A stretch of 64,000 nucleotides of DNA from a virus. The stretch is from positions 2,836 through 66,835 of IMG/VR virus record IMGVR_UViG_3300032038_000071; one strand, given 5' to 3'. Below are positions 1-64,000 of the stretch, piece by piece (within the stretch, counting starts at the first letter, position 1; each line of letters begins with the position of its first letter). Under the pieces are notes generated by a model. It ran no database searches. It was not told the origin of the DNA and saw nothing but the letters and a program-made list of their open reading frames with translations. A program made the position numbers and the translations under genes.

Positions 1-94
1 GGCAAGTGTGGAGCAAGGAGCGTTCTCACGACAGCGGCAGCGGTCGTCAGGTAGCGCACGTGGATGCGATTCAATTGTCAATGTTCATGCTCTA

Positions 95-123
95 ATGGTA
101 CTACAGGATTAATACCGTGTCAA
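95..123 (-). promoter_or_regulatory. sigma-A-type promoter (TTGACA-N17-TACCAT) firing leftwards out of the window
   Basis: Minus strand reads TTGACA (123-118), a 17-nt spacer ending CTGTAG, then TACCAT (100-95). An A/T-rich UP-like tract at 124-165 matches the other promoters here. Confidence 0.5.
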
Positions 124-189
124 TATAAAATTTAAAAATATTTTTAGATTTTTTATGTTTACATAATATATGAAAATATTGCACCATTT

Positions 190-259
190 GCGTTTTAAGC
201 GTGTTTTAATGTTAATATGTACTAAACTACTATAAAAGCATAAAAAGCGCTTAAAACGT
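190..259. promoter_or_regulatory. inverted-repeat module CGTTTTAAGCG / CGCTTAAAACG with a 46-nt A/T-rich spacer
   Basis: The 11-bp arms at 191-201 and 248-258 are exact reverse complements. A paralogous module lies at 4019-4087. Confidence 0.5.
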
Positions 260-304
260 GCTACAGTGCGTTATATCGCTATATACTGCATGGTTATGTT
301 ATAA

Positions 305-334
305 TTGACAGCATAACAACACCACAACTATAAT
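305..334 (+). promoter_or_regulatory. near-consensus promoter on the plus strand (TTGACA-N18-TATAAT)
   Basis: TTGACA at 305-310 and TATAAT at 329-334. This is the only strong plus-strand promoter-like site seen in the window. Confidence 0.45.
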
Positions 335-335
335 C

Positions 336-359
336 ACAGCATGACAGCATGACAGCTTG
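336..359 (+). repeat. three tandem octamers ACAGCATG ACAGCATG ACAGCTTG
   Basis: Read directly at 336-343, 344-351 and 352-359. They sit at the predicted start of the plus-strand transcript. Confidence 0.9.
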
Positions 360-385
360 ACAATTTGCATCTAATCGGCTGTCCG

Positions 386-410
386 TTAAATTGTAAACAA
401 TTAAATTGTA
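386..410 (+). repeat. direct repeat TTAAATTGTA x2 enclosing the motif TTGTAAACAATTAA
   Basis: Copies are at 386-395 and 401-410. The 14-mer TTGTAAACAATTAA (391-404) recurs at 57645-57658. Confidence 0.85.
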
Positions 411-446
411 TGTATCCACAGGAGTAATATATGAACATATGAACAC

Positions 447-462
447 ATGAGGGATCCCTCAT
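447..462. repeat. 16-bp perfect palindrome ATGAGGGATCCCTCAT
   Basis: Read directly. It is preceded by the tandem ATGAACA / ATGAACA at 431-445. Confidence 0.9.
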
Positions 463-561
463 ATGTGCTTTACTGCTTTACTTGGATAAAGTATATATGC
501 ACAGATGTTCATATGTGCGGGTGTGCATACGTGCTTTCTCACTTTAACGTAGTAAAGTATA
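460..561 (+). repeat. two 36-nt imperfect direct repeats, each ending in a CTTTA-N6-TAAAG hairpin
   Basis: Units at 460-495 and 526-561 share 25 of 36 positions. The stems are conserved while the loops differ. A third CATATGTGC box lies at 510-518. Confidence 0.8.
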
Positions 562-566
562 GGAAC

Positions 567-597
567 GGAGAGATTTTTCACTCTCCATTTTTATTTT
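567..597 (+). terminator. intrinsic terminator-like hairpin on the plus strand
   Basis: GGAGAG (567-572) pairs with CTCTCC (581-586), followed by ATTTTTATTTT. Confidence 0.4.
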
Positions 598-607
598 AAT
601 CAGATAG

Positions 608-625
608 AAAACTACATAGTTCATA
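608..625. repeat. 18-mer AAAACTACATAGTTCATA, copy 1 of 2
   Basis: An identical 18-mer lies at 6903-6920. The flanks 601-640 and 6894-6935 are also similar. Each copy lies just downstream, in minus-strand sense, of a terminator. Confidence 0.85.
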
Positions 626-644
626 TAGCAAAACTTTTCCTCTT

Positions 645-700
645 TCCAAAAAATAAATGGCAGCGGGTGTCTGAATAATGTCTCGCTGCCTGCTTTTTAT
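645..700. terminator. bidirectional intrinsic terminator downstream of terS
   Basis: GGCAGCG (659-665) pairs with CGCTGCC (684-690). An A-run lies before it and a T-run after it on the plus strand. Confidence 0.6.
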
Positions 701-793
701 CTAAATATCCGTGTTTTTTGTGCATATTGACGAAAACAGTTGTATTTCCCTTAGGCCAAAAAGTTATCCGACTATACAAATTGCATAATAAAA

Positions 794-1279
794 TTACTGA
801 TTATTTCTGCTCCAATCTATAGAAATCTGTATATTTGGGTTATTTTCCTTGCCTTCAAGCTTGTTTTGTAGGTCTATAGTACGCTTTGCCAACTCTACTG
901 CGGCTCGTGTTCTCTCTGATAATGGAGCATCTAATCCGAACTGGTCTTTTATGTTTCCACGCATGACTTCCGATAGGAAAAACATGACTTCCCCAGCACG
1001 CGCGGACCCTTCCAAACGACGTATTTCCAAGCGTTTTGCGAGTTCCCTTTGAATCTTTGGAAGTAGCTGGATTTGCTTTGCTTGCATGGATAAAAAATTA
1101 TTTATTGCAGATTGTTTTTTCTTTCCTTCTGGCATATTCTGTATTTTATCTGGTAATGTATATTTAAATCCTGCATCTTTATATGCCTGTGTTAGATTAG
1201 CATTATCTATATAGGAATCTATGAATATACTTTGTTTTTTAGTTATTTGATTATCTTCTATTTTGGATAATTCCTTCAT
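794..1279 (-). CDS. terS: terminase small subunit
   Basis: 161 aa. ITKKQSIFIDSYIDNANLTQAYKDAGFKYT matches the N-terminal HTH signature of Terminase_2/P27-type small terminases. The C-terminal FGLDAPLSERTRAAVELAKR is also typical. A GAGG SD lies upstream. Confidence 0.8.
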   Translation of the reverse strand: MKELSKIEDNQITKKQSIFIDSYIDNANLTQAYKDAGFKYTLPDKIQNMPEGKKKQSAINNFLSMQAKQIQLLPKIQRELAKRLEIRRLEGSARAGEVMFFLSEVMRGNIKDQFGLDAPLSERTRAAVELAKRTIDLQNKLEGKENNPNIQISIDWSRNNQ

Positions 1280-1383
1280 TTTTTCCGCCTCACTTTTTAT
1301 TTTTATTTCACTATTCCGCCCTCGGTTTTGAGGTTTTATTAGTGCTGATTTTTATATATTCCTATGTTTTATTTTATATACTT

Positions 1384-1412
1384 TTTATATCATACTTATT
1401 CCATTTTTTCAA
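1384..1412 (-). promoter_or_regulatory. promoter-like site upstream of terS (TTGAAA-N17-TATAAA)
   Basis: Minus strand reads TTGAAA (1412-1407) and TATAAA (1389-1384), directly after the terminator at 1432-1470. Confidence 0.4.
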
Positions 1413-1431
1413 GTTATTTGTATTACTACAC

Positions 1432-1470
1432 AAAAAAATAGGACAGATAGACTTTTTTATCTATCCGCCC
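1432..1470 (-). terminator. intrinsic terminator
   Basis: Minus strand reads GGGCGGATAGA-loop-TCTATCTGTCC (9 of 11 bp paired) followed by TATTTTTTT. Confidence 0.55.
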
Positions 1471-1484
1471 TATGTTTTCAGATT

Positions 1485-1619
1485 TTATTTCAGCTTTTCT
1501 AATTCCTTATTTATAGTATCCAAATCTGTCTCTAATATAGTTATCTGCCAAGGCATCCACTTTTCTGGATGTGCTAACTTCTCCTCTATTTCCTTTTTCT
1601 TTTCTAATAAATATTCCAT
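1485..1619 (-). CDS. hypothetical protein (44 aa, below the ORF-track cutoff)
   Basis: ATG lies 9 nt after a GGAGG embedded in the end of the upstream gene. It translates to MEYLLEKKKEIEEKLAHPEKWMPWQITILETDLDTINKELEKLK and is followed by a terminator. Confidence 0.5.
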   Translation of the reverse strand: MEYLLEKKKEIEEKLAHPEKWMPWQITILETDLDTINKELEKLK

Positions 1620-1625
1620 ATCTTA

Positions 1626-1907
1626 TTACCTCCATTCTATATGCTTTTCACCTGAAACTATTCCGTCACAATAAATTCCTCCATTGCGTGATGCTCTGTC
1701 CATCAGCTTGAGGAATAAAGTCATTAAATCCTTAAACTCTGCATCCTCACAATAATATTCCAAATCCTCATCAGTTTCAGAACCATTAATATCTCCATCA
1801 GCTACTCCAAATGTTGCCCACATATCCCAAAAATAATCCTCACAATTAACACTCCTTGCGATTGTCTCCATCGCTCTTATCATTTTCGTTCTTTCCTTAA
1901 TATTCAT
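1626..1907 (-). CDS. hypothetical protein (93 aa, acidic)
   Basis: AGGAGG SD upstream. It is tightly packed with its neighbours. Confidence 0.7.
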   Translation of the reverse strand: MNIKERTKMIRAMETIARSVNCEDYFWDMWATFGVADGDINGSETDEDLEYYCEDAEFKDLMTLFLKLMDRASRNGGIYCDGIVSGEKHIEWR

Positions 1908-1908
1908 A

Positions 1909-2169
1909 TTACATTTCCTCCTTCTTTACAAATCCTAATAAAACATATATACACTCAGTCTCACCAATTACAGTGTAACTATTATAAACCTGTGGAAAAT
2001 CATCATCCTCATATATCATTATCCCATACATCTTATTGGGATTGAATATCGACTCCTCTGTAAACAGTGGCCAGTAAACTGTTTTCCTGTTCATATTATC
2101 ATATAAACTCTTTATCTCTCTTGCGGTACCGATATAATAGGTTGCCGCTGGTGCTTCCAATCTTGTCAT
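1909..2169 (-). CDS. hypothetical protein (86 aa)
   Basis: AAGGAGG SD upstream, with a 1-nt gap to the next gene. Confidence 0.7.
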   Translation of the reverse strand: MTRLEAPAATYYIGTAREIKSLYDNMNRKTVYWPLFTEESIFNPNKMYGIMIYEDDDFPQVYNSYTVIGETECIYVLLGFVKKEEM

Positions 2170-2186
2170 ACTATCTTACCTCCTTA

Positions 2187-2444
2187 CTAAAACCACATAT
2201 TCTTAAAGCGGTTGTATATAACCACATCTGAATCTTTATCCGAATTCTTTAAAGCTATGATGTTATCAAGGTCTACAGGATACAGCTTATCAACCTTAAG
2301 TAACTCACCGTTACCATTAAGTTCCTGTCCGAGCAATCCTTCACTCTTCTCAGTAATACCGCCAAGTTCACACTCCAGGATAAACTTGCTAACGAAGGCA
2401 TCACAGCCATCATACCATACTACGTTACACATCCACCATTTCAT
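2187..2444 (-). CDS. hypothetical protein (85 aa)
   Basis: GGGAGG SD upstream. Confidence 0.7.
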   Translation of the reverse strand: MKWWMCNVVWYDGCDAFVSKFILECELGGITEKSEGLLGQELNGNGELLKVDKLYPVDLDNIIALKNSDKDSDVVIYNRFKNMWF

Positions 2445-2457
2445 ATCACTTACCTCC

Positions 2458-2619
2458 CTATACTTCCTTAATTAATCCCATCTTTATCATATCGGCTTTC
2501 CAGCACTCAAAGTCTGGATAGTCCTCTTTATTGATGCTTTTAACGTAAACACACATTAAACCTAAAATACTAACAACTTTTCTTCCTTCTACCTCACATT
2601 CAATTTCCCACATACTCAT
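2458..2619 (-). CDS. hypothetical protein (53 aa, below the ORF-track cutoff)
   Basis: GGGAGG SD lies 8 nt before the ATG at 2619. It fills an otherwise empty gap and translates to MSMWEIECEVEGRKVVSILGL... Confidence 0.5.
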   Translation of the reverse strand: MSMWEIECEVEGRKVVSILGLMCVYVKSINKEDYPDFECWKADMIKMGLIKEV

Positions 2620-2620
2620 A

Positions 2621-2803
2621 TTAGATTTCCTCCCTTACGTGAACTTCAAAATATGGGTCATATGATCCAACTTCTCTGTCAGCTTCATTTCCGTACCAGA
2701 GACTTCTGGCAAACTCATTGGCTTCCACAATATCATCAAATCTACCCCAAGGCTCAAACTTTCCGCCTGTTTCTTCGCCTCTCACATAAACTCTCCAACT
2801 CAT
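2621..2803 (-). CDS. hypothetical protein (60 aa)
   Basis: AAGGAGG SD upstream. Confidence 0.65.
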   Translation of the reverse strand: MSWRVYVRGEETGGKFEPWGRFDDIVEANEFARSLWYGNEADREVGSYDPYFEVHVREEI

Positions 2804-2816
2804 ATCTTTTTCCTCC

Positions 2817-3044
2817 TTAATTTAAAATATCTTCCAAAACTTTTCTTATATCCGCTTCATCAAACTCCCAGTTGAAATATTCCGCTGATATCCTTTCAGC
2901 TTCTACCCATGCATCTATTAAGTCTACCTTAAACCTTTTTGCGACACGTTCTATAATTGCCTGATACTTATTATCGCTTATTCCTCTTCCCTTATTTAAT
3001 TCATCTGTAATCTGAAATTTGAGTTCCTTAATCATGCTATTCAT
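2817..3044 (-). CDS. hypothetical protein (75 aa)
   Basis: GAGGAGG SD upstream. Confidence 0.65.
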   Translation of the reverse strand: MNSMIKELKFQITDELNKGRGISDNKYQAIIERVAKRFKVDLIDAWVEAERISAEYFNWEFDEADIRKVLEDILN

Positions 3045-3059
3045 ATTCTTTCCTCCTCT

Positions 3060-3884
3060 CTACGCTACCTTACATCTTGTGAGGACTGTCTGCTTCTGTC
3101 CATTATACTCGTTATGGTCTTTGATAGTTCCTGTGAGTGTGAAGGATTCCTCTTTGTTATCTATGCAATCGAGATATTTTGAGGTCTTCCATGTGAAGAT
3201 ATGTCCTTCTGTATCTTTGAATATATAGAGGATTGTAACTCCACCATAATATCCGAAATTGTTATCCCATGCGGCGTGATTTACATATGTAAGGTCTACA
3301 GTAATCTTATCTCCAACTTCACCGTAATATCCTGCATCTACTTTATCCTTATTCTCCTCACGCTTCTTCCTGTCCTTAAGGTCGTTGCATTTTTCGGAAT
3401 TGTATTCATATCCTTCCCATATGTTCTCATCAGCAACCTCGTCTATTGATACCTCAATAAACTCAAATCCATCAACTGGATTTGCGATATGCCAATATAT
3501 CCAATTATCGAACTTTCCGCCGACTTCCTTAATCTGTTCCTTTATATCATATGTATTTCCAAGAAATACATAGGTCTTACCTTCTGCATTAAATCCGTTC
3601 TTTTTCAACCACTCTGTCTTAAGCTGTGGAACCTTTGTAAGCTGTTCCTGATATTTCTTCTCTGCTCTTTTCTGGCGCTGTTCTGCCAACTTCTCTGCAT
3701 ACTCTGGAGTATATTCCTTATATATCTCAGGCTTCGGGTCTAACCCTGAACCACCGCATCTATAGCAGGTATATCCTGTATATCTCCAAGATTCTGAACC
3801 ACCCTGACCACCACATTTACGACAAGTTGGGATTTCCCAATATTTAGTTCCATTCTTATCAACCTTTATAAACTTCTTTTCCAT
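3060..3884 (-). CDS. zinc-finger protein (CxxCGGxG x2) with an OB-fold-like C-terminal domain
   Basis: The start was moved to MEKKFIKV, which has an AAGGAGG SD. CRKCGGQGG...CYRCGGSG is a DnaJ-type zinc motif. The C-terminal GEVGDKITVDL...FTLTGTIKDHNEYNGQKQTVLTRCKV looks like an OB barrel. Confidence 0.65.
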   Translation of the reverse strand: MEKKFIKVDKNGTKYWEIPTCRKCGGQGGSESWRYTGYTCYRCGGSGLDPKPEIYKEYTPEYAEKLAEQRQKRAEKKYQEQLTKVPQLKTEWLKKNGFNAEGKTYVFLGNTYDIKEQIKEVGGKFDNWIYWHIANPVDGFEFIEVSIDEVADENIWEGYEYNSEKCNDLKDRKKREENKDKVDAGYYGEVGDKITVDLTYVNHAAWDNNFGYYGGVTILYIFKDTEGHIFTWKTSKYLDCIDNKEESFTLTGTIKDHNEYNGQKQTVLTRCKVA

Positions 3885-3944
3885 ATGATTTTCCTCCTTA
3901 GATTGATGATATAGCATAAAATATGCTTTTCAAGTGTCAAGTAT

Positions 3945-3973
3945 AGTATATTACAGGAAAAGTCATACGTCAA
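3945..3973 (-). promoter_or_regulatory. sigma-A-type promoter (TTGACG-N17-TATACT)
   Basis: Minus strand reads TTGACG (3973-3968) and TATACT (3950-3945), with an upstream A/T UP-like tract AAAAATATTTATCAATTTTTTA. Confidence 0.55.
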
Positions 3974-4018
3974 TAAAAAATTGATAAATATTTTTAAATT
4001 ATTATAATTCATTTTAAC

Positions 4019-4087
4019 GCGTTTTAAGACAATTTTATTATTATATGTATATTTATACTACTTTTATATAAAAACGTCTTAAAACGT
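4019..4087. promoter_or_regulatory. inverted-repeat module CGTTTTAAGAC / GTCTTAAAACG with a 45-nt A/T-rich spacer
   Basis: The arms at 4020-4030 and 4076-4086 are exact reverse complements. It is a paralogue of 190-259, with paired substitutions at the inner ends of the arms. Confidence 0.5.
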
Positions 4088-4102
4088 ACTACAGCACATT
4101 AT

Positions 4103-4132
4103 AAAAGCACGTTAAAATATAAACGTGCTTTT
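4103..4132 (-). terminator. intrinsic terminator after the 170-aa gene
   Basis: AAAAGCACGTT (4103-4113) pairs with AACGTGCTTTT (4122-4132) around an 8-nt loop. The flanks are U-rich on both strands. Confidence 0.55.
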
Positions 4133-4143
4133 ATAATCAAATA

Positions 4144-4656
4144 TTATCTATTAATCGGTAAAAACAAGGCGATTACCTCATCATCTTGCCACATTATGAC
4201 CGGAGACTTTTTATCCGGTATTGCACTAAATGTTATATTATCAGGTACTCCGTACTTTGTAATAGGCTTATTATAAAATTCCGAAAAGAATTTACAATCT
4301 ATACTAATACGTTGACCATCTTCTGCTCCATCAGGATAAAAATTAACAACTTCTTTTCCGCCAGATAATGTCTCTGTACTGCCCATAACATAATCAATTA
4401 ACCTCGGAGCTTCCGCTGTAGTCTGAATCAGGCGTTCCAGGTTTACATCTGTCCGGATACTTCCGATATTTTTTATAGATAAAATATCCTCTATATCTGT
4501 TTTTGGTACTCTGATGATATAAACAGTCCTAACTGCAATATATACATAATCTGGGTCACTGTCATAATCAAACATAAAATCCGAAGGAGTATAATGATAT
4601 CCTTTTGTCCTAAATCTATAAAGGGCATTGTTTAACTTCTTTACACTTATTTCCAT
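4144..4656 (-). CDS. hypothetical protein (170 aa)
   Basis: The start was moved to MEISVKK, which has a GGAGG SD and lies after the stop of the upstream gene. Confidence 0.65.
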   Translation of the reverse strand: MEISVKKLNNALYRFRTKGYHYTPSDFMFDYDSDPDYVYIAVRTVYIIRVPKTDIEDILSIKNIGSIRTDVNLERLIQTTAEAPRLIDYVMGSTETLSGGKEVVNFYPDGAEDGQRISIDCKFFSEFYNKPITKYGVPDNITFSAIPDKKSPVIMWQDDEVIALFLPINR

Positions 4657-4661
4657 AATAA

Positions 4662-4856
4662 TTACCTCCAATCTTGGCATTTATCGTTTATATCTTCCAT
4701 AGGCTCATCATGCTTTGTACAACATGGATAACCATACTCTTCATAATAATATATACAGTTGACACAACAAGGATTTGCGTGACGTTCTGTTTCTTCCTTC
4801 TGACATATCTCATAATATTTCTCCAAACTCATCATTTCCTCTAAACTCATCGTCAT
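4662..4856 (-). CDS. Cys-rich small protein (64 aa)
   Basis: The start was moved to the ATG after GGGAGGGAGG. It contains CCVNC...CC...C. Confidence 0.6.
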   Translation of the reverse strand: MTMSLEEMMSLEKYYEICQKEETERHANPCCVNCIYYYEEYGYPCCTKHDEPMEDINDKCQDWR

Positions 4857-4896
4857 ATTATCCTCCCTCCCCGTCAAGCCGTTAGGTCAGCTATAA

Positions 4897-5085
4897 TCAA
4901 AATTCCTCTATTCTATATATACGGTCTGGATATTTCCTCTTTTCTATATCTGTATATATACCTGCATACTCATAGTCCTCAAATACCTTCTCATATGTCC
5001 ACTGTAATGAAAAGGGTAAGTTGTTAGGTCGTTTAAGTTTCCATCCAACCACATAGACTGTATCCGATTTTTTCTTCTTTGCCAT
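4897..5085 (-). CDS. hypothetical protein (62 aa)
   Basis: GAGGTG SD upstream. Confidence 0.6.
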   Translation of the reverse strand: MAKKKKSDTVYVVGWKLKRPNNLPFSLQWTYEKVFEDYEYAGIYTDIEKRKYPDRIYRIEEF

Positions 5086-5086
5086 A

Positions 5087-5314
5087 TCAGCACCTCATAC
5101 ACTCATCTAATGGGATGCGATACCCATGATATTTGAAATATGGTCCATATGTAGTATAATACACCTTACACCTGTGTACTGAATTTCCTGACGCTACAAA
5201 TATAATATAGTCATCTATACCATATTCAATCTTTTTAATTTCAAATCCTGCAAGCCCGAAGCTGACTGCTACTGTTGGCATATCCATAACTTCTTCTTTT
5301 TCCTGTTTTGTCAT
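5087..5314 (-). CDS. hypothetical protein (75 aa)
   Basis: AAGGAGG SD upstream. Confidence 0.65.
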   Translation of the reverse strand: MTKQEKEEVMDMPTVAVSFGLAGFEIKKIEYGIDDYIIFVASGNSVHRCKVYYTTYGPYFKYHGYRIPLDECMRC

Positions 5315-5318
5315 AATC

Positions 5319-5468
5319 TTAATCCTCCTTCTTTACTATCTGAATTTCATATCCTTTCTCCTGCATCAGCTTCCAAGTATGCTGAATCATATGGATATCT
5401 CCCTGTTCAATATACTCGGTGAGAATATACTTAATAAAATCCTCACACAGAGTTGACTTAAATTCCAT
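5319..5468 (-). CDS. hypothetical protein (49 aa, below the ORF-track cutoff)
   Basis: The ATG overlaps the end of the upstream gene. It fills the gap 5315-5457 and translates to MEFKSTLCEDFIKYILTEYIEQGDIHMIQHTWKLMQEKGYEIQIVKKED. Confidence 0.45.
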   Translation of the reverse strand: MEFKSTLCEDFIKYILTEYIEQGDIHMIQHTWKLMQEKGYEIQIVKKED

Positions 5469-5871
5469 ATAAACCCATCTCCTCTCTATACATTATCCAG
5501 ACTGTTCTATAAATCAATCTGAATGCCTGACCGAGGGCTCTTGCCTGTGTATCGAGCCATTCCTCTCTGCTGTTAGGTCTGCGCTCTCCGTACTTGGTCT
5601 TTTTCAATTCAGACGGAGTGCAAAGGCGCTGTGCTATAGCGGAATCATATATCTCGGCACATCCTCTCCAACTATATTCGTTCCAGTTATCTGCTCCGTT
5701 GAGACAGATTGCCTTGAGTTCCTCAAATATCTTCTTGTTATCCTGAATAACGATAACCTCATCTAACGTATCCAGAATATCAAGAGCATATTCAGATACA
5801 CCCTTTTTCCAAGCACTTCTTGCCTTTGTGTTCATAACTCTTTCCATTACCTCTGCTACTCTAACTTCCAT
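5458..5871 (-). CDS. hypothetical protein (137 aa)
   Basis: GAGGAGG SD upstream. Confidence 0.7.
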   Translation of the reverse strand: MEVRVAEVMERVMNTKARSAWKKGVSEYALDILDTLDEVIVIQDNKKIFEELKAICLNGADNWNEYSWRGCAEIYDSAIAQRLCTPSELKKTKYGERRPNSREEWLDTQARALGQAFRLIYRTVWIMYREEMGLYGI

Positions 5872-5873
5872 AT

Positions 5874-6023
5874 CTACACCTCCTCATCATATGGGATAAT
5901 ACCCACATCAAATAAACCCATACTTGAATCCCATCCAAGTGCTACGTTGTCCAAATACTCACACGCCTCATCATATGTTGGGAATACCATTGTAATCATT
6001 CCGTGTTCTAATACTGCATACAT
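5874..6023 (-). CDS. hypothetical protein (49 aa from the SD-supported start; the track's 93-aa form is the alternative)
   Basis: AAAGGAGG lies 8 nt before the ATG at 6023 (MYAVLEHG...). The longer form would overlap the upstream gene by 44 nt and has no SD. Confidence 0.5.
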   Translation of the reverse strand: MYAVLEHGMITMVFPTYDEACEYLDNVALGWDSSMGLFDVGIIPYDEEV

Positions 6024-6111
6024 ATTCATTTCCTCCTTTGATTTTGCTTGGCTTACCATCATCAGATAACAAGTTGCCATCTTGCTATGACCCTCCGAAG
6101 AGGGTTTCGAC

Positions 6112-6402
6112 TTATCTGCTTCCATCCACAATGTATGTATTGGATGCAGTCTCAATTCGGGTCATCAGTTCTCCAGTTTCAGAGTCATCATACTCCCAAG
6201 CTACTGAAAACTGGAAGCTATTATGAGATATGATACGGAAGTTTCTTCCGTTGGTCTCATAACACCAACGCTTGCAATCTTCCATTGCTCTCATCTTTGC
6301 TGATGAAATATTTCCATATACGTGATACAGTTCTGTACCTTCATTATGTCTTGCCCTTGCAAGTAACTCCTGACCTCTTTTTGTTGTTCCCTTAATTATC
6401 AT
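6112..6402 (-). CDS. hypothetical protein (96 aa)
   Basis: CAAGGAGG SD upstream. It is the first gene after the promoter at 6519-6547. Confidence 0.7.
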   Translation of the reverse strand: MIIKGTTKRGQELLARARHNEGTELYHVYGNISSAKMRAMEDCKRWCYETNGRNFRIISHNSFQFSVAWEYDDSETGELMTRIETASNTYIVDGSR

Positions 6403-6439
6403 ATTGATTTCCTCCTTGAGATTTGATTTTTTAATTCCT

Positions 6440-6489
6440 CTATCGTAGCACGCTGATTTTTCAGCCTCGGCTGTTCAGCTAACCGATAG
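6440..6489 (-). promoter_or_regulatory. structured 5' leader hairpin beginning GGTTAGCTGA
   Basis: Minus strand CTATCG-GT-TAGC pairs with GCTA-CGATAG. Inner pairs are GCTGA/TCAGC and CAGC/GCTG. It is a GC-rich island about 23 nt after the predicted transcription start. Confidence 0.45.
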
Positions 6490-6518
6490 CACTTAAAACG
6501 CTTTTTTAAGTTATCTTA

Positions 6519-6547
6519 ATATTACTACTGAAATTATCATATGTCAA
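6519..6547 (-). promoter_or_regulatory. sigma-A-type promoter (TTGACA-N17-TAATAT)
   Basis: Minus strand reads TTGACA (6547-6542), a spacer ending CAGTAG, then TAATAT (6524-6519). An A/T UP-like tract lies upstream. Confidence 0.6.
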
Positions 6548-6576
6548 TAAAAAAATTAAAAATATTTTTATGCTTT

Positions 6577-6696
6577 TTTTTTACATTATAATAAGAAGAA
6601 ACACGTTTTTTTTCCTAATATTCTATAAAAATATAAATAAATCTTTTTTACATTATAATAAGAAGAAACACGTTTTTTTCCTAATATTCTATAAAA
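6577..6696. repeat. two direct copies of a 53/54-nt element
   Basis: 6577-6630 and 6644-6696 are identical (TTTTTTACATTATAATAAGAAGAAACACGTTTTTTT(T)CCTAATATTCTATAAAA) except for one T in the internal T-run. Confidence 0.95.
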
Positions 6697-6902
6697 TTAA
6701 TTCCAAATCATTTACTTTTTAACTGTTCCAATTCCTTAATTGGTTTTTATTCATCCTCAGATATACAGTCTCTTTTCTCCAATTCCTGATTTTTGACTTA
6801 TCCAATCCAACCGAGCCTCCACATATCAAACAAGTGTTCGAGTAGTCAAAAAACGATTTCAAAAATATTTTTTCAATCCTTTCCGAAGAATATCAGATTA
6901 TA

Positions 6903-6920
6903 AAAACTACATAGTTCATA
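6903..6920. repeat. 18-mer AAAACTACATAGTTCATA, copy 2 of 2
   Basis: Identical to 608-625 and also placed just after a terminator. Confidence 0.85.
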
Positions 6921-6939
6921 CAGTGGAATTTTTCGATGC

Positions 6940-6974
6940 AAAAAAAAAGAAGTACCTGCTGATACAGGTACTTC
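6940..6974 (-). terminator. strong intrinsic terminator
   Basis: GAAGTACCTG (6949-6958) pairs with CAGGTACTTC (6965-6974). On the minus strand it is followed by a run of 8-9 T. Confidence 0.8.
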
Positions 6975-6994
6975 TCAAAGCGAGTATTAAAATT

Positions 6995-7294
6995 TTAATC
7001 AGGTCTTAACATATTCCACATCTTATTATCTGTAGGAAGTGGAATATCATTCAGTTTAAACCAATAATCTCTTAAAAATAATACTATTTGTATTTGGGAG
7101 TATGCGCTGAATAACTCTACATTATGTGTTCTTTTTGGATTATCTTCATCCGGCACAGCTTTCTTTATAGTGTACTTTGTTATAGGACAATGTTTCTGCT
7201 CACTATAAAACTGGGATGTATTATAAGTTATTCTTTCGCCTTTTGAGTTTATTGCCATTTGCAGTTTATGTATCATAGTTGAATTGCTATTCAC
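6995..7294 (-). CDS. hypothetical protein (99 aa, GTG start)
   Basis: GGAGGAG SD lies 6 nt before the GTG. Confidence 0.65.
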   Translation of the reverse strand: MNSNSTMIHKLQMAINSKGERITYNTSQFYSEQKHCPITKYTIKKAVPDEDNPKRTHNVELFSAYSQIQIVLFLRDYWFKLNDIPLPTDNKMWNMLRPD

Positions 7295-7324
7295 AGCTAT
7301 CTCCTCCTACGTCTTGCGCCACCT

Positions 7325-7591
7325 CTACTTCTCGTTGCTCTGCGTATTCTGGTCACTCTCTGGTATGCTCTTGCCATTGTAATCACCTACATTCTGATTA
7401 ATGTTACTATTGTCAATATCTTCCACACCTTGTTCGATAACAGTTTCATCTACAGGTAATGTTATGTACCATAAAAACCCAGCTATAGTACCTATTTCTA
7501 ACCCTACCATCACACAAAACGCTATGAACCACCTCTTTGCACTTTGCTTTATCTCTCTTAATAACTCGGTTGCGAATCGCTCATTATCCAT
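7325..7591 (-). CDS. small membrane protein (88 aa, one TM helix)
   Basis: The hydrophobic segment WFIAFCVMVGLEIGTIAGFLWYI is present. AAAGGAG SD upstream, and the gene follows the promoter at 7611-7639. Confidence 0.65.
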   Translation of the reverse strand: MDNERFATELLREIKQSAKRWFIAFCVMVGLEIGTIAGFLWYITLPVDETVIEQGVEDIDNSNINQNVGDYNGKSIPESDQNTQSNEK

Positions 7592-7610
7592 AGAAATACT
7601 CCTTTCTTGA

Positions 7611-7639
7611 ATTATAACACGTTAATTAGGTATTGTAAA
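7611..7639 (-). promoter_or_regulatory. sigma-A-type promoter (TTTACA-N17-TATAAT)
   Basis: Minus strand reads TTTACA (7639-7634) and TATAAT (7616-7611). Confidence 0.6.
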
Positions 7640-7722
7640 TAACGCATCTTTTTCAGTCTCAGTATGTTTTATCTTTTCCCAACAGACTTTTCCATACCCA
7701 CGTATTTGATATTCCGGGTTCT

Positions 7723-7965
7723 TTAATTTTCTCCCACATCTGAGGCATTTTGTATAATTAGTTTTTCCTTTCTCACTTTCCATCTTTCGCTATTCTCCCA
7801 ATTATTTCTAAATTCATCATTTGCCATTGACTTTATCTTCTCTTCTGAAAAATACCATTCACCACAGTTTTTACATTCCATTTTCCGATATATCTCTGGC
7901 TTACTCTGATAATTTGGTCGAGTATCTAATACGGTAAGTCTGTGTTTACATCGTGGACAAATCAT
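7723..7965 (-). CDS. zinc-ribbon protein resembling the NrdR N-terminal finger
   Basis: CPRCKHRLTVLDTRPN...YRKMECKNCGEWYFSEE follows the CxxC...DTR...CxxC...F.T.E pattern of NrdR-type ribbons, but no ATP-cone is present. The start was moved to the SD-supported ATG. Confidence 0.45.
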   Translation of the reverse strand: MICPRCKHRLTVLDTRPNYQSKPEIYRKMECKNCGEWYFSEEKIKSMANDEFRNNWENSERWKVRKEKLIIQNASDVGEN

Positions 7966-7980
7966 CTTAATCACCTTCTT

Positions 7981-8898
7981 TCACAATATGTTAGAAACTA
8001 CATACTCCACTGCTATGGATTCTTCTATCTCTCCAGTTTTGATCCTACGTTCCGTTGACTGTATCAGCTTCATAATGTATATCAGATTGTTTATGCTATA
8101 TACTCCACAGCACTCTTTAGCGTTCTTAATCTGCCAATACTGTAATCCGGTTGTCTTTTCTATGTCTTTACTTTCACAAGTCTGCACCTGTAATACTTGT
8201 TTAGCATTATTGAATAACACGGATAGAATAGCAAGATTAGATTCTCCTACTGCTTTACATTCCTCTAACAAGCTGTATGCAAGTCTGGCATGATTCTGCA
8301 ACACTGCTTTTACAAAATCAAATATTGCATCTTTAGGTGGCTGATGTATTGTACCGTCTGCTAATAGCTGTTCAAACGCTTTATTTGAATTACCTGTGTA
8401 TCTCTTAATCTTATCTATTTCCAGTAAGCATCTGCTGTAACTTCCCTCGCACGCTTCTATCAGTCTATCACAGTTCTTGTCGGATAAGTCTATTTCTTTC
8501 TGTATGTATCGCTTCACCATTTCGCTTTTAAGCGCATTAAACTCAACAAATGACTGTTTATACGTCTTATAGAATTTAAGTCGCTTATCAACGCTTGTAA
8601 GCGTTAAAATGAGTATATCTGTTTTCAGTCTGTCTATTAATTCAGTCTGTAGTTTCTCATTACTGATAAGTTCCTTATCGTCTAATACCACATACAGATA
8701 ATTTACTTTCAGAAATGATATACTACCTAATTCTGTCAGAATATCCATAACGCTGTCTATATATCGCACTGTCAGATTTTTTACCTTTGCTATCTGCTTT
8801 ATATAGATTTTCTGTATGGCATATTCTTCTCCTGTAAATACAAGAAAATTAGGAATATTATTATCTTTTATCAGACATTTCAATTCCTGTATTTCCAT
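7981..8898 (-). CDS. clamp-loader delta-like subunit (HolA-like)
   Basis: 305 aa. It is translationally coupled to the two AAA+ clamp-loader genes through a TAATG overlap. The N-terminal IPNFLVFTGEEYAIQ resembles the delta-subunit N-terminus, and there is no Walker A. Confidence 0.5.
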   Translation of the reverse strand: MEIQELKCLIKDNNIPNFLVFTGEEYAIQKIYIKQIAKVKNLTVRYIDSVMDILTELGSISFLKVNYLYVVLDDKELISNEKLQTELIDRLKTDILILTLTSVDKRLKFYKTYKQSFVEFNALKSEMVKRYIQKEIDLSDKNCDRLIEACEGSYSRCLLEIDKIKRYTGNSNKAFEQLLADGTIHQPPKDAIFDFVKAVLQNHARLAYSLLEECKAVGESNLAILSVLFNNAKQVLQVQTCESKDIEKTTGLQYWQIKNAKECCGVYSINNLIYIMKLIQSTERRIKTGEIEESIAVEYVVSNIL

Positions 8899-9719
8899 TA
8901 CGACCACACCTTTCTGATTTTGATTATAAACGTATCAAGCAAAGCACTTTTATTTATTCCTGTCACAGCCTGTAATACTGATAATGTGTCAGATGCTATT
9001 TTGATACCGTCTATCCAATAATCTCTATCATCTTTATCGGACAAACATTTCATCAGCTCTTTTGTGCATACACGCTCAAACGCTATAAGGAATAATCTTA
9101 AATCATATCCTTTTGCTTCTGGTTTGAGTGCTATCTTCTCTGTCAGTTTGAACACGTTAGATGTACCAACATAAGCTATATTATCAACCACTTTTTCAAC
9201 ATAGCTGTAAAACTCATCTACTCCCATGCTATACAGTAAATCTATATCTCCCGGTGTGGCACATATATCTGTCACAATATCTGCATCTACTGTTGGCTTA
9301 CCATACTCTAATAATTCAGCTTTACTGTACGGTTGCATATAGAATGTGGTTGCCCTGCTTAATATAGTTGGCAATACAGTTGATATATCATTTACAGTCA
9401 TTATAAAGTAAGCATTTTTTGGTGGTTCTTCTACTATCTTCAATAGTGCGTTTTTTGCCTGTACTGACATATCATCTACATCAGCAAATACATAACACGT
9501 TGGTGAACCTGCTTTATACGCATCTATAATAACATTTCTCACTGTCTCAACTTTATTGTCCGGCTCAAAACAGGCAAACACATTCAGCTTTTGAAATATC
9601 TCACTACATAATGTTTTCTTTCCACTTCCTCGCTGACCTACTATTATAGCAAACTGTGGAAATATCTGCTGTTTTATCAGACTATCTATTCTGCTGATTA
9701 ACGCTTTCTGTCCTATCAT
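8898..9719 (-). CDS. clamp-loader delta'-like AAA+ subunit
   Basis: Walker A is IIVGQRGSGKKTLC and the sensor motif is ILSRATTF. An ATGA overlap couples it to the dnaX-like gene. Confidence 0.65.
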   Translation of the reverse strand: MIGQKALISRIDSLIKQQIFPQFAIIVGQRGSGKKTLCSEIFQKLNVFACFEPDNKVETVRNVIIDAYKAGSPTCYVFADVDDMSVQAKNALLKIVEEPPKNAYFIMTVNDISTVLPTILSRATTFYMQPYSKAELLEYGKPTVDADIVTDICATPGDIDLLYSMGVDEFYSYVEKVVDNIAYVGTSNVFKLTEKIALKPEAKGYDLRLFLIAFERVCTKELMKCLSDKDDRDYWIDGIKIASDTLSVLQAVTGINKSALLDTFIIKIRKVWS

Positions 9720-10747
9720 TTCATACCCTCCAGTAACATAGCTTCTATAAGATACTTTGGATTGCTGTCATACTTAACCGCTGAATTGATTTTTATAACT
9801 ATATCTAACAAGTCACATATACTATCCCAACTATCAACACCGTCTAAATCATCAATAAATTCTTTGATTGTATCTATTTCCGGTATCTGTAGATACTTGA
9901 AGTCACCTATGATAAACCACTTCTTTATATCAAGTACAAAATTAAGATACTGACGGATAAACTGCTTCATATCAACACCTGTACTGTGTATAGTTTCTAT
10001 GGATTTTATCAGCTTATCTGGTTCATTAAAGATATAAGCACTTGTTACCTCTATCATATTATCATAGTTTGCTACACCTAATGCTTTCACAACATTTTCC
10101 ATTGTCAATTCTGTATTGTATGATAAACATTTGTCCATCATAGTGATTGCATCTCTCATACCACCCTCTGCAAGTTTTGCTATATATTCAAGTGATGATA
10201 ACGGAATAAAAGCATCTGTATGTCCTAACTCTGCCTCTGTGATATATGTAAGTCTATCAACAATACCTTCCTGACTTATCTTATTGAAATCGTAGCGTTG
10301 AACTCTCGACAGTATTGTTTTTGGTATCTTCTGTGGGTCTGTAGTGCAAAATATAAAGATGGACTTTGCTGGTGGTTCTTCTATCAGTTTCAGAAATGCC
10401 TGCCACCCTGTATTACTGATTGCATGGCACTCATCTACAATGAATACCTTATATTCACTATCCAAACTCTTTGTCTTTGCTTGCTGTATGATATTCCTTA
10501 CATCATCAACACTTGAATTACTAGCGGCATCTAATTCTATTGGATTACCTACATGATTATTTATCTCATTTGCGAATATTCTAGCACAAGTTGTTTTACC
10601 TGTGCCTGCCCCTCCGCAAAATAGATAAGCGTGTTTCACTTCTCCACTTTCTAACTGCTGTTGTAAAATTACCTTTGTGCTGTTCTGCTCTACCACATCG
10701 TTAAATGTGGTAGGGCGATATTTTACAGCTAATGTCTGTTTTGCCAT
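9716..10747 (-). CDS. dnaX: DNA polymerase III gamma/tau-like clamp-loader ATPase
   Basis: Motifs seen are LFCGGAGTGKTTCARIFA (Walker A), VFIVDECH (Walker B) and SRVQRYDF (SRC-like sensor). Confidence 0.85.
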   Translation of the reverse strand: MAKQTLAVKYRPTTFNDVVEQNSTKVILQQQLESGEVKHAYLFCGGAGTGKTTCARIFANEINNHVGNPIELDAASNSSVDDVRNIIQQAKTKSLDSEYKVFIVDECHAISNTGWQAFLKLIEEPPAKSIFIFCTTDPQKIPKTILSRVQRYDFNKISQEGIVDRLTYITEAELGHTDAFIPLSSLEYIAKLAEGGMRDAITMMDKCLSYNTELTMENVVKALGVANYDNMIEVTSAYIFNEPDKLIKSIETIHSTGVDMKQFIRQYLNFVLDIKKWFIIGDFKYLQIPEIDTIKEFIDDLDGVDSWDSICDLLDIVIKINSAVKYDSNPKYLIEAMLLEGMK

Positions 10748-10761
10748 ATTGATTTTCCTTT

Positions 10762-11088
10762 CTATACTGAGAATAATCCGAGACTTCTTAACATTCCAGT
10801 ATCTATCTTATTCATAAGATGTTCTGACACGATTGCCAGCTTTTCAACTAGATACTTTCTCTGTGTATATGTGATAAGGTCTGTTCTGACACAATAAGTA
10901 GTTCCATTAAACTCAAATCTTACTACATCATCTGCTATATTTCCTCTATCTGTTGTGAAGAAAAGGATTGATATAATATTGTCTTTGCTTCTTCTTCCAG
11001 ATGATACTACAACACAATACTTATCTTCGCCACCATTATTAAATCTATATACTCCGCCTCTCTCTGCTACTAAAAGATTGTCTCCCAT
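10762..11088 (-). CDS. MazF/PemK-fold toxin-like protein
   Basis: 108 aa. ERGGVYRFN...KYCVVVSSGRR...ISILFFTTD...VRTDLITYTQRKYLVEKLAIVSEHLMNKIDTGMLRSLGL follows the MazF/EndoA beta-barrel pattern (RGDVY..., RPvvVvs, ...T.., i.tvdk.rl...iG.l....m..i...l...L). Confidence 0.55.
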   Translation of the reverse strand: MGDNLLVAERGGVYRFNNGGEDKYCVVVSSGRRSKDNIISILFFTTDRGNIADDVVRFEFNGTTYCVRTDLITYTQRKYLVEKLAIVSEHLMNKIDTGMLRSLGLFSV

Positions 11089-11092
11089 TGAT

Positions 11093-11320
11093 TTAATCCT
11101 CCTTAATTAATTCATATTCTGCAAATGTTACTATTTTGCCATATCTATTCTTGCTGACAATATCATGTGTCTTGATATTATATCCGGCTTTTCTCAAATC
11201 AAATATTATAGCCGAAAGTCTGGTTGCACCAAACATATCTATTGCGGTCATACTTGTTATTTTATGCCCTGCCTGCATATAGGCTAAAATTTCACTCATC
11301 TGTGTTGGTCTGTTCATCAT
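11093..11320 (-). CDS. small winged-HTH DNA-binding protein
   Basis: 75 aa. ILAYMQAGHKITSMTAIDMFGATRLSAIIFDLRKAGYNI is a wHTH pattern. A strong GGAGG SD lies upstream, and the gene sits immediately upstream of the MazF-like gene. Confidence 0.55.
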   Translation of the reverse strand: MMNRPTQMSEILAYMQAGHKITSMTAIDMFGATRLSAIIFDLRKAGYNIKTHDIVSKNRYGKIVTFAEYELIKED

Positions 11321-11549
11321 CTATGCCCTCCTTATCCCATACAACTGTATTTATAAAATTATCTTTATCTGTTACATCCAAATTATCATTAGCTATTACA
11401 GAAATATAGCCATTGTGCTTAAACATACACATATCTATGTAATCAATATCTGAAAAACTCTCTACTATCAGACTTCTTATCTCCTTTAATTTTTTAGTGA
11501 TTTCCTTTTCAACATCTGTAAAACCTTCGTAATTATACTTACGTGCCAT
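11292..11549 (-). CDS. hypothetical protein (85 aa)
   Basis: It is the first gene after the promoter at 11598-11626. AGGAGG SD upstream. Confidence 0.65.
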   Translation of the reverse strand: MARKYNYEGFTDVEKEITKKLKEIRSLIVESFSDIDYIDMCMFKHNGYISVIANDNLDVTDKDNFINTVVWDKEGIDDEQTNTDE

Positions 11550-11597
11550 AATTCATTCCTCCTGTTATTTTTTATTTTGTAGCTTGTCTACTCTTAT

Positions 11598-11626
11598 ATT
11601 GTACTACACATTTATATAGATGTCAA
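11598..11626 (-). promoter_or_regulatory. sigma-A-type promoter (TTGACA-N17-TACAAT) with the AATGTGTAGTACAAT box
   Basis: Minus strand reads TTGACATCTATATAAATGTGTAGTACAAT. Confidence 0.65.
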
Positions 11627-11638
11627 CAAAATCTTGTG

Positions 11639-11980
11639 TTAAAATGTTTCCTCATTTCTCATTAAATTTATTAGTAATCTAAAGGTGTATTCATCTATAA
11701 CATAATAATTCTGTGTATCAGGTCCGAAATTAAATGCAAGCGCATTATAATCTTTTCCCATATCAAATGCTTCTTCTTTATTCTTTATCAACCAATCTTC
11801 TTTGATTGTAAATGACCGCTTTTCTCTGGTACAAGTCTTTGCTTCTATCAACCACTTATCAGTAGTCACATCACCTTTGGCAAATCTTGTTGCTCCACTG
11901 TTGGAAACTTGTTTGCCACCAACAGCTTTGGCTATCTGCTTCTCTTGCTTATTACTGTAAAATCTTGTTGGTCTGTTCAT
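11639..11980 (-). CDS. PD-(D/E)XK nuclease, Holliday-junction-resolvase-like
   Basis: 113 aa. EKQIAKAVGGKQVSNSGA...AKGDVTTDKWLIEAKTC fits the Hjc-like G...SG...D-x(n)-E-x-K arrangement. Confidence 0.5.
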   Translation of the reverse strand: MNRPTRFYSNKQEKQIAKAVGGKQVSNSGATRFAKGDVTTDKWLIEAKTCTREKRSFTIKEDWLIKNKEEAFDMGKDYNALAFNFGPDTQNYYVIDEYTFRLLINLMRNEETF

Positions 11981-11988
11981 ACTAACCT

Positions 11989-12534
11989 CTATTTAAACTT
12001 CTGGGATAAATCTCTCACTCTGCCTGCTATACCTGCAACACTTGACTTATTCTCACGCATAACATTCTCTAACTCTTTGGTATTATCTTTAATCCCTATA
12101 GTGTTAGCGTGCAACTGTCCTAATAAATTCTCAAATCTTCCCAGCTTTATATTAGTCGCTCTTACTTGCTCTAACAACTGCTTCATCGTTTCAGCGTTAT
12201 CCTTTTCAATCTGATACAGATTGTTTATTCCAAGAATAAGTGCATCAAGATTAATTATCGGTACTGGTGCTTTCTGCTCATCTGCAACTGCTGGTGTTTC
12301 CGGTGATTTTATAATTTCACTACAATTCAAATCCAGAAAATCACATAACTTCTTCAAGTCTGCTAAACTGCATCTTGAATCCCTTAATGATTCTGATATG
12401 TATGTACTTCCTCTTCCAAGCACCACAGTGCTTAACTTTGTCATTGTAATACCACTCTTTTTGATTGCTTCTAACAGCTTATCACTGTCAATTAATACGG
12501 TGTCCTTCTTTAATCCACCTTTTCTTTCGCTCAT
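11989..12534 (-). CDS. XRE-type HTH regulator with a coiled-coil C-terminus
   Basis: ITMTKLSTVVLGRGSTYISESL is the HTH. The C-terminal half is heptad-like. Confidence 0.55.
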   Translation of the reverse strand: MSERKGGLKKDTVLIDSDKLLEAIKKSGITMTKLSTVVLGRGSTYISESLRDSRCSLADLKKLCDFLDLNCSEIIKSPETPAVADEQKAPVPIINLDALILGINNLYQIEKDNAETMKQLLEQVRATNIKLGRFENLLGQLHANTIGIKDNTKELENVMRENKSSVAGIAGRVRDLSQKFK

Positions 12535-12547
12535 AGATTTGTCTCCT

Positions 12548-12703
12548 TTACTTTACTTCTTCGATTGATATTATTCTGTAATCACAGTCAACTCCAAGTC
12601 CATAAATACGTTTACATTCTTCTACTGATGATACATTACACTCCTGCTTTCTCCACTCCCAATTACTTAAAGCATCTGCATATTCAAACTTAATGTGTAG
12701 CAT
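12548..12703 (-). CDS. hypothetical protein (51 aa, below the ORF-track cutoff)
   Basis: GGAGG lies 8 nt before the ATG at 12703. It fills the gap 12535-12706. Confidence 0.45.
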   Translation of the reverse strand: MLHIKFEYADALSNWEWRKQECNVSSVEECKRIYGLGVDCDYRIISIEEVK

Positions 12704-12706
12704 ATA

Positions 12707-13255
12707 TTACACCTCCTTCCTTTCTGTGATTGCAGACCGAATAATCCAGCCTTCCCACTTTACATCTATAAGTTTTTCCCTTATCTCGTCTACATCTGTT
12801 ATGTCACAAAACATTCCTACTTTCTTCATGCACTCTGGACCGATACCATAATGTCTACTGACCGGATGTGTGAGTTCTTTTCCACAGCGCATACAAGTTA
12901 TTGTTTCAAGTGCTTGTCCGTGTAAGTTCATATAGACCATGCCTGCTGTTTCTTTTTCGATTGTTCCGGTCATTGTTCTTAATGGCATCGGGTTGTCGTT
13001 ATTCCACTTTGCCATAAAATCAAACTCTGGAGTTGCCGGTTTAGTCATATACTGTTTGACTGTTATCTGATATTCAGTCTGACTATCTGTATTTTGCACT
13101 GTAGTGCGATTTGAGACACTTTTATTAGCTGATTTGAGAATTATATGTATATTATCTGAAAGTGTCTTAAAAACGCTCTCAGCGTCTTGTACGCTATCAT
13201 ACTCTACATCATTTATTATAATCTTACCTTTCCAATTAATAAGCATATTTACCAT
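12707..13255 (-). CDS. hypothetical protein with a C-terminal Cys motif (CxxCG...GIGPEC)
   Basis: 182 aa. CMRCGKELTHPVSRHYGIGPECMKK is a small zinc-binding motif common in phage proteins. Confidence 0.6.
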   Translation of the reverse strand: MVNMLINWKGKIIINDVEYDSVQDAESVFKTLSDNIHIILKSANKSVSNRTTVQNTDSQTEYQITVKQYMTKPATPEFDFMAKWNNDNPMPLRTMTGTIEKETAGMVYMNLHGQALETITCMRCGKELTHPVSRHYGIGPECMKKVGMFCDITDVDEIREKLIDVKWEGWIIRSAITERKEV

Positions 13256-13493
13256 AAGCTATCTCCTCTAACATTTCAACTATCTGCTTTGTTGTAGCGG
13301 TGTCCTGCATTGACGTTCTTATTATCTTCTGAAGCTTTCCTCTCATAGCTTTATAACCCATTTCGTATGCTTTTTCCAAATCAGCATCTTCCTCTAAAGC
13401 ATACGCTTCACAATCTGGACAATCATCACGCTCTAATATATCATTCTCTGTAAATATGTGTCCACACTTATTACATCTATATACACCCATCAT
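13236..13493 (-). CDS. zinc-ribbon protein (85 aa)
   Basis: The start was moved to MMGVYRC after AAGGAGG. It contains CNKCGH...CPDCEA. Confidence 0.6.
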   Translation of the reverse strand: MMGVYRCNKCGHIFTENDILERDDCPDCEAYALEEDADLEKAYEMGYKAMRGKLQKIIRTSMQDTATTKQIVEMLEEIAYGKYAY

Positions 13494-13494
13494 A

Positions 13495-13833
13495 TTATTT
13501 GTCCTCCTTGATTTTCTCAACCTGTTCATCAGTAAAGAACGCTGATGTTTTCATATACATATGTCCTGTGCCTATTGAATTTTCTTCATCTTCATCTGAT
13601 TTCTTCTTGGCTGAATAAGTCCAGATAGGGAATTTAGCTACTGCTTTCTCTCCCTTTTTAACTTGATAGCCTCTTGACTTCCACCCTTTGTAAGTGTGGA
13701 TAGGCTGAATCTCATCTATCTCGATAAGTTCTCCGGACATATCTACTACTGTCATTTTCTTTCCGGTAAACTTTAAGATACCTTCTTTTTGAAGTTCTAC
13801 TTGCTGTGTTAAAATAATCATCTGATTTGTCAT
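13495..13833 (-). CDS. ArdC N-terminal-like ssDNA-binding protein (possible anti-restriction)
   Basis: The start was moved to MTNQM after AAGGAGG, because the track start lies inside the promoter. IHTYKGWKSRGYQVKKGEKAVAKF resembles the ArdC/DUF1738 motif T..qWk..G..VkKGEk. Confidence 0.45.
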   Translation of the reverse strand: MTNQMIILTQQVELQKEGILKFTGKKMTVVDMSGELIEIDEIQPIHTYKGWKSRGYQVKKGEKAVAKFPIWTYSAKKKSDEDEENSIGTGHMYMKTSAFFTDEQVEKIKEDK

Positions 13834-13861
13834 ATTGATTTCCTCCTTGATTTGTTCTAAT

Positions 13862-13918
13862 CTTGTAGTACACATTTGCTACTGTGTATAATATATCACA
13901 GGCAAACGTGTATGTCAA
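13862..13918 (-). promoter_or_regulatory. conserved promoter-operator-leader module, copy 1 (TTGACA-N17-TATATT, CTGTG/CACAG inverted repeat, ACAGTAGCAAATGTGTACTACAAG box)
   Basis: Minus strand reads TTGACATACACGTTTGCCTGTGATATATTATACACAGTAGCAAATGTGTACTACAAG. It aligns with the copies at 14392-14448 and 20589-20647. Confidence 0.6.
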
Positions 13919-13935
13919 CAAGATTTTGTAAAAGT

Positions 13936-14367
13936 TTAGAATAAATTTAATTCCTCTAAAGTTTTGTAGTGTTTTGCATCATAGAATATAATTGTCTTTG
14001 GATAAGCACAACCTCTGCATACTCCTAAATGCTCATATGTATATCCGTGCGTTATTGTATAATGAACATTCTTAAATCCTCTGATACCCCAACATCTGTC
14101 GATATATGCAAATATGGTTCTTTCAAAATTCTGTGCTGTTTCATAGTCTGTATAGTGTTCGCAAGTATCTTTAAGAGATTCGGCAAGTTTCTTTAATTCC
14201 TTTATGTACTTCTCCTTTGGCTTGATTGCAAATCTGTTCTTATTAACAGTCTTTACAAATTCAGCTTTACTTAAATTAGTTGCCATATACATCGGCTCAA
14301 TTATGTCGTTGTAGTCTGCCCAACTTACTTCATATCCAGCAAGTGCTTCAAATTCATGTTTCATCAT
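13936..14367 (-). CDS. hypothetical protein (143 aa)
   Basis: The start was moved to MMKHEF after AAGGAGG. It forms a single-gene unit between two copies of the promoter module. Confidence 0.65.
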   Translation of the reverse strand: MMKHEFEALAGYEVSWADYNDIIEPMYMATNLSKAEFVKTVNKNRFAIKPKEKYIKELKKLAESLKDTCEHYTDYETAQNFERTIFAYIDRCWGIRGFKNVHYTITHGYTYEHLGVCRGCAYPKTIIFYDAKHYKTLEELNLF

Positions 14368-14391
14368 AGTGATTGTCCTCCTTGATTTAAT

Positions 14392-14448
14392 CTTGTAGTA
14401 CACATTAGCTACTGTCTATACAATACTACAGGTATTTTCATATGTCAA
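14392..14448 (-). promoter_or_regulatory. conserved promoter-operator-leader module, copy 2 (TTGACA-N17-TATTGT)
   Basis: Minus strand reads TTGACATATGAAAATACCTGTAGTATTGTATAGACAGTAGCTAATGTGTACTACAAG. Confidence 0.6.
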
Positions 14449-14483
14449 GAAAAAATTTATAAATTTTTTTTACTATATAAAAG

Positions 14484-14514
14484 AAAAGCACTTGCAGGGG
14501 GTACAAGTGCTTTT
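14484..14514 (-). terminator. intrinsic terminator after recA
   Basis: AAAAGCACTTG (14484-14494) pairs with CAAGTGCTTTT (14504-14514). The minus strand continues with CTTTTATATAG. Confidence 0.7.
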
Positions 14515-14572
14515 CCGATTAGGGGATAGTTAAAACATGAAATTGAGCTATTTACGATTTTCACTTTATATA

Positions 14573-15589
14573 TTAATCTTCATTCATGGATTTGTCAACT
14601 AATTGCTCTACTTTGGCTAATAATTCCTCATCATTCTCTAACAGTGCATATACATTAGCTTGACCCTGTACTTTGTCTGATATAACTTCTCCAGTTTCTA
14701 TATCAACTATTTCAAACCATGCTCCTGACTTCTTAATAATATCATACTTAATAGCTACTTCAATTAGGTCATTCAGATAGTCTATTCCTGTATCATATCT
14801 TAAAGTATAAAATCCTGTTCTTCTTGTTGGCGGGCATACTTTGCTCTTAATGAGTGCTACATTGACTATATTACCTGCCGGGTTCTCTGCTGAACGTGAC
14901 AGTTCATTTCTCTTAACGTCTATGAATTTCCCACGTCTAAATTCAAGTCTCAATACAGTATTATGTTTCCATGCTTTACCGCCTGTCGTTGTTGTACCAC
15001 CATACATACTGTTCATATCATCACGCATCTGATTTATTCCTATGACAGTACAATTATTTCTCATGCACAGACCTTCTGCCTTTTTACTGAAGTTAGTTAA
15101 TGCCATAGCTATTCCACCATAAGTTTTCTGGTCTACAGTCTTTTCCATAGCTTGATTTGACACCATTACTCCCAGACTGTCTATGATTACAAGACCTACT
15201 TCATTTGTGTCTATCATATCGAGTATAAACTGAAATATATCTTCTGCTCCTTGTGATGTCGGGTTAAGTATAATCAGTTCATCAAGATTAACTCCTAACT
15301 TTGTTGCCCATACTGTATCAAGTGTATTCTCTGCATCAACATACAGAACTTTTCTGTCATACACCTGCTGATAATTAGCCACCACATCAAGCGCTGTTGT
15401 GGTTTTACCGCCATGCTCTTCTCCATAAAACTCTATGAGCTTTCCGAGTGGAATACCGCCGAATGTCATATAATTCAGTCTAGGGCTTGTAAATGGTATT
15501 CGCTCATAATCGTATGTAGCAACACCTGTATGGACTAACTCTTCTTTCCAAGTCTTGTTAAAGTTTTTCATAACCTCATCAATCTTCAT
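14573..15589 (-). CDS. recA: RecA-family recombinase
   Basis: 338 aa. Motifs seen are FGGIPLGKLIEFYGEEHGGKTTTALD (Walker A), LVIIDSLGVM (Walker B) and the L2-like region GGTTTTGGKAWKH. Confidence 0.85.
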   Translation of the reverse strand: MKIDEVMKNFNKTWKEELVHTGVATYDYERIPFTSPRLNYMTFGGIPLGKLIEFYGEEHGGKTTTALDVVANYQQVYDRKVLYVDAENTLDTVWATKLGVNLDELIILNPTSQGAEDIFQFILDMIDTNEVGLVIIDSLGVMVSNQAMEKTVDQKTYGGIAMALTNFSKKAEGLCMRNNCTVIGINQMRDDMNSMYGGTTTTGGKAWKHNTVLRLEFRRGKFIDVKRNELSRSAENPAGNIVNVALIKSKVCPPTRRTGFYTLRYDTGIDYLNDLIEVAIKYDIIKKSGAWFEIVDIETGEVISDKVQGQANVYALLENDEELLAKVEQLVDKSMNED

Positions 15590-15804
15590 TTCTCAGCCTC
15601 CAATTCTAAATACTTCTTTAAATACCAAGTCGCTTTTTCTACATCCTCTGTTCCGTTCTTTCTTGTGCATCTGTAAATGTACTTAAAAGCATTACACAAA
15701 CAGAAATGCTTTACAGCTTCTGTTCCTAAAGCTTCTTCCATTACATCAATACATTCAAATTTACCTGTTGCATAATGACTTGGGTTATTTACATTATCTG
15801 ACAC
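15586..15804 (-). CDS. DUF3310-like phage protein (GTG start)
   Basis: NPSHYATGKFECIDVMEE...NAFKYIYRCTRKNGTEDVEKATWYL matches the DUF3310 pattern P.HY...E.i....KY..R...K...D..KA..Y. Confidence 0.65.
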   Translation of the reverse strand: MSDNVNNPSHYATGKFECIDVMEEALGTEAVKHFCLCNAFKYIYRCTRKNGTEDVEKATWYLKKYLELEAEK

Positions 15805-16439
15805 TCTTCTGTACCTCCTGTAATTTCTTTTATATATGGCAACGTCTTAAGTATATCTACAAATTTATTCCATTCATCAAGTTTATGTCCAGTTCTCTCT
15901 TTGATAATCTTAAATACAGTTTCATAGGACATACATATAGTTCTTCTCTGATTGTATGATGATGGGAGAAGTTGTATCATCTGCCACCAATCATCTTTAT
16001 CTCTTGTTTCTAAAAATTTCTTTCTGCAAAGATTAAGATGTTGTATTAAGTCATCTAACCTATTCCAACTAAAATCTAATAAATGGTCTGTACTAAAATC
16101 ATCAAGCGTAAATTCTTTTTCAGTTATCTTGTGCATGGTACTACACGATACCTGTGACTTACCTATTGTATATCTATCCATTTCTTTCCACCAATACAGC
16201 GGTGCAGTTATATCCATAGATACTTGTATCATTCTTGCATAGGTTCTGTGTTCTACTCCTGCTTTATAAAGTTTTCTCATAAGACCTAAATCATTTTCGC
16301 CTACAATAAATGAATATTCTCCATTTATCATAATACCTGAACCCATACTATCACTCTTATCCCAACTATTCATAGCGTTTCTCATTCCACGTATAGCGTG
16401 TTTAAAACCCCACACATCTATATTTTCTATCTTAATCAT
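15789..16439 (-). CDS. ThyX (Thy1-fold)-like protein lacking the RHR/SxRY motif
   Basis: 216 aa. KAGVEHRTYARMIQVSMDITAPLYWWKEMDRYTIGKSQVSCSTMH aligns to the ThyX core (H..fEH..ftF.i.aPifv.rq..RHR..S.ne.S.RY). The RHR is replaced by DRY and SxRY by STMH. Confidence 0.5.
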   Translation of the reverse strand: MIKIENIDVWGFKHAIRGMRNAMNSWDKSDSMGSGIMINGEYSFIVGENDLGLMRKLYKAGVEHRTYARMIQVSMDITAPLYWWKEMDRYTIGKSQVSCSTMHKITEKEFTLDDFSTDHLLDFSWNRLDDLIQHLNLCRKKFLETRDKDDWWQMIQLLPSSYNQRRTICMSYETVFKIIKERTGHKLDEWNKFVDILKTLPYIKEITGGTEECQIM

Positions 16440-16653
16440 TTCTTACCTTCACTTTCTGCTTGTGGCTCAACTCTGCACCTGTAACTTTGCACCCTTGTTT
16501 TTCCAATAGCTCTAACTTTGCAAGTGCCATTCCGATAGATGATGCTGTTCCGTATGGTAGACCTTTCTGAATAAGTGAAAAATCCTCTTGTGCTATCTCC
16601 GACATATTATCATTCCAATCAAACGGCATCACTCTAATCTCTTCTCTTGTCAT
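16432..16653 (-). CDS. hypothetical protein (73 aa)
   Basis: Co-directional ORF with an 8-nt overlap with the next gene. Confidence 0.6.
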   Translation of the reverse strand: MTREEIRVMPFDWNDNMSEIAQEDFSLIQKGLPYGTASSIGMALAKLELLEKQGCKVTGAELSHKQKVKVRND

Positions 16654-16663
16654 TCCTTATCTC

Positions 16664-16927
16664 TCACTCCTCAAATATATTATCATTTGCCCACATTCCA
16701 CATTTATTAGCCCAGTGCCACATATAATCATATTTTTTCCCTGTGACACATTCATATAATAGATTATGTAATGTAGCTATAATATCTGATACATAATAAT
16801 ATTTATCTTTATCTTTATCTATAACGGGTGGAAACTCTGTATATAAAGGAATCATTATATCAGCATTAGTATATAATCCGTTTACTAATATATCAGTAAT
16901 CTTATCAAGTTCTTCTTCAGTTATCAT
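16664..16927 (-). CDS. hypothetical protein (87 aa)
   Basis: The start was moved to MITEEEL after GAGGAGGAG. Confidence 0.6.
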   Translation of the reverse strand: MITEEELDKITDILVNGLYTNADIMIPLYTEFPPVIDKDKDKYYYVSDIIATLHNLLYECVTGKKYDYMWHWANKCGMWANDNIFEE

Positions 16928-16953
16928 CCTTCTCCTCCTCACTTTTTGCTTAC

Positions 16954-17172
16954 TTATCTATCATTTCCTCTTAATTTTGTTATTGCATATAAAACATCAA
17001 ACAATGCACTCTTATATCCAGTATAGTAATTTTTATCTACACCTACTGGTACGGACTTTGATAAATCCTTTAGATGACAGACCACATCATCTAATGCCTT
17101 ATTATAAGACTTGAATCCTATCTCAGCTTTAGATAGATTATCTTCCAAACTGTCAAAAAACTCTTTTGTCAT
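16954..17172 (-). CDS. hypothetical protein (72 aa)
   Basis: Co-directional, tightly packed ORF. Confidence 0.6.
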   Translation of the reverse strand: MTKEFFDSLEDNLSKAEIGFKSYNKALDDVVCHLKDLSKSVPVGVDKNYYTGYKSALFDVLYAITKLRGNDR

Positions 17173-17183
17173 ATCTTCACCTC

Positions 17184-17849
17184 TTATCTGTAACAGAAAT
17201 ACACACCATCTATACAGTCATACACACCACTACCCTGTGAGAAGTTAGCTTGAAAGACTACATTGTTAGGTAGCCATGAGCCATTTTCAAGTAAGTCTTT
17301 AGCTATCTCATAACAACGCTGACTTGGTGTTCTGTCATAATTACCATCCCATGTGCAAGCATATTGACCTGACTGAAATATAACTCCGTATATTGTATCT
17401 GGAAATTCAGAGTGATTTACTCTATTAAGAACAACTGAACCAACGTAATATCTTGTTGTATCACTGCACCAATCTGCGCCAGCTTCGCCATTAATAAGAT
17501 GAGCAAGCATTTCAACTTCATCATACGAATAATCGGTGCTTACAGATTTTGCAACATAGTAGGTTGTTTCTGTAATTTCTTCTGTTGTAAGTTTATCTCC
17601 AATTTCTATCTCAACAATATCTGTAGATTCGGGATTAATGAACTGTACTGTTGTTGCTTCTGTAGTTAATTCCTCAGATATTTCTTCTGTTGATAATTCT
17701 TCTTCTGCAAAACAATTATTAATTACGTTCCAATTAGCATATTCATAATCTGTAGTGTTATGTGCTACAACATCTGCTACACACGCCCCTATGTATAATA
17801 ATGCACATCCACTTACAACATATAAACTTGTTATGAGCTTCTTTTTCAT
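17184..17849 (-). CDS. SleB-type cell-wall hydrolase (Hydrolase_2 family) with a lipoprotein signal peptide
   Basis: MKKKLITSLYVVSGC is a signal peptide plus lipobox. The C-terminal LINGEAGADW...VVLNRVNHSEFPDTIYGVIFQSGQYA matches the SleB/CwlJ catalytic domain. Confidence 0.75.
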   Translation of the reverse strand: MKKKLITSLYVVSGCALLYIGACVADVVAHNTTDYEYANWNVINNCFAEEELSTEEISEELTTEATTVQFINPESTDIVEIEIGDKLTTEEITETTYYVAKSVSTDYSYDEVEMLAHLINGEAGADWCSDTTRYYVGSVVLNRVNHSEFPDTIYGVIFQSGQYACTWDGNYDRTPSQRCYEIAKDLLENGSWLPNNVVFQANFSQGSGVYDCIDGVYFCYR

Positions 17850-18376
17850 TACTGATTTCCTCCTAATCTTGTCAACTCCATTTCCTGCATACGTCTTGAT
17901 AATGCTTTCTTACATGAACTCATTAATTCCTGTGCGTTCTCTATCTTACTGCGCATTGTCTTGTAAGCTCTGGAATAGCATACATTTATTATCTGCTCCT
18001 GCTGACTTGCTAACTCAGCTAAACTGTCTTTATCCTGTACTGTACCTTTACTCTGACTTGCTCTGGCTGTATGATACATTTCCTTATATACTGCTCTGCT
18101 TATATCATCACGAATACCAAGCTGTTCACACATACCGCCTGCAAAGTAGATATATGTTGATAAATTCAGACACCAATCTTCAAGTTCTTCATCTGTAGCC
18201 GGGTTAGTTCCGTCTTTTAAACACTCTCTGATAAAATCCACATACTTATCAAGGTCTTTACAGTATGGATTGATAATGTCTTTAACAATACTATCAATCT
18301 GACTACTATGGTTCTCGACTTTATATCTGATACCATCTAATTCTTTCATATCTTCTGCTGATAATTCTATTTTCAT
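17849..18376 (-). CDS. hypothetical protein (175 aa, helical)
   Basis: Co-directional ORF coupled to its neighbours by 1- and 4-nt overlaps. Confidence 0.65.
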   Translation of the reverse strand: MKIELSAEDMKELDGIRYKVENHSSQIDSIVKDIINPYCKDLDKYVDFIRECLKDGTNPATDEELEDWCLNLSTYIYFAGGMCEQLGIRDDISRAVYKEMYHTARASQSKGTVQDKDSLAELASQQEQIINVCYSRAYKTMRSKIENAQELMSSCKKALSRRMQEMELTRLGGNQ

Positions 18377-18876
18377 ACTTCCCTCCTATTTGACTTTTCT
18401 ATAGTATGAAAAAAGTAGTCCATATCGTAATCGAAAAACACTCTTTTCTTTTTACCCGGAATTGTAATACAACTTATCCAATTCTCAAATTCAACACCAT
18501 CTGCTAACCCATAAGGTAAACTTTTTCTTCCTAGAGTTTTCTGCCATTCAATGAACTGAATAGGAACAAACGCTGTTACATCTTTATCTACCCACCACAC
18601 TATTAGTCCGGCAAACACACCTTGTATCTTCGACTTCTCTAATAAGCCTTTATACTGATTATCTGTTATATTACTGAATGGGAATGTATTACCATGTACT
18701 GACTTACATTCTATGTGATATTCATATGGTTTCTTATAAACTATAAAGTCACAGTGATTAGAACTTCCAAGAAATCCAGTTGTTTGGTCATGTAATCTAA
18801 CAACACTTACATCTGGTACTCTTTCAAAGGCTTCTTTAATTATATTCTCAAATTGTTTCCCTCGATTCTGGCTCAT
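18373..18876 (-). CDS. recU: RecU-type Holliday junction resolvase
   Basis: NRGKQFENIIKE...SNHCDFIVYKKPYEYHIECKS...FPFSNITDNQ fits the RecU motifs (NRG..E, D-x(n)-E-x-K, fP..ni...Q). The start was taken at the internal ATG MSQNRG. Confidence 0.65.
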   Translation of the reverse strand: MSQNRGKQFENIIKEAFERVPDVSVVRLHDQTTGFLGSSNHCDFIVYKKPYEYHIECKSVHGNTFPFSNITDNQYKGLLEKSKIQGVFAGLIVWWVDKDVTAFVPIQFIEWQKTLGRKSLPYGLADGVEFENWISCITIPGKKKRVFFDYDMDYFFHTIEKSNRREV

Positions 18877-19297
18877 TCTCTTCCTCTTTCTTCTTTTCCC
18901 AATATGCTTTAGCCGATTCACTTAAATGTTTTCTATGTTCCTCACTTAATACTTTCTTTTCAGGCACCATCATTTCATTCCAATTTTCTACTGCCTGATA
19001 TACATTTTTACCTACTGAATATCTTTCACACTTCTTACACTCGATATAAATATTTCCGTTCTTCTCTACTCGTCTACGCTTATTACACCCACAAAGACAC
19101 GGAATTAGCTTTGTATAATTTCTCTTTACTACCATATACCCAAGTTTATCTGCGGCAAGCCTTACCTCTTTAAGTGACACATTGTAGTCAGTTAATAACT
19201 TTAACACATCATCACGTTCCACATATACAGTCTCTTCACCTTCATACATCTTATACGTCTGTAACTTCTTTACCTTTTCATTCAGTTTACTCTGCAT
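18848..19297 (-). CDS. Lar-like zinc-ribbon protein (possible restriction alleviation)
   Basis: LIPCLCGCNKRR...IYIECKKCERYSVGKNVYQAVENWN follows the Lar-family pattern C.CG...C..C....A...WN. Confidence 0.45.
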   Translation of the reverse strand: MQSKLNEKVKKLQTYKMYEGEETVYVERDDVLKLLTDYNVSLKEVRLAADKLGYMVVKRNYTKLIPCLCGCNKRRRVEKNGNIYIECKKCERYSVGKNVYQAVENWNEMMVPEKKVLSEEHRKHLSESAKAYWEKKKEEENEPESRETI

Positions 19298-19298
19298 C

Positions 19299-20105
19299 TT
19301 AATCCTCCTTATTACATCTATTTCTAAACTGACAATAACTACAAGTCTTTTTACTTACGTTTTTCGACTTTGGTGGAACTTTCAGCTTCTTAATATAACT
19401 GTCACATTCCTCTATATAACTGATAAGTTCCTCTTTCATTTCATTAGTAACCTCAAACAAAAATGCTTTCTTATCACAGTTATCCCTGCACTCATATACA
19501 AACAACACCTCATTAATTCCAAATGCTATGCTATAAGCTGTAGCTTGGTGATAGTGACTTGGGTCTACTCCACCTCTCATAAAAAACTTATTACTGTTTT
19601 CTGTCTTAATTTCCAGTATATAATAATGATTGTGATACTTGATTATTCCGTCACATAAAAAACTCATATTAAGTTTTTTATGGTATAACTTTGTTTCAAA
19701 CCCACCTTTTTCTAAAGTTGGTTCTTTCACTATATCAAGATAGTCAAGTCCACGCTGTCTTACAAAGTCTGCAACATTTACATATTCACAATCAATACCA
19801 TTATCTTTCATGTGCAATACAGCTTCCTGTATTCTTTCGTGCCTGTCAGAACCGCTTTCACAAATACCTATAATCATACTACTGCTATCTGTATCGTCTG
19901 GTTCTGCTCCTGTAATTGTGTAAAAACTCTGTCTGATACAATTCATTCCGGATGGCTTATATGTCTTACTTCCCGGTTGTTTATTATTCTTATCATTAAT
20001 CTCTATCGACCGTTTTAGGTCATTTAAGAACGATTGCTCAGGCGAAAGTTCCGCCTTTGCAACGTCTATAAGATTAAAGATATTCTGTAATGATTTTCTT
20101 GCCAT
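19299..20105 (-). CDS. Cas4/RecB-family PD-(D/E)XK exonuclease with a 4-Cys cluster
   Basis: Motifs seen are DGIIKYHNHYYILEIKT (D...ExK) and HQATAYS (QxxxY). One N-terminal Cys plus the C-terminal CSYCQFRNRC gives the Cas4/AddB-type Fe-S ligand spacing. Confidence 0.7.
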   Translation of the reverse strand: MARKSLQNIFNLIDVAKAELSPEQSFLNDLKRSIEINDKNNKQPGSKTYKPSGMNCIRQSFYTITGAEPDDTDSSSMIIGICESGSDRHERIQEAVLHMKDNGIDCEYVNVADFVRQRGLDYLDIVKEPTLEKGGFETKLYHKKLNMSFLCDGIIKYHNHYYILEIKTENSNKFFMRGGVDPSHYHQATAYSIAFGINEVLFVYECRDNCDKKAFLFEVTNEMKEELISYIEECDSYIKKLKVPPKSKNVSKKTCSYCQFRNRCNKED

Positions 20106-20245
20106 TATAAATAGTATTCCTCTCCGTTATTATCAACAAAACAATCAAGCATAGCCTCAACTAATTCTGCAACAGTTATACCCTGTCTGTCTGCTGTATC
20201 TTCTAATGTAGCGACAGTTGTGTCATATACACCTATATTAGTCAT
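20105..20245 (-). CDS. ribbon-helix-helix-like small protein (46 aa, below the ORF-track cutoff)
   Basis: GAGGAGG SD upstream. MTNIGVYDTTVATLEDTADRQGITVAELVEAMLDCF has a beta-strand then helix-helix pattern typical of Arc/CopG proteins. A TAATG overlap couples it to the next gene. Confidence 0.5.
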   Translation of the reverse strand: MTNIGVYDTTVATLEDTADRQGITVAELVEAMLDCFVDNNGEEYYL

Positions 20246-20249
20246 AGTA

Positions 20250-20567
20250 TTATTCCTCCTCATCTAACATATAACAATAATCAACTTCCCACTCACCTCT
20301 GTACCAATCAAGTCGTATATAGTTATCTGTACCATCAAGATTAGAAGCGAAAATAGAACTACCAAGCTGTCCTGGAATAAACGCTTTATTGTCACTGCTT
20401 ACCTTGTAACTTCTTGATTCAAGGCTGTACTCTTCCTTCCAATTACTTGCTTTGTAGACAACAACTCCGTATATTGAGTTCTTATCAGTTCCCTTACAAG
20501 TAATATTGTTGTCCTCATTGTGCTTCCATAAAGCATCTGTCATTTGTGTCCATGTGATTTTCTTCAT
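20250..20567 (-). CDS. hypothetical protein (105 aa)
   Basis: The start was moved to MKKITW after AGGAGG. It is the first gene after promoter module copy 3. Confidence 0.65.
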   Translation of the reverse strand: MKKITWTQMTDALWKHNEDNNITCKGTDKNSIYGVVVYKASNWKEEYSLESRSYKVSSDNKAFIPGQLGSSIFASNLDGTDNYIRLDWYRGEWEVDYCYMLDEEE

Positions 20568-20578
20568 ATATTTGTCCT

Positions 20579-20631
20579 CCTGTGATATATTGTAGTACAC
20601 ATTAACTACTGTGCTTATAATATATCACAGG
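20579..20631. promoter_or_regulatory. 13-bp perfect inverted repeat CCTGTGATATATT / AATATATCACAGG bracketing the -10 element, transcription start and SD
   Basis: The arms at 20579-20591 and 20619-20631 are exact reverse complements with a 27-nt spacer. The downstream arm abuts and overlaps the AGGAGG SD of the 105-aa gene. Confidence 0.6.
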
Positions 20632-20647
20632 CATAAAACACTGTCAA
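20589..20647 (-). promoter_or_regulatory. conserved promoter-operator-leader module, copy 3 (TTGACA-N17-TATATT)
   Basis: Minus strand reads TTGACAGTGTTTTATGCCTGTGATATATTATAAGCACAGTAGTTAATGTGTACTACAAT. Confidence 0.6.
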
Positions 20648-20680
20648 TAAAAATATTTATAAATTTTTTCAAATTTGTAC

Positions 20681-20715
20681 AAGATAGACTTGGCTGTTTA
20701 CACCAAGTCTATCTT
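20681..20715 (-). terminator. 13-bp stem hairpin after the clamp gene (weak U-tract)
   Basis: AAGATAGACTTGG (20681-20693) pairs with CCAAGTCTATCTT (20703-20715). No long T-run follows on the minus strand. Confidence 0.45.
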
Positions 20716-20721
20716 TATTAT

Positions 20722-21798
20722 TTATGCTACAAAAAGTGCTATAACCTGTGTAATGCTTCCGTCTACAAACTTTATCAACTTATCATTTCCATAGTGTATC
20801 TCCACTACATCACCTGAATATGATTTAAGCTGTGCTGTAAGAAGTGCTATATTTATCCAACACTCAAAATCATCACTTTTATCTGTATCTTCTGTGTAAC
20901 ATATATCTTCACAGCTTTTACCCGACTTGTTAGATACTGTAAGCGCACCGCTACCGAAACTCAACTTAACAGGTGCAAGCTGTCTTGTTACATCATTGGC
21001 AAACAATGTCATTCTATCTAACAGATTAAGAAGTTCAGATTTATTTATCTTGCAGATATATGGGAAGTCCATTGAAAGTAATTCACTTAATGTCTGCGCT
21101 GGATACTCATTTATATCCATATTATTCTTTGAATATACTATACAACCTGTTCCTTTGAAAATAACATACTCATCACTCATTACCATATCTATTGTCTCAT
21201 CAGTCATATTATCAAGTAAATCCATACACTCTGCTGATATGAGCATATCATCTGGACAAAGCCTGTTGGCAATCTCTGCAACCATATGTCTATTTGTAGC
21301 AAGTATTGTATCTCCTGCATAATACTGTGTGATTACAGGCATTTCCATTGTAGTTGCAAGTGAACCTTTAAGTGATTCAAGTATTGTCTTAATAAGACTT
21401 AAACTTACGGTTGCTGTTCTTTTAGTTACCTGAGTATCTTCTACAGGGTTTGGGTACTTAATGAGCGTACCATTCTCATCTAATGGAAGTTCCAGTGTAT
21501 ATACACCATTACCCCTAACTTCAAGATTGCCATTCTCAATCTTCAACTCTGTATACTCACTTGTCATTTTAGATATAAGTTTGGCAAATTGGTCTGCATA
21601 TACTGTAGCTGAAAAATCTTCACCATCTATCTGATTTGTAATATACAGATAGTTTGTAGCATCTGTGGTGATGATAGATAACTCACCATCTTTCATTTCA
21701 ATACCCATAAGCTGTGTTATAGGTATTAACTTGTTATTACCAACACCACTTGTTGCTTTTGCTACCATTCCCTTTAATACTTCTGTGTTTACTTTCAT
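20722..21798 (-). CDS. dnaN: DNA polymerase III beta-type sliding clamp
   Basis: 358 aa, the size of a three-domain beta clamp. The N-terminal MKVNTEVLKGMVAKA...ITQLMGIEMKDGELSIITTDATNY resembles the DnaN N-terminus. Clamp-loader genes are present in the same genome. Confidence 0.65.
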   Translation of the reverse strand: MKVNTEVLKGMVAKATSGVGNNKLIPITQLMGIEMKDGELSIITTDATNYLYITNQIDGEDFSATVYADQFAKLISKMTSEYTELKIENGNLEVRGNGVYTLELPLDENGTLIKYPNPVEDTQVTKRTATVSLSLIKTILESLKGSLATTMEMPVITQYYAGDTILATNRHMVAEIANRLCPDDMLISAECMDLLDNMTDETIDMVMSDEYVIFKGTGCIVYSKNNMDINEYPAQTLSELLSMDFPYICKINKSELLNLLDRMTLFANDVTRQLAPVKLSFGSGALTVSNKSGKSCEDICYTEDTDKSDDFECWINIALLTAQLKSYSGDVVEIHYGNDKLIKFVDGSITQVIALFVA

Positions 21799-21811
21799 TT
21801 CTGTTCCTCCT

Positions 21812-23014
21812 TTAGAATAAATTACAGTTCATTATTTTATTTAATGTATGCTCACCAATAATAGTATTTTCATCTCCTATATATTCATGTGAATAACATA
21901 TTCGTGTTAATGATTGTATGCAGGATTCTCTTGTGCTATTACGACCTTTAGGTCTAATCATTCTTTGTATTTCTTCCTCTGATATATCTTCTATATTCTT
22001 AACACGTTTTAAATTACTCGAAGTTGGTCTCCACAATGAACTACGTTGTCTATATTCGCCTATTATAGGATTAGCAGTTTTTGAAAAATATCTATATCCT
22101 TGAGAAATATACAATTCAGCCATATATTCAGATAATTTTCTTCCTATACCTATTCCTTGATAATCTGGTAAAACTACAGTTCTATGCTCACTTACACAAA
22201 TACGCTTATCCGTTTTACTAAATCTTCCAGGCATAGCAATAACCGCACCGAACGCTATTGGTAACATATTGTAAGTAACCAAATAACAATCAGATGATGG
22301 GTTCAAATCAGCACTTAAATAGTGATAGGGCTTAAACATATACCAAATTTGCTTGGAACACTGATGGACGTCAAGAACAATCTGCGGTCTTTGCCTGACA
22401 CACCTCCCCACAGATAACTTTTTAGTATCTGTGTTATATATCCAATCTGGCTGTAAATATTCAATTATATCATCGTGACAACTGGCAAATACAATATTTT
22501 TTAAATCGTGCTTTCTTATATATTTAGCTATACTAACACTACAACTTATGGCACACTCTCTATTAACAACCGATGTAAACTCATCAATAACTGAATTACT
22601 TTTTAACTTTCTGGCTACATCACATCTAAATTTTTCACCTGTTGATAACACCTGATACGGTTTTAACCACGTGATTATAGAATTAAATCCTACTGCACCT
22701 AATTTCTCACACGCATCATCAAAATTGTCAAAATGATTAGCCACACATTCATCACTTTTCCATTCATTATCAGTATCATCACCAAATAACTTTAATAATG
22801 AAGATTTACCAGAACCACTTGAACCAACAATTAATCCAATATTAAACTCTTTTGGAAAATCTGGTATATTTATTTCTGTAACGATTTCACCATCAAAATC
22901 AAAATCAAATGAATTTGAAATTCTATCAGTTATTTCATTTTGATTGATATGTGACTTTAAAGTTATGACGTTTGATTTTTTTACAGTAATATCAAACAAT
23001 TTTCCTTCGTTCAT
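21812..23014 (-). CDS. ABC-type ATPase domain fused to a GNAT acetyltransferase domain
   Basis: Motifs seen are GLIVGSSGSGKSSLLKLF (Walker A), LSTGEKFRCDVARKL (ABC signature-like), SVIDEFTSVV (Walker B) and the C-terminal VVLPDYQGIGIGRKLSEYM (GNAT motif A). Confidence 0.6.
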   Translation of the reverse strand: MNEGKLFDITVKKSNVITLKSHINQNEITDRISNSFDFDFDGEIVTEINIPDFPKEFNIGLIVGSSGSGKSSLLKLFGDDTDNEWKSDECVANHFDNFDDACEKLGAVGFNSIITWLKPYQVLSTGEKFRCDVARKLKSNSVIDEFTSVVNRECAISCSVSIAKYIRKHDLKNIVFASCHDDIIEYLQPDWIYNTDTKKLSVGRCVRQRPQIVLDVHQCSKQIWYMFKPYHYLSADLNPSSDCYLVTYNMLPIAFGAVIAMPGRFSKTDKRICVSEHRTVVLPDYQGIGIGRKLSEYMAELYISQGYRYFSKTANPIIGEYRQRSSLWRPTSSNLKRVKNIEDISEEEIQRMIRPKGRNSTRESCIQSLTRICYSHEYIGDENTIIGEHTLNKIMNCNLF

Positions 23015-23026
23015 AAACTCTCTCCC

Positions 23027-25321
23027 TTATGATATTTCAATCTCATCACCGTACCATGCCTTTGTAATCTCTACATCGCACTTTATAGGCATTTCAAGTA
23101 TCTTTTCAGCCGCCTTACTCATTGTTTCTGCTAATAGCTTTGAACATTCTTTAACATTCTCTTCAGGACACTCTGCTATAACTTCATCGTGTACTGGAAT
23201 AAGAAGTCTGAAACCTAATTCTTTAAGTCTCTGGTTGTTATTCAACTCTATCATAGCTAACTTTGTAAGGTCTGCGGCACTTCCCTGTATTCTACTGTTT
23301 ACACATTGTCTTGTAGCATCTGCAATCTTACCACCATTATCTACTATCCATATATCTTCTTCATTTGCCTTTTCAAAGATTTTTCTTTTCTCTCCGAATT
23401 TTGCTTTGTGAAGCTGTGTAAGATATTTTCTTATGATACGTTCTGGTATCTCTGTTTCTGCTTCATCATCAAAGTCTAACACATCTACAGTAGGTGCAAC
23501 ACCATTCTTCCACTTAAACTCATACTCATCAAGCTGTAAATCTGGTAGTCTACGTTTTCTACCACATACAGTTGTTACATAACCTGTTTCATATGCCATA
23601 TCAAGACTTTCATCTTCAAACTTCTTTATAGCAGGAAAACCTCTGAATACGCTGTCTTTTATAGCTTGTGCTTTTTCAGGTGTGCAATTAAGCTGTTCGG
23701 CTATACTGTTTACACCTCTGCCATAAAGCACTCCTAACAAGATACTCTTTGCTTGTGTTCTTCTTTCTTTACCAGCTTTATTTGTAGTACCATCAGCATT
23801 AAACTCCCGGCATTCTTCATAAGGTTTATTAAATGCCTTACTTGCAATTTCAGAATACAAATCCTTGCCCTGCATAAATGTGTTATACATCTGACTATCA
23901 CCATCTTTTCTACAAAGAGCGGCAAGACATTTTGGTTCTTGCTGTGAGAAGTCACTCGACATTAATACATATCCGTCTGATGCAACGAACATCTTACGAA
24001 TATCTTTGTTATGACTTGGAATGTTCTGTAGATTAGGGTCACTACTTGACATTCTACCTGTATTAGCACCATATTGATTGAAGCTACAATGTATTCTACC
24101 ATCCTTCGGATTTACACACTCCGGTAACTTATCAATATATGTGCTTATCAATTTCTCCACTTCTCTATATTCTAGTATTGAATTAGCAAGAGGGCTGTCC
24201 ATCTTTCTCAGAATATCTACACCTGTACCTCTTGGTGATTTACTGTCAATCACATCATATCCAAGTATATCATAGAATAAAATTGCAAGCTGTGTAGGAC
24301 TTGCTATATTGATAGGGTTATCTAACTTACAATCAGTGTGCTTTAATCTGTATGTTGTAATCTTATCATTATAAGCGTTTAAATGCTCATAGAACGCATT
24401 TAGTTTGTCTTTTAGTATATTATTATATCTTTCAGATAAAACTTGATTATAAGTCAAATCAAAGAGTATTCCGTTATCTTCCATATCACAACATACTTTT
24501 ACACAAGGCATTTCTATATTCTTAAATACCCAATATAGCTTTCTCATATCTTCCCTATCGCTGTCTGCTCTGAGATACTTTCGCTGATAATCATATAATT
24601 CATATGTAATCTCTGGGTCATGTGCGGCATACAGAACTGCTGTCTGTAAAGGAACAAGAGTAAATGGTATTCCTTTAAACAACTCTTCAAATGTAAACGC
24701 ATCTTCTTCGCCATTAAGCACATATTTCTGATGTAACTTTTTAAGTGCATTTGTTGGTTCATTTTCATTAAGCAATCTCTGTGCTAAATAACAATCCCAA
24801 GTACAGTATATGTCTTTAAGTCCAACTTGATTGCGTAAAAATCTTATATCAAACTTTGCGTTGAACATGATTATATCTGTATTAGATTTAATCATTCGGT
24901 CAAACTCAGCTTTGATTATATCTACACTCAACTGGTCTGGCACAACCATATTTGTTATAAAACTCACATGATTTATTGGTATGTATGCTCCAGGCATATT
25001 CGATGTATAGATACATATTCCAGCTATCTCATCTTGTAACGGGTCAAGCCCTGTTGTTTCTGTATCTATACTTATAACTCCATTATCAATGCACTTGTTA
25101 AGATATTTTACCAACGACATTGTATCTTGAATAAGTATGTATTTATCCTTAAACTTTCCAAGATGTGTTTCAACCAATTTCTGTGCCTGAGTTATTCTAT
25201 CAAGTAAGCTGTTCCCACCTCTTACAGTAGGAACAGCTTTTCTTGTGGAATTAGACTGCTTTGCTAACTTCATATCGTTAGTTTTACTATTTGCTCTTGT
25301 AGGAATTTCAAATAGTGCCAT
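23027..25321 (-). CDS. polA: family A DNA polymerase with a 3'-5' exonuclease domain
   Basis: Motifs seen are ISIDTETTGLDP (Exo I), KSILLGVLYGRG (motif B) and LIPVHDEVIAE (motif C). Confidence 0.9.
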   Translation of the reverse strand: MALFEIPTRANSKTNDMKLAKQSNSTRKAVPTVRGGNSLLDRITQAQKLVETHLGKFKDKYILIQDTMSLVKYLNKCIDNGVISIDTETTGLDPLQDEIAGICIYTSNMPGAYIPINHVSFITNMVVPDQLSVDIIKAEFDRMIKSNTDIIMFNAKFDIRFLRNQVGLKDIYCTWDCYLAQRLLNENEPTNALKKLHQKYVLNGEEDAFTFEELFKGIPFTLVPLQTAVLYAAHDPEITYELYDYQRKYLRADSDREDMRKLYWVFKNIEMPCVKVCCDMEDNGILFDLTYNQVLSERYNNILKDKLNAFYEHLNAYNDKITTYRLKHTDCKLDNPINIASPTQLAILFYDILGYDVIDSKSPRGTGVDILRKMDSPLANSILEYREVEKLISTYIDKLPECVNPKDGRIHCSFNQYGANTGRMSSSDPNLQNIPSHNKDIRKMFVASDGYVLMSSDFSQQEPKCLAALCRKDGDSQMYNTFMQGKDLYSEIASKAFNKPYEECREFNADGTTNKAGKERRTQAKSILLGVLYGRGVNSIAEQLNCTPEKAQAIKDSVFRGFPAIKKFEDESLDMAYETGYVTTVCGRKRRLPDLQLDEYEFKWKNGVAPTVDVLDFDDEAETEIPERIIRKYLTQLHKAKFGEKRKIFEKANEEDIWIVDNGGKIADATRQCVNSRIQGSAADLTKLAMIELNNNQRLKELGFRLLIPVHDEVIAECPEENVKECSKLLAETMSKAAEKILEMPIKCDVEITKAWYGDEIEIS

Positions 25322-25335
25322 CTAATTATCTCCTT

Positions 25336-26019
25336 TTAAAATCTTCTGTCGTTATCGTTTGCAGGTGTCCTTCTGCCAGGTCTACGTCTTGGCATTTCAT
25401 CTTCTGCTGATTCTTCATTCCTTGCAGTACGTCTTACCGGTGCTTCACTATCTGTTGGTGGAAAATATCCTTCTGATAAATAGAATTCCATATCTTCTGC
25501 TGACTTATCGAGAATAACACTGCCAAGTACCTCTGGAATATCAAAATCCTCTATCTGTGTATCGTCAGCCGGATCCTCAGTTCTGTAAATCTCATAAGTA
25601 GTCTTTGTGTCTTTTGGCTTACCGTGTCTCTCTATCTCAAATATCTGTGATACAATAGGTGCTTTATTGTATCTTGCACAAATACCAGAAATTTTACTAA
25701 AGAATGTCTTACCACGTTCCCAAAGCTGTACTTTATCCTCATCAATATTGTATACAGGGATAAACAGCTTTGCTACCTGAAACTTCTTTGCTTTACAGAA
25801 TGGACAATCATCAACTGGCTGGTTGTATTCCCTTATACAGTTGACATACCTCTTCTTTCCATCAATCTCTACTTCATGCACAGCATATCCTTCAATATCA
25901 TCGGCTGTGTTGTAGAGAAATCTGACAGAAGCTACATCCATATCATTCTGTAATGAGAAGAATCCTGCTCCGCCCTTTCCACCATACTTGTCAACAGTGT
26001 CTGCATTAAATCGTGCCAT
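25336..26019 (-). CDS. single-stranded DNA-binding protein (gp32-like, zinc-containing), putative
   Basis: It lies next to polA. It has a Cys triad CIREYNQPVDDCPFC and a long charged, disordered C-terminal tail. Confidence 0.45.
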   Translation of the reverse strand: MARFNADTVDKYGGKGGAGFFSLQNDMDVASVRFLYNTADDIEGYAVHEVEIDGKKRYVNCIREYNQPVDDCPFCKAKKFQVAKLFIPVYNIDEDKVQLWERGKTFFSKISGICARYNKAPIVSQIFEIERHGKPKDTKTTYEIYRTEDPADDTQIEDFDIPEVLGSVILDKSAEDMEFYLSEGYFPPTDSEAPVRRTARNEESAEDEMPRRRPGRRTPANDNDRRF

Positions 26020-26064
26020 AGTTTTTACCTCTCTTTCGTTTTTATAGTTTTATGGCTTTATATA

Positions 26065-26466
26065 CTAATCCTCTGTAAAGAGGTCAGCTACTGTATTAAT
26101 AACTTCAAAGGCATCTGTAAGTAGAAATCTTGTTACGTTGTATTCAAGTCCAAGTGCCTCTTTTACTTCATCTGTCATATCAACTTTTAAATTATCATCT
26201 TCTATGGAGAAGATAATGCGCTCATCGTCAATGTCAACCTTAATACCATCTGCAAAGTATTCAACTTTACCTCTTTTAAAGAGAGTTGCTATAGTGTCTC
26301 TATACTGATAGATAGAATTGCACTTTACATAGTTGTCATTAAAATATTCCAGCTTTATTGTGCTTTCTACTCCTATAATACTCTGCAACTTTACAGTCTG
26401 TCCTATCTTTGTTACTTTCTCAACATACTTATTGAACTTATTAAAGTAATACTCGCCAACTTTCAT
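26065..26466 (-). CDS. hypothetical protein (133 aa)
   Basis: Co-directional ORF packed 2 nt from its neighbour. Confidence 0.65.
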   Translation of the reverse strand: MKVGEYYFNKFNKYVEKVTKIGQTVKLQSIIGVESTIKLEYFNDNYVKCNSIYQYRDTIATLFKRGKVEYFADGIKVDIDDERIIFSIEDDNLKVDMTDEVKEALGLEYNVTRFLLTDAFEVINTVADLFTED

Positions 26467-26468
26467 AT

Positions 26469-26693
26469 CTACACCTCCATATCACCAAAGGTGTCATTTA
26501 CACCTCTTGCTGTCACTGATAATACGGCAAGTGTCTGTGCTGTATTAAAATCTTTGTGTACAGCGGCATACTTATCACAGATGCTTCCAACAACACTCAT
26601 TATTGTAAACACATCATAGTCGAGTAGTATGTTTGACAGATTTTCTGCTACTTCAAGTTCCTTTGAGTTAATAAATTCCATTACTGTTTTCAT
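26469..26693 (-). CDS. hypothetical protein (74 aa)
   Basis: AAAGGAG SD upstream. It is the first gene after the promoter at 26753-26781. Confidence 0.65.
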   Translation of the reverse strand: MKTVMEFINSKELEVAENLSNILLDYDVFTIMSVVGSICDKYAAVHKDFNTAQTLAVLSVTARGVNDTFGDMEV

Positions 26694-26752
26694 TTCTTTT
26701 CTCCTTTACGTTTCTATAGTGTTTATAGTGTCTGTAGTTGTCTACATTGAAT

Positions 26753-26781
26753 ATTGTACTACACATTATATTATATGTCAA
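26753..26781 (-). promoter_or_regulatory. sigma-A-type promoter (TTGACA-N17-TACAAT) with the AATGTGTAGTACAAT box
   Basis: Minus strand reads TTGACATATAATATAATGTGTAGTACAAT. An A/T UP-like tract AAAAAATTTATAAATATTTTTG lies upstream. Confidence 0.65.
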
Positions 26782-26790
26782 CAAAAATAT

Positions 26791-28098
26791 TTATAAATTT
26801 TTTATACTCTTTTCAAGTGCATCTACTAAATCTAAATCATCAAACCACAATGCACGTACCTGCTTATCTTTTCTTACTGGATTTACTATACTGCCACCTA
26901 AAAGATAATCAACGTGGTCTACAAGATTAGATTTCAGATTAAGGACATACTCATTAGGATAATAATTTTCCATATATATTCTGAATATGGTATCATCGTA
27001 CTTCTTTTCTTTTATCCACTTTTCATACTGCGGGTCATGCCATACCCACTTGTTAAACCACTCTACATATGACTTTACTATCTTTGTTGGAATGTAGATA
27101 CATGGAAATGAATACCACATCTTTAAGCCATTTGAATCACCCGGAACCCATTTCTTCATTTCATCATAATAAGAAGCAAAACCACAAACTGTAAAATCTT
27201 TACTTAACTCCTTTGTTCGTTCTGCAAAATCTCTACATATTATTACATCATCTTGTAAATGCCATATTCCGTCTACGCTCATCTTTGATGCTTGCGTAAA
27301 GCTGTCTACAGAACTCTTTAAACAGCCCTGTTTTTGCCTATCAACATACACTATGATATTCTCATTCTTTATCCCCTGTTCTAACATAGACGGTATCAGA
27401 TAATCATTAACATACCATTCTCTCTGTAAGCAGGTGTGTATCATATATAATGACTTTATTGTCTTTACAAAAGGTTCTATCTTCTCTACGTCTTTTGGTT
27501 CATCTATATCGCAAGTATAATCATTTATAGCTGTATAGTTTGTATAATCAATCTTGTTTATCTCTGTACCTTTAATTACTTGCCATAATTCCCATGCTAT
27601 AGGCTCTCTTCTAAACTTTTTCTGTTCGTGTAAAGTCTGTATTTCTTTAAGACTATTCTGGAAATGTTGTAAATCTACAACTTTAAAGGCAAAAGGTTCT
27701 GCATAAGGCTTACTATAATTCTTTGCAAACGGTGGCGCTGATGCAAAGAACTCTATATCATCTGTTTCTGTTTTCACTATTGTTTGTATAGCTTCTTCCG
27801 AAAACACTACATCACCAAAGATATAGCATACAGGTTCTTTAGTTTTATAAAATCCGTTATACCACCCACCTGTTGATACACCCGGTCTTATTACAGTCCA
27901 GTTATTATCAGACTTTAATACGGGAACACCAAGTCCTTCAAATCTGCTGTCATTACTGCTGATAGCTATATCTTCTACTCCGGCTTCTCTTAACAGTCTT
28001 ATTGTTCTGACTACAATAGGTTCATTGTTTATTCGAGTAAGTTGTCTTGGTTCTTTCCATATCTGATAATTACCGCCACACATTATAATATATTTCAT
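26791..28098 (-). CDS. nucleotidyltransferase (GT-A/MobA-like N-domain) fused to a second domain of unknown function, possibly a glycosyltransferase
   Basis: MKYIIMCGGNYQIWKEPRQLTRINNEPIVVRTIRLL is the classic NTP-transferase G-rich loop. The C-terminal half has a DxD-like IWHLQDDVIICRDF. Confidence 0.55.
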   Translation of the reverse strand: MKYIIMCGGNYQIWKEPRQLTRINNEPIVVRTIRLLREAGVEDIAISSNDSRFEGLGVPVLKSDNNWTVIRPGVSTGGWYNGFYKTKEPVCYIFGDVVFSEEAIQTIVKTETDDIEFFASAPPFAKNYSKPYAEPFAFKVVDLQHFQNSLKEIQTLHEQKKFRREPIAWELWQVIKGTEINKIDYTNYTAINDYTCDIDEPKDVEKIEPFVKTIKSLYMIHTCLQREWYVNDYLIPSMLEQGIKNENIIVYVDRQKQGCLKSSVDSFTQASKMSVDGIWHLQDDVIICRDFAERTKELSKDFTVCGFASYYDEMKKWVPGDSNGLKMWYSFPCIYIPTKIVKSYVEWFNKWVWHDPQYEKWIKEKKYDDTIFRIYMENYYPNEYVLNLKSNLVDHVDYLLGGSIVNPVRKDKQVRALWFDDLDLVDALEKSIKNL

Positions 28099-28099
28099 A

Positions 28100-28237
28100 T
28101 TACTTCTCCTCTTTATATTGCCTTACTGCATCAATAGCAATATCTAACCATATAACTGCATATCCTCTAGCTTTATTTCTTAATTCTTCAAGATAATATA
28201 TGGTTTATCTTATATCTTCATCAGAATCTCTTGTCAT
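28100..28237 (-). pseudogene. 45-codon reading frame interrupted by an in-frame TAA at codon 11
   Basis: The ATG at 28237 overlaps the upstream TGA (TGATG). The frame reads MTRDSDEDIR-TAA-TIYYLEELRNKARGYAVIWLDIAIDAVRQYKEEK and ends 1 nt before the next gene's ATG. Confidence 0.4.
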
Positions 28238-28434
28238 CATTCTTCCCTCACCTTCTGTTTTATCCATTCTTCCATAGCATCATTAAACTTCTTCACCTCT
28301 TCTGGGTGATAATACATATACATAGGACATTGATATACTGCCTCCTGTATGAATGACGTACATCCACAATCAGGATCATTCCAACTACATTTCATACAAA
28401 ATTTTCTGTAATCATCCATTCTCTTCTTCCTCAC
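28237..28434 (-). CDS. Cys-rich small protein (65 aa)
   Basis: A 4-nt overlap with the upstream gene. It contains CMKC...CGC...C. Confidence 0.6.
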   Translation of the reverse strand: MRKKRMDDYRKFCMKCSWNDPDCGCTSFIQEAVYQCPMYMYYHPEEVKKFNDAMEEWIKQKVREE

Positions 28435-28634
28435 TTTCCATCATAATCCCAATTAAGTTTATGATTAACTTCGTTGAGGTCTCGTCTTAATTTAATAATA
28501 TCGGCTTGTATAACTGTATGATGATTGTCGTACGGAGAGTCCTTGTAACTTCTCTCGGTATACTTAACAATCCTATCAAGTGATTCTTTGCAATACTTAA
28601 GGTCTGATATAACCTCTTCTTTTGTTGCACTCAT
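28431..28634 (-). CDS. hypothetical protein (67 aa)
   Basis: 4-nt overlaps on both sides. Confidence 0.6.
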   Translation of the reverse strand: MSATKEEVISDLKYCKESLDRIVKYTERSYKDSPYDNHHTVIQADIIKLRRDLNEVNHKLNWDYDGK

Positions 28635-28918
28635 TTTTCTTCCCCCTTATCTGCCTCTATGATGGTTGGTGCATGTAGTATATCTATTTCGGGAATTACA
28701 GTATCTCCATTTTTCAGATGATAAAGAAATGGTCGTATTTCTGGTCTGACAAGTTTATCCGCATCAATCAAATTTCCATGTCCTTTTGGTAATGGCGTGC
28801 CATTTCTTAAGGCTTCCCTTAAATGAAGTAATGCACTCAGAGGGATTGTATTTTCTCCTGTTAGTGTAAGGTCATTATAATTTTCTTCGTCTATCTCAAT
28901 TACTATCTGCATATTCAC
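28631..28918 (-). CDS. hypothetical protein (95 aa)
   Basis: GTGAGGAG SD upstream, in a coupled gene array. Confidence 0.6.
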   Translation of the reverse strand: MNMQIVIEIDEENYNDLTLTGENTIPLSALLHLREALRNGTPLPKGHGNLIDADKLVRPEIRPFLYHLKNGDTVIPEIDILHAPTIIEADKGEEK

Positions 28919-28921
28919 TCC

Positions 28922-29236
28922 TCACTTTCTGTCTACCATAGGCTTAACCCACATATCGAGACTTGCCCTATATACTCCAAAATACTCATCGTATTCTGTT
29001 TCTATCGGCAACTCCATGATTGAATCCTCAAATACCTTAACCATTCTACGTACAAGTAAAGGCGAAATAATATCTTTGGGCATATTTACTACTTCTTTCG
29101 CACTAACCGTACTTCGTAATCTCAAATGGTTCAATTCGGTTGTACATGCTAGATGTTTCACAGGAAATTGTCTTTTATAAAAATATATTTCATTTTTTAA
29201 CGCTCTAATGATGTTGACTTTCCTTTCTCTCCTCAT
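28922..29236 (-). CDS. hypothetical protein (104 aa)
   Basis: Co-directional ORF with an SD-like GGGAGAAG upstream. Confidence 0.6.
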   Translation of the reverse strand: MRRERKVNIIRALKNEIYFYKRQFPVKHLACTTELNHLRLRSTVSAKEVVNMPKDIISPLLVRRMVKVFEDSIMELPIETEYDEYFGVYRASLDMWVKPMVDRK

Positions 29237-29263
29237 TCTTCTCCCTACCTATCTGCCTATAAT

Positions 29264-29407
29264 TCAAAATTGCTCTCTATAAACACATTCGTTCATATAT
29301 TCTTCTGCCTGTGCTTCTTTATACTCTATATATTCTCGTCTTGCTTCTTCCTCAGTCATTTCTCCACTTTCAACAAGTTTATCTAACCTTTCGTATACCC
29401 AATCCAT
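29264..29407 (-). CDS. hypothetical protein (47 aa from the SD-supported start)
   Basis: The start was moved to MDWVYERL after GTGAGGGA. The track's longer form would overlap the upstream gene by 62 nt. Confidence 0.5.
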   Translation of the reverse strand: MDWVYERLDKLVESGEMTEEEARREYIEYKEAQAEEYMNECVYREQF

Positions 29408-29408
29408 A

Positions 29409-29681
29409 TTATCCCTCACTTTCTGTCTTGTACTTGTCGATAATCTGTAACACATCAATTTTGCTGACATACTGATTGTAGCTAACTCCCATTGTATCGG
29501 TTATCTGCTCTATCTCAGTTCTTATCTTATCAAGCACATCTTCTTGCTCTAATGCCTTGATTGCCAATTTGCATAATTCTTCTAATCTCTCATGCAATTT
29601 CATTTTTGAGTCTACCATTACACTTTTATCAATCATAAAATCAACAATTTCGGGAGTATTTAAAATTTCTTGTCTTGTCAT
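29409..29681 (-). CDS. hypothetical protein (90 aa)
   Basis: GGGAGGTG SD upstream, directly after the primase stop. Confidence 0.65.
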   Translation of the reverse strand: MTRQEILNTPEIVDFMIDKSVMVDSKMKLHERLEELCKLAIKALEQEDVLDKIRTEIEQITDTMGVSYNQYVSKIDVLQIIDKYKTESEG

Positions 29682-29682
29682 T

Positions 29683-30708
29683 CTACCACACCTCCCAATC
29701 TTTAATATTCTTAATCTCTTCTGATGTACATTCGCCTATATCTTTTCTGTATTCTGGAAATTGTATCTCTGTGATTATCTTATTTGACAGTCTTTCTCTT
29801 ATCTTCTTTCTTGCATCTTGTCCTGCTTTGTCATTATCTGTAGCAAGTATTATGTGTCTTATAGGAAGTCTTTTTAATTGCTCAAGCTGTAGTCCATCAC
29901 CTGTGCCGTTAAGTGCTACTGCATAATGATGATATTGCCATAATAGTATGCAATCTATCATAGATTCAGTTACATACAAATCTATAACATTACTTACCCC
30001 ATAATCAAGTGGTGTTCCTATATATGAACTTGTATGGTACAATTCATATAATCCGTAGAGTGATTTTGATACATCTTTGGGATAGTTAAACCACTTTGTG
30101 CGTACATTCCTGCGTGCGACGAACAGGCAATCGCCATTTTTATCTCTGACAGGGAATGTAATACAATCGGTTTTTCTATCATATCCCAAATCAAATAATT
30201 CAATGATATTTTCATCTGTTATTCCTCTTTTCTTCCAGTATGAATGATAGTATCTATAGCTATCAAGTTCCTCTTCTGTTACTCCATTAAATTCAGTATC
30301 ACTACTATTCCCCAAAACACTATTCTTATTGGTAGTGTTACTACGTTCCATATCAATCTCAACATCTTTTCTATCCTCCACTTGTACTGTAGCAAAGTTC
30401 TTCATTATCCATTTGAAGCCTTGCTTACCGAATATATCTTCTGTATTACCTAAGCAATAGCTTATCACTTCGGGTAGTGTATGTGTTTCGCCACAAGCAA
30501 AGCAGTGGAGCATTCCATCACTTTTTCTTATACCCGCTGATGGCTTACGTTCTTGTCCGTTACCGTGGTATGGACACTGTACCATTATATTATCACCGCT
30601 GTCTTTAAATTTCTGTAAAAGCGGTATCTGATTTATCATCAGTTGTCTTTGTAACTCTGTCAGAATCTCCTCGCAAGTTGCGTTTATCATTATATCGTTT
30701 ACTATCAT
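29683..30708 (-). CDS. dnaG: DnaG-type DNA primase (CHC2 zinc finger plus TOPRIM)
   Basis: CPYHGNGQERKPSAGI...LHCFACGETH is the zinc finger. The TOPRIM elements are YVTESMIDC and ILATDNDKAGQDA. Confidence 0.8.
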   Translation of the reverse strand: MIVNDIMINATCEEILTELQRQLMINQIPLLQKFKDSGDNIMVQCPYHGNGQERKPSAGIRKSDGMLHCFACGETHTLPEVISYCLGNTEDIFGKQGFKWIMKNFATVQVEDRKDVEIDMERSNTTNKNSVLGNSSDTEFNGVTEEELDSYRYYHSYWKKRGITDENIIELFDLGYDRKTDCITFPVRDKNGDCLFVARRNVRTKWFNYPKDVSKSLYGLYELYHTSSYIGTPLDYGVSNVIDLYVTESMIDCILLWQYHHYAVALNGTGDGLQLEQLKRLPIRHIILATDNDKAGQDARKKIRERLSNKIITEIQFPEYRKDIGECTSEEIKNIKDWEVW

Positions 30709-30805
30709 TCATTTTCTCCTCTCGTGAAAACAAAATGGCTAACCATATCGTAATTAAGTTTGCCCCACAAATTACACCAATACAAAATGCTATAATAGTG
30801 TCCAT
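30605..30805 (-). CDS. possible small membrane protein (66 aa) overlapping the primase start
   Basis: GGGAGGTAGG SD lies before MDTIIAFCIGVICGANLITIWLAILF (one TM helix). The last 104 nt overlap the primase in another frame. Confidence 0.3.
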   Translation of the reverse strand: MDTIIAFCIGVICGANLITIWLAILFSREEKMNDSKRYNDKRNLRGDSDRVTKTTDDKSDTAFTEI

Positions 30806-30821
30806 ATACCTACCTCCCATT

Positions 30822-31097
30822 TTAAAATCTACATGACCTAAATGCGTTCCTCTCTTTATTCTTTATTAAAGCACCTTCAACAAACAGCTTACAGTTATCA
30901 TATTCTTCCCCTCGTCTATCACAGGTCTTGTTTGTTGCATCTGAGTATAAACAAGTATGACCTGTTATACCAGAATAATTGCATATTACATTTACTACTG
31001 TCCTTGTATAGTGACGTTTTGTAGCTCCGCTTATTGCTCCTCTGTACTTACACTTCTGACACTTCTCTATGTTAAACTTTGTTTCTGCTTTCATCAA
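30822..31097 (-). CDS. Cys-rich protein (91 aa)
   Basis: KCQKC...C...C...C...C pattern, with a 4-nt overlap with the dnaB stop. Confidence 0.6.
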   Translation of the reverse strand: MMKAETKFNIEKCQKCKYRGAISGATKRHYTRTVVNVICNYSGITGHTCLYSDATNKTCDRRGEEYDNCKLFVEGALIKNKERNAFRSCRF

Positions 31098-32389
31098 AAT
31101 ACATCCTCCTTGTCATTTCTGAACTTCTCTCTTGCTCTCTTTACTCGTTTTTCTGTTTCTTCTTTAGGCTGTGCATCATCATAGCTTGGTATATTTACAA
31201 ACTCCCCTGTATCTATACTCCATTGATATATCAGCTTTCCACCAACAGCACCAAATCTCTGCTTCTTGATTTGCATTGTAAGTGTTCCTTCTTTTGTCTG
31301 TTTGATTGAAAGAACCTTACTTGCGTTATGTGCTATACCGTCACTATCTCTTATGCTTTCAAGTTCTGGTACATCATTACTATCCTCTGTGCTGACACCA
31401 TTTCTGTTAGCTTGCACTACTACTAATACAGGTATCTTTAATTCTATAGATAACTCCATCAAATCTTCGCTTATGTTGGTAAGACTTGTGGTTTTGTTAT
31501 CACCACGCTTATATCTTTCGTCAGACATATATGTGATACCATCTATTGCTATCATATCAAGTTTGTATTTCTTTACCCATTGTTTCAGCTTCGATACTGT
31601 TATCTGACGATTGAAGTCCATCGATGTTGATACTATAAACTTGTGTTTATTGTCTTTCAGCTTTTCTATATAGTCCTTATACTTATCTGTATCTTCATTA
31701 CCCCACATAAGACCTTTATTAGAAAACTGATTGTACAATGTATCAAATCTATATCCTATACTATTAGCTGACATTTCTGGTGATACATAACCCACATTAA
31801 ACCCTAACTGCCAAACGTGTGTACATATCTTTTCAAGTACCCAAGACTTACCTTGATTTGTTCTTGCAAACAATACGAACAATTCTTCGCCACGTTGTAT
31901 GCCATGAATTAAATCATCAAGTTCTTCAAACCCTGTTGTAAAGAACCATTCGTTTTGATGTTCTTTTACTTGTGTAAACTGTTCATATCTGTTTAACGCA
32001 TCTTGTATTATATCTACGCCTGTTATAGAGTAATTCGGCTGTAAGTCTTTTATAGACTGTATCATATACTCTATTGCCGCATTACTATCTGTTTTCATCA
32101 GCTTTGCTATCTGCTGAACAACTGGAACAGATTTATAATATAGATATTCTTCTCTGATTGTATCTACTAAATATCTATCACTTTCCTGTACTTCTACAAT
32201 CTCAAAATCTGGAAACTGCGCTATGAATGTTGCTTTATCAGGTACGTTTCCATATTCTGTATTATGATTTAAGATAAACTCTATCTCATCTTGATACTCG
32301 GGAAAGTAATCCTTTGTTATCTGATTTTCTTCCAACAGACTAATATCTTGTGTCTGTAAAATTTTACTGATAATTTGTAAAGCAACCAT
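31094..32389 (-). CDS. dnaB: DnaB-type replicative helicase
   Basis: 431 aa. TTGFEELDDLIHGIQRGEELFVLFARTNQGKSWVLEKI contains the Walker A, and MIAIDGITYM is the Walker B. Confidence 0.85.
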   Translation of the reverse strand: MVALQIISKILQTQDISLLEENQITKDYFPEYQDEIEFILNHNTEYGNVPDKATFIAQFPDFEIVEVQESDRYLVDTIREEYLYYKSVPVVQQIAKLMKTDSNAAIEYMIQSIKDLQPNYSITGVDIIQDALNRYEQFTQVKEHQNEWFFTTGFEELDDLIHGIQRGEELFVLFARTNQGKSWVLEKICTHVWQLGFNVGYVSPEMSANSIGYRFDTLYNQFSNKGLMWGNEDTDKYKDYIEKLKDNKHKFIVSTSMDFNRQITVSKLKQWVKKYKLDMIAIDGITYMSDERYKRGDNKTTSLTNISEDLMELSIELKIPVLVVVQANRNGVSTEDSNDVPELESIRDSDGIAHNASKVLSIKQTKEGTLTMQIKKQRFGAVGGKLIYQWSIDTGEFVNIPSYDDAQPKEETEKRVKRAREKFRNDKEDVF

Positions 32390-32393
32390 GCTA

Positions 32394-32546
32394 TTACTCC
32401 TTGTCTTTGATTATTTTTGTGCCATTCTTTTCACATTTCCACAAATAAGTATCAAATGGTATAATATCATCTAAACCACTTTTTAACCAATTATCAAACA
32501 ATTCATCCTCAGTAGCCTCTACGATTTTATTATTCTCTATCTTCAT
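32394..32546 (-). CDS. hypothetical protein (50 aa, below the ORF-track cutoff)
   Basis: An ATGA overlap with the loader gene stop. It fills the gap before dnaB and translates to MKIENNKIVEATEDELFDNWLKSGLDDIIPFDTYLWKCEKNGTKIIKDKE. Confidence 0.45.
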   Translation of the reverse strand: MKIENNKIVEATEDELFDNWLKSGLDDIIPFDTYLWKCEKNGTKIIKDKE

Positions 32547-33193
32547 CTGCCCCTCCTGTCTTTACCTTTAAACTCTACTACACTACCTGTTCTGTATATT
32601 CTGCTTGCCAATCTTACTCCAACAGCATTTGCAAGTGCATCAAAATCTGTCATATTTCCTGTAAATATATTAGCTTTTTCGCTGAATATACGCTGGTCAA
32701 CATATGACAATAGCTGTGAATGGTCGTAAGCACTCATATCTGTACTTGCTATATCATCCCATACAACTAAATCACATTCAAGTAGATTATGTTTATACGT
32801 TTCTGATAATGGTTTCTGAAAATTCTTTAACTGATTCAGTAATGTTGGAACGTGTACGAACATACCTCTTACTCTAAAACCATTTCCTGCCCATATACTA
32901 TCAAAGTATTTCATCATTAACTTTATTGCCCATGTTGTCTTGCCATTACCCGTACAACTACTTGTGATATACAGATTAAATCCTTCATCAACATATCGTG
33001 CTATATCATCTTTAAACTCTGCCAATGTACAAAACGCATCATAGTCAACACCTGCTTGTAATGATATAGGATATTGTTTTGATTTTGGTATATTGCTGTT
33101 ATCTACAAGATACTTCATTTCAAGGTATCTAATGCAAGTATCAGTACATTCATTCTCACATACTTCTTTGTACCAACAATATTGTATCTTCAA
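32543..33193 (-). CDS. DnaC/IstB-like AAA+ helicase loader
   Basis: SSCTGNGKTTWAIKL is the Walker A and DLVVWDDIAS the Walker B. It lies between the initiator and helicase genes. Confidence 0.7.
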   Translation of the reverse strand: MKIQYCWYKEVCENECTDTCIRYLEMKYLVDNSNIPKSKQYPISLQAGVDYDAFCTLAEFKDDIARYVDEGFNLYITSSCTGNGKTTWAIKLMMKYFDSIWAGNGFRVRGMFVHVPTLLNQLKNFQKPLSETYKHNLLECDLVVWDDIASTDMSAYDHSQLLSYVDQRIFSEKANIFTGNMTDFDALANAVGVRLASRIYRTGSVVEFKGKDRRGR

Positions 33194-34032
33194 AACTTTG
33201 TCCTCATTCCTTTCTTCTCACGTTCTTTGTTTATACGTTCTTCTTCTTTCTCATCTTCTTCTGTATAGCCACTACTATTGACTGTATTCTGTTCACCAAA
33301 TGTATCTTTCTTTTTATACTTCTTATCTTCTTTCAATTCATAAAATCCAGACCATCCATTATCAAGTGTTTGTAATGCTATTTTACGCTGAATATAATTA
33401 TCTGTCGATAACTGTTTTAACTTATTCAATTTACCTTTAAATGTATTCTGATATATTGGTATTCCACTTTCTTTGCTGTTCTCTAAACATCTTTTCAAAA
33501 ACTGTATAAGATATTCTCTTAATATGATATCATCTGTAAAATCATCTATAAGACTAACACACTTATCCCATAAAGATTGCTTTTTAGGTTTGACTATATC
33601 AGTTCCAAATTCAAAATTTTCTACTATATCTTTAGATATAGTTTTATTATTTTGTTTAGTAGTATTACTAGTATTATTGTGTAAAGTTTCTTTACTACCC
33701 TCGTAAAGTTTCTTTACTACCCCCATAAGATAATTTATTTGTTTCTGATTTACTCGATACTCATTGTGTCTTCCTGTTCTAGCGTCATCTACAAGTGTTA
33801 CCTCGATTAGATTTTTCTCTTCAAGATTATCTATAGCCTTATCGACAGTAGGTAATGATATATTAAATGTATTAGCCATATAGCTTCTACTGCCATAGAA
33901 CCATGTATCACCATCTTGACTAAATCCATATATTAAGGCAAATATTAAAAGTTCATTACCTTTTAACCCAAGTTCATTACACATCCAACCTTGTATCACT
34001 ACATAATTATTACTACTTAATTCTTTAGACAT
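33190..34032 (-). CDS. replication initiator / replisome organiser with an N-terminal winged helix
   Basis: LIFALIYGFSQDGDTWFYGSRSYMANTFNISLPTVDKAIDNLEEKNLIE is a wHTH. It lies upstream of the loader and helicase and has a basic, repetitive C-terminus. Confidence 0.55.
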   Translation of the reverse strand: MSKELSSNNYVVIQGWMCNELGLKGNELLIFALIYGFSQDGDTWFYGSRSYMANTFNISLPTVDKAIDNLEEKNLIEVTLVDDARTGRHNEYRVNQKQINYLMGVVKKLYEGSKETLHNNTSNTTKQNNKTISKDIVENFEFGTDIVKPKKQSLWDKCVSLIDDFTDDIILREYLIQFLKRCLENSKESGIPIYQNTFKGKLNKLKQLSTDNYIQRKIALQTLDNGWSGFYELKEDKKYKKKDTFGEQNTVNSSGYTEEDEKEEERINKEREKKGMRTKF

Positions 34033-34057
34033 ATCAATCTCCTTTGTTATAAAACAA

Positions 34058-34101
34058 ATAGCTTGTATAAAAGAGAGTGCAGTCTCGATTATACAAGCTA
34101 T
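34058..34101 (-). promoter_or_regulatory. 12-bp stem hairpin in the initiator 5' leader
   Basis: ATAGCTTGTATA (34058-34069) pairs with TATACAAGCTAT (34090-34101) around a 20-nt loop. Confidence 0.5.
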
Positions 34102-34105
34102 TGCT

Positions 34106-34158
34106 GGTTAGCTAAATTATGAGGTCTTGTTGCCAAGTTCTGCACAACTCAGCTAACC
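34106..34158 (-). promoter_or_regulatory. 53-nt rod-like leader hairpin beginning GGTTAGCTGA
   Basis: Minus strand GGTTAGC pairs with GCTAACC (7 bp), with an inner stem TTGTGC/GCA(A)CAA. The same 10-mer opens the hairpin at 6440-6489. Confidence 0.5.
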
Positions 34159-34193
34159 TATTTTAAGAAAGAGTAAAATTCTCGTTCACAAGT

Positions 34194-34222
34194 ATAATAA
34201 CATTATACTACACATTTGTCAA
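34194..34222 (-). promoter_or_regulatory. sigma-A-type promoter (TTGACA-N17-TATTAT) with an adjacent AATGTGTAGTATAAT box
   Basis: Minus strand reads TTGACAAATGTGTAGTATAATGTTATTAT. Confidence 0.55.
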
Positions 34223-34444
34223 CTACTTTTTTCTTTCCTTATACATTTCATATATTTCTTCAATCTGACGGTCAACTTCTCCGTTGCAAGATTCCCAAAG
34301 CTTTGCTCTTGCTTCTTCTAAATCTTCTCCCGGCTCTACACTTCTTTCTTCGCCATATTCTATTGTGTAAAACTGGTCTCCGCTCCTTGTAGCTATCTTA
34401 ATACTTGTTCTACTTGTAGCTTTAATTATCGTTGTCTGTGCCAT
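34223..34444 (-). CDS. hypothetical protein (73 aa)
   Basis: AAAGGAG SD upstream. Confidence 0.6.
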   Translation of the reverse strand: MAQTTIIKATSRTSIKIATRSGDQFYTIEYGEERSVEPGEDLEEARAKLWESCNGEVDRQIEEIYEMYKERKK

Positions 34445-34859
34445 CTTTCTTCTCCTTTACTTTTGATACTCTAAGTGTCATTACTTCCTTTTTCTCACGA
34501 CAGTTGTCCATTTCAATCAGCACTTCTTTAGGTATTGCACCGTTATAGATAGCTGATTCAAGCGCATCCATATCAACATATTTCTTTGTCTTTACAATTC
34601 CTGATTCAGCACTAACTTTATCTTGCAGGAGGGCTAATAGCTTATCCTCGTTCATTGTATTTCTTTCAGATACAGAATATGTTATTTTGTAACCTCCAGA
34701 TGATATACTATCAATACCTTCTTCTTCCATTATCTTCTTTATCTCTGCATTTTCAGCTTTACATATATTTGTATATTCATCTAAGGTTTCTTTGTGACTA
34801 CCATATTCTGGTATTAAAGTTAATAATCTGTCTGTGTTTGGTATTTTATTCGTCCTCAT
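34422..34859 (-). CDS. hypothetical protein (145 aa)
   Basis: Co-directional ORF with short overlaps on both sides. Confidence 0.6.
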   Translation of the reverse strand: MRTNKIPNTDRLLTLIPEYGSHKETLDEYTNICKAENAEIKKIMEEEGIDSISSGGYKITYSVSERNTMNEDKLLALLQDKVSAESGIVKTKKYVDMDALESAIYNGAIPKEVLIEMDNCREKKEVMTLRVSKVKEKKDGTDNDN

Positions 34860-35145
34860 CGTCTATATATTTCTCCTTTTTTGTATATAATTTATGTGTG
34901 ATACTTCCCATAAGACCGTTACGACCTCTTGGTATAGCTTGCTTAAATGTAATTACTTTCCACACATCATCACGTTTCCAATAACGTGTCTGTCTACCAC
35001 CTTGCTGTATATAATCTGGAAGTAGCTGTGCATATTCATTATCAGGATTTGATTTCTTAAACCAATACCAATAATTAATTGCTTTTGTTGATACTCCTGC
35101 AAGCATGGCAAGTTCTTCAACTTTGATATATTCTTTGTAATCCAC
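34846..35145 (-). CDS. HTH DNA-binding protein (MerR/excisionase-like helix-turn-helix)
   Basis: IKVEELAMLAGVSTKAINYWYWF is the HTH. AAGGAGGTG SD upstream. Confidence 0.5.
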   Translation of the reverse strand: MDYKEYIKVEELAMLAGVSTKAINYWYWFKKSNPDNEYAQLLPDYIQQGGRQTRYWKRDDVWKVITFKQAIPRGRNGLMGSITHKLYTKKEKYIDDEDE

Positions 35146-35161
35146 TTCTTACACCTCCTTT

Positions 35162-37885
35162 CTAACTTAATAAGAAGTCAAGTACCTCTGACTTACTCAT
35201 ATCAACCTTACCATCCACAAGAGCATCTGACATAGCACCTTTCTTCTGTACAAGTTCATGGATTCTTTCGTCTATTGTATCCTTACACATAAGGTTGTAG
35301 ATTGTAACATTATGCTTCTGTCCTACTCTGTGGCATCTATCTGTTGCTTGGTCGTATAATGCTCTGTTCCAAGGTTCGTCAAGAAATATCTCAACTGTTC
35401 CTGCGGTGAGAGTGAGACCTGTACCCATAGCGCCAATTGTACCTATAATGTATTTACACTCAGGATTATTCTGAAAATGATTTACATTTACCTGTCTATC
35501 AGCATCGTTTGTCTGACCAGTAATGACAACACCTTTATACTTCTTTGCAAGTCTGGCTCTAATAACATCTGTCATCTGCGTCCAGTTAGAAAAGATAACA
35601 ACTTTCTTTCCATTCTCTATTGCTTCTTCAACAAGTTCTTCCATTCTATCAAGCTTTGCACTTTCCTGTATCTTGCTTGAAAGAATACCTGTATAACCTG
35701 TAGCTTGTCTCATTCTGATTAATTCTGCAAGTGGATTAGGTGCTGTCTTTATGTTATCAATATTACTCTGAATATCTGCTGTGACCTCTTTATAGATAAC
35801 AGCTTGCTTTGGTGTCATATCAACGTATTCATCTATGTATGTCTTTTCCGGTAAGTCTAATACATCATCTTTAAGTCTACGTAACATTATGTCATTAAGT
35901 CTTTCCTGTAACTCGTCAAGATTCTTATAGCCGACTACTTCATATCCGCCATAGCCACCCATTACACAATAATGATTTTTAAATCTGTAAAAGGCATTCT
36001 TTTCATAACCAAGCCATTTAAGAATTATGTATAAGTCCATAGGCTGATTCATAAGTGGTGTACCTGTCATAGCTATACGACATTCAGATTGTAATTTAAG
36101 AATACCTTTGCCCTGCTGACTTGATGGGTTCTTACACTTATGTATCTCATCAATAGCTATAATACCTATCTCACCCGATTTGCATTTATTTGCGATTTCA
36201 GACACGATTTTTTCATCACGCATAGTTTCTACATTCGTTATAATAAAATACGCTCCAAGTGCTTCCAAATTGCAAATATCAGTATATTTATCTGCATTAG
36301 ACCCTATAACAATTTTATCGTTCTTAATTCTCTGTCCAAGAATGTATGCTTCCTCATCTGAATGTGTATGAATTTCATTAACCCAGTTCCATTTAAGACC
36401 ATTAACTCCGCATACTATAAGACAATGCTTGTATCCTTTCTGTAATTTCTTTGCTACTGCTATATCAATGACTTGTTTTGTGTTATGAGTTACTACAAAA
36501 TGCTCGGCTAAATACAGATGGTCATTACTATCAACTGTAATACACTTTGCGTCTGCATTATCAATCTTTTCAATAGCAATTATATTTCTTCTTGTCTTGA
36601 AATGTCGGTCTTTCAATAATGATTTTTTACGAGTAAGAGTACAATACAGTTGAGGTCTATCAAATTTAATAGTCAGATTGTAACTTGTTCCCGTAATCTT
36701 TCCATCATAACCACACTCACTTTCAGAGTAACTTACAATACCACCTAAACTTTCAACTAAAAATCTTACATCTTCACATAACTGTTTTGATACAGTTGAA
36801 TAAGTTAATAAATTATCAGATGTTGCATAGCCATCCGTATCAATAAGTCCTTGTAATACTTCTGTTCTAACTGCGATTGAATTGTACTTGTATATATCTG
36901 GAATGAATTTTGTGTGAGAGTTTCTTCCATGTAAATCTAAATCAGTAAGTGCTTTTCTTATTATATTAGTTTTGCCTTGTATATCAGTACCTTTAATATA
37001 ATATTCAATATCTCCCATACTTGGTGCTGAATACAACTCATAGCCTTTAGGTAATCTTGAATTGATATTATCTACCATTTCACTATCAATCGTAGTAAAT
37101 CTTATTGTATGGGTAGTAATTCCACCATCACCTAACAATGCACCTAATACATAAGGCTCTATTGGCACTTCTTGATATTCAAATTGAACAGGTTTACATC
37201 TATCTATGTAATATTTGTAACTTCCAGAACCTTCGCTGAATAGATTATCTTTTCGTACATTTCCGAATTGGTCTTTCTTAGTAAACCATTCTGTATCAAC
37301 TACTTTAGTTCCATGTTGGTCATGTATCTGCCATAAATGGTCTTTACAACAATCAATACTTACTCCATCAGAAAATGTAATACGATACATTTCAACATTC
37401 TTATGATAGTATGTGGCAGTTACTTTAGTTGGGCTACCGTCTTTACCAAATACATAATCTCCAACTTCAATATCTTTCATTTCCTTGTACCCTGTTGGAG
37501 TATATATTTTAGTATTTAATGCAAGTGCTTTTCCAAGACCCTGTTCATCACCTAACAGCCATCTGTCGTACTTCAATCCAAAATTAAACCCATCAATCTG
37601 ATGCTCAAAAGGTTTTGTTTTGAAGTTGAAGTTAGCTGGTGTTTCAGCTTTCTTATCTTCAAATGATATGTACTTGCCTGAAATATCAAAATCAAAGTCC
37701 TGTAAGTTATCTATAAGATACTGTATCTTTTTTACAGGTATTTCCCACTCTTTTGTATCTTTGTTCCAATATCTTGTGGGCAGTTCTCTTACTGTATCAA
37801 CCACTTTCTGGTTGTAGTCAAATGATACAAAAGCTGAATAATCATCATCTATATTTTTAGAGTTTTTAATCTGTATCGTTATCAT
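35162..37885 (-). CDS. SNF2-family helicase interrupted by an intein (558-aa extein plus 349-aa intein)
   Basis: Motif I is split as DEQGLGK / TKQVIDIA. Other motifs seen are IAIDEIHKCKNP (motif II), MTGTPLMN (motif III) and QATDRCHRVGQKHNVTIY (motif VI). Confidence 0.9.
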   Translation of the reverse strand: MITIQIKNSKNIDDDYSAFVSFDYNQKVVDTVRELPTRYWNKDTKEWEIPVKKIQYLIDNLQDFDFDISGKYISFEDKKAETPANFNFKTKPFEHQIDGFNFGLKYDRWLLGDEQGLGKALALNTKIYTPTGYKEMKDIEVGDYVFGKDGSPTKVTATYYHKNVEMYRITFSDGVSIDCCKDHLWQIHDQHGTKVVDTEWFTKKDQFGNVRKDNLFSEGSGSYKYYIDRCKPVQFEYQEVPIEPYVLGALLGDGGITTHTIRFTTIDSEMVDNINSRLPKGYELYSAPSMGDIEYYIKGTDIQGKTNIIRKALTDLDLHGRNSHTKFIPDIYKYNSIAVRTEVLQGLIDTDGYATSDNLLTYSTVSKQLCEDVRFLVESLGGIVSYSESECGYDGKITGTSYNLTIKFDRPQLYCTLTRKKSLLKDRHFKTRRNIIAIEKIDNADAKCITVDSNDHLYLAEHFVVTHNTKQVIDIAVAKKLQKGYKHCLIVCGVNGLKWNWVNEIHTHSDEEAYILGQRIKNDKIVIGSNADKYTDICNLEALGAYFIITNVETMRDEKIVSEIANKCKSGEIGIIAIDEIHKCKNPSSQQGKGILKLQSECRIAMTGTPLMNQPMDLYIILKWLGYEKNAFYRFKNHYCVMGGYGGYEVVGYKNLDELQERLNDIMLRRLKDDVLDLPEKTYIDEYVDMTPKQAVIYKEVTADIQSNIDNIKTAPNPLAELIRMRQATGYTGILSSKIQESAKLDRMEELVEEAIENGKKVVIFSNWTQMTDVIRARLAKKYKGVVITGQTNDADRQVNVNHFQNNPECKYIIGTIGAMGTGLTLTAGTVEIFLDEPWNRALYDQATDRCHRVGQKHNVTIYNLMCKDTIDERIHELVQKKGAMSDALVDGKVDMSKSEVLDFLLS
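36482..37528 (-). mobile_element. intein (HINT domain plus double-LAGLIDADG homing endonuclease), class-3-like
   Basis: It spans residues 120-468 of the SNF2 ORF. It starts ALALNTKIYTP and ends VVTHN followed by Thr+1. LAGLIDADG motifs are YVLGALLGDGG and VLQGLIDTDGY. The Ala1, Trp185 (DHLW), Cys448 (AKCITV) and Thr466 (THN) pattern is present. Confidence 0.85.
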
Positions 37886-38234
37886 AGTTTTTATACCTTT
37901 CTTCTTTCATCTTTTTATATCGTTCTCTGTCTTTCTTTGGCAGATGATTTATTGACCACTCTTTGTCAGGCCACACATCTATCTTACTCCAAATATCATC
38001 ATCACTTATTGGCTCATTTCTTATAAATCTCCAAGCCGCTTCACTTGTCTTAAACATATAATTGTAATCATAATATCTGTCTGTTACATAACCTCTTCTT
38101 CCGGGCATTTTCTGTATTACTCGATTCATTATGATTACAAGTTGTTCTGACGGTATCATTACAACATTCCAACCATCTTTATCTTTGATCGGAAAGTAAA
38201 CTAACATTTGCTTCACCTCCTTGTTGTTTATCAA
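37866..38234 (-). CDS. hypothetical protein (122 aa)
   Basis: It is the first gene after the promoter at 38244-38272. AAGGAGGTG SD upstream. Confidence 0.65.
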   Translation of the reverse strand: MINNKEVKQMLVYFPIKDKDGWNVVMIPSEQLVIIMNRVIQKMPGRRGYVTDRYYDYNYMFKTSEAAWRFIRNEPISDDDIWSKIDVWPDKEWSINHLPKKDRERYKKMKEERYKNYDNDTD

Positions 38235-38243
38235 CTTATAAAC

Positions 38244-38272
38244 ATTGTACTACACATTTATAATCTTGTCAA
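38244..38272 (-). promoter_or_regulatory. sigma-A-type promoter (TTGACA-N17-TACAAT) with the AATGTGTAGTACAAT box
   Basis: Minus strand reads TTGACAAGATTATAAATGTGTAGTACAAT, immediately after the terminator at 38274-38307. Confidence 0.65.
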
Positions 38273-38273
38273 C

Positions 38274-38307
38274 AAAAAAATCGTCACTCGCTGAAAAGTG
38301 ACGATTT
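38274..38307 (-). terminator. strong intrinsic terminator closing the orphan cassette
   Basis: AAATCGTCACT (38278-38288) pairs with AGTGACGATTT (38297-38307). On the minus strand it is followed by TTTTTTT. Confidence 0.8.
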
Positions 38308-38311
38308 TACG

Positions 38312-38662
38312 TTATATATTAAGTTGTTTAATCATAGAAACAATAGCATCTCTTTCAGCTTGGGTATCTGTACTACTATATAATGTATGTATAAATTCAC
38401 TCAACTCTTTACATACATTGTATATAGAATTGATTACTGCTGATTCCGTTACTTCTTGCATCTGATATTTACGTTTGATTTCTCTATATAATTGATATTG
38501 AGGTAGTATGTCATTGAGTTCCTTTTCAACTCTGTTTGAGTTCTTACTATAATAAGCATTTTTTATGATATACATATCTGCTAATATGCGACAGTTTTCC
38601 AATGTTGTATCACTGTTTTCAAGGTCTTGTATAGTATCTTCAATCTCCTGTATATCTAACAT
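38312..38662 (-). CDS. hypothetical protein (116 aa, helical)
   Basis: GGAGGTG SD upstream. It is the last gene before the terminator. Confidence 0.65.
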   Translation of the reverse strand: MLDIQEIEDTIQDLENSDTTLENCRILADMYIIKNAYYSKNSNRVEKELNDILPQYQLYREIKRKYQMQEVTESAVINSIYNVCKELSEFIHTLYSSTDTQAERDAIVSMIKQLNI

Positions 38663-38813
38663 TCAGCACCTCCAATATCTTATCCAACTTCTTATTCTGT
38701 TCTTGCAGAATATCATGGATTTCTGCTATCTGCTTATTGTTGGTGTCAATCGTCTGTAGCTGTAAACAGAAATCCATAATATTCACAAGGTCAATCATGC
38801 CAAGATTATTCAT
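38640..38813 (-). CDS. hypothetical protein (57 aa, below the ORF-track cutoff)
   Basis: A TAATG overlap with the upstream stop. It fills the gap 38663-38812 and translates to MNNLGMIDLVNIMDFCLQLQTIDTNNKQIAEIHDILQEQNKKLDKILEVL... Confidence 0.4.
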   Translation of the reverse strand: MNNLGMIDLVNIMDFCLQLQTIDTNNKQIAEIHDILQEQNKKLDKILEVLNVRYTGD

Positions 38814-39265
38814 TAATCTTCTATCTGACTAATACATCTTTCCATAGCCTGACGAGTTTTTTCATCTGGTGCTGACTGCATCATAGAACGAAGCTGGTTT
38901 ATCATACGCTTTGAATCACGGGAATATCCACTGTCACGACTATAGTCATTGGAATAATTAGAATATCCATCACGGCTATAACCATCATTAGCATATCCGT
39001 CATAACTCATTCCACTCGAATAACCATTGTCGCTACTATATCTCCCCATGCTGTCACGTTTTGCATTTCTACCTCTTCCACGTGCATTAGAATATCCATC
39101 GTTAGAATATCCACTTTCTTCCATCTGCATTATCTCATCAATGTAGTGGATAGAAGCTGTAAGTTTTTCAATTAACTCCAAAGAACCGGAAGTTACTTGA
39201 CCCTTGCCTGCAAGTTTATCAAGTTCTTCACAAAGCATATCTCGGAGTTCTTCCATCTTCTTCAT
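38813..39265 (-). CDS. low-complexity protein with a GYS-repeat core (150 aa)
   Basis: The N- and C-terminal ends are helical. The middle part is SGYSNDGYSNARGRGR...DNGYSSGMSYDGYANDGYSRDGYSNYSNDYSRDSGYSRDS. Confidence 0.65.
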   Translation of the reverse strand: MKKMEELRDMLCEELDKLAGKGQVTSGSLELIEKLTASIHYIDEIMQMEESGYSNDGYSNARGRGRNAKRDSMGRYSSDNGYSSGMSYDGYANDGYSRDGYSNYSNDYSRDSGYSRDSKRMINQLRSMMQSAPDEKTRQAMERCISQIED

Positions 39266-39281
39266 AATGTTTACCTCCTGT

Positions 39282-39716
39282 CTATGCTACCCTATTGATT
39301 ACTATGTTTGCGTTCTGTACATCTATAGGCTGTGTACTGCTATTCTCGATTGCAATAGTTGTACAGCAACCTTTAGGTACTGTAATGTAGGTAAATTCAG
39401 CCACGTTCCAGAAATCTCCAACTGCCGCCGGTGTCACGATTGCTCTACTTGTTGGTACTTGCTCACCGTCTATAGTGAGTGTTACCTGTATAGGTTCAAC
39501 TGTTCCACCTTCTGCTATTGCTATGTTAGAACCAAACATAACTGAATATCTCGCAAAGCAACCTGTAGGATTATTAACTATGCCTCGTAAAGTGAAGATA
39601 CCCGAACCAGCACGATGAAAAACATATCCGCTGTTGCAAGGTATAATATCCTCAGTAAACAAAACATTCTGATTAGCAGGAATTGTCTGTAAAGCGTTTG
39701 CTACATACTCTGCCAT
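39282..39716 (-). CDS. BclA C-terminal-domain-like (C1q/TNF-like jelly-roll) protein, putative
   Basis: 144 aa from the SD-supported ATG. It has an all-beta pattern and a C-terminal ...IDVQNANIVINRVA that resembles the ...ASIIIEKVA ending of exosporium BclA-type domains. Confidence 0.4.
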   Translation of the reverse strand: MAEYVANALQTIPANQNVLFTEDIIPCNSGYVFHRAGSGIFTLRGIVNNPTGCFARYSVMFGSNIAIAEGGTVEPIQVTLTIDGEQVPTSRAIVTPAAVGDFWNVAEFTYITVPKGCCTTIAIENSSTQPIDVQNANIVINRVA

Positions 39717-39728
39717 AGTCAACACCTC

Positions 39729-40577
39729 CTAAAAGCTACCGTTGCAACCACATCCGCAACCTGTATTATTATTGCACTGGAATATAGGCTGTCTGCCATA
39801 TACAGGAACAGTAGGAACAGGACAGTTAGAAAGTCTGTTATAAAGCTGGTCAACCTCATTGTTAAGACCCTGTGCTATAAATGCGTTCTGTGCTGTCTGA
39901 CTTGCCGCAAGATTAGCCATTGTAAGCTGTCTCTCAAGGTCTGCAATCTTTGTATTCTTGCCATCCAGTTCAAGCTGGCAAAGTTTATCAATGATTGTCT
40001 GTGTTCCTCTTGTCTGACTGTCTATAATATCCCTTGTGTTCATCATAGACTGTGTTCTATCAGCACAATTCTCTGTAGCTACTGTGTACTTGAGGTCTGC
40101 AATACCAAGTCTGTTTTCACAGCAACAATCGGCAAGCTGTGACTGAACACCATTAAAGCCCTGATTCATGGCTGTCTGTGTGGCAAAAGCTGTCTGCATA
40201 TTAGCCATCTGTCTTGCGTTTGCACCCTGTTCTACACCTGCAAAACCGTTGCAAAGTGCCATCTGAATATCACTGCCTGTATTGCAAAGCTGTGTTGACA
40301 GATTGTTTACTCCGTCTCTTATGGATGTGATGTTGTCATTAAGCATCTGATTCTGGAATCCTTCACTTGTAATGTTAGCTTGGTTCATCCATGGATATAT
40401 TGAATTATATCCACCACCAAAGCCACCATTACCGCCCCAACCATTACCGTTGAAAGCGAAAAGGAAAAGAACGAGAAGCCACCAAGCACCGTCTCCACCA
40501 AAACCACCGAAACCATTGTTACCGGTTACTGCGGCTACATCTGCGGCGGAAAGTCCGCCATTTTCTGCTAAAGACAT
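39729..40577 (-). CDS. Gly/Asn-rich, 12-Cys membrane-anchored protein (282 aa)
   Basis: GFGGFGGDGAWWLLVLFLFAFNGNGWGGNGGFGGG is one hydrophobic helix flanked by Gly-rich tracts. The rest is Q/N-rich with CCC and a C-terminal CNNNTGCGCGCNGSF. Confidence 0.65.
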   Translation of the reverse strand: MSLAENGGLSAADVAAVTGNNGFGGFGGDGAWWLLVLFLFAFNGNGWGGNGGFGGGYNSIYPWMNQANITSEGFQNQMLNDNITSIRDGVNNLSTQLCNTGSDIQMALCNGFAGVEQGANARQMANMQTAFATQTAMNQGFNGVQSQLADCCCENRLGIADLKYTVATENCADRTQSMMNTRDIIDSQTRGTQTIIDKLCQLELDGKNTKIADLERQLTMANLAASQTAQNAFIAQGLNNEVDQLYNRLSNCPVPTVPVYGRQPIFQCNNNTGCGCGCNGSF

Positions 40578-40618
40578 AAGTTTGTCCTCCTTTGTGATTT
40601 ATTTATAATTTTGCAAAA

Positions 40619-40816
40619 TTATTTCAGTAGGGATTGCATTTCATTTGCCATCTGTGACAGTCTGTTAAACTGCTCTTGTGACATTTTTCCAGAATTAAGA
40701 AGTTCTTGCACTTGCTGTTTAGGGTCTCCCTTAAAGCTATTTCTGAATTGCTGAAACTGTGCAAGCATATTATTCTGTGGTTTACGATTGAATAGATTAT
40801 AGATAGGATTAGCCAT
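40619..40816 (-). CDS. Q-rich helical small protein (65 aa)
   Basis: It translates to MANPIYNLFNRKPQNNMLAQFQQFRNSFKGDPKQQVQELLNSGKMSQEQFNRLSQMANEMQSLLK, with an 8-nt overlap with the upstream gene. Confidence 0.6.
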   Translation of the reverse strand: MANPIYNLFNRKPQNNMLAQFQQFRNSFKGDPKQQVQELLNSGKMSQEQFNRLSQMANEMQSLLK

Positions 40817-41228
40817 TGTTATTCCTCCTTGTCATAGACCTGTTATTATGATTGTCAGATTGCGTTTTAAGAATGATTTGTTCAAGTCGCTTATCTAATT
40901 CAGCTTTAGTTACATAATCGTCTAAATTGACGTTTGGTGCGCTTGTAGCTGTATCTGTGTGTTGCTCTGCTGTGCGTTCTGAATAGTCAAATATTCTTAA
41001 AGGCATTGGCATACCACTTGTGTCGGTTGACTTGATGTAGAATACAGAATTTTCACTGTCCATAAGTAAGACTGAATTTCCTGCACCAACTAAATAACTC
41101 TTTGCACCTGCTTCACCTTGTACCCAGACTATTCCACTCTGCTGATTAGTCTGCGGTGGTTGATATACTTGTGGCATTTGTTGATACTGTGGGTACTGAT
41201 AGTTCATCGGAAAATAATTGTAAGCCAT
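40809..41228 (-). CDS. protein with a Q/P/Y-rich N-terminus and a small beta domain (139 aa)
   Basis: MAYNYFPMNYQYPQYQQMPQVYQPPQTNQQ is followed by GIVWVQGEAGAKSYLVGAGNSVLLMDSENSVFYIKSTD. Confidence 0.6.
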   Translation of the reverse strand: MAYNYFPMNYQYPQYQQMPQVYQPPQTNQQSGIVWVQGEAGAKSYLVGAGNSVLLMDSENSVFYIKSTDTSGMPMPLRIFDYSERTAEQHTDTATSAPNVNLDDYVTKAELDKRLEQIILKTQSDNHNNRSMTRRNNNG

Positions 41229-41233
41229 TTCTC

Positions 41234-41611
41234 TTACTCCTTTCTTTGCCAGTAATAGGTTACAACTTCATCGCCACTGTCCCAACTGTCATAATAATTT
41301 CCGTCTATTGCGGTGACAACGTGTGTTCCTGTACATAAGATATAATTGCCTTGCGGATAATCTATGCAGAAATCTCTGACTGTATAACAGTCCGGACAAG
41401 TGTTAGGTATAATATGTCTGCTATAATCATTGTTGCGTAAGAAGTTACCCCATACATTATTAGCAGATGGCATATCAGATAACATAAGTCCTTGTATTGC
41501 AAGTCTGATATAGACTTCTTCCCAAGACATTCCTAAAGATTTTGAGATAGCACGAATAACGCAGTCACCGACATATACGCTGTGAGGATTAGGGTTATAT
41601 CTAATGAACAT
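41234..41611 (-). CDS. papain-fold (C39-like) cysteine peptidase, putative
   Basis: 125 aa. Cys lies in VGDCVIRAIS, His in GTHVVTAIDG and Asp in YDSWDSG, in the order and spacing expected of C39-like peptidases. Confidence 0.4.
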   Translation of the reverse strand: MFIRYNPNPHSVYVGDCVIRAISKSLGMSWEEVYIRLAIQGLMLSDMPSANNVWGNFLRNNDYSRHIIPNTCPDCYTVRDFCIDYPQGNYILCTGTHVVTAIDGNYYDSWDSGDEVVTYYWQRKE

Positions 41612-41650
41612 CGTGCTATCTCCTTTCTCTTTATAGACTTACAATACAAT

Positions 41651-41682
41651 AAAAAAGAGACTGTAGATTATACAGTCTCTTT
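41651..41682 (-). terminator. strong intrinsic terminator between the sigma-like gene and the orphan cassette
   Basis: AAGAGACTGTA (41655-41665) pairs with TACAGTCTCTT (41671-41681) around a 5-nt loop. The minus strand continues with TTTTTTATTG. Confidence 0.75.
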
Positions 41683-41708
41683 ACGAAATCTATACGATTT
41701 TTATATGC

Positions 41709-41918
41709 TTACAGCACTTTTATCATCTTGTCCTTGATGCGCCTGATTAACTTACTCACCTTTGCTTCTGAAATATTCATCTGTAATGCTATATAGGTAT
41801 TTGATTTGTTCTTTGCTCTGAGGTTGAAACATTCCAATTCCTCATCAGAGAAGTTACAACTATCTCTAAAATATTGCAATTCAAATTCAACAAAATCTTG
41901 AATAGGCGGTAATTTCAT
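41709..41918 (-). CDS. sigma-70 region-4-like / LuxR-type HTH regulator (69 aa)
   Basis: FSDEELECFNLRAKNKSNTYIALQMNISEAKVSKLIRRIKDKM is a region-4-type HTH. It lies at the end of the tail operon. Confidence 0.5.
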   Translation of the reverse strand: MKLPPIQDFVEFELQYFRDSCNFSDEELECFNLRAKNKSNTYIALQMNISEAKVSKLIRRIKDKMIKVL

Positions 41919-41928
41919 ATATCAACTC

Positions 41929-43371
41929 CTAGTCTGTAAAGCTAAGAACATACGTTATCTTCATGGTCTTATCTGCTGTCTTTGTAACTTGTTCATCCAA
42001 GTTATCTATTGTTGCAAGATAGTTGGTTGTCTTAATCATATTAAACCATTCGCTGTATGACGATTCCCATATAGCACTTACTAACTTATTGTCATCCAAT
42101 ATCTGTGAGACCATGTTGTAGCTCGGAACATTACTGTTGGTTAGATATACTGCACGAGCGCCCATATCAGCTTTCATGCCAGCAAAGTATGCCACCTCTT
42201 CAGTCGGATAGCTAAATCCTAGATACGTGCATCCGAATGTCGCTGTCACCGTCGTGATGTCAGCATTATTCGTGATGTCCTCGAAGTAATGAATGCTATT
42301 GTTTGAATCTCCCGCATTGTATCGCTGAATAAGAATTGTGTCTGTCGAGAATGCTATGCCTGGAATAAGGAAGTCAAGCTGTTCGCCTGCCGGATTCGCT
42401 ACTGTAAATGCAGATATTGTGTTGTCCGGATTGATTCGAACAACCTGCAACGTCGCTCCGTTTTCAAGTCTGCCCCATTGACCTTGTCCGTAGCCAGGAT
42501 ATCCAATGCCTGCAATCATGTAATAGTATTCGCCCTGTTTTAAGTACCACGATGGCTCTCTGCCGTTTAATGCACTTACAAATGCTGACGGTAAACTTAT
42601 CTCTGTTTCTGTAACAGGTAAGTATTCAGAGCCACTACCGCTTGCATATGCTGGATAGTTGTTTCTTAAATCAAGCTTTGACATTGGAACTTTGTATGTC
42701 TTTAGCTTAATTTTTCCTGTAGCACTCATGTGTTCTGCTGTATGGTCAGTTGTTGGAACTAAATTGTAATAGTCAACAAGTGTAAGTGTTGAATTTGTCC
42801 ATGAACCCCTTACAATTCTCTGTCTTATACTTGGCATATTATCTACACCAACAGCTTGAGGTGTTCCACCAAGAGCAAAGTCACTTCTCTTTGTTGATTT
42901 AGCAAGTAAGCTTGTTGAATTTCCTTCACCTATATAGCCATGATTTGCTGAGGTAAGGCAAACACAGTTTATGTTTCCGTTTGCCTGCGTAGTTGTAAAA
43001 TCCCATACCATCTTGTATTTACCATCAGATAGCCAACCAGATTCTGATGAGTTATAAGAACCCATTTCTGTGACAGAATCATTTGAGGTAACATCATATA
43101 CTCCATTGGCTATCATCTTAACACCAGATGGGCATATTATATTGTTTGCATTTTCTGTGATAGCTGTGTCAAAAGCAAGCACTCCGCCCAATAAAGTAGG
43201 AATAAGACTTTGACGAACAGCATCCATATGAATCGGAGATATATTGAACATTCCCAAATCGTTAAGATATAGCTGAATGGCATTTGTAACCATGTTGTCA
43301 TCTTCGTAGCGCTCAACTTCGCCAGTTTTAACATTCGTTAATTCTATGGTTGAATGTCCTTTTATTTTCAT
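41929..43371 (-). CDS. tail/baseplate-associated structural protein (480 aa)
   Basis: It lies after the fibre gene within the late operon. It is beta-rich with no enzymatic motif seen. Confidence 0.55.
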   Translation of the reverse strand: MKIKGHSTIELTNVKTGEVERYEDDNMVTNAIQLYLNDLGMFNISPIHMDAVRQSLIPTLLGGVLAFDTAITENANNIICPSGVKMIANGVYDVTSNDSVTEMGSYNSSESGWLSDGKYKMVWDFTTTQANGNINCVCLTSANHGYIGEGNSTSLLAKSTKRSDFALGGTPQAVGVDNMPSIRQRIVRGSWTNSTLTLVDYYNLVPTTDHTAEHMSATGKIKLKTYKVPMSKLDLRNNYPAYASGSGSEYLPVTETEISLPSAFVSALNGREPSWYLKQGEYYYMIAGIGYPGYGQGQWGRLENGATLQVVRINPDNTISAFTVANPAGEQLDFLIPGIAFSTDTILIQRYNAGDSNNSIHYFEDITNNADITTVTATFGCTYLGFSYPTEEVAYFAGMKADMGARAVYLTNSNVPSYNMVSQILDDNKLVSAIWESSYSEWFNMIKTTNYLATIDNLDEQVTKTADKTMKITYVLSFTD

Positions 43372-43383
43372 TTTGACCCTCCT

Positions 43384-45348
43384 TTATGATGTCGTTACTT
43401 TGGTGTATCGTATTACACCACATATTGTGACTACTCCTGAACTTCCTGCGAATTCGCCTGTAAGCGTTCCATTACTTTCCATATACAATCTATTGCTATA
43501 CATATCGTAGCTAATCTGATCCGTAACATTGTCAAGAGGATTCCATCTACCATTTTGAAGTCCTGCATCTCTATACATCAAACTGTATTCAATGAGTACA
43601 TCTATGTTGGTTTCTATATCTATCGTGAATGAAGCATTATCGTGTATTGTGGTTTCTTCGATGTTAATAGTTTTCTCCCATACATCACTGCCATCAATCC
43701 ATGTGCCTACTTTCTGTTCTGTGGTTGAGTATGTGTGCAAAGATGAACTACCTCCACCTACAAACTTATAGCCTTTTATCGAGTGGATATACGGAGCGTT
43801 CATAGCTATCGTTATTGATGTTCCACTACAAGCGGTGATATTCACCCATCTGTCAGAAGCTCCGATAAGGTTTACTATAATTCCATCACTCAAAGTATTT
43901 AGGATATCTTCAACTGCAACTGTTCTTATATCTGATTCATGCGATGCACCACTAACAATCGTTACAAAATCATAATTTTCAAGGGCATCTTCAAGCGTAT
44001 ATGTTCCTCCTGTGCTTATGGTGGATGATAATAACTCGGTTGATTCAAACCTTGTGTTTTCTCCTCCACTAGAACCACCACTGTTCGAAATATAAGCAAC
44101 CGTATAGTCTACTGAATACACACCATCTTGAGCGTAACTTCCACCCTGTGTATTATATAGCTTACATAAATATCTATCACTGTCTGTATCAACGCAAACA
44201 TTCAAGCCATTGTAATAAGGTGGTGCTCCACTCATATCTGCTTCTGCAAATATAGAAAGTAGTGTTACTTCTGATGGTTTTAATGGGTTTCCATTTGCGT
44301 CACAAGGTATTAACCAAGCGTATCCATTTGTATTATCAGTTCTGCTAACAATGGTAATATCACTCTCACTTCCACTACCAATACCATAAGTCTTATCCAT
44401 ATATCTTATCTGTGATGGATAAGTAAATCCTATTTTTTCAAGCACAAAATCATCTATAATAGCATTCCATCCATGTGCATTAATTACAAGATAGTATTGA
44501 CCTGTTAATTCTGAAATGTCTAATTCTTGATTACTGTATACAGTGTTAGCGTTTGCATAATCAACAACCGCCGCCCACCTTGAATCAGTGGCATCTATTA
44601 CTTGAACGCTTGAAGGGGCACTGGCTTGCAAACCAATTTGAACGTTCCATCGTGCTTGCTGTGCTGAACTTCCTCCACCATAGCAAGATGACGTGGTCAA
44701 GTCGAAACCGATTTTATCCCAAGATGTAACATCAATAGGTGTTGCATAGTAGAACGTACCACCTATCTGCATTCCGCCATCCCAACTTACAGTGATTTGG
44801 TCTGATGTACTACTTACATTCATTGCAGATTCCATTTTTGATGATATAGATGACATATCAATAGTGGTAGTTGAGGATATTGTACTTCCATTAGGAATAA
44901 ATCTAATTGTTCCATCGTTCTTTTGGTCTGTGGTGAGAGCATTGTACTCGTCAAGTGTAATTTCTTCAGCACTTGATCCGCCACTCTCATATGCGTTCTC
45001 CCATTTCTGCGTGGCTGAATTGTACTTTAGTACCTGTCCATTTGTCGGACTTGATAAATCTACATCAGTTAATCCTGAAAGCGTAGACGAACCGCCACCA
45101 CCCGAAGGTGTGTCCCATGTGCCGTCAGCTTTGAGATATTTATCCTCATCTCCTGCATTTGGTTGTGGCACTCGCCCACTCTCGCCATCTTCGTTTGCGG
45201 ATGCTCCGACCATAATCTTGGCTGCACTTTGCTGATTATTATACATCTGCTGGTCGATTATGTCTGTATTGGCATTAATTACACCAAGATTATAATAATC
45301 AGTTGTTGCAGGCTTCGTTAGATTGAAATGTGCGCTCTGTGAAGCCAT
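43384..45348 (-). CDS. tail fibre / receptor-binding protein
   Basis: 654 aa. The N-terminal FNLTKPATTDYYNLGVINANTDIIDQQ is a typical fibre N-terminus, and SGGGGSS linkers are present. It lies after the tail-tip genes. Confidence 0.6.
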   Translation of the reverse strand: MASQSAHFNLTKPATTDYYNLGVINANTDIIDQQMYNNQQSAAKIMVGASANEDGESGRVPQPNAGDEDKYLKADGTWDTPSGGGGSSTLSGLTDVDLSSPTNGQVLKYNSATQKWENAYESGGSSAEEITLDEYNALTTDQKNDGTIRFIPNGSTISSTTTIDMSSISSKMESAMNVSSTSDQITVSWDGGMQIGGTFYYATPIDVTSWDKIGFDLTTSSCYGGGSSAQQARWNVQIGLQASAPSSVQVIDATDSRWAAVVDYANANTVYSNQELDISELTGQYYLVINAHGWNAIIDDFVLEKIGFTYPSQIRYMDKTYGIGSGSESDITIVSRTDNTNGYAWLIPCDANGNPLKPSEVTLLSIFAEADMSGAPPYYNGLNVCVDTDSDRYLCKLYNTQGGSYAQDGVYSVDYTVAYISNSGGSSGGENTRFESTELLSSTISTGGTYTLEDALENYDFVTIVSGASHESDIRTVAVEDILNTLSDGIIVNLIGASDRWVNITACSGTSITIAMNAPYIHSIKGYKFVGGGSSSLHTYSTTEQKVGTWIDGSDVWEKTINIEETTIHDNASFTIDIETNIDVLIEYSLMYRDAGLQNGRWNPLDNVTDQISYDMYSNRLYMESNGTLTGEFAGSSGVVTICGVIRYTKVTTS

Positions 45349-45362
45349 TTATATACCCTCCT

Positions 45363-47114
45363 TTATCCATGTATGAATGAGTTTTCCAAATCTTCATGTG
45401 TATAAGGTGTTAAGCCTTGATGTGTATAATTGCTCATAGCATCCTTATTCATAAACAACATATCTGTAAATCCTTGAAGCTGTATGCTTGTAAGATTAAA
45501 CATATCTAATTCATTTGTAAGACTTGCTCTGTCTGGTGTGTGTTTAACAAGCGTAGCCACAGGAGTAAAGTTATTCTGTACTTGTGGACTTGTGAAGTTG
45601 ATTACATTAAGGCTTTCTTCAACTTCGATATTTCCATCCCAATCTCCAACTTCAAGCAATCCTTGTCCATGTATGGCTGCCTTGATATTCTCTATTGGAA
45701 TACTAGCACTTCCACCTGACATATTAAGCTTTACAACAAATTTGAATGTTCTTGCACTTGTTATTGTGATGAAATAAAGAAGTCTGAGAACGTGTTTACC
45801 ATCTATCCATGTTTCAGTTGGATAGTAATTTGTAACCTCAGCACTATTAATCTCATAAGTTATCTTTCCTATTGCTGTAGTCTGTGTGTCTACATCTAAC
45901 AATATCTCAGCATCAAATACTGCCAATGTTGTTTGGGTTGACGTAAATCTTATGCTGATAATATTCTTATTCTCATTGTTTAGTACATTCAACGCCACAG
46001 CATTTGTATATGTGTAATACTGTTCTTTTGTTATCTGTATATCATCTTTTAAATCCTGCTCTGTAACGCTGTATTCATATCCAGCAATAGTAGCCTGTTC
46101 TGTATAATCCTCTGTTCCTGATGCTCTAATATTCTGTTCAATCAGTAAAGGTCCAGAATATTCAATCTCACATACAAGACTATCTCCAAACTCTGTTTGA
46201 ACAATGCTACCAAGTTGAATGTTGTAATCAGATACAATCATATTAATCTTAGCAGGACTGTATGCGACTTTGGCAACGCTTGTAAGAATTGCATTTGCAA
46301 TAACTGTCAATTCTGCATTTGTCTTGTCCAGAATAAGTAAGTTGTTCTGAATACAGATTGTTTTATCGCCATCACCAACAGTAGCTGTTGTTCCTCTTAC
46401 TGAATTATCAAGAATAACTTGAGAGAATACAGGAACTGTAAATGATTCAAATTCCGATGTGTTCTTTTCATAGCTGTCTGTTATGTCATAGTTTGAGTAT
46501 GTGGATATGAATTGTAATACACCTTCTCTTGAAATGTTAGCATTACAAGCCTGTATTGCACATATATACCTGAGCATATCCACGAAGCTGACACCCTTTA
46601 TCTTCTGTGTCTTTGCTATCATAAGATTATCATTTGGAAGTGATACAGTATTGTCATATGGAAGATTTACAAATTCACATAGACCTTCTCTGAAATCCTT
46701 CAGAGATATTTCAGAATGAGTAGCGAATAATTCATTCCAATATCGTGTTACATTTATCTTTGCTTTGTAATACAAGGCATCATATGCCACAATATGTCTT
46801 GATGTATCACTTCTTGAACGATTACGCACACAGGAATCAACTCTACCATAGAATAATGGAACTTTCACAGCGGTTGAACTTTCATCAGCTTTGACCATCT
46901 GATAGACTTCTATAAATTTCTTCTCTATGTCTGGAATGTCATGTACATCAACCTCAAACTTATTGGCATTACATTGTCCAATAGTAAATCCCTCTGTGCA
47001 TAACACTTCATCTAAAGACAGACTACCAGATTCAATTCCTGTTGTTATATCTGGTATGTTAGGATTATAAGGAAAATGTATTACCGTTTCTCTATATACT
47101 CTAATATCAGCCAT
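45363..47114 (-). CDS. tail-tip (Tal-like) minor structural protein
   Basis: 583 aa. It is the second gene after the tape measure. Confidence 0.55.
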   Translation of the reverse strand: MADIRVYRETVIHFPYNPNIPDITTGIESGSLSLDEVLCTEGFTIGQCNANKFEVDVHDIPDIEKKFIEVYQMVKADESSTAVKVPLFYGRVDSCVRNRSRSDTSRHIVAYDALYYKAKINVTRYWNELFATHSEISLKDFREGLCEFVNLPYDNTVSLPNDNLMIAKTQKIKGVSFVDMLRYICAIQACNANISREGVLQFISTYSNYDITDSYEKNTSEFESFTVPVFSQVILDNSVRGTTATVGDGDKTICIQNNLLILDKTNAELTVIANAILTSVAKVAYSPAKINMIVSDYNIQLGSIVQTEFGDSLVCEIEYSGPLLIEQNIRASGTEDYTEQATIAGYEYSVTEQDLKDDIQITKEQYYTYTNAVALNVLNNENKNIISIRFTSTQTTLAVFDAEILLDVDTQTTAIGKITYEINSAEVTNYYPTETWIDGKHVLRLLYFITITSARTFKFVVKLNMSGGSASIPIENIKAAIHGQGLLEVGDWDGNIEVEESLNVINFTSPQVQNNFTPVATLVKHTPDRASLTNELDMFNLTSIQLQGFTDMLFMNKDAMSNYTHQGLTPYTHEDLENSFIHG

Positions 47115-47128
47115 AGCATCTTCCTCAC

Positions 47129-47563
47129 TTAATACTCAATCAATTCCATCTTTAATTCTTTGTACTTGATATTCTCACCTTCAATATGATTTATAGGGAA
47201 CTCCATGTTTGGTCTATAGAAATAACCCTCATCATATCTGTTATTCTCGTCATCCCAGTATTGAAGATGTACTTTTCTCTGCACATGGTCAACCTCTGCG
47301 CTGTAGAAGAAATTTTGTAGCTCTATCTTATCATCTAAATCCAAAGGTCTTACCGTGAATGTAATCTTTGTTTTCTTACCTTCTGCTGTTACTCTGGTAA
47401 GTTCACGACTATTATCATCACGATAAGCCTTTAATTCTTCTCTTTGCTTTGGATTACTGCTCCAAGAATCAAATTTAATGAAACGGTTAGGAAAGACAGT
47501 ATATACAGGTGTTGTACCGTTCATTACTATTGACCTGAGTAAATAGCCTTTAAAATTTCCCAT
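47129..47563 (-). CDS. distal tail protein-like (by position)
   Basis: 144 aa, immediately downstream of the tape measure gene. Confidence 0.45.
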   Translation of the reverse strand: MGNFKGYLLRSIVMNGTTPVYTVFPNRFIKFDSWSSNPKQREELKAYRDDNSRELTRVTAEGKKTKITFTVRPLDLDDKIELQNFFYSAEVDHVQRKVHLQYWDDENNRYDEGYFYRPNMEFPINHIEGENIKYKELKMELIEY

Positions 47564-47568
47564 ATATT

Positions 47569-50500
47569 CTATCTCCTTCCCGTCTGCTTATATTTCTTAT
47601 CTTCCTCATCCCACACAGCTTGTGCAACAACTTTACTGTTTAATTGTAACACAACAGGTGCGTTATTGCTACTAATATTCATATCTGCTAGGGCAGTCTT
47701 AAATGCGTCAATCATTGTAGCAAGAGGTGTTTCAATATTAGTACCGCTAGACTGGTCACCCAACATAGCAAGAAACTCTCTGTTTGGTGGTATAACCGCA
47801 CCCTGTGCCAGTAGAGGTATTTTTGGGATTGAAGAGAAAAATGGTAAAGAAGAGAATAAACTTGTAGCACCAAATTTAATCCCTCTCAATCTGTTCAAAG
47901 CAGTATTAATTGCACTGAATGGAGTAGCTACTACAGTATTCATTCCAGAAAGCAGACCATTTACAGTATTCTTCATTGATTCTGATATATCTGTGTTAAA
48001 TTCTCCAAAGACTGTACTTCCGTTGCTGAACGCTTCTTGTACTGTATTCCATGAATCTTCAAAAGTTGTTCCAAAGAAAGTAGGTAAGTCTGTAAATGCA
48101 CCTTCAATATTATCTTTAACACTTGTAAAATGGTTTGTCAGAGAATCCTCAGCGAATGCTTGTTTAGCTCCTGACAATGTTTCAGCAAATCTCTCTTGCA
48201 CATCAGATGGCATACCATTAAATGATGTAACAACCTCTTCGGCTCTTGCTTCAAAAGTAGGTTTAATAGAATCCTCATTGAACTCTTCCTTGATACCTTC
48301 TTTTGTTTGAGCAAATAATTCTTGAACATCGGATGGCATACCATTAAATGATTCTACAGTATTATCCTTTGTCTGTTGCATCAATTCTTGTACTTCTGAA
48401 GGCATACCGTTGAATGTTTGTACTGCATCATCCCTTGTTTGTTGCATGAGTTCCTGAACATCTGACGGCATACCATTGAATGTCTGAACAACAGTATCTT
48501 TGGTTTCCTGCACTTTTTCTTGAACGTCTGACGGCATACCGTTAAATGTCTGAGTGACAGCTTTTTCGGTTTTCTTCATAGCTTCTTCAACGTCAGACGG
48601 AATGCCATTAGCCATAACGTGTACTGATTCTGTTATATTCTCTGTACCCCCACTCGTTTCTTGGGCGGCTTTTTGCATAGCCTCTTTTGCAGATGTAGGA
48701 ATAGAATCAAGAGAATCCTTTACGTCTTTTGTACTCTTTTTTGTTTCTTCCTGTAGTCTGTTTATTTCTTCAACATAATTATCACAGCTATTTTTAAACT
48801 TCTCCCATTCTTCATCTGAAACAAGTTCGTGAAGTCCAAGAACATCATACGAATACTGCGCACGTTGGAATGTTTCATTTACTGAATCAGAAATCTCTTT
48901 AGCTTTTTTGTTAGCTTTATCAAGTGTGTCTGGTCCACCTGTAAGCATATCAGATATAGCATTTCCAAGAGTAGTACCACCAGTTGTTTGCGAATATTCT
49001 GTTGCGGCTTTACCAATTTCATCTGCGGCTTCATACAAATACTTTGTAGGACCGTGTGACATTTTCTGATATTCAGCCGCCATTTCATCGTCACCAAAAG
49101 CAGTTGCTATAACAGAACCTATGCTACCAGCTAAACTACTTCCAAACTCAAACAGCGCATACCCAGCGCCAATAGCACCGACTACCTTACCGACTGATGT
49201 ACTAAAGAATTTAGACAATGCACCCGAAACTTTGCCCGCTAAACCACCACCTGTGGCAGATGTAACTCCACCACTGATAGCATCTGCTATATTTGTGCTG
49301 AATAATCCAGTTATTTTACCCCATAGCCATTTAGCACCAAATATAGCTAATAAGGCTGTACCTATATCTGCAAGTGCTTCTGGATTTGAGGCAAGTCCAA
49401 GTAACGCTTTTCCTAATCCTTTGATTAATGCAAGTGCTACTTTACCAAGTTCGACAATTAATCCTAGCCAATCTATATTAGTAAGTAAATCAGCTATTGC
49501 TTTTCCTACTTCATACCAGTCCACTGTTTCTATAAAGTCTGCAATCGCACCAATTATATTCTTTGCACAATCTGATAAGTCAGTTGCTAGTTGTGCAAAA
49601 TCAATACCATTTAAAAATTCATTGATAGCATTACCTACTGTTACGCCTAATTGAGAAGATACAATGAAACTACTTAATCCTGTAAGTATTCCACTTGCAA
49701 GATTTGATAGGTCAGCACCAAGTGTGTCCCAATGAATATCTTGTATAAGGTTCTTTAAACTTTCACCAAGTTTAGAACCAAGTTGTTCCCACTTAAGACC
49801 CTTCTCTGGGTCTACAAGTCCTGCGGCAAAGTCGATAATAGCATTTATCTTTCCAGCAAAAAATCTTCCTACCGTCTCTGGTTCTATTGTATCAACAAGA
49901 CCATTAACAGCATCAGCTATCTTGCCACCCAGCTTCTTCCAAGGTACTGTTTCCCACCAAGTAGCAACTGTATCCATGAATGCCATAACAGTATCACCGA
50001 TAGTTCTGCCAAGTAAATCAGCATCCCAACCGTCAATGAAACCACCAAGTATTCTGCCGATATTCTGTGCCCATTTAACACTCTTTGGTCTAAATTTCTT
50101 AACCCAATCATCAAACCTCTCTGTGATTATATTAAGTTTATCAGCAAATGCACTTCCGACACCTTCCCAATCGCCTTTTGCAATAGCTTCTTTTATAATC
50201 TTTGCTAAATCACTTTCAGCGGCAACTTTCTCAAACTCACCTGTAAGTCCGTCTGCGGCTCCACTTCCACCGCCACCACTATCCTTAGGCTGGTCTATAA
50301 CAAGAAGATTATCATACTCGGCAAGTTCTTTATTAGCTTCTTTAGCCGCACTACCTACACCCTTAATGCTATCAGCATAACTATCGTCAGCTTTCTTGGC
50401 TTTATAGATATAAGACTGTCCTGTAATTATTGCAAAGAAATTTGCTAAAGCGGTTGCGGCGGCAGATATTAAATCAATGATATAAACAAGTGCGGGTGCT

Positions 50501-51426
50501 AAAGCGTGCATGAGAGGTTGTGCCATAGTTCCCATACTTAACTTCATGGCATTAAATGAGTTCATAAGTGCTGATACATCAGCATCAACTTCCTCAAATT
50601 GTGTAGCCATAAGTTTTAATGCGTCCTGTGTATATGCTCTTAATTTTCTCCATAAGATGAAAACAGAACGAATACCCAAGCCCCATTTCAAAGTATTTTT
50701 TATTATCTTCTTCATTGACATATTATGTGCTTCTGATGCCTTATTTATGCCAAGAAGTTTTGAACCAATATTAGAAATACCTTTGACTGCTTTAGATACC
50801 GAATGTGCAACTTTTGTAAATGCTTTGACAATATTACTTGCGGTTTGTTTAATTCTACTAATACGTTCCTTAAATCGGTTCCAAGAACTGCTAGCACGGT
50901 AACCTTCTTTAGCGACCTCTCTTGCACTACTCGTCAGCATAGCCATTCTATTATTAGCATCACCTAATCGTTCCGCAAGTCTCTGATACTCATCCGTATC
51001 TTTACCGAGTAGCCACTTTTGACCTTTTTGTTCAAGTGCCTGCTGATATGTTTGAGTATCTCTAATCCGTTTTTGCGTGAATTGTAGTGCTACAGTTGCC
51101 TTTGTAATATCAGTGGGATTTGTAAGTGTTTTAAGTTGCTGTTTATAATTCTCAACTTCTTTTTCCAATCTTTCAATATCATTTATTGTTTTTTGAAAAA
51201 TTGGTGTATATCCCACTCTCTTATTTTCAAGTTTAGCCATTTGACGTTCAAGATTCCAAGCGGCTGAACTAGCACTACTCATCTGTTTCTTGATATTATC
51301 AAATTGTTTACCAAGATTTTTGCCAGATGTTTTATCAAATATATCTTTTATTTCCAATTGTAGGTCATGTGCTTTGTCGATGGCATCTTGCGGGTCAAGC
51401 CCTATCGACATTGTTATATCAGCCAT
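47569..51426 (-). CDS. tail tape measure protein
   Basis: 1285 aa. It lies between the chaperone genes and the tail-tip genes. It has long helical regions, a Gly/Ala-rich hydrophobic core and internal 22-aa repeats. Confidence 0.85.
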   Translation of the reverse strand: MADITMSIGLDPQDAIDKAHDLQLEIKDIFDKTSGKNLGKQFDNIKKQMSSASSAAWNLERQMAKLENKRVGYTPIFQKTINDIERLEKEVENYKQQLKTLTNPTDITKATVALQFTQKRIRDTQTYQQALEQKGQKWLLGKDTDEYQRLAERLGDANNRMAMLTSSAREVAKEGYRASSSWNRFKERISRIKQTASNIVKAFTKVAHSVSKAVKGISNIGSKLLGINKASEAHNMSMKKIIKNTLKWGLGIRSVFILWRKLRAYTQDALKLMATQFEEVDADVSALMNSFNAMKLSMGTMAQPLMHALAPALVYIIDLISAAATALANFFAIITGQSYIYKAKKADDSYADSIKGVGSAAKEANKELAEYDNLLVIDQPKDSGGGGSGAADGLTGEFEKVAAESDLAKIIKEAIAKGDWEGVGSAFADKLNIITERFDDWVKKFRPKSVKWAQNIGRILGGFIDGWDADLLGRTIGDTVMAFMDTVATWWETVPWKKLGGKIADAVNGLVDTIEPETVGRFFAGKINAIIDFAAGLVDPEKGLKWEQLGSKLGESLKNLIQDIHWDTLGADLSNLASGILTGLSSFIVSSQLGVTVGNAINEFLNGIDFAQLATDLSDCAKNIIGAIADFIETVDWYEVGKAIADLLTNIDWLGLIVELGKVALALIKGLGKALLGLASNPEALADIGTALLAIFGAKWLWGKITGLFSTNIADAISGGVTSATGGGLAGKVSGALSKFFSTSVGKVVGAIGAGYALFEFGSSLAGSIGSVIATAFGDDEMAAEYQKMSHGPTKYLYEAADEIGKAATEYSQTTGGTTLGNAISDMLTGGPDTLDKANKKAKEISDSVNETFQRAQYSYDVLGLHELVSDEEWEKFKNSCDNYVEEINRLQEETKKSTKDVKDSLDSIPTSAKEAMQKAAQETSGGTENITESVHVMANGIPSDVEEAMKKTEKAVTQTFNGMPSDVQEKVQETKDTVVQTFNGMPSDVQELMQQTRDDAVQTFNGMPSEVQELMQQTKDNTVESFNGMPSDVQELFAQTKEGIKEEFNEDSIKPTFEARAEEVVTSFNGMPSDVQERFAETLSGAKQAFAEDSLTNHFTSVKDNIEGAFTDLPTFFGTTFEDSWNTVQEAFSNGSTVFGEFNTDISESMKNTVNGLLSGMNTVVATPFSAINTALNRLRGIKFGATSLFSSLPFFSSIPKIPLLAQGAVIPPNREFLAMLGDQSSGTNIETPLATMIDAFKTALADMNISSNNAPVVLQLNSKVVAQAVWDEEDKKYKQTGRR
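48200..48620 (-). repeat. tandem 66-nt (22-aa) repeats inside the tape measure gene
   Basis: The protein repeat FNGMPSDVQE(L/K)xQQTKDxxVQT appears 5-6 times. The core GGCATACC(A/G)TT(A/G)AATG recurs at about 48210, 48330, 48396, 48462 and 48528, with a variant at 48594. Confidence 0.85.
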
Positions 51427-51453
51427 TTACATTCACCTACTTTCTATAATAAT

Positions 51454-52035
51454 CTATTTTGCGTTCCACAAACTCATTACCCAATCATCAGCTTCTCTAT
51501 CTTCAAGTGTTTTAGAGTTCCAAGTAAAGTATTGTGGATTATCACGTTTAAACTGTTGTTCGTATTTTTCCAATTTCTTATTAGTGACTATCTTATGTCT
51601 GATACTAACAACCTGTGATAACAAAGAATCACCGACTGCTGTGTAGTAACCCATAAAAGTCCACCAATGAATATAAGGTGCTAAACGAATCTCTGTATTA
51701 GCTACTTTATTGATTGCGGCACAAATCATCTGTTCATCTTTATCCCAATCAATAAGTCTGTAATTAAACTTTGCACCTATACTTTCTTCTTCTCCGCAAT
51801 TAAAGAATTTATACATTTCCTTAATTGCCTGCCCTATATCCGGTATATTATCTATGTCCTCGATGCTATTTACATCTTCATAAAAAATAATAAGGCAGGC
51901 TATCGCACGTTCTTGTTCAGTCAATTCCGTATCATTTAATGCAGAAAAACAATCAAGAACGACACGATAATCTCCCTTATTTCTTATACCGAAAGACTTG
52001 TCTTGTATTGTGATTGAAGTTGGTATATTATACAT
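51454..52035 (-). CDS. Gp15-like tail assembly protein
   Basis: TSITIQDKSFGIRNKGDYRVVLDCFSALND...ACLIIFYED resembles the phage Gp15 family. It lies directly upstream of the tape measure. Confidence 0.55.
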   Translation of the reverse strand: MYNIPTSITIQDKSFGIRNKGDYRVVLDCFSALNDTELTEQERAIACLIIFYEDVNSIEDIDNIPDIGQAIKEMYKFFNCGEEESIGAKFNYRLIDWDKDEQMICAAINKVANTEIRLAPYIHWWTFMGYYTAVGDSLLSQVVSIRHKIVTNKKLEKYEQQFKRDNPQYFTWNSKTLEDREADDWVMSLWNAK

Positions 52036-52038
52036 ATA

Positions 52039-52578
52039 TTATTTCCTAATATATTTATCGGTATGCTTGTTAATACGTTTCCTCATCAGTGCATATTCCT
52101 TATCAAGGTTTGTCTCATACAGTTTGGTAAGTTTATCAAGTACATACTCATATGTAAACTGACCGTTGTGTGGGTCAAACATTGAACCTGAAGGAACAAC
52201 TTTAGCTGAAACATCAGCATCAAATATATAATCCATAATTTCTCTCATTTCAGAATCAATTTCACGAAGTACCTGTGATATATTTCCCTTTTCTACTACT
52301 TCATCAAGAGAATCATCATCTGAACTTTCACTCTGCACTTTCATAAGATTTGCCTTCTGTTCAAGTGCAACAAGTTTAGGGTAGGAATCCTCGATACGAT
52401 TGATTACTGATAAATCAGATGTATTAAGTTCCAGTATTCTGTTATTATCTCCATCAATTCTAAACTTCTTTTTTCTAATATCATCAAAATTGACATCCAC
52501 AATATCATTGTCTACTGGTGCTTCTACCTTAACTTCTTCTTTTACCTCTTCACTAATTGGATTAGACTTCTTTGTCAT
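52039..52578 (-). CDS. tail assembly chaperone (by position)
   Basis: 179 aa and acidic. It lies between the tube and Gp15-like genes. Confidence 0.5.
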   Translation of the reverse strand: MTKKSNPISEEVKEEVKVEAPVDNDIVDVNFDDIRKKKFRIDGDNNRILELNTSDLSVINRIEDSYPKLVALEQKANLMKVQSESSDDDSLDEVVEKGNISQVLREIDSEMREIMDYIFDADVSAKVVPSGSMFDPHNGQFTYEYVLDKLTKLYETNLDKEYALMRKRINKHTDKYIRK

Positions 52579-52600
52579 ATCTTGTACCTCCTAATATTAA

Positions 52601-53146
52601 TTAAACATCTGCTGTAAACTCAAAGTCTGCTGTAATCTTATCAACTGTACCTGTCTGTGGCTTGCCTGAACCATTCCAGTCATTACTGTAATATACAGTG
52701 ATTGGGAAGTTTACGTTAGAATCTCCACCAAATGAATCATAAGAGATTGTGCATCCGCTATGTCTCTCAGCCTCATAACCGTCCTGTGCATTACCAATAA
52801 ATGCAGTAATTACATAAAGGTTAAACTGATTAAGTTCTGATACAGCATTTCTCCTACGAATATCATTGAGAAGTGCGCCCAGCTTACTTCCACCCAGTAC
52901 AAGAAACGGGTCGAATGGTTGCTGTGGCTGTGTTCTGTTTACATCGGTGTAATTGATACCACGAATATCAGTTGTAGTTTCAATGTCAGCATTGTACTCA
53001 ATGCTTGAATCTTCTGTACGAGTACCAAGAATTTCTCTTACTTCTGTTGATGTTGTACCGACTGTTTCAGTCCACTCAACAACTGTGATAAGAAGCTTTC
53101 TTTCGGCTCTCTGACCTGCGTTTAAGTTAAACTGCTTAACTGCCAT
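52601..53146 (-). CDS. major tail (tube) protein
   Basis: 181 aa and beta-rich. It lies between the tail-completion and chaperone genes. Confidence 0.6.
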   Translation of the reverse strand: MAVKQFNLNAGQRAERKLLITVVEWTETVGTTSTEVREILGTRTEDSSIEYNADIETTTDIRGINYTDVNRTQPQQPFDPFLVLGGSKLGALLNDIRRRNAVSELNQFNLYVITAFIGNAQDGYEAERHSGCTISYDSFGGDSNVNFPITVYYSNDWNGSGKPQTGTVDKITADFEFTADV

Positions 53147-53164
53147 TGTAGTAGTCTCCTTTCA

Positions 53165-53647
53165 TTATTTCCATATTACTTTTGAGTTATCTACATATTT
53201 TATTCTTATTGCTATACTATATCTTCCTAATGCTGGTTGCACTGATGTATCAACATCTTCAAGTACCGGTGTGGAGGTTAAAGTTTCCATTGAATCGACT
53301 ATACAATCTTCTCCAAAATCCGGAAAGTTGTAAACGGAAGCTTGTTCATTTATCCAGTCAATCAGACTTTGAACATCTGCAAGGTCACTGACGTTTTCAT
53401 CAGGATAACCCTCTGCCTTTACCACAGCATTTTGAGATACAGATTTGAATAAGATTATTGTAAATATATATTCCTTCAATATACTTCCATCAACATACTT
53501 TACTTGTAAAGCTGTATCATTTCCGGAAGTAATAATCTGATTATTATTATCCTTTGCATTTATGAAGTTAAAGAAAAGTGGATTATTAGCAATAACAGGA
53601 CAGTCTAAAAGAAAACTGATTATTGCTTCATTCTTATCTACTGTCAT
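53165..53647 (-). CDS. tail completion / tail terminator-like protein
   Basis: 160 aa. Assigned by synteny in the head-tail joining block. Confidence 0.5.
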   Translation of the reverse strand: MTVDKNEAIISFLLDCPVIANNPLFFNFINAKDNNNQIITSGNDTALQVKYVDGSILKEYIFTIILFKSVSQNAVVKAEGYPDENVSDLADVQSLIDWINEQASVYNFPDFGEDCIVDSMETLTSTPVLEDVDTSVQPALGRYSIAIRIKYVDNSKVIWK

Positions 53648-54057
53648 TTCTTTATCTCCTTTTTGACAAGTGGTGTTGCATAGTTTACAAGAGTTCTATA
53701 TCCAGGACTTCCTGAAGCAATCTGCTTTGTCCAGAATGACTTAGCGTATTTGTGAACAGTTCTTGTTCTGTGTCTGAATATATGATTATGCTGATAAGCG
53801 GCATACGACATTGTTTTTCCAACACCTGGTTGTCCCCAAACTACTTGGGTATATCTTGCGTGTTGTACTATATGTGCGCTTGAATTAAGTGCGCCAGTTT
53901 TGTACGGAACATAAGGTTCTACAATTTGAAGCGCACGCTTGGCAATCTGTTGCATAACAACAGGATTCTTGCCTAATGCAATTAATGGATTTGTTACCTT
54001 TTCACGAATTGCACTTTTTAAATCCTTTGCACTTATATTAAAAGTCATTTGTGCCAT
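53644..54057 (-). CDS. HK97 gp10-like head-tail joining protein
   Basis: IVEPYVPYKTGALNSS is a gp10-family-like motif. The position is syntenic. Confidence 0.5.
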   Translation of the reverse strand: MAQMTFNISAKDLKSAIREKVTNPLIALGKNPVVMQQIAKRALQIVEPYVPYKTGALNSSAHIVQHARYTQVVWGQPGVGKTMSYAAYQHNHIFRHRTRTVHKYAKSFWTKQIASGSPGYRTLVNYATPLVKKEIKK

Positions 54058-54060
54058 ATA

Positions 54061-54507
54061 TTACACACCCTTTACATAATAATGTTCATTACATCTTCCT
54101 GCTCCAACATTAACTGCAAACTCTTGTACTTCCATACACCCTTGCAATTCTTTGTACCTCTTTAATAAATCTGTTGACCTTTGACCTGACTGATATTCAT
54201 TAACAATGTCATCTACTTCACCTTTAATTATAATATCTCCTTGACCAAGTGTAAAGTAATTACCCATCTCGTCATTAGGTAATTTATTCCATACATACTT
54301 TTCAAGAAATCTATCATCTTTAGGTATTCTGCATATGATATTGTTAGTCTCTAATACAGTTTCCCCTACAGTTATTTTATCTCCTGTGTACTTCCAGAAA
54401 CAATTAGGCACAGTGTTTCTAAACCACATAACTATATTGGTTACAGGGTCCTCATAACGATTATATATGGTTAATGTTGTTTCCCACCACGGTGCATAAT
54501 TACTCAT
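54061..54507 (-). CDS. head closure protein (by position)
   Basis: The start was moved to the ATG at 54507, which overlaps the upstream stop (ATGAGTAA). Confidence 0.5.
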   Translation of the reverse strand: MSNYAPWWETTLTIYNRYEDPVTNIVMWFRNTVPNCFWKYTGDKITVGETVLETNNIICRIPKDDRFLEKYVWNKLPNDEMGNYFTLGQGDIIIKGEVDDIVNEYQSGQRSTDLLKRYKELQGCMEVQEFAVNVGAGRCNEHYYVKGV

Positions 54508-54913
54508 CTGGATATATACCTCTATAAAGAACTCGTCTACCTGCTTCATTTCTTACATCAACCAAATATTGACGTATCATATCTTCTGTTTCATTTCGGG
54601 TTAAACTAAATAATATATCTGCCCTTGGAACATTGTATGATATTGAAACACCGTCATTTGACTGTGAAGCTATTGCAGGTTCTGTACTGCCGTCAGATTT
54701 CCAACCCATTGATAAAGCATCCGTTTGTTGCTGTACCAACTTTATCAATCTGAATACGCAATACTTTAACTCTATCGGAAATGTTGTATCAGCTACCAAT
54801 CGGTTAAAGGTAACATAATCTATTAACGCTTTAGCTTGGAAATAATAATCATTAAAAGTGGTTTCATCTAATGTTCCACCCATATTCTGATATTCTTCAT
54901 ACGTTAAATACAT
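54500..54913 (-). CDS. head-tail connector (gp6-like adaptor)
   Basis: MYLTYEEYQNMGGTLDETTFNDYYFQAKALIDYVTFNRL is a typical N-terminus for this adaptor family. Confidence 0.55.
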   Translation of the reverse strand: MYLTYEEYQNMGGTLDETTFNDYYFQAKALIDYVTFNRLVADTTFPIELKYCVFRLIKLVQQQTDALSMGWKSDGSTEPAIASQSNDGVSISYNVPRADILFSLTRNETEDMIRQYLVDVRNEAGRRVLYRGIYPDE

Positions 54914-54934
54914 TGATTACACCACCTTTATATA

Positions 54935-55252
54935 TTACTCATCATTTCGCTTATTTCGTGCTTTTGTTGTCTGCTTGATAGATTTATCAGCTTGCGCTTT
55001 TAAAGTCTCTATTTCAGCTTTCAGTTGCGTTATTTCAGCATTTAATTTATCAATCGTTTCTGACTTTTCAATAAATGCTTTTCGTAAGATATTAGGGTCA
55101 TGTGGTACACTCGCCTGTACCACATTTCCCTTTTCATCTATTACGTCATACCCTGTTGCGGTATATTTAGCAACTTCATTTTCGCTTACTCGTAAAACCT
55201 TATTAGCTTTTCTAATTCGGATTTCTTTCTGCATAAGTCGCACCTCACTCAC
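54935..55252 (-). CDS. coiled-coil protein after the capsid gene (105 aa)
   Basis: It contains the heptad-like ETIDKLNAEITQLKAEIETLKAQADK. A 1-nt overlap couples it to the capsid gene. Confidence 0.55.
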   Translation of the reverse strand: MSEVRLMQKEIRIRKANKVLRVSENEVAKYTATGYDVIDEKGNVVQASVPHDPNILRKAFIEKSETIDKLNAEITQLKAEIETLKAQADKSIKQTTKARNKRNDE

Positions 55253-56262
55253 TAGGCTGTTGTAGTTGAAGTAGAAGTTCCGCCACCAGCAGATACGTTG
55301 AACTGAATAGCATTTGACTTATTTTCAAGTACGAATACGTCCTCGAATGATTCCTCGTAGTAAACGTACTTGCCCTCTGACATAGCAGATGGAGCATCAA
55401 GTCTACTGAATGTGTAGCTTACAGGTGTGATAACTGCCATTGGGTGAACAAGGAACATATTAATCTGCTGTGCATCAGCATCAACCGCATAGTCACTTGA
55501 AAAGTCATAAAGTGTTTTCATAAGTGTTGAAGGAACACCGATTACCTGTACCTGGTCAAGTCTATTAACTCGTCTATCAATAGCGTTTGGACCACTTGTA
55601 ATATCCATTGAACGAGAAATCGTCTCTGCGTCTTTGAGAATCTGAAGAACCTCAAATGGAACATAGAGAATACGTCCATTAGCAGGAACTCTACCGTTAT
55701 CCATAGCAAGCATAAGAGAATCAAATACTGAAAGGATATTAGCTGTTGTAAGAACAGTTGTATTGGCAGAATGTGTCTGTGCTGTATCAGGATTCTTCAT
55801 AGAAGTCCAATCTGCATAAATCTTGCTTATGCAGTAAGCGTCCATTTCTGGGAACTTATGCTCCTCATTGAATACCTGTGTGATATTTCCGATTGTTGCA
55901 ACCATATTGGTTTCATCAATATCTCTCGGATGAACAAGTGTTGACCACTTTCTCTGATTTTCAAGTGTCTTACTTACCCAATTGTTGCTGTAATTTCTCT
56001 GTGCAAATGCGATTGTATCTCTGTCGGCATCAATACGACCTGTTGTTGAGATACTTGGAATCTCAATAGTCTTTGAGTTTACCCATCTATACTTATTATT
56101 GTTTGGTGTTGCATAAAGAGCGCCATAGTTAAGAACGTATGGGAAGTTCTGCTCTAATGCTCTCTGATATTCGTCAGCGTAATTAAGTGCGCCCATGGCT
56201 GTTGAGCCATCGTATGTACCGGTTGTACCATTGTTAGCTGGTGCTACATAAGATGTTGGCAT
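55252..56262 (-). CDS. major capsid protein
   Basis: 336 aa, directly after the scaffold gene, with a strong SD. The composition is typical of SPP1-type capsid proteins. Confidence 0.75.
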   Translation of the reverse strand: MPTSYVAPANNGTTGTYDGSTAMGALNYADEYQRALEQNFPYVLNYGALYATPNNNKYRWVNSKTIEIPSISTTGRIDADRDTIAFAQRNYSNNWVSKTLENQRKWSTLVHPRDIDETNMVATIGNITQVFNEEHKFPEMDAYCISKIYADWTSMKNPDTAQTHSANTTVLTTANILSVFDSLMLAMDNGRVPANGRILYVPFEVLQILKDAETISRSMDITSGPNAIDRRVNRLDQVQVIGVPSTLMKTLYDFSSDYAVDADAQQINMFLVHPMAVITPVSYTFSRLDAPSAMSEGKYVYYEESFEDVFVLENKSNAIQFNVSAGGGTSTSTTTA

Positions 56263-56279
56263 AGTTTTAATCTCCTTTT

Positions 56280-56939
56280 CTAATTATTATTTGGTTTCTG
56301 TCTAATACCTGCAAAGTGGAATCCGAATGGATTTTCATTAGTATTAGGCACGTTTGTCTGTGAACTTACTGATTGTGCAAATGCAGGCTTTGGTGTGTCA
56401 TCTTCTTTCTTTTCAACTACAAAAGCATCTGCATTTTCTGTGGAATAGCTTGTCACAAAATCATCTGCTCCAAGTATCTTACCGTTGTCCATCTTCAATT
56501 CTTTTGCAATCATTGAATTAATAAAGTCTCTCTTTGCGGCATTACTTGTAAACTTCTTTGAACTTGCAAAGTCCTTTACTGCAAACTCATATGCCTGCTT
56601 ACTCAACTGTTCCTGATAAGACTTAATATCATTATCATACTTTGTCTGTAGAGAATTAAATTCTCCGGTGAGTGCGGTCAACTTATCTACATCTGTACCA
56701 GCCGCTTCAAGTTTTCCCTTTAAGTCTGCTAAATCATTATCTCTTGTAGTGATTGTAGCGTTAAGGGTTTCGATTGCGGAATCTTTTGCTTTTAAATCAT
56801 CTTCATACTTATTCTTGCTGACATACTTTCCCTCACCTAAATCAGTAAAGTTAGCATTAGATTCCTTTGATAGTTTCTGGAACATTTCATAGGTAAGTGT
56901 TCCGTTTTCAGACTTCTTAAATAATTCCTCGATTGTCAT
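56280..56939 (-). CDS. scaffolding protein (GP20-like)
   Basis: 219 aa and helical. MTIEELFKKSENGTLTYEMFQKL...FTDLGEGKYVSKNKYEDDLKAKD resembles the phage GP20 scaffold N-terminus. Confidence 0.7.
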   Translation of the reverse strand: MTIEELFKKSENGTLTYEMFQKLSKESNANFTDLGEGKYVSKNKYEDDLKAKDSAIETLNATITTRDNDLADLKGKLEAAGTDVDKLTALTGEFNSLQTKYDNDIKSYQEQLSKQAYEFAVKDFASSKKFTSNAAKRDFINSMIAKELKMDNGKILGADDFVTSYSTENADAFVVEKKEDDTPKPAFAQSVSSQTNVPNTNENPFGFHFAGIRQKPNNN

Positions 56940-57051
56940 AATCTGTTTCTCCTTTACATTCTTTTATATCCGTTTAGCTTGTAAATCCGCAGGTACGGTA
57001 CTGCGTTTGAATGTGCATTTGTTTAAATGTCTTTATGCTCGACTATATATC

Positions 57052-57267
57052 TTATATCAACTCATTTTTGGAGTTGTTATAATTCTTACTTGATATTCCG
57101 ATTAATGCTCCAAGAAATACTGTAATAGCACCCATTGTCGCACCTATCGGCTCTCCGTATGGTATATTCCATATGCTTGCGATTGTAAGCCATAAAGTTG
57201 TTACTGCTGGTAATACAATCGTGACTATATATTTTAAAATATCATATGTCTTATTCTTTAATTCCAT
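57052..57267 (-). CDS. holin (two TM helices)
   Basis: 71 aa. YDILKYIVTIVLPAVTTLWLTIASIWNIPYGEPIGATMGAITVFLGALIGIS matches a widespread Gram-positive phage holin pattern (YD.LK...LPA..tLy..l..iW..P....i.gt..A...FLG.llg.S). Confidence 0.6.
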   Translation of the reverse strand: MELKNKTYDILKYIVTIVLPAVTTLWLTIASIWNIPYGEPIGATMGAITVFLGALIGISSKNYNNSKNELI

Positions 57268-57526
57268 GCTTTAACTCCTTTACTGTGACTTCCAATACGT
57301 CTACTCTATTTTCAAGAACTGGTATCTTGCTTGCAAACTCATTATGTTTTCTAACTTCTTCTGTAAGATTTTCCAGCTTTGTATCTGTTACTGCCTGATT
57401 TGTGATTATTTTATTTTCAATGGATTTGTTGCTTGCTGAATTTGTAAGAACCACTCCAACAAATCCTATTAATGCAACTATGATTGAACCAATTAAAGAT
57501 ATAATAGCTGTACTCATTTTATTCAT
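57251..57526 (-). CDS. BhlA/XhlA-like membrane protein (N-terminal TM helix plus coiled coil)
   Basis: AIISLIGSIIVALIGFVGVVL is the TM helix. It is followed by KLENLTEEVRKHNEFASKIPVLENRVDVLEVTVKEL. The gene overlaps the holin gene. Confidence 0.5.
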   Translation of the reverse strand: MNKMSTAIISLIGSIIVALIGFVGVVLTNSASNKSIENKIITNQAVTDTKLENLTEEVRKHNEFASKIPVLENRVDVLEVTVKELKHGIKE

Positions 57527-57541
57527 CCTTTCAAGTTATTC

Positions 57542-57574
57542 GCTATACCGGGTGTATGACGAACCCGGTATAGC
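57542..57574 (-). promoter_or_regulatory. 11-bp GC-rich stem hairpin in the leader of the BhlA-like gene
   Basis: GCTATACCGGG (57542-57552) pairs with CCCGGTATAGC (57564-57574) around an 11-nt loop. No U-tract follows. Confidence 0.5.
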
Positions 57575-57622
57575 TTTAACAGGAGGTGACAGATATATGC
57601 AAAGTAATCTATTCCCAATTAA

Positions 57623-57651
57623 AATATAACATATATTCCATAAGTTGTAAA
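57623..57651 (-). promoter_or_regulatory. promoter-like site (TTTACA-N17-TATATT) whose -35 lies inside a 22-bp palindrome
   Basis: Minus strand reads TTTACA (57651-57646) and TATATT (57628-57623). Confidence 0.45.
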
Positions 57652-57667
57652 CAATTAATTGTTTACA
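57646..57667. promoter_or_regulatory. 22-bp perfect palindrome TGTAAACAATTAATTGTTTACA (operator-like)
   Basis: Read directly. It spans the stop codon of the head-morphogenesis gene and the -35 of the promoter-like site. It shares TTGTAAACAATTAA with 391-404. Confidence 0.6.
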
Positions 57668-58791
57668 TAAAGTCGTTTGTCCAGTTGATTTTTAAATGTA
57701 TCGTACAAAGATTTGTACTTGTTATAGGACACTTCAAATTGCTCTGCCAACTTATCATTATGTGCAGATTTAGCAAGTCTAATTCCATCTTCTGCTTTCT
57801 TCATCTGTCGTCTAAAATAATTCAGCTTTTGTGTACATTCATAAAATGTATAATGTTTTCCATCTTTAGTTGTATATCCACGTTCATTAGCTTTTAAGAT
57901 ATTAGCAAGTTTCTGTTCATCGTATTCCTGTTTTGTAAATCCGACTATTATAGGCTTTGTTAAATGCTTACAATTACAGGTACCTATATGTCTATCAAAC
58001 CCTATATATTTTCTACCTTGTACGTCTATAAAGTCTAATCCACTTTGAATAAACTCCCAATTCTGATTTGTGAATTGATGCCCTTGACAGGGAGCATGGT
58101 CTGGTGCTGGTGCCATATGCGCTGATATTTCTACACCGTCACATTTTAGCTGAATACCAACTGTATCATAAACTTTCTGTGATGTTTCTACCAATACTTG
58201 ACTTACAATGTTTTCCAGCCCCGTATCTGAATTGTAATACCCGTCATTGAATATCTTTAGTCCGCCTATCAAATCAGTTTCGGTATCACGCATCAATGTG
58301 TCAAAATCAAGTTTGGATTTCTTTGCTGTAGTTGCCTTGTCTATTATCTGATTATACGCTTTCTCAATAGGAAGATAAACTTTACCGCCCGGATATTTAC
58401 TATCAGGTAACTTAACATAATAATTGTCTGCTTCACTATATAATCCATTATATAGCAATATCATCATTGTTATTATCTCATTAGTTAAATCAAATATAGG
58501 TCTGTTTGATTTAAACTCTGGAAGTGTAGCTATATCTTCGCAATCAACATAGGTAAAATTAGCAATCGTAAGTATGGCAATTTCTATTTGTTTTCTAATT
58601 TCAACAGCATACTTATTGTTTATTTTACCAATTTCAAATAAATCATCGTAGGAAGCCGAACTTTTAATGTCCGGCTCCTCTTTGATTTTTCCTATTCTCT
58701 GCATTAGCACATTGATTATTTCTGTGCTACATTCAGTCTGCAAATCTCTTATAGGTTTGGATAATTTGTTAAAGATTCTTTCATCTATCAT
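57655..58791 (-). CDS. head morphogenesis protein (SPP1 gp7 / Mu F-like)
   Basis: 378 aa, directly after the portal gene. HAPCQGHQF...HIGTCNCKHLTKPI resembles the conserved H..C...hpnCRC motif of this family. Confidence 0.65.
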   Translation of the reverse strand: MIDERIFNKLSKPIRDLQTECSTEIINVLMQRIGKIKEEPDIKSSASYDDLFEIGKINNKYAVEIRKQIEIAILTIANFTYVDCEDIATLPEFKSNRPIFDLTNEIITMMILLYNGLYSEADNYYVKLPDSKYPGGKVYLPIEKAYNQIIDKATTAKKSKLDFDTLMRDTETDLIGGLKIFNDGYYNSDTGLENIVSQVLVETSQKVYDTVGIQLKCDGVEISAHMAPAPDHAPCQGHQFTNQNWEFIQSGLDFIDVQGRKYIGFDRHIGTCNCKHLTKPIIVGFTKQEYDEQKLANILKANERGYTTKDGKHYTFYECTQKLNYFRRQMKKAEDGIRLAKSAHNDKLAEQFEVSYNKYKSLYDTFKNQLDKRLYVNN

Positions 58792-58794
58792 ACA

Positions 58795-60543
58795 TTAATC
58801 CTTCTTTGGGTCTTTTGGCTTACGCTCATTATCAGTTTCGTCTTTCTTATCCATAGCCTTTTGAGATTCAGTTTTTCTATCCTCTGTATCTCGTCTATCT
58901 TTAAGATTAGACTGCTGGAACGTATTGCCAAGTACAGACTGAACAGCCATATTATCTTCCATATCTTGTAGAGTTTCTTCCTTAATCTTATCAAGTGCTT
59001 CAATAGCCTGTCTTTCAGTTTCACCAAAGTACCACATTCTGTTCTCAACTTTACTAACAAGTCCGTTCTGTTGTAATGAAAGTCGCTTACTTAATTCTGT
59101 GTCCATATCTACAAGAATACTATCATCCCACTCGAATGATACATCATACTCACCATCAGGTGTAATCTCGTATAAATGACAATAAGTGTCCATAATATAG
59201 ATAACATCTTCAAGTGTGTACTGTAATGCTCTTTGTATCTCACTATTGGCAGAATAGCTACGCTGTTTAAGTATCTTAATCTCTGTAGCTGTCTTTGCCT
59301 CAATACCAACATCTGAAAGTGTACCTCTTGAAAGACCAGTTGCATCCTCTATGTGCATAAGAATTGAATTAAGTCCGTTTGTGTATGAATTATCTCTTAA
59401 TGCTGGAGCAAATGGCTCATATGTATCACTGTTGTTTCCTAAATCTACTTCTCGGAAAAGTCTCTGTTGTAATATAGGCTTTATTGTATGATGTACACCC
59501 TTTTCATCTGTCCACTCTCTTAAAGCATCACGGTCTACATCTATAGCCATTTCACCGCCTTCATACTCCCAAAGAAGTCTGCTGTACTGCATATCCGCAT
59601 CCTTAATGAGATTAACTACTCTACTATAACCACTAACTCCTAAAGGACTTAATGTGTCAATAGTGTTAGCCTCTGGCATTTTGAAATACGCAAACAACGG
59701 TCTATCAACATCAGTAATAACTGTTTCTTCACTTAATGCAGACCATTCCGGAACTGCTGTAAGAGGAATAGGATTTCCTAAATCAGCTCCACTATTGTCT
59801 GTTCTTGTATTAGATGATTTGTATGCTTTGTTAATAACTGTTACAGTATTGTTTTCAAACTTATGGTACTCTAATCGTCTATAGATTGTACCTTTATCAG
59901 TCTTTGACTGAATAAAAGCGGCTTCTGTTATCTTACCATTAGCATCAAAGGCAAGTGGATAAAAGTTATCAGCTTGAATGAAGTCGAACTCCATATCATA
60001 TTCAGGCTTTAATGTGTTGGTAACTCTATTACCGTCCTCTGTAATCATCGTCTTAACATTAGCTGTTTCATTCTTAACAACATATGGTTTAATGATAAGA
60101 CCACCCATAGCAATTCCGTATTCCAACTGCCTTCTTATCTGACGTTTCAGTTTCTTATATTGCAAATCAAGGTATTCAGCACGTTTAGAATTTCCTACAG
60201 TTTCAACTTGTTTATCTCCGCCAACTCCTGCTGATGGTGTTATTGTTGTTTTTACTTTAGGTGCTGTAATCTCACTCTGCCATTCAAGTAATGCCATACG
60301 TGCCTTTTCACTTGCAATCAGTGACGGAAGTCCTAAAGATGTAACCCTTGAAGCATCTGCATATGATGGCTCGTGCAACCACGGTGCATGATTTTTATAC
60401 ATATCCTGCCATAACTGTATAGCATTTTCCATTTCAGCAGATATAGTAGGATTAATATGTAATGTTTGTTCAATCGTTGTTCTGCCTATCATCTTATTTA
60501 TTATCTCCTTTATACGCTGTGCGATTGTTGAGAATACTGACAT
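58795..60543 (-). CDS. portal protein (SPP1 gp6-like)
   Basis: 582 aa. It lies between the terminase and head-morphogenesis genes and has an acidic/basic C-terminal tail. Confidence 0.8.
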   Translation of the reverse strand: MSVFSTIAQRIKEIINKMIGRTTIEQTLHINPTISAEMENAIQLWQDMYKNHAPWLHEPSYADASRVTSLGLPSLIASEKARMALLEWQSEITAPKVKTTITPSAGVGGDKQVETVGNSKRAEYLDLQYKKLKRQIRRQLEYGIAMGGLIIKPYVVKNETANVKTMITEDGNRVTNTLKPEYDMEFDFIQADNFYPLAFDANGKITEAAFIQSKTDKGTIYRRLEYHKFENNTVTVINKAYKSSNTRTDNSGADLGNPIPLTAVPEWSALSEETVITDVDRPLFAYFKMPEANTIDTLSPLGVSGYSRVVNLIKDADMQYSRLLWEYEGGEMAIDVDRDALREWTDEKGVHHTIKPILQQRLFREVDLGNNSDTYEPFAPALRDNSYTNGLNSILMHIEDATGLSRGTLSDVGIEAKTATEIKILKQRSYSANSEIQRALQYTLEDVIYIMDTYCHLYEITPDGEYDVSFEWDDSILVDMDTELSKRLSLQQNGLVSKVENRMWYFGETERQAIEALDKIKEETLQDMEDNMAVQSVLGNTFQQSNLKDRRDTEDRKTESQKAMDKKDETDNERKPKDPKKD

Positions 60544-60545
60544 TT

Positions 60546-60791
60546 TTATTCTCCTCTCTTACGCTTTCTACCACGCTTATGTTCATACTTCTTACGTCCA
60601 ACTGTATTAAGTGCTGAATCAATACCCTTCTGATTACTTCCTTTTCTTATGTATCTATCTACTTCATAATCAGAACGAGTAGTGCCTGTAGAACCGGAAC
60701 TCTGTGAACGTGTTTCATACTCATACCGCTGTCGTGGTGACTTTGGTCTTTCTTGTTTCTTACGTTTAGCATATATTCCGCCATTACCCAT
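60546..60791 (-). CDS. highly basic small protein (81 aa)
   Basis: It is rich in K/R throughout (KRKKQERPKSPRQR...KRGRKRKRGE). Confidence 0.55.
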   Translation of the reverse strand: MGNGGIYAKRKKQERPKSPRQRYEYETRSQSSGSTGTTRSDYEVDRYIRKGSNQKGIDSALNTVGRKKYEHKRGRKRKRGE

Positions 60792-60804
60792 TATATTACT
60801 CCTT

Positions 60805-61458
60805 TCATATAGATACTTTTGAACTGATTACTTTTTTATGCACAATGTTTCCTTTAAATTCCACATTTCTCTTACTGTTGCCATATAATAAAATTGCATC
60901 AGGTTCAAGTGTGTCTAACATTTCATCCCAATGCTTTCTATGTGCTTCACCATCATTATACCAAAAATCTCCCATAGTCGATATTGCTATCGTGCTGTGC
61001 TTTGGTAGTCCATCTAAACAGAACTTGAATGTTTCATCATCACTCCACGTTACAGTAGGTACAACTGTTAATCCTTGCTCTTGCCAATAACGTGCGCACC
61101 ATCTGTTCCTGTATGTGTTGTATATTCTAACAGCAAGCGGAGTATCTGTAAAACAACTAAAATCAGGACTTAACGTGTATTTGAATTTTGACAACACATC
61201 TGTATATCTGTCTGGATATTTCCATACACGTTCAAACTGATAATCGTGTAAAAAGAAGTGAACACCTTTGCCCTCAGGATTCTTATCGCCTAAAGCAAAG
61301 TTGAATCCTTGTAATGGAATATTAGTAAGATTATCTATATGCACAGGTTCTAGTTTAGGAATATCATACATACCTGCACCCTCAAACATACCATATGCTA
61401 AGTTACACACATTAGTTTCCATCCATCTTGTTTGTCCTGCATATCTTTTTTCTTCCAT
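60805..61458 (-). CDS. DUF4417-like protein
   Basis: GVHFFLHDYQFERVWKYPDRY...LSPDFSCFTDTPLAVRIYNTYRNRWCARYWQEQGLTVVPTVTW fits my recollection of the DUF4417 pattern (HFF.DDy.FE..W..P......spDfS...d.P......n..r.r..g..wq..G..viPtv.W). Confidence 0.5.
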   Translation of the reverse strand: MEEKRYAGQTRWMETNVCNLAYGMFEGAGMYDIPKLEPVHIDNLTNIPLQGFNFALGDKNPEGKGVHFFLHDYQFERVWKYPDRYTDVLSKFKYTLSPDFSCFTDTPLAVRIYNTYRNRWCARYWQEQGLTVVPTVTWSDDETFKFCLDGLPKHSTIAISTMGDFWYNDGEAHRKHWDEMLDTLEPDAILLYGNSKRNVEFKGNIVHKKVISSKVSI

Positions 61459-62786
61459 TAGTTACCTCGTCTGCTGTAGAATTTTTCAAGTGCGTACCTT
61501 GTAGCATCTATTCCGTGATTGTTTTCATCTGGATAATCACTAATAAAGTTTCCGTCTCTGTCTTGTGCGTATTCGTAAGCAACAAACTCTGCATATGTAT
61601 TAGGACAAGTACGTTTGTCTATATAGATATGACGTAAACCTTGAAGCCACTTTATTCCGTATCTAATACTGTCTGGTCCCTTAACAGCGCCTCTTATATA
61701 AGCACCATAGGCTTTAAAGTCTGCTACTGATTTAGGTTCTGCTGAATCTGCTGTAACCAATTCGTTTCGGTTGATATATTTTTTATCATCATACAACTCT
61801 TCAAAGATTGTAATATTTCTTGTTTGGTGCGAATCCAATTCTCTGAAAATATATAAATCAAGATGTTTAGCATCAAAGTGCATACGAACAAATCTAAATG
61901 GGTCTTTGGCAAAACCCCAGTCAATACCATTGTATATCTTATCAAAAGTAGTCCACATAGGAACTTCCTTTACAGTACCGTCATAGTCAGTAATCTCTAC
62001 AAGCTGTGACATATCTAAATCTTCAACATTAGGAAATACATCACCACCTGTACCTATAGGAATACCCATATACTCATGTTCATATGCTCTTGGATTTATC
62101 TCTTTTAAATCCTCTGCCTCTTCAATAAATATAGGTCCCAACCACTCTGGCGGAACATCTAAATATGTGTTCCTAACTACAAGTGTGTTATCTCTTGTCT
62201 CTGCAATATCCACATACTCATTAGCCCAATTATTCTTACTGATAGGTGGGTTGAATGTTCTAAAGTCCCAAAACTCCGTACCACCACGCATTGTAGACTG
62301 TGTTACTTTTCTTATCTCATTCTCACCTGCAAATTGGTCTAACTCCTCAAACCACGTTATGCCTATATACCCAAACGGAAGTTTGATAGACTTTACCTTG
62401 TCTGGGTCATCAAGTCCCATGAAAAGTATCTGCTGTCCTGTAGGCTTGTATACAATCGGTGTATTGTAATGTTTAGGTATCTGAAATAAACTATCAATAC
62501 CCATCTGATACAATCCCCATTTTACCTGTGAGAAAATACTGTTCTGAATAGTATTAGCAACCTTTCTAAAGCACACAGCATGGATATTAGGGTTTGCCAT
62601 TAACGTAAGCACTAATGCTATGCCTCCCACGAAAGAGGACTTTGTACTTCCTCTTCCGCCCGGGAAAACATAGTGTATATGTCTATGACTTAATATATCT
62701 TCAAGAACATCATCATACATAGGTATAATGCAGTCTTTAATCGGTATTGAAATTTGTGGTTTAGATATTATAGCTTGAACTTCCAA
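61458..62786 (-). CDS. terL: terminase large subunit (TTG start in the ORF track)
   Basis: 442 aa. YVFPGGRGSTKSSF is the Walker A, GITWFEELDQ the Walker B, and the C-terminal nuclease motif is NHGIDATRY. Confidence 0.85.
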   Translation of the reverse strand: MEVQAIISKPQISIPIKDCIIPMYDDVLEDILSHRHIHYVFPGGRGSTKSSFVGGIALVLTLMANPNIHAVCFRKVANTIQNSIFSQVKWGLYQMGIDSLFQIPKHYNTPIVYKPTGQQILFMGLDDPDKVKSIKLPFGYIGITWFEELDQFAGENEIRKVTQSTMRGGTEFWDFRTFNPPISKNNWANEYVDIAETRDNTLVVRNTYLDVPPEWLGPIFIEEAEDLKEINPRAYEHEYMGIPIGTGGDVFPNVEDLDMSQLVEITDYDGTVKEVPMWTTFDKIYNGIDWGFAKDPFRFVRMHFDAKHLDLYIFRELDSHQTRNITIFEELYDDKKYINRNELVTADSAEPKSVADFKAYGAYIRGAVKGPDSIRYGIKWLQGLRHIYIDKRTCPNTYAEFVAYEYAQDRDGNFISDYPDENNHGIDATRYALEKFYSRRGN

Positions 62787-62865
62787 TACTAATGCATCCT
62801 TTCCTCCGCTCTTACCTCAAATGCGTAAGACCTTTCTTCAAGTGGTTTCTTCATGTTCTCACTCC

Positions 62866-64000
62866 CTATAATGTCACGAAATACTCGCCCTCTAATACCT
62901 GCCCGCAATCGGCAAAGATGTTATTCTGACCAAGTAGAGTAGATACTTGCGTTGGTGTGAGTTGATAGGTCTGAGGGGTGGCGAGTGGATATACCACCTG
63001 CGCTCCTGTAGTTGGTGTTGTTCCTGCTGAGTAAGCGTCCATTGAGCTTATCCACGGCTCATTGATTGTCTCGCCGTTATAGCTTGCGATATTCGCATGA
63101 GTTACCCTCAACTCTCCACTCGTCACGTTTAACGTGCCTCCGTAGACTGTGATAGGGTTGTCGCTATTGTCGTGGAAGGGGATGGATGTGGTTGAACCTT
63201 GATATGGTTCGTAGGTGGTAGCGGTTGAACCGAGTTCGAGTTGGATGTCCCTATAATCTCCCGCAACAACATATACTCTTATCATAGCAATTTTGTTTAT
63301 CGCCTCGAAATAAATGATTCGCCTGTTGCCTTCAGTCACTGTGTTATACACAGTTGCGTTAGTTCCGTCATCCATTACAATGGCTATGCTAACGGCACCG
63401 CCCGAAGGTACTGTATCGACTTTAGTGATTGAAAAAACATATTTTCCTGCGGGTAAACTGATATTGCCATTGAAAAGATAGCTATCTGATGTGACCACAA
63501 CATCACTTATGTTTATGAGATTCACTCCGCACCTCGTTACTTTCGCCCCACTCCATCCGCTAATCGGACAGATGTTGGAGTATGGGGAATAAATCATTGT
63601 AGTTTTCTCTCCAGAAACAACCATAGGCTTTAATTTGCAATTCTGATAGGTGAAACCGCCTTCAAGTCTGACTCTAAATTCTACGTTTGAATCATTAGAA
63701 AGCGTGTACTGTCCAACAAAATCACTTGCTGAATTATTGTACGTTGCCAGATAGAATCCTGTGGTTGAAGCTTGAATTCTGGAATTAGTGGTATTCGGGA
63801 ATGTTCCGCTTGCAAAGTCGCATATAGAATATCTTCCTGCCGCCAAACGCTTCGTGAGAGATATGTTTGCGGCGACTGAACAAGTACCATTAAGCGTGAT
63901 AGTTCCATCGTCTGCCGTTGTGTATGTAACCCCGCTCAGGATTCCATTTCCAAGTGCCGGAAATAGATTTACTCCACCACCACCAACCCACGGATTATCA
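62866..64000 (-). CDS. fibre / receptor-binding-like structural protein, 5'-truncated by the window edge
   Basis: I translated the frame of ORF 62866-63846 upstream of its TTG, and it stays open to nt 63999 (...DNPWVGGGGVNLFPALGNGILSGVTYTTADDGTITLNGTCSVAANISLTKRLAAGRYSI...). An internal duplication is visible (VNLFPA...TLNGT...LAAGRYSI versus VNLINIS...LFNGNISLPAGKYVFSI). Confidence 0.6.
   Translation of the reverse strand, partial: DNPWVGGGGVNLFPALGNGILSGVTYTTADDGTITLNGTCSVAANISLTKRLAAGRYSICDFASGTFPNTTNSRIQASTTGFYLATYNNSASDFVGQYTLSNDSNVEFRVRLEGGFTYQNCKLKPMVVSGEKTTMIYSPYSNICPISGWSGAKVTRCGVNLINISDVVVTSDSYLFNGNISLPAGKYVFSITKVDTVPSGGAVSIAIVMDDGTNATVYNTVTEGNRRIIYFEAINKIAMIRVYVVAGDYRDIQLELGSTATTYEPYQGSTTSIPFHDNSDNPITVYGGTLNVTSGELRVTHANIASYNGETINEPWISSMDAYSAGTTPTTGAQVVYPLATPQTYQLTPTQVSTLLGQNNIFADCGQVLEGEYFVTL

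What the first reader, a model, noticed from the sequence alone, without database searches (positions are those of the whole stretch)
36482..37528. Class-3-type (Ala1 / Trp-Cys-Thr) intein with a double-LAGLIDADG endonuclease inside the Walker A loop of the SNF2 helicase
The 907-aa SNF2 ORF reads ...WLLGDEQGLGK | ALALNTKIYTPTGY ... HFVVTHN | TKQVIDIAVAKK. Removing residues 120-468 (349 aa) restores the canonical SNF2 motif I, GLGKT. The insert has HINT blocks: an N-terminal ALALNTKIYTP, a block B CCKDHLW, and a C-terminal VVTHN followed by Thr+1. It also carries two LAGLIDADG motifs (YVLGALLGDGG and VLQGLIDTDGY). Residue 1 is Ala rather than Cys, Ser or Thr. All three positions that define class 3 inteins are present: Trp two residues after the block B His (DHLW), Cys in block F (AKCITVD) and Thr before the penultimate His (THN). 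Class 3 inteins splice through a block F thioester branch and are a small minority of known inteins. Characterised cases include a mycobacteriophage DnaB intein and a Deinococcus Snf2 intein. An apparently intact, endonuclease-bearing copy in a low-GC phage helicase is of interest as an active mobile element and as a splicing tool.
Basis: partly seen in the sequence, partly recalled or inferred. Interest (0 to 1): 0.7.

Follow-up and report, generated by a model that had tools for sequence, protein, structure and literature searches.

The report
Class 3 intein in phage helicase
A phage SNF2 helicase gene is interrupted, exactly inside its ATP-binding loop, by an intact self-splicing protein element (a class 3 intein that carries its own homing endonuclease); it is a clean example of a kind of mobile element already described in phage helicases and common in metagenomes.

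Summary
The 907-aa SNF2 ORF (35162-37885, minus strand) carries a 349-aa insert (36482-37528) between Lys119 and Thr469 of the Walker A motif. Removing it gives a 558-aa protein that is colinear with intein-less homologues of 556-566 aa, which read GLGK|TKQV (119 of the 120 best hits; 77 intein-less against 3 intein-bearing IMG/VR contigs).

The insert has every sequence feature of a class 3 intein: Ala1, His B:10, Trp B:12, Cys F:4, Thr G:5, His-Asn and Thr+1. Its best sequence matches among solved structures are the class 3 DnaB inteins 6bs8 and 6rix. Its centre matches PI-SceI, with the equivalents of PI-SceI Asp218, Lys301 and Asp326 conserved. The AlphaFold model is confident (pLDDT 95.8) and matches PI-SceI over its full length. 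dN/dS is about 0.11 for both the splicing and endonuclease parts, the same as for the exteins.

It is not unusual. Class 3 inteins were defined in 2010 as mostly P-loop inserts in helicases, SNF2 included. The same kind of intein sits unannotated in the helicases of phages PhiPA3, Alice and FishSpeaker. An exhaustive search found 4,947 representative clusters at E<=1e-30, and the closest ones almost all carry the Trp-Cys-Thr triplet.

Verdict: real and probably active, but a new member of a known kind. Splicing and homing are inferred, not shown.

The parts
35162..37885 (-). Precursor gene: SNF2-family helicase with the intein, 907 aa plus stop, predicted 103.6 kDa
   Evidence: ORF list. Pfam SNF2-rel_dom spans aa 95-713 across the insert (E 3e-25); Helicase_C covers aa 745-855. 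Masses.
37529..37885 (-). N-extein, aa 1-119, ending ...GDEQGLGK (Walker A up to the invariant Lys)
   Evidence: Colinear with intein-less homologues P0001 and P0004; DNA junction.
36482..37528 (-). Intein, 349 aa (protein aa 120-468), 39.7 kDa
   Evidence: Absent from 119 of the 120 closest helicase homologues.
37175..37528 (-). N-terminal HINT splicing lobe (intein about 1-118). Block A is ALALNTKIYTP (Ala1 at 37526-37528). Block B is IDCCKDHLW (His64/B:10 at 37337-37339, Trp66/B:12 at 37331-37333, Cys61/B:7 at 37346-37348).
   Evidence: Aligns to residues 1-75 of 6bs8 at 41 bits. Beta-strand architecture in the model. Residue coordinates.
36614..37174 (-). Double-motif LAGLIDADG homing endonuclease domain (intein about 119-305). 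Motif 1 is YVLGALLGDGG (37121-37153, Asp134 at 37127-37129). Lys207 is at 36908-36910. Motif 2 is VLQGLIDTDGY (36827-36859, Asp232 at 36833-36835).
   Evidence: Pfam LAGLIDADG_3 and Hom_end. The alignment to PI-SceI puts Asp134, Lys207 and Asp232 on PI-SceI residues 218, 301 and 326. Asp134 and Lys207 are invariant and Asp232 is at least 90% conserved in 64 relatives. Foldseek TMq 0.73 to PI-SceI.
36482..36613 (-). C-terminal HINT lobe (intein about 306-349). Block F is AKCITVDSNDHLYLA (Cys329/F:4 at 36542-36544). Block G is FVVTHN (Thr347/G:5 at 36488-36490, His348 at 36485-36487, Asn349 at 36482-36484).
   Evidence: Aligned to ...VRCVEVDNPEHLYLA...PTHN of 6bs8. Conservation counts.
35165..36481 (-). 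C-extein, aa 469-907, starting with Thr+1 (36479-36481), the Thr of GLGKT
   Evidence: Helicase_C.

Best explanation
This is a class 3 intein with an embedded double-motif LAGLIDADG homing endonuclease. [quoted passage not shown]

Inferred splicing mechanism, following the experimentally established class 3 pathway:
1. The precursor is 103.6 kDa and its P-loop is split, so it is presumably ATPase-dead.
2. The block F Cys329 (protein Cys448) attacks the Lys119-Ala120 peptide bond. It is activated in a Cys-His-Thr arrangement with His64 (B:10) and Thr347 (G:5) and buttressed by Trp66 (B:12). The N-extein is moved onto the Cys as a thioester, giving the block F branched intermediate.
3. The hydroxyl of Thr+1 (Thr469) takes over the N-extein, giving the block G branched intermediate.
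4. Asn349 cyclises, assisted by His348, and releases the 39.7-kDa intein.
5. An O-to-N acyl shift restores GLGKT in a 63.9-kDa, 558-aa helicase.

Inferred homing: the released intein, or the precursor, acts as a site-specific endonuclease on intein-less helicase alleles in co-infecting phages. Asp134 and Asp232 would be the metal ligands, with Lys207 also in the active site. The cut falls at or near the GGN AAR|ACN AAR site, and the intein is copied in by recombinational repair.

Shown here: the sequence, the junction, homology, the predicted fold, conservation, purifying selection and the sporadic distribution. Inferred: actual splicing, dependence on Cys448, endonuclease activity and the target site.
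For: - **Precise insertion.** The spliced sequence is colinear with intein-less homologues of 556-566 aa at 70-90% identity. P0001 reads GLGKTKQVIDIAVAKK. The DNA junction is in frame, with no extein residue gained or lost.
- **Class 3 signature.** Ala1, His64, Trp66, Cys329, Thr347, His348, Asn349 and Thr+1 are all present. They align with the same residues of the solved class 3 inteins 6bs8 (E 5e-13) and 6rix/6riy. The definitions come from PMC2807308 and PMC3196547.
- **Relatives share the signature.** Among the 120 closest relatives, Trp B:12 is present in 118/118, Cys F:4 in 107/110, Thr G:5 in 106/109, Ala1 in 87/108 and Thr or Ser at +1 in 104/106. Among the 146 best representatives of an exhaustive search, 133 of 142 complete domains carry the Trp-Cys-Thr triplet.
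- **Fold.** The AlphaFold model has pLDDT 95.8 and pTM 0.93. Foldseek matches PI-SceI at E 6e-19 and TMq 0.73. It also matches the VMA inteins and PI-PfuI, and 6bs8 with TMt 0.81.
- **Endonuclease intact.** The equivalents of PI-SceI Asp218, Lys301 and Asp326 are conserved.
- **Purifying selection.** Against the copy in L006, omega is 0.11 for the intein and 0.12 for the endonuclease part, against about 0.10 for the exteins.
- **Distribution of a mobile element.** One intein-bearing allele occurs among the 120 best homologues, and 3 intein-bearing against 77 intein-less contigs in IMG/VR.
- **Related inteins in other P-loops.** Relatives at 33-39% identity sit after GxGK in PhoH, DnaA/DnaC-like proteins, terminase, AAA_24 and DnaB.
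Against: - No biochemical evidence exists: neither splicing nor DNA cleavage was tested.
- dS between the two intein copies compared is saturated (1.4), so omega is rough.
- The intein copies differ about as much as their exteins (77% against 80-87% amino-acid identity). The flanks show no co-conversion tract. So there is no sign of recent homing, and the copies may have been inherited vertically for a long time.
- Block B position 7 is Cys, not the Thr of class 1 inteins or the Asp of the Msm DnaB intein. Its effect is unknown.
- Pfam and NCBIfam HINT models alone score below their curated cut-offs.
Confidence: 0.85

Rival explanations
1. The intein still splices, because it must for the helicase to work, but its endonuclease no longer homes. 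On this reading the element is now a vertically inherited passenger in a few phage lineages.
For: The intein and extein divergences between the window and L006 are similar, and the flanks show no co-conversion signal. The intein is rare, at about 4% of alleles, rather than sweeping. No target cleavage was tested.
Against: The endonuclease part is under the same purifying selection as the rest (omega 0.12). Its active-site Asp, Lys and Asp are conserved across 64 relatives. The domain is modelled with pLDDT mostly above 90. A decaying endonuclease would be expected to lose these residues or shrink to a mini-intein, as the Msm DnaB intein did (PMC6195587).
Confidence: 0.2
2. It is an Ala1 intein that splices by the class 2 (KlbA-type) route, with the +1 residue attacking the N-terminal junction directly and no block F thioester.
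For: Residue 1 is Ala, as in KlbA inteins.
Against: According to PMC4031507, class 2 inteins are all KlbA orthologues with Asp at F:4, Ser at G:6 and Cys+1. Here F:4 is Cys, G:6 is His, +1 is Thr and the host is a helicase. Thr is a poor nucleophile for direct attack on an amide. The nearest relatives by sequence and structure are class 3 inteins.
Confidence: 0.03
3. It is a dead insertion, either a decayed intein or an ordinary lineage-specific domain, that stays in the mature protein and leaves the helicase inactive or altered.
For: Decayed class 3 inteins do exist: Arth_1007 (PMC3196547) and the free-standing P0124 and P0125.
Against: Every catalytic position is intact, unlike Arth_1007 and P0124/P0125, which have lost His B:10 and Cys F:4. 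The insert splits GLGK|T, which is incompatible with ATP binding. Even so, the exteins are under strong purifying selection (omega about 0.10). Close homologues lack the segment entirely.
Confidence: 0.03

Closest known systems
Mycobacteriophage Bethlehem DnaB intein (MP-Be DnaB), the class 3 prototype (Tori et al. 2010, PMC2807308)
   Same: Phage-encoded. It has a non-nucleophilic residue 1, Trp B:12, Cys F:4, Thr G:5 and Thr+1. It is full-length, at about 340 aa. The paper states that most such inteins sit in an ATPase P-loop of helicase-type proteins, including SNF2.
   Different: The host protein is different (a DnaB-like helicase, not SNF2). Residue 1 is Pro in MP-Be (the P1C mutant is named) and Ala here. 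I had no MP-Be sequence to align directly.
Mycobacterium smegmatis DnaBi1 and M. chimaera DnaB-1 class 3 inteins (PDB 6bs8, 6rix/6riy; PMC6195587, PMC7664689)
   Same: These are the best sequence matches among solved structures (E 5e-13 and 4e-11). They share the ALAL start, HxW, Cys in block F, the xHLYLA motif and THN, and they are inserted in a P-loop. Foldseek gives TMt about 0.8.
   Different: They are mini-inteins with no endonuclease, about 139-145 aa, in bacterial DnaB. Block B position 7 is Asp (DxxH) where the window has Cys (CxxH). The redox partner Cys48 of DnaBi1 has no counterpart here (Met).
Deinococcus radiodurans Snf2 intein (Brace et al. 2010; cited in PMC3196547 and PMC4031507)
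   Same: It is a class 3 intein in an SNF2/Rad54-family helicase, and the block F branched intermediate was detected experimentally in it.
   Different: It is bacterial. I could not read the paper or obtain the sequence, so whether it occupies the same GLGK|T site and whether it carries an endonuclease was not checked.
Unannotated P-loop inteins in the SNF2/HepA-like helicases of deposited phages: Pseudomonas phage PhiPA3 gp233, Mycobacterium phage Alice gp175 (the 'HEL, related to HepA' entry of PMC5050341), Shewanella phage FishSpeaker, and uncultured phage LR756508
   Same: The architecture is the same: GxGK|A...(C in block F)...THN|T/S, 345-359 aa with an endonuclease. The distribution is equally sporadic: Alice gp175 has 979 aa and its intein-less orthologue Catera gp183 has 620 aa.
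   Different: Identity to the window's intein is only 29-37%. Their helicases are distant (24-31% identity) and belong to jumbo or actinobacterial phages rather than a 35% GC siphovirus-like phage.
PI-SceI (the yeast VMA1 intein)
   Same: It has the same two-domain organisation, HINT plus a double-LAGLIDADG endonuclease. The predicted fold matches over its full length (TMq 0.73), and the active-site Asp, Lys and Asp are conserved.
   Different: PI-SceI is a class 1 intein (Cys1, Cys+1) from a eukaryote, about 100 aa longer and 18-19% identical.

Membership tests
Intein (HINT protein-splicing domain) | An in-frame insertion that is absent from orthologues and whose removal restores the conserved host sequence | tested here: met
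   119 of the 120 best homologues are 556-566 aa and lack it. P0001 reads GLGKTKQV. The DNA junction is clean.
Intein (HINT protein-splicing domain) | Splicing blocks A, B, F and G, with His B:10, a C-terminal His-Asn and a nucleophilic +1 residue | tested here: met
   His64, His348, Asn349 and Thr+1 are present. Among 120 relatives they are conserved in 116/118, 105/108, 104/106 and 104/106.
Intein (HINT protein-splicing domain) | HINT fold | tested here: met
   The AF2 model has pLDDT 95.8. Foldseek hits PI-SceI, the VMA inteins, PI-PfuI, and the DnaB, gp41-1, Prp8 and RecA inteins. This is a predicted structure, not a solved one.
Intein (HINT protein-splicing domain) | Autocatalytic excision with ligation of the exteins | not testable with these tools
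   Needs expression followed by SDS-PAGE and mass spectrometry.
Class 3 intein (Tori et al. 2010) | Non-nucleophilic residue at intein position 1 | tested here: met
   Ala120 of the protein is Ala1 of the intein. Ala is at this position in 87 of 108 relatives.
Class 3 intein (Tori et al. 2010) | Trp at block B position 12, two residues after His B:10 | tested here: met
   DHLW gives His64 and Trp66. It aligns with HQW of 6bs8 and is invariant in 118/118 relatives.
Class 3 intein (Tori et al. 2010) | Cys at block F position 4 | tested here: met
   AKCITVD gives Cys329. It aligns with VRCVEVD (Cys118) of 6bs8 and is present in 107/110 relatives.
Class 3 intein (Tori et al. 2010) | Thr at block G position 5 | tested here: met
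   VVTHN gives Thr347. It aligns with PTHN of 6bs8 and is present in 106/109 relatives.
Class 3 intein (Tori et al. 2010) | [quoted passage not shown] | tested here: met
   Thr469, the Thr of GKT.
Class 3 intein (Tori et al. 2010) | Belongs to the monophyletic class 3 clade | tested here: inconclusive
   The nearest solved structures by sequence are class 3, and 133 of 142 of the closest representative domains carry the Trp-Cys-Thr triplet. No formal phylogeny with class 1 outgroups was built. The class 1 gp41-1 intein is also a fairly close match (6qaz, E 3e-8).
Class 3 intein (Tori et al. 2010) | Obligate Cys F:4 nucleophile and a block F branched thioester intermediate | not testable with these tools
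   Needs a C448A mutant and mass spectrometry of the intermediate.
Class 2 (KlbA-type) intein | Asp at F:4, Ser at G:6, Cys+1, and a KlbA host (PMC4031507) | tested here: not met
   F:4 is Cys, G:6 is His, +1 is Thr and the host is SNF2. Only Ala1 is shared.
Double-motif LAGLIDADG homing endonuclease (PI-SceI type) | Two LAGLIDADG motifs, each with its catalytic acidic residue, in one chain | tested here: met
   LGALLGDGG (Asp134) and LQGLIDTDG (Asp232) align to PI-SceI residues 218 and 326, and Lys207 aligns to residue 301. They are invariant or at least 90% conserved in 64 relatives. That these PI-SceI residues are the catalytic ones is from my own knowledge of the PI-SceI literature.
Double-motif LAGLIDADG homing endonuclease (PI-SceI type) | LAGLIDADG alpha-beta fold | tested here: met
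   Foldseek matches PI-SceI over its full length, and also I-DmoI and I-Tsp061I. Pfam gives LAGLIDADG_3 at 32.7 bits (cut-off 22.5) and Hom_end at 23.8 bits (cut-off 21.1).
Double-motif LAGLIDADG homing endonuclease (PI-SceI type) | Site-specific cleavage of the intein-less allele | not testable with these tools
   Needs purified protein and a cloned homing site.
SNF2-family helicase (host protein) | An SNF2 N-terminal ATPase domain plus Helicase_C, with a Walker A GxGKT motif | tested here: met
   Pfam SNF2-rel_dom scores 89.4 bits and Helicase_C 61.4 bits. GLGKT is restored after removing the intein.

The most novel reading that the evidence does not exclude
The pair of cysteines in block B (Cys179 and Cys180 of the protein, B:6 and B:7, giving a 'CxxH' motif in place of TxxH or DxxH) may lie close enough to the catalytic Cys448 (F:4) to form a reversible disulfide. 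Splicing would then be redox-conditional, and maturation of the phage SNF2 helicase would be held back until the infected, probably anaerobic gut or rumen, cell is in a reducing state. That would make the intein a post-translational switch and not just a parasite. Cys at B:7 is found in 79 of 118 close relatives and 90 of 217 representative domains. That frequency suggests it is selected, but it is not universal. A redox trap involving the F:4 Cys has been shown for the class 3 Msm DnaBi1 intein, with a different partner Cys (PMC6195587).
Probability: 0.1. Interest if true: 0.5.

Novelty: new member of a known kind. Interest (0 to 1): 0.25.

Why it matters
This is a well-preserved, full-length class 3 intein from a low-GC (about 35%) rumen or gut phage. 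It has all its catalytic residues, an apparently intact endonuclease, and natural intein-less target alleles in hand. That makes it a convenient substrate for three kinds of work:
- studying the two-branched-intermediate mechanism outside actinobacteria;
- measuring intein homing among co-infecting phages;
- engineering, because a class 3 intein needs no Cys or Ser at position 1 and tolerates Thr+1.

It does not open a new question. The class, the P-loop insertion site and the helicase hosts have been described since 2010, and the element type is abundant in metagenomes. The practical lesson concerns annotation: such inteins go unmarked in deposited phage genomes, where the host proteins are labelled 'DarB-like antirestriction', 'DNA helicase' or 'hypothetical protein'.

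Tried and rejected
- **Near-identical phage DNA.** megablast of the gene against 50,697 phage records found nothing. The closest cultured relatives of the helicase are Clostridium phage phiCTP1 and Streptococcus phage Dp-1, at about 46% amino-acid identity and without an intein.
- **Catera gp206.** I supposed that the experimentally tested MP-Catera gp206 class 3 intein was the orthologue of the Alice gp175 helicase intein. This was rejected: the Catera orthologue, gp183, has 620 aa and no intein, so gp206 is another gene.
- **Dra Snf2 papers.** I tried to read Brace 2010, Tori & Perler 2011 and Southworth & Perler 2002 for the Dra Snf2 insertion site. None is held, and no supplements are held for Tori 2010.
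- **A second intein in the window.** A family HMM run over all six-frame ORFs found only the helicase intein.
- **Curated HINT models.** Hom_end_hint, Hint_2, PT-HINT, TIGR01445 and TIGR01443 all scored below their cut-offs. Identifying the splicing domain therefore needed the PDB sequence search and the fold search.
- **Co-conversion or a homing-site signature.** All four intein-bearing alleles use AAA for Lys-1, against 32 AAA and 45 AAG among intein-less alleles. The sample is too small and not independent, so I draw no conclusion.
- **Cys180-Cys448 distance.** This could not be measured, because the structure tool returns no coordinates.
Full report
**Observation**

The region lies in a 907-aa ORF on the minus strand, 35162..37885. 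The plus-strand translation of the given coordinates is full of stops. The minus-strand translation is a 349-aa open segment, ALALNTKIYTPTGY...AKCITVDSNDHLYLAEHFVVTHN, preceded by ...WLLGDEQGLGK and followed by TKQVIDIAVAKK.

**Is it an insertion?**

Pfam places one SNF2-rel_dom match across aa 95-713, bridging the segment, followed by Helicase_C. Deleting aa 120-468 gives a 558-aa protein.
- A search of 5.8 billion proteins with that spliced sequence returned 7,396 hits at E<=1e-20. Of the 120 best (70-90% identical), 119 are 540-580 aa, nearly all 556-566 aa, and lack the segment. One, P0013 (905 aa), has it.
- P0001 (90% identical) reads ...GDEQGLGKTKQVIDIAVAKK..., which is exactly the predicted ligated junction.
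- At the DNA level the intein-bearing alleles (window, L006) and the intein-less alleles (L005, L008) are colinear up to the Lys codon and from the Thr codon onward.
- In IMG/VR I found 77 intein-less sites and 3 intein-bearing contigs for this helicase lineage.

The segment is therefore a sporadic insertion that splits Walker A between the invariant Lys and the Thr.

**What is the insert?**

- Sequence. phmmer against all PDB chains gave the class 3 inteins as best hits. These are M. smegmatis DnaBi1 (6bs8, E 5e-13) and M. chimaera DnaB-1 (6rix/6riy, about 1e-10). Next come the gp41-1 intein and its engineered Trp-Cys-Thr variant. The alignments put ALALNT on ALALDT, DHLW on HQW, AKCITVDSNDHLYLA on VRCVEVDNPEHLYLA, and VTHN on PTHN.
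- Endonuclease. The central 160 residues match PI-SceI (E 3e-6). The alignment puts the intein's Asp134, Lys207 and Asp232 on PI-SceI positions 218, 301 and 326. From my own knowledge, these are the PI-SceI active-site residues. Pfam LAGLIDADG_3 and Hom_end pass their curated cut-offs, whereas the HINT-type models in Pfam and NCBIfam do not.
- Fold. An AlphaFold2 model built on 64 aligned relatives is very confident (pLDDT 95.8, pTM 0.93). Foldseek matches it over its full length to PI-SceI (E 6e-19, TMq 0.73), the VMA inteins and PI-PfuI. Its splicing lobes match 6bs8 and 6rix (TMt about 0.8).

**Class**

Tori et al. 2010 (PMC2807308) and PMC3196547 define class 3 by four features: a non-nucleophilic residue 1, Trp at B:12, Cys at F:4 and Thr at G:5, normally with Ser or Thr at +1. 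All are present here: Ala1, Trp66, Cys329, Thr347 and Thr+1.

The features also hold in relatives.
- Among the 120 closest proteins, Trp is present in 118/118, Cys in 107/110, Thr in 106/109 and Ala1 in 87/108.
- Among the 146 best representatives from an exhaustive scan of 1.84 billion representatives, 133 of 142 complete domains carry the triplet, 108 of them with Ala1 and 115 with Lys at -1.

Class 2 is excluded. Those inteins are KlbA orthologues with Asp F:4, Ser G:6 and Cys+1 (PMC4031507).

**Probable mechanism (inferred)**

By analogy with the experimentally established pathway (PMC2807308, PMC4031507, PMC7664689):
1. Cys448, in a Cys-His-Thr arrangement with His183 and Thr466, attacks the Lys119-Ala120 bond and forms a block F thioester branch.
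2. Thr469 takes over the N-extein.
3. Asn468 cyclises.
4. An O-to-N shift restores GLGKT.

While the P-loop is split the precursor should be unable to hydrolyse ATP. This was argued for other P-loop inteins in PMC6195587. The endonuclease would cut intein-less alleles in co-infecting phages and drive homing.

**Signs of activity**

Against the copy in L006 (77% amino-acid identity), dN/dS is 0.11 for the intein, 0.12 for the endonuclease part and about 0.10 for the exteins. dS is saturated, so these values are rough. The catalytic residues of both activities are invariant or nearly so.

There is no signature of a recent homing event. The intein copies are about as diverged as their exteins, and the flanks show no co-conversion tract. 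A splicing-competent but no longer mobile element therefore remains a fair alternative, at about 0.2.

**Context**

The window is a tailed-phage genome with all genes on one strand and about 35% GC. PHROGs identifies a portal protein, tape measure protein, DNA polymerase, primase, DnaB-like helicase and replication initiator; an IstB-like ATPase, a candidate helicase loader, comes from Pfam. The helicase's closest cultured relatives are those of Clostridium phage phiCTP1 and Streptococcus phage Dp-1, at about 46% identity and without an intein. Near relatives lie on rumen and gut metagenome contigs of about 63-65 kb. No other intein of this family is present in the window.

**Comparison with what is known**

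- Tori et al. [quoted passage not shown]
- Kelley et al. 2016 call the Lys|Thr position the 'classic' P-loop intein insertion, and list two inteins in a HepA-related helicase of cluster C1 mycobacteriophages.
- The D. radiodurans Snf2 intein is an experimentally verified class 3 case (cited). I could not check its insertion site.
- I found the same architecture, GxGK|A...C...THN|T/S at 345-359 aa, unannotated in Pseudomonas phage PhiPA3 gp233, Mycobacterium phage Alice gp175, Shewanella phage FishSpeaker and uncultured phage LR756508. These inteins are 29-37% identical to the window's. Catera gp183 is the intein-less orthologue of Alice gp175.
- The window's closest relatives outside SNF2 are P-loop inteins of PhoH, a DnaA/DnaC-like protein of Clostridium phage phi8074-B1, terminase, AAA_24 and DnaB, at 33-39% identity.
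- The exhaustive search found 4,947 representative clusters at E<=1e-30.

**Verdict**

It is a new member of a well-described kind. Its value is as a clean, probably active specimen with natural target alleles available, not as a surprise. Interest is 0.25.

The most novel reading left open is redox-conditional splicing through the block B Cys-Cys pair (CxxH), at a probability of about 0.1.

Noticed in passing
L009 5001-6092 (P0125, 363 aa) and L010 400-1488 (P0124, 362 aa); not in the window: These are free-standing genes 43-45% identical to the window's intein over its whole length. They start MSG/MSE-(I/L)AL(D/N)T and end ...HFVVMS(S/C)K(M/V)SE. The splicing residues are lost (His B:10 to Gln, no Cys at F:4, THN replaced by MSS/MSC), but both LAGLIDADG motifs are intact. 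P0125 sits downstream of the DnaB-like helicase, after a 63-aa ORF, in a related phage whose SNF2 helicase has no intein. The two copies are 73% identical, with dN/dS 0.36 and dS 0.49, and have different upstream neighbours. This looks like a class 3 intein turned into a stand-alone homing endonuclease and not a neutral pseudogene (compare Arth_1007, PMC3196547)..
   Followed up: partly
window 37343-37351 (-): protein Cys179-Cys180, intein block B positions 6 and 7: Block B reads CCKDH, so position B:7 is Cys. Class 1 inteins have Thr there and the M. smegmatis class 3 DnaB intein has Asp. Cys at B:7 occurs in 79 of 118 close relatives and 90 of 217 representative domains. This may bear on redox control of the F:4 Cys, but no distance could be measured.
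   Followed up: partly
L001 1090-4260 (PhiPA3 gp233), L002 1087-4026 (Alice gp175), L004 1075-4194 (FishSpeaker helicase), L003 (LR756508), P0130 (Clostridium phage phi8074-B1): Deposited phage genomes carry class-3-type P-loop inteins (GxGK|A...QCI/VCI...THN|T/S) that are not annotated as inteins. Their host proteins are labelled 'DarB-like antirestriction', 'DNA helicase' or are left unannotated.
   Followed up: partly
L005 4693-5505: In the phage with the closest intein-less helicase allele (P0001), a 270-aa gene with a faint NUMOD3 hit lies immediately downstream of the helicase. It may be a free-standing homing endonuclease. It is absent from the window, L006 and L008, where a 99-aa ORF follows directly.
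   Followed up: no
window 56945-57047 (-): An Rfam GP20-a RNA motif (RF02991, 67.1 bits against a gathering score of 47.2) lies just upstream of the 219-aa ORF 56280-56939 in the head-morphogenesis region.
   Followed up: no
window 36482-37528 versus 35165-36481 and 37529-37885: Third-position GC of the intein is 0.18, lower than in the N-extein (0.32) and C-extein (0.28). This fits a different evolutionary origin or a different codon regime for the intein.
   Followed up: no
L172-L174 (genome contigs): Contigs of about 63-65 kb carrying this phage's helicase are binned into MAGs of unrelated taxa: Ructibacterium, a rumen Bacilli bacterium and a yak-rumen Bacteroidales bacterium. These are probably whole phage genomes mis-binned. 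L174 carries an intein-bearing allele.
   Followed up: no
window 39729-40577 (-): A 282-aa ORF has a Gly-rich N-terminal part (GNNGFGGFGGDG...GNGGFGGG) and a Cys-rich C-terminus (...NNNTGCGCGCNGSF). It has no Pfam hit at E<=0.001. Its function is unknown.
   Followed up: no

What the first reader, a model, noticed from the sequence alone, without database searches (positions are those of the whole stretch)
38312..41611. Terminator-bracketed 8-gene cassette of low-complexity Gly/Cys/Tyr/Gln-rich proteins plus a C39-like peptidase
An 8-gene minus-strand block lies between the tail operon and the replication region. It is delimited by two strong intrinsic terminators (41651-41682 and 38274-38307). 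It has none of the TTGACA-N17-TAnAAT promoters seen elsewhere in the window. Its products are as follows. (1) A 125-aa protein with the Cys (GDCVIRA), His (GTHVVTAIDG), Asp (DSWDSG) order of papain/C39-like peptidases. (2) A protein with a Q/P/Y-rich N-terminus. (3) A 65-aa Q-rich helical peptide. (4) A 282-aa protein with one hydrophobic helix embedded in Gly/Asn tracts (GGDGAWWLLVLFLFAFNGNGWGG, reminiscent of tiny YjcZ-type sporulation membrane proteins), 12 Cys including CCC, and a C-terminal CGCGC. (5) A 144-aa all-beta protein whose ending ...NANIVINRVA resembles BclA-type C1q/TNF-like exosporium domains. (6) A protein with a (D)GYS(N/R) repeat core. (7, 8) Two small helical proteins. A 14-bp palindrome AATTTTGCAAAATT (40607-40620) sits between genes 3 and 4. 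None of these looks like a canonical virion, lysis or replication protein. The composition recalls spore coat or exosporium proteins, or secreted cross-linked proteins. The cassette could be a virion or host-surface decoration module, a spore-associated module, or a peptidase-processed secreted product.
Basis: partly seen in the sequence, partly recalled or inferred. Interest (0 to 1): 0.7.

Follow-up and report, generated by a model that had tools for sequence, protein, structure and literature searches.

The report
Widespread unannotated gut-phage late-gene cassette
This block is a real, terminator-bounded operon that recurs in the same gene order in many unrelated gut and rumen phages; it centres on a spore-surface-like (TNF/C1q-fold) trimer protein and a cysteine-rich protein with a glycine-rich hydrophobic tip, and none of its eight products matched a family of known function in the profile libraries searched.

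Summary
There are eight minus-strand ORFs (41611-38312) between two strong intrinsic terminators, and an independent gene call on an identical 66.8-kb contig gives the same eight genes.

Comparison shows that g1-g6 plus g8 form a conserved, co-linear module in about 45 of 72 related loci. g7 is unique to this window. A second variant lacks the Cys/His/Asp protein g1 and ends instead with an HExxH metallopeptidase-like gene. g4+g5 are the near-universal core.

The families are large and unannotated:
- g4: at least 8000 clusters at 90% identity.
- g5: more than 3000.
- g1: about 2400.

Specific results:
- g5 folds with high confidence as a TNF/C1q jelly roll. Its closest matches are the Bacillus exosporium proteins F-BclA, ExsFA/BxpB and BclA.
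- g1 is not a detectable C39 or other known peptidase. Its conserved Cys/His/Asp layout is compatible with a papain-like fold.
- g4 shows a marginal resemblance to the fusion-peptide and helix region of influenza HA2. It also has a homologue in a crAss-like phage.
- In relatives the module usually follows the holin/endolysin genes and a tiny sigma-region-4/GerE-type regulator.
- In 27 relatives a covarying structured RNA plus a terminator precedes g5.

Function remains unknown. My best guess is a proteolytically matured, self-assembling, membrane-associated late complex.

The parts
41709..41918 (-). g0: a 69-aa stand-alone GerE/LuxR-type (sigma-70 region-4-like) HTH protein, encoded just upstream of the cassette. 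It is the likely dedicated regulator.
   Evidence: Pfam GerE E 3.6e-6, above the curated cutoff. A homologue (13 loci) or an analogous roughly 70-aa Sigma70_r4-like protein (c8, 17 loci) sits directly upstream of g1.
41654..41682 (-). Intrinsic terminator hairpin plus T-run, lying between g0 and g1.
   Evidence: -16.8 kcal/mol, z -4.8. A hairpin plus T-run precedes g1 in at least 17 of 41 related loci, against 11% of random segments.
41234..41611 (-). g1: a 125-aa alpha+beta protein. Invariant residues are N6, N8, G15-D16-C17, C72-P73-x-C75, H97, D108, W110, S112 and G113. It is a putative small cysteine peptidase or thiol enzyme.
   Evidence: 2408 clusters. AF2 pLDDT is 94.1, with Cys17 at a helix N-terminus and His97 at a strand start. 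No significant PDB fold match and no Pfam peptidase hit. Matches phrog_3754.
40809..41228 (-). g2: a 139-aa protein with a Q/P/Y-rich N-terminus, a conserved small domain (WVQGEAGAK...YIKS.D.SGMP) and a C-terminal helix.
   Evidence: Matches phrog_21718. Present in 56 ORFs across loci, in both cassette variants. No PDB or Pfam relative.
40619..40816 (-). g3: a 65-aa Q/N-rich protein, probably a helical hairpin.
   Evidence: Matches phrog_22984, E 8e-21. Conserved in about 40 loci. In variant 2 an analogous roughly 80-aa protein (c11) takes its place.
40607..40620 (.). 14-bp palindrome AATTTTGCAAAATT. Probably not a functional element.
   Evidence: The window has 8 perfect 14-bp palindromes against about 5 expected. 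The RNA has no significant fold, z +0.9.
39729..40577 (-). g4: a 282-aa core protein. From the N-terminus it has a conserved peptide (LSAADVAAVTGNN), a GFGG-rich stretch, an 8-13-residue hydrophobic run and a GWGG-rich stretch. A Q/N-rich, probably helical region follows. Conserved cysteines are CCC (151-153), C171, C274 and C276.
   Evidence: (at least 8000 clusters). The family profile gives a marginal match to influenza HA2 residues 7-108 (E 0.005; shuffle control). A crAss-like phage homologue aligns with hhalign probability 99%.
39282..39716 (-). g5: a 144-aa stand-alone TNF/C1q-like jelly-roll protein and the second core component. In this window it follows g4 after 12 nt, and the g4 stop codon overlaps the g5 ribosome-binding site.
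   Evidence: AF2 pLDDT 93.6. Foldseek PDB hits are F-BclA-CTD 9h38 (E 1.6e-7), ExsFA 7r1m, BxpB 8d02 and BclA 1wck. BFVD relatives are stand-alone proteins in gut phages. There are 897 clusters at 50% identity, with no fusion among the 150 best listed.
38813..39265 (-). g6: a 150-aa protein with an N-terminal helix, a (G/D)YS(N/R)/RG-rich low-complexity core containing an RDSMGRYS motif, and a C-terminal helix.
   Evidence: Found in about 45 loci. Variant 2 has an analogous protein, c6. No family match.
38640..38813 (-). g7: a 57-aa ORF that is not conserved.
   Evidence: No relative in 71 loci. It is called as a gene on the identical contig.
38312..38662 (-). g8: a 116-aa helical protein, the conserved last gene of the longer form of the cassette.
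   Evidence: Falls in cluster 7, which has 22 ORFs, always directly after g6.
38277..38308 (-). Intrinsic terminator that closes the cassette.
   Evidence: -17.9 kcal/mol, z -3.9. A terminator-like hairpin follows g6/g8 in 27 of 43 related loci, against 11% of random segments.
38244..38272 (-). Sigma-70-type promoter TTGACA-17-TACAAT belonging to the next (replication) operon. It marks the outer boundary of the cassette.
   Evidence: 11 of 12 matches; sequence shown.

Best explanation
The block is one copy of a portable, late-expressed accessory operon of gut and rumen phages. It is not a tail, capsid, lysis-enzyme or replication module.

Its obligate core has two proteins. g4 has a glycine-rich hydrophobic N-terminal tip, a Q/N-rich helical body and six conserved cysteines. 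g5 is a stand-alone TNF/C1q-fold protein, presumably a trimer, of the kind that builds the Bacillus exosporium anchor and nap.

I infer the following steps:
1. The proteins are made in the cytoplasm late in infection; none has a signal peptide.
2. g4 associates with the cytoplasmic membrane through its hydrophobic tip. It recruits g5, perhaps through its conserved N-terminal peptide, much as the exosporium leader peptide docks into ExsF trimers.
3. The low-complexity partners g2, g3, g6 and g8 act as assembly or scaffold factors.
4. A small dedicated peptidase matures a component, most plausibly by trimming the g4 N-terminus. This peptidase is g1 here and an HExxH protein in the other variant.
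5. The complex acts at or after lysis, on the cell envelope or in the released lysate.

What is shown: gene content, gene order, the terminator boundaries, the g5 fold, the conserved residues and the genomic context. What is inferred: assembly, membrane association, proteolytic maturation and timing.
For: - The same gene order g1-g2-g3-g4-g5-g6(-g8) occurs in about 45 loci from unrelated phages: a Ceridwen-type siphovirus, SPbeta-like genomes of about 150 kb, and this 66-kb phage.
- g4 and g5 are adjacent in 64 of 71 loci.
- Two variants carry different peptidase-like genes, g1 (Cys/His/Asp) or c9 (HExxH; Pfam M78/SprT/DUF6782, weak). This argues that proteolysis is integral to the module.
- Terminators flank the module in relatives too.
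- A small sigma-region-4/GerE-type HTH gene precedes it in at least 30 loci.
- The g5 fold matches exosporium proteins.
- g5 keeps 60-70% identity across phages with different tails and binned hosts. g5 is never fused to another domain among the 150 best of 897 family representatives. Both fit a conserved partner rather than a host-specific receptor.
- g4 has a conserved N-terminal peptide and conserved Cys.
- The commonest upstream neighbours are endolysins and holins, which places the module at the distal end of the late region.
- A dedicated structured 5' leader with a terminator before g5 in 27 loci implies regulated g4:g5 stoichiometry.
Against: - No experimental datum exists for any member.
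- No multimer model could be run, so the g4-g5 contact is unsupported beyond adjacency.
- The g4 hydrophobic run (8-13 residues) is too short for a classical transmembrane helix, so membrane association is uncertain.
- g1 has no significant structural or profile match to any peptidase. Its invariant Cys17/C72/C75/His97 could instead bind zinc. It also occurs alone, away from any cassette, in Tsamsa-like Bacillus phages, GBK2 and Lak megaphages.
- g4 occurs without a recognisable g5 in a crAss-like phage.
- In this window and in the SPbeta-like loci the cassette is not next to lysis genes.
Confidence: 0.35

Rival explanations
1. Lysis or egress accessory. g4 is a membrane-active protein, functionally like a spanin or a class-I fusion protein. 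It has a proteolytically primed hydrophobic tip and a helical body, and g5 acts as its jelly-roll head. It carries out a final membrane or envelope disruption step after holin and endolysin have acted.
For: - Among 150 ORFs within 2.5 kb upstream of the cassette in 44 loci, the commonest Pfam families are endolysin domains (about 15 ORFs) and holins (about 11).
- In variant 2 an LL-H-like holin lies directly upstream.
- The crAss-like g4 homologue lies 3 kb from the endolysin.
- The g4 profile's only coherent PDB hits are the influenza HA2 fusion-peptide and helix region (E 0.005). That score is reached by 0 of 3000 full shuffles and 1 of 3000 segment-preserving shuffles.
- Conserved Cys recall the disulfide-linked spanins (background knowledge).
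- A peptidase is present in both variants.
Against: - Most hosts are monoderm, so there is no outer membrane to fuse.
- Heptad periodicity is inconsistent across g4 homologues.
- g4 has no C-terminal anchor and no lipoprotein partner.
- This window has no holin or endolysin next to the cassette; the only wall hydrolase is at 17184-17849.
- The HA2 score is only about 20 bits.
- Six to seven genes is a large set for a lysis accessory.
Confidence: 0.2
2. Virion decoration or accessory adhesin module. g5 trimers, with g4 as a stalk, attach to particles and give an exosporium-nap-like or receptor-binding surface.
For: - The TNF/C1q fold is also used by phage receptor-binding knobs: the A-1(L) short tail fibre CBD 8ke9 and the phi812 central spike knob 9eul. 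It also occurs in collagen+C1q proteins of phages and giant viruses.
- In this window the cassette directly follows the tail genes.
- The absence of signal peptides fits cytoplasmic assembly onto virions.
Against: - The module moves between phages with unrelated capsid and tail modules, and between contigs labelled sipho-, myo- and podovirus.
- g5 is 60-70% identical across different hosts, unlike receptor-binding proteins.
- g5 has no attachment or stalk domain and is never fused among the 150 best of 897 family representatives.
- The module is separated from the structural operon by a terminator, and usually by the lysis genes as well.
Confidence: 0.17
3. Peptidase-processed, lysis-released product such as a bacteriocin or toxin-like factor. 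g4 carries a double-glycine-type leader that the peptidase removes. The mature Gly-rich hydrophobic protein is released at lysis and acts on other cells.
For: - The type-A g4 N-terminus (Y/L)S(L/A)AD(I/V)AA(A/V)TG(N/G) matches the LSxxELxxIxGG leader pattern at positions -12, -11, -8, -7, -4 and -2 (the consensus is from background knowledge).
- Gly-rich hydrophobic peptides are typical of some bacteriocins.
- A small sigma-like regulator next to a holin recalls clostridial toxin and bacteriocin loci such as TcdR/UviA (background knowledge).
Against: - About a third of g4 proteins have a different, proline-containing N-terminus (VMPVAP) with no GG site.
- The best type-A leaders occur in variant 2, which lacks g1.
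- g1 is not a C39 peptidase by profile or by fold.
- There is no ABC exporter and no immunity gene.
- At 282 aa with a conserved helical body, g4 is far larger than leader-type bacteriocins.
Confidence: 0.08
4. Moron-type host-conversion or superinfection-exclusion module that acts at the membrane of the infected or lysogenic cell.
For: - It is terminator-bracketed and portable, and sits beyond the lysis genes where morons lie.
- TAnAAT -10-like elements follow the upstream hairpin in 8 of 22 loci, against 12% of controls.
Against: - All 66 genome-collection loci are MAG or uncultured contigs of phage-like size, and none is from an isolate genome.
- Ceridwen was seen only in the lytic cycle (PMC7372960).
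- Known exclusion systems are single genes.
- This window has no promoter of its own for the cassette.
Confidence: 0.08
5. Spore-associated module. The products join or mimic spore coat or exosporium layers of sporulating hosts.
For: - g5 is closest to the exosporium proteins BclA, ExsFA and BxpB.
- The regulator is GerE-type.
- The partners are Cys-rich and Q-rich, recalling coat proteins.
- Many gut Clostridia sporulate (background knowledge).
Against: - Ceridwen's host, Butyrivibrio fibrisolvens, is not a spore-former (my own background knowledge, not tested here).
- A g4 homologue occurs in a Crassvirales phage, an order whose hosts are Bacteroidales (background knowledge).
- No match to the Pfam BclA_C family, to the NCBIfam exosporium-leader model or to the YjcZ model.
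- No cellular (non-phage) homologues were found.
Confidence: 0.04

Closest known systems
Bacillus exosporium anchor and nap proteins: ExsFA/BxpB, BclA C-terminal domain, F-BclA (PDB 7r1m, 8d02, 1wck, 9h38)
   Same: g5 has the same TNF/C1q jelly-roll fold and about the same size (TM 0.65-0.73, E 1e-7 to 1e-5). Like ExsFA it is a stand-alone domain. ExsF trimers dock conserved N-terminal leader peptides of partner proteins, and the BclA N-terminus is proteolytically trimmed (PMC12357932). Both facts suggest an analogous g5 / g4-N-terminus / peptidase relationship.
   Different: Sequence identity is 12-19%, with no match to Pfam BclA_C. There is no collagen-like stalk, no exosporium leader motif and no ExsY/CotY-type basal-layer protein. 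The genes are carried by phages, including a phage of Butyrivibrio fibrisolvens, which to my knowledge is not a spore-former.
Class I viral fusion proteins (influenza HA2) and phage spanins
   Same: g4 has a Gly-rich, aromatic, hydrophobic segment near its N-terminus followed by a long polar helical region. There is marginal profile similarity to HA2 residues 7-108. A protease gene is available for priming, and a jelly-roll partner could serve as the head. In relatives the module sits beside the holin and endolysin genes, as spanin genes do. Cysteines are conserved.
   Different: The score is only about 20 bits. There is no C-terminal membrane anchor and no lipoprotein partner. The heptad signal is inconsistent. 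Hosts are mostly monoderm. The hydrophobic segment is preceded by a 20-30-residue leader whose cleavage has not been shown.
Double-glycine leader peptides with C39 peptidase (class II bacteriocin maturation)
   Same: g1 has the Cys...His...Asp order, and type-A g4 has a leader-like N-terminal motif ending in TG(N/G).
   Different: There is no PF03412 match, no fold match to C39 structures and no ABC transporter. Many g4 proteins lack the motif. The putative substrate is a 282-aa protein rather than a peptide.
Phage morons and late accessory operons beyond the lysis module
   Same: It is a terminator-bounded, portable unit at the distal end of the late region, with its own small regulator gene in many phages.
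   Different: It has six to eight co-linear genes conserved across about 45 loci, seemingly in virulent or unintegrated phages. There is no evidence of expression from a prophage.

Membership tests
Peptidase C39 (bacteriocin-processing) | Match to the Pfam Peptidase_C39 profile (PF03412) | tested here: not met
   No hit at E <= 1 for g1 or for any of 44 family members.
Peptidase C39 (bacteriocin-processing) | Papain-like fold superposable on solved C39 domains | tested here: not met
   Foldseek against PDB with the pLDDT 94 model gives no hit at E <= 0.001. The best is Josephin-2 at E 0.16, TM 0.47.
Peptidase C39 (bacteriocin-processing) | Catalytic Cys, His and Asp in that order | tested here: met
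   C17, H97 and D108 are invariant in 44 sequences. Cys17 lies at a helix N-terminus and His97 at a strand start. Catalysis itself was not tested.
Peptidase C39 (bacteriocin-processing) | Fused to or encoded beside an ABC exporter, with a GG-leader substrate | tested here: not met
   No ABC transporter occurs in or near the cassette in any locus. A GG-like motif is present in only some g4 proteins.
TNF/C1q superfamily (BclA_C-like) | Ten-strand jelly-roll fold of about 130-150 residues | tested here: met
   AF2 pLDDT 93.6, all-beta. 105 PDB matches at E <= 0.001, led by F-BclA, ExsFA, BxpB and BclA and followed by EDA, C1q and 4-1BBL.
TNF/C1q superfamily (BclA_C-like) | Sequence-profile membership (Pfam BclA_C / C1q) | tested here: not met
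   No Pfam hit for g5 at E <= 1 other than a chance TagH_SH3 match. phmmer against PDB gives nothing relevant.
TNF/C1q superfamily (BclA_C-like) | Homotrimer | not testable with these tools
   No multimer prediction was available.
BclA-type exosporium glycoprotein | N-terminal exosporium leader plus collagen-like GXY repeats before the C1q domain | tested here: not met
   g5 is the domain alone, 144 aa. The 150 best of 897 family representatives are all 81-196 aa and none carries an added domain. No NCBIfam hit.
YjcZ family sporulation protein | Match to the NCBIfam/TIGR tiny-TM model; size about 30-50 aa | tested here: not met
   No such hit for g4 at E <= 1. g4 is 282 aa.
Spanin / class I fusion-like membrane protein | Membrane-inserting hydrophobic segment | tested here: inconclusive
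   A hydrophobic run is present, but it is 8-13 residues and flanked by Gly/Trp.
Spanin / class I fusion-like membrane protein | Extended coiled coil (heptad repeats) | tested here: inconclusive
   A crude heptad score is significant in the window's g4 (residues about 66-112, p about 0.01) but not in most homologues.
Spanin / class I fusion-like membrane protein | Encoded in the lysis cassette beside holin and endolysin | tested here: inconclusive
   True for many relatives. Not true in this window or in the SPbeta-like loci.
Spanin / class I fusion-like membrane protein | Second membrane anchor or outer-membrane lipoprotein partner | tested here: not met
   No C-terminal hydrophobic segment in g4 and no lipobox protein in the cassette.
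Moron | Own promoter and terminator; expressed from a prophage | tested here: inconclusive
   Terminators are present. A -10-like element is seen in only 8 of 22 relatives, and this window has no clear promoter. All carriers look unintegrated.
Phage tail fibre / receptor-binding protein | N-terminal virion-attachment or shaft domain; host-specific divergence of the tip | tested here: not met
   g5 is stand-alone and 60-70% identical across phages of different binned hosts. Receptor-binding knobs are only secondary fold matches.

The most novel reading that the evidence does not exclude
g4 and g5 together form a prokaryotic-virus analogue of a class I fusion glycoprotein. In this reading a cassette-encoded peptidase removes the short g4 leader and exposes a glycine-rich fusion-peptide-like tip. 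The helical, cysteine-linked g4 body carries a jelly-roll g5 trimer as its head. The complex remodels or ruptures the host membrane at egress, or possibly at entry. A dedicated 5'-leader RNA sets the g4:g5 ratio in many phages. If so, this would be a previously unrecognised membrane-active machine, and one of the commonest accessory modules of gut phages.
Probability: 0.12. Interest if true: 0.9.

Novelty: categorically new. Interest (0 to 1): 0.72.

Why it matters
The module is extremely common in gut and rumen viromes. At 90% identity, g4 has at least 8000 clusters, g5 more than 3000 and g1 about 2400. g5 alone has 897 clusters at 50% identity. Despite this, every component is listed as unknown function, and I found no paper describing the module.

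It takes up 5-8% of some phage genomes, is strongly conserved and moves between unrelated phage lineages. It therefore probably provides a general function, whether in egress, envelope interaction, particle or lysate properties, or a self-assembling structure.

A cultured carrier exists: Butyrivibrio phage Ceridwen on B. fibrisolvens DSM 3071. This makes the question experimentally tractable.

The finding also places an exosporium-type TNF/C1q protein in phages outside any spore context. It further reveals a candidate new cis-regulatory RNA.

Tried and rejected
- **Near-identical DNA in the GenBank phage collection:** none found.
- **Pfam, NCBIfam and PADLOC on all eight proteins:** nothing above threshold. 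PHROGs gave only families of unknown function.
- **Sequence searches of PDB:** g1, g5 and the g2 and g1 profiles gave nothing useful. The g1 profile produced only a short CPxC, glutaredoxin-like stretch at E 0.16.
- **Rfam on the cassette:** no family.
- **Stop-codon readthrough fusing g4 to g5:** they are in frame in this window, separated by TAG plus one codon. I rejected the idea because only 20 of 64 loci keep the same frame, which is the chance level.
- **The 14-bp palindrome as an operator:** rejected as unexceptional.
- **Conserved hairpin-apex sequence upstream of g1 as an operator for the HTH protein:** not pursued. The similarity is confined to loci that share the upstream c8 gene, so it may simply be inherited.
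- **Extended -10 promoter after the hairpin:** only weakly supported, with TGnTAnAAT in 1 of 22 loci.
- **Correlation of g4 N-terminal type with g5 sequence, as a test of docking:** no clear association on inspection.
- **g5-like identity of the gene after the crAss-like g4 homologue:** not supported, hhalign probability 0.3%.
- **Lysis function for the cassette itself in this window:** no evidence found. The only wall hydrolase found among the roughly 40 ORFs scanned is a signal-peptide-bearing SleB-like protein far away.

Full report
**1. What is in the window**

The window reads as one phage genome with every gene on the minus strand. Its landmarks are:
- a small terminase subunit at 794-1279;
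- a replication block holding family A DNA polymerase, clamp and clamp loader, RecA, DnaB, primase and an intein-bearing SNF2 helicase;
- a structural block running from about 63.8 kb down to the last tail gene at 41929-43371.

An identical g4 protein lies on a 66.8-kb metagenome contig. An independent gene caller there finds the same eight genes (125, 139, 65, 282, 144, 150, 57 and 116 aa) between the 480-aa tail protein plus a 69-aa GerE-type protein and the SNF2 helicase.

Both terminators are real. The upstream one is 41682-41654 (12 pairs, -16.8 kcal/mol, z -4.8). The downstream one is 38308-38277 (13 pairs, -17.9 kcal/mol, z -3.9). Only about 42 nt separate the upstream terminator from the g1 start codon, and they hold no sigma-70-type promoter. 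The 11/12 promoter at 38272-38244 belongs to the next operon.

The 14-bp palindrome is not remarkable. Enrichment for Gly, Cys, Tyr, Gln, Asn and Ser holds gene by gene.

**2. It is a conserved, portable module**

Megablast finds no close DNA relative among GenBank phages. tblastn, however, finds g4 and g5 side by side in Butyrivibrio virus Ceridwen and in about 20 uncultured gut phage records. In Ceridwen the homologues of g1-g5 lie in the same order, directly after the endolysin and a predicted terminator.

The large protein collection shows how big the families are:
- g5: more than 3000 clusters at 90% identity;
- g1: 2408 clusters;
None carries a Pfam domain or an informative name.

A profile search of 1.84 billion representatives finds 897 g5 clusters at 50% identity. 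All of the 150 best listed are stand-alone proteins of 81-196 aa.

A scan of one genome per species returned 66 loci. All were MAG or uncultured contigs from gut or rumen. Most were binned as Clostridia, some obviously mis-binned, and none came from an isolate genome.

I ran tblastn and then clustered all ORFs around g5 in 72 loci. This gave three results.

- *Variant 1, about 45 loci.* The order is a small HTH gene, a hairpin, then g1-g2-g3-g4-g5-g6, with g8 following in 22 loci. g7 has no relative anywhere.
- *Variant 2, about 20 loci.* These are marked by a g4 that begins MFNxxxGYSLADIAAATG. The order is an LL-H-like holin, a short g2, an 80-aa analogue of g3, then g4, g5, a g6-like low-complexity protein and a 105-aa HExxH protein. 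That last protein gives weak Pfam hits to DUF6782, M78 and SprT and to phrog_87 'metallo-protease'. Variant 2 has no g1.
- *Core.* g4 and g5 are adjacent in 64 of 71 loci.

The carriers are unrelated. They include SPbeta-like genomes with YonG, YonJ, YonD and YonB on contigs of about 150 kb, siphoviruses with a Lactamase_B/CW_7 lysin, Ceridwen, and this 66-kb phage.

A g4 homologue also exists in the crAss-like phage cr273_1 (hhalign probability 99%). It lies 3 kb from the endolysin. The gene that follows it is not recognisably g5.

**3. Context and regulation**

I scanned 150 ORFs lying within 2.5 kb upstream of the module in 44 non-redundant loci. The commonest Pfam families were:
- endolysin domains (Peptidase_M15_3, Amidase_3, Phage_lysozyme2, GH25, Glucosaminidase, M23, SpoIID, ELLD), about 15 ORFs;
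- holins (Phage_holin_4_1, holin_1, r1t, Dp-1, holin_5_2), about 11 ORFs.
The usual position is therefore the distal end of the late region, just past the lysis genes. This window and the SPbeta-like loci are exceptions.

Directly upstream of g1 lies either a g0 homologue (GerE-type, 13 loci) or a 70-aa Sigma70_r4-like protein (17 loci).

Terminator-like hairpins precede g1 in at least 17 of 41 loci and follow g6/g8 in 27 of 43. The rate in random segments is 11%. A TAnAAT element lies between the hairpin and g1 in 8 of 22 loci, against 12% of controls.

The module is thus a separate transcription unit in most phages. How it is turned on in this window is not established. Candidates are read-through, an activator-dependent promoter, or g0.

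**4. The proteins**

*g5.* AlphaFold2 with a 44-sequence alignment gives pLDDT 93.6 and an all-beta fold. Foldseek against PDB ranks the following first, at E 1.6e-7 to 1e-5 and TM 0.65-0.73:
- the F-BclA C-terminal domain (9h38);
- ExsFA (7r1m, 7r5i) and ExsF (9h3d);
- BxpB (8d02);
- BclA (1wck, 3tyj).
After these come EDA, C1q-family proteins and 4-1BBL, and then two phage receptor-binding knobs (8ke9, 9eul). Against predicted viral structures the best matches are stand-alone 130-145-aa proteins of uncultured gut sipho-, myo- and podoviruses (TM 0.81-0.86). Collagen+C1q proteins follow.

By sequence profile, though, g5 is not a member of BclA_C. Its invariant residues include C27 and C117-C118.

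*g1.* The model has pLDDT 94.1. Cys17 is the first residue of a helix, His97 is at the start of a strand and Asp108 is in the next strand. That is the topology of papain-like enzymes. All three residues, plus N6, N8, W110, S112 and G113, are invariant.

Even so, no PDB structure matches significantly; the best is Josephin-2 at E 0.16. No Pfam peptidase family is hit by any of 44 members.

An invariant C72-P73-x-C75 resembles a glutaredoxin CPxC motif. It could signal redox chemistry, or it could form a Cys3His zinc site together with C17 and H97. I could not measure distances in the model.

g1 homologues also occur alone, far from any cassette. They are found in Tsamsa-like Bacillus phages (some annotated 'putative peptidase'), in Geobacillus phage GBK2 and in Lak megaphages.

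*g4.* The family shares the following parts, in order:
- a conserved N-terminal peptide of one of two types, either (L/M)(S/T)xAD(I/V)AA(V/A)TGN or VMPV(A/T)P;
- a GFGG-rich stretch;
- a strictly hydrophobic run of only 8-13 residues (WWIIILFLF);
- a GWGG-rich stretch;
- a Q/N-rich region of about 200 residues;
- cysteines at CCC (151-153), C171, C274 and C276, each conserved in 82-93% of 57 homologues.

A profile of 36 diverse members, searched against PDB sequences, returns one coherent family. That family is influenza haemagglutinin HA2, residues 7-108, covering the second half of the fusion peptide and the start of the long helix, at E 0.005-0.05. The 20-bit score is reached by 0 of 3000 full shuffles and 1 of 3000 segment-preserving shuffles of HA2, so composition alone does not explain it. 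The score is still too weak to claim homology. A crude heptad test is positive for the window's g4 but not for most homologues.

*g2, g3, g6 and g8.*
- g2 has a prion-like Q/P/Y N-terminus, a conserved small domain and a C-terminal helix.
- g3 is a Q/N-rich 65-aa protein.
- g6 has two helical ends around a [G/D]YS/RG core with an RDS(M/R)GRYS motif.
- g8 is helical.
None has a detectable relative of known function. None of the eight proteins has a signal peptide (direct reading).

**5. Interpretation**

The following points are established:
- This is an autonomous, portable operon of six to eight genes.
- It is strongly conserved: g5 keeps 60-70% identity and g1 55-65% across unrelated phages.
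- It usually lies past the lysis genes.
- Its core is g4+g5.
- It always carries one of two unrelated peptidase-like genes.

Three things argue against a tail- or capsid-specific component and against a host-specific receptor binder: the conservation across hosts, the absence of fusions and the portability. They fit a self-contained complex or a universal target.

My preferred model, at confidence 0.35, has five parts:
1. A complex is assembled late in the cytoplasm.
2. g4 sits on the membrane through its hydrophobic tip.
3. g4 binds g5 trimers, perhaps through its conserved N-terminal peptide. ExsF trimers bind exosporium leader peptides in this way, and the BclA N-terminus is trimmed proteolytically (PMC12357932).
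4. The low-complexity proteins act as assembly factors, and the peptidase matures a component.
5. The complex acts at or after lysis.

The main rivals are:
- a lysis or egress accessory of spanin-like or fusion-like type (0.20);
- a virion decoration or adhesin module (0.17);
- a leader-processed released factor (0.08);
- a moron or exclusion system (0.08);
- a spore-associated module (0.04).

The spore reading is weakened by two points. To my knowledge (not tested here) Ceridwen's host does not form spores, and a g4 homologue occurs in a crAss-like phage.

**6. Side finding: a candidate regulatory RNA**

In this window g5 follows g4 after 12 nt, and the g4 stop codon overlaps the g5 ribosome-binding site. 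In about half of the relatives the gap is instead 100-170 nt and holds a conserved element.

The element consists of two short hairpins joined by an invariant UG(G/U)UC...GAU, often closed by a third stem. A GC-rich terminator hairpin with a T-run and a GAAAGGA ribosome-binding site follow.

The evidence for structure is as follows:
- All 19 seed sequences fold the same way, with z-scores of -3.2 to -7.5.
- Of the 15 modelled pairs, 10 show compensatory changes.
- 96.8% of cells are paired, against 37-61% when the 3' partners are slid.
- No Rfam family matches at gathering thresholds.
- A covariance model finds 27 instances in 72 sources. All lie directly 5' of g5, including loci where g4 is absent or separated from g5. 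There is none in this window.

It looks like a new attenuator-type or riboswitch-type leader for g5-g6(-g8).

**7. Verdict**

The module matches no described system, and it is among the more abundant unknown gene sets of gut phages. Interest is 0.72.

Noticed in passing
Related loci, directly 5' of the g5 homologue, e.g. L018:4353-4475, L069:5231-5357, L022:7880-8003, L037:7862-8003. Absent from the window, where the g4-g5 gap is 12 nt at 39717-39728.: A conserved structured RNA of about 120 nt. It has two covarying hairpins joined by an invariant UG(G/U)UC...GAU, then an intrinsic terminator and a GAAAGGA ribosome-binding site. A covariance model finds 27 instances, all upstream of g5. There is no Rfam match. 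It is a candidate new attenuator or riboswitch-like leader.
   Followed up: partly
window 35162-37885 (-): The 907-aa SNF2-family helicase is interrupted by a LAGLIDADG-type intein-like insert...GLGKALALNTKIYTPTGY...LGALLGDGG...VVTHNTKQV... The identical contig carries Pfam SNF2-rel_dom, Helicase_C and a faint LAGLIDADG_3.
   Followed up: no
window 17184-17849 (-): This is the only cell-wall hydrolase found among the roughly 40 window ORFs scanned. It is a SleB-like Hydrolase_2 protein with an N-terminal signal or lipoprotein-like sequence, and it sits among replication and recombination genes. No holin/endolysin pair follows the tail genes. Ceridwen has a similar Hydrolase_2 gene in its early region.
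   Followed up: partly
window 41618-41632 versus 41654-41668: The 3' arm of the terminator upstream of g1 is 80% complementary over 15 nt to the g1 ribosome-binding-site region. Alternative pairing could couple termination to g1 translation, or the match could be a chance effect of purine-rich sequence.
   Followed up: no
window 39723-39731: g4 and g5 are in the same reading frame, separated only by TAG and one codon, with a GTG at 39725. Readthrough would give a g4-g5 fusion. Only 20 of 64 related loci keep the same frame, which is the chance level.
   Followed up: yes
L075:4761-5660 (crAss-like phage cr273_1 gp13): This g4 homologue contains an in-frame TAG. That fits the TAG recoding known in some Crassvirales (background knowledge). 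The next two genes are a 113-aa beta-rich protein and a 116-aa acidic/basic low-complexity protein, loosely mirroring g5 and g6.
   Followed up: partly
L055:5457-5522: An Rfam DUF3800-VIII RNA (48 bits, above the gathering score) lies between the holin gene and the g0-like HTH gene, just upstream of the cassette.
   Followed up: no
L072 (Bacillus phage Izhevsk 9583-9978) and L073 (Geobacillus phage GBK2 26471-26860): g1 homologues occur as solitary genes in early-looking regions. In Izhevsk the gene lies next to a Ser/Thr kinase and near an Ocr-like anti-restriction gene. The g1 family therefore has a life outside the cassette.
   Followed up: partly
Upstream of g1 in L012, L021, L039, L040 and L069: The terminator hairpins share a similar apex, GTTyAC-TTGATT-GTrAAC, in loci that also share the c8 sigma-region-4-like gene. 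This could be an operator for that protein, or it could simply be inherited with the gene.
   Followed up: no
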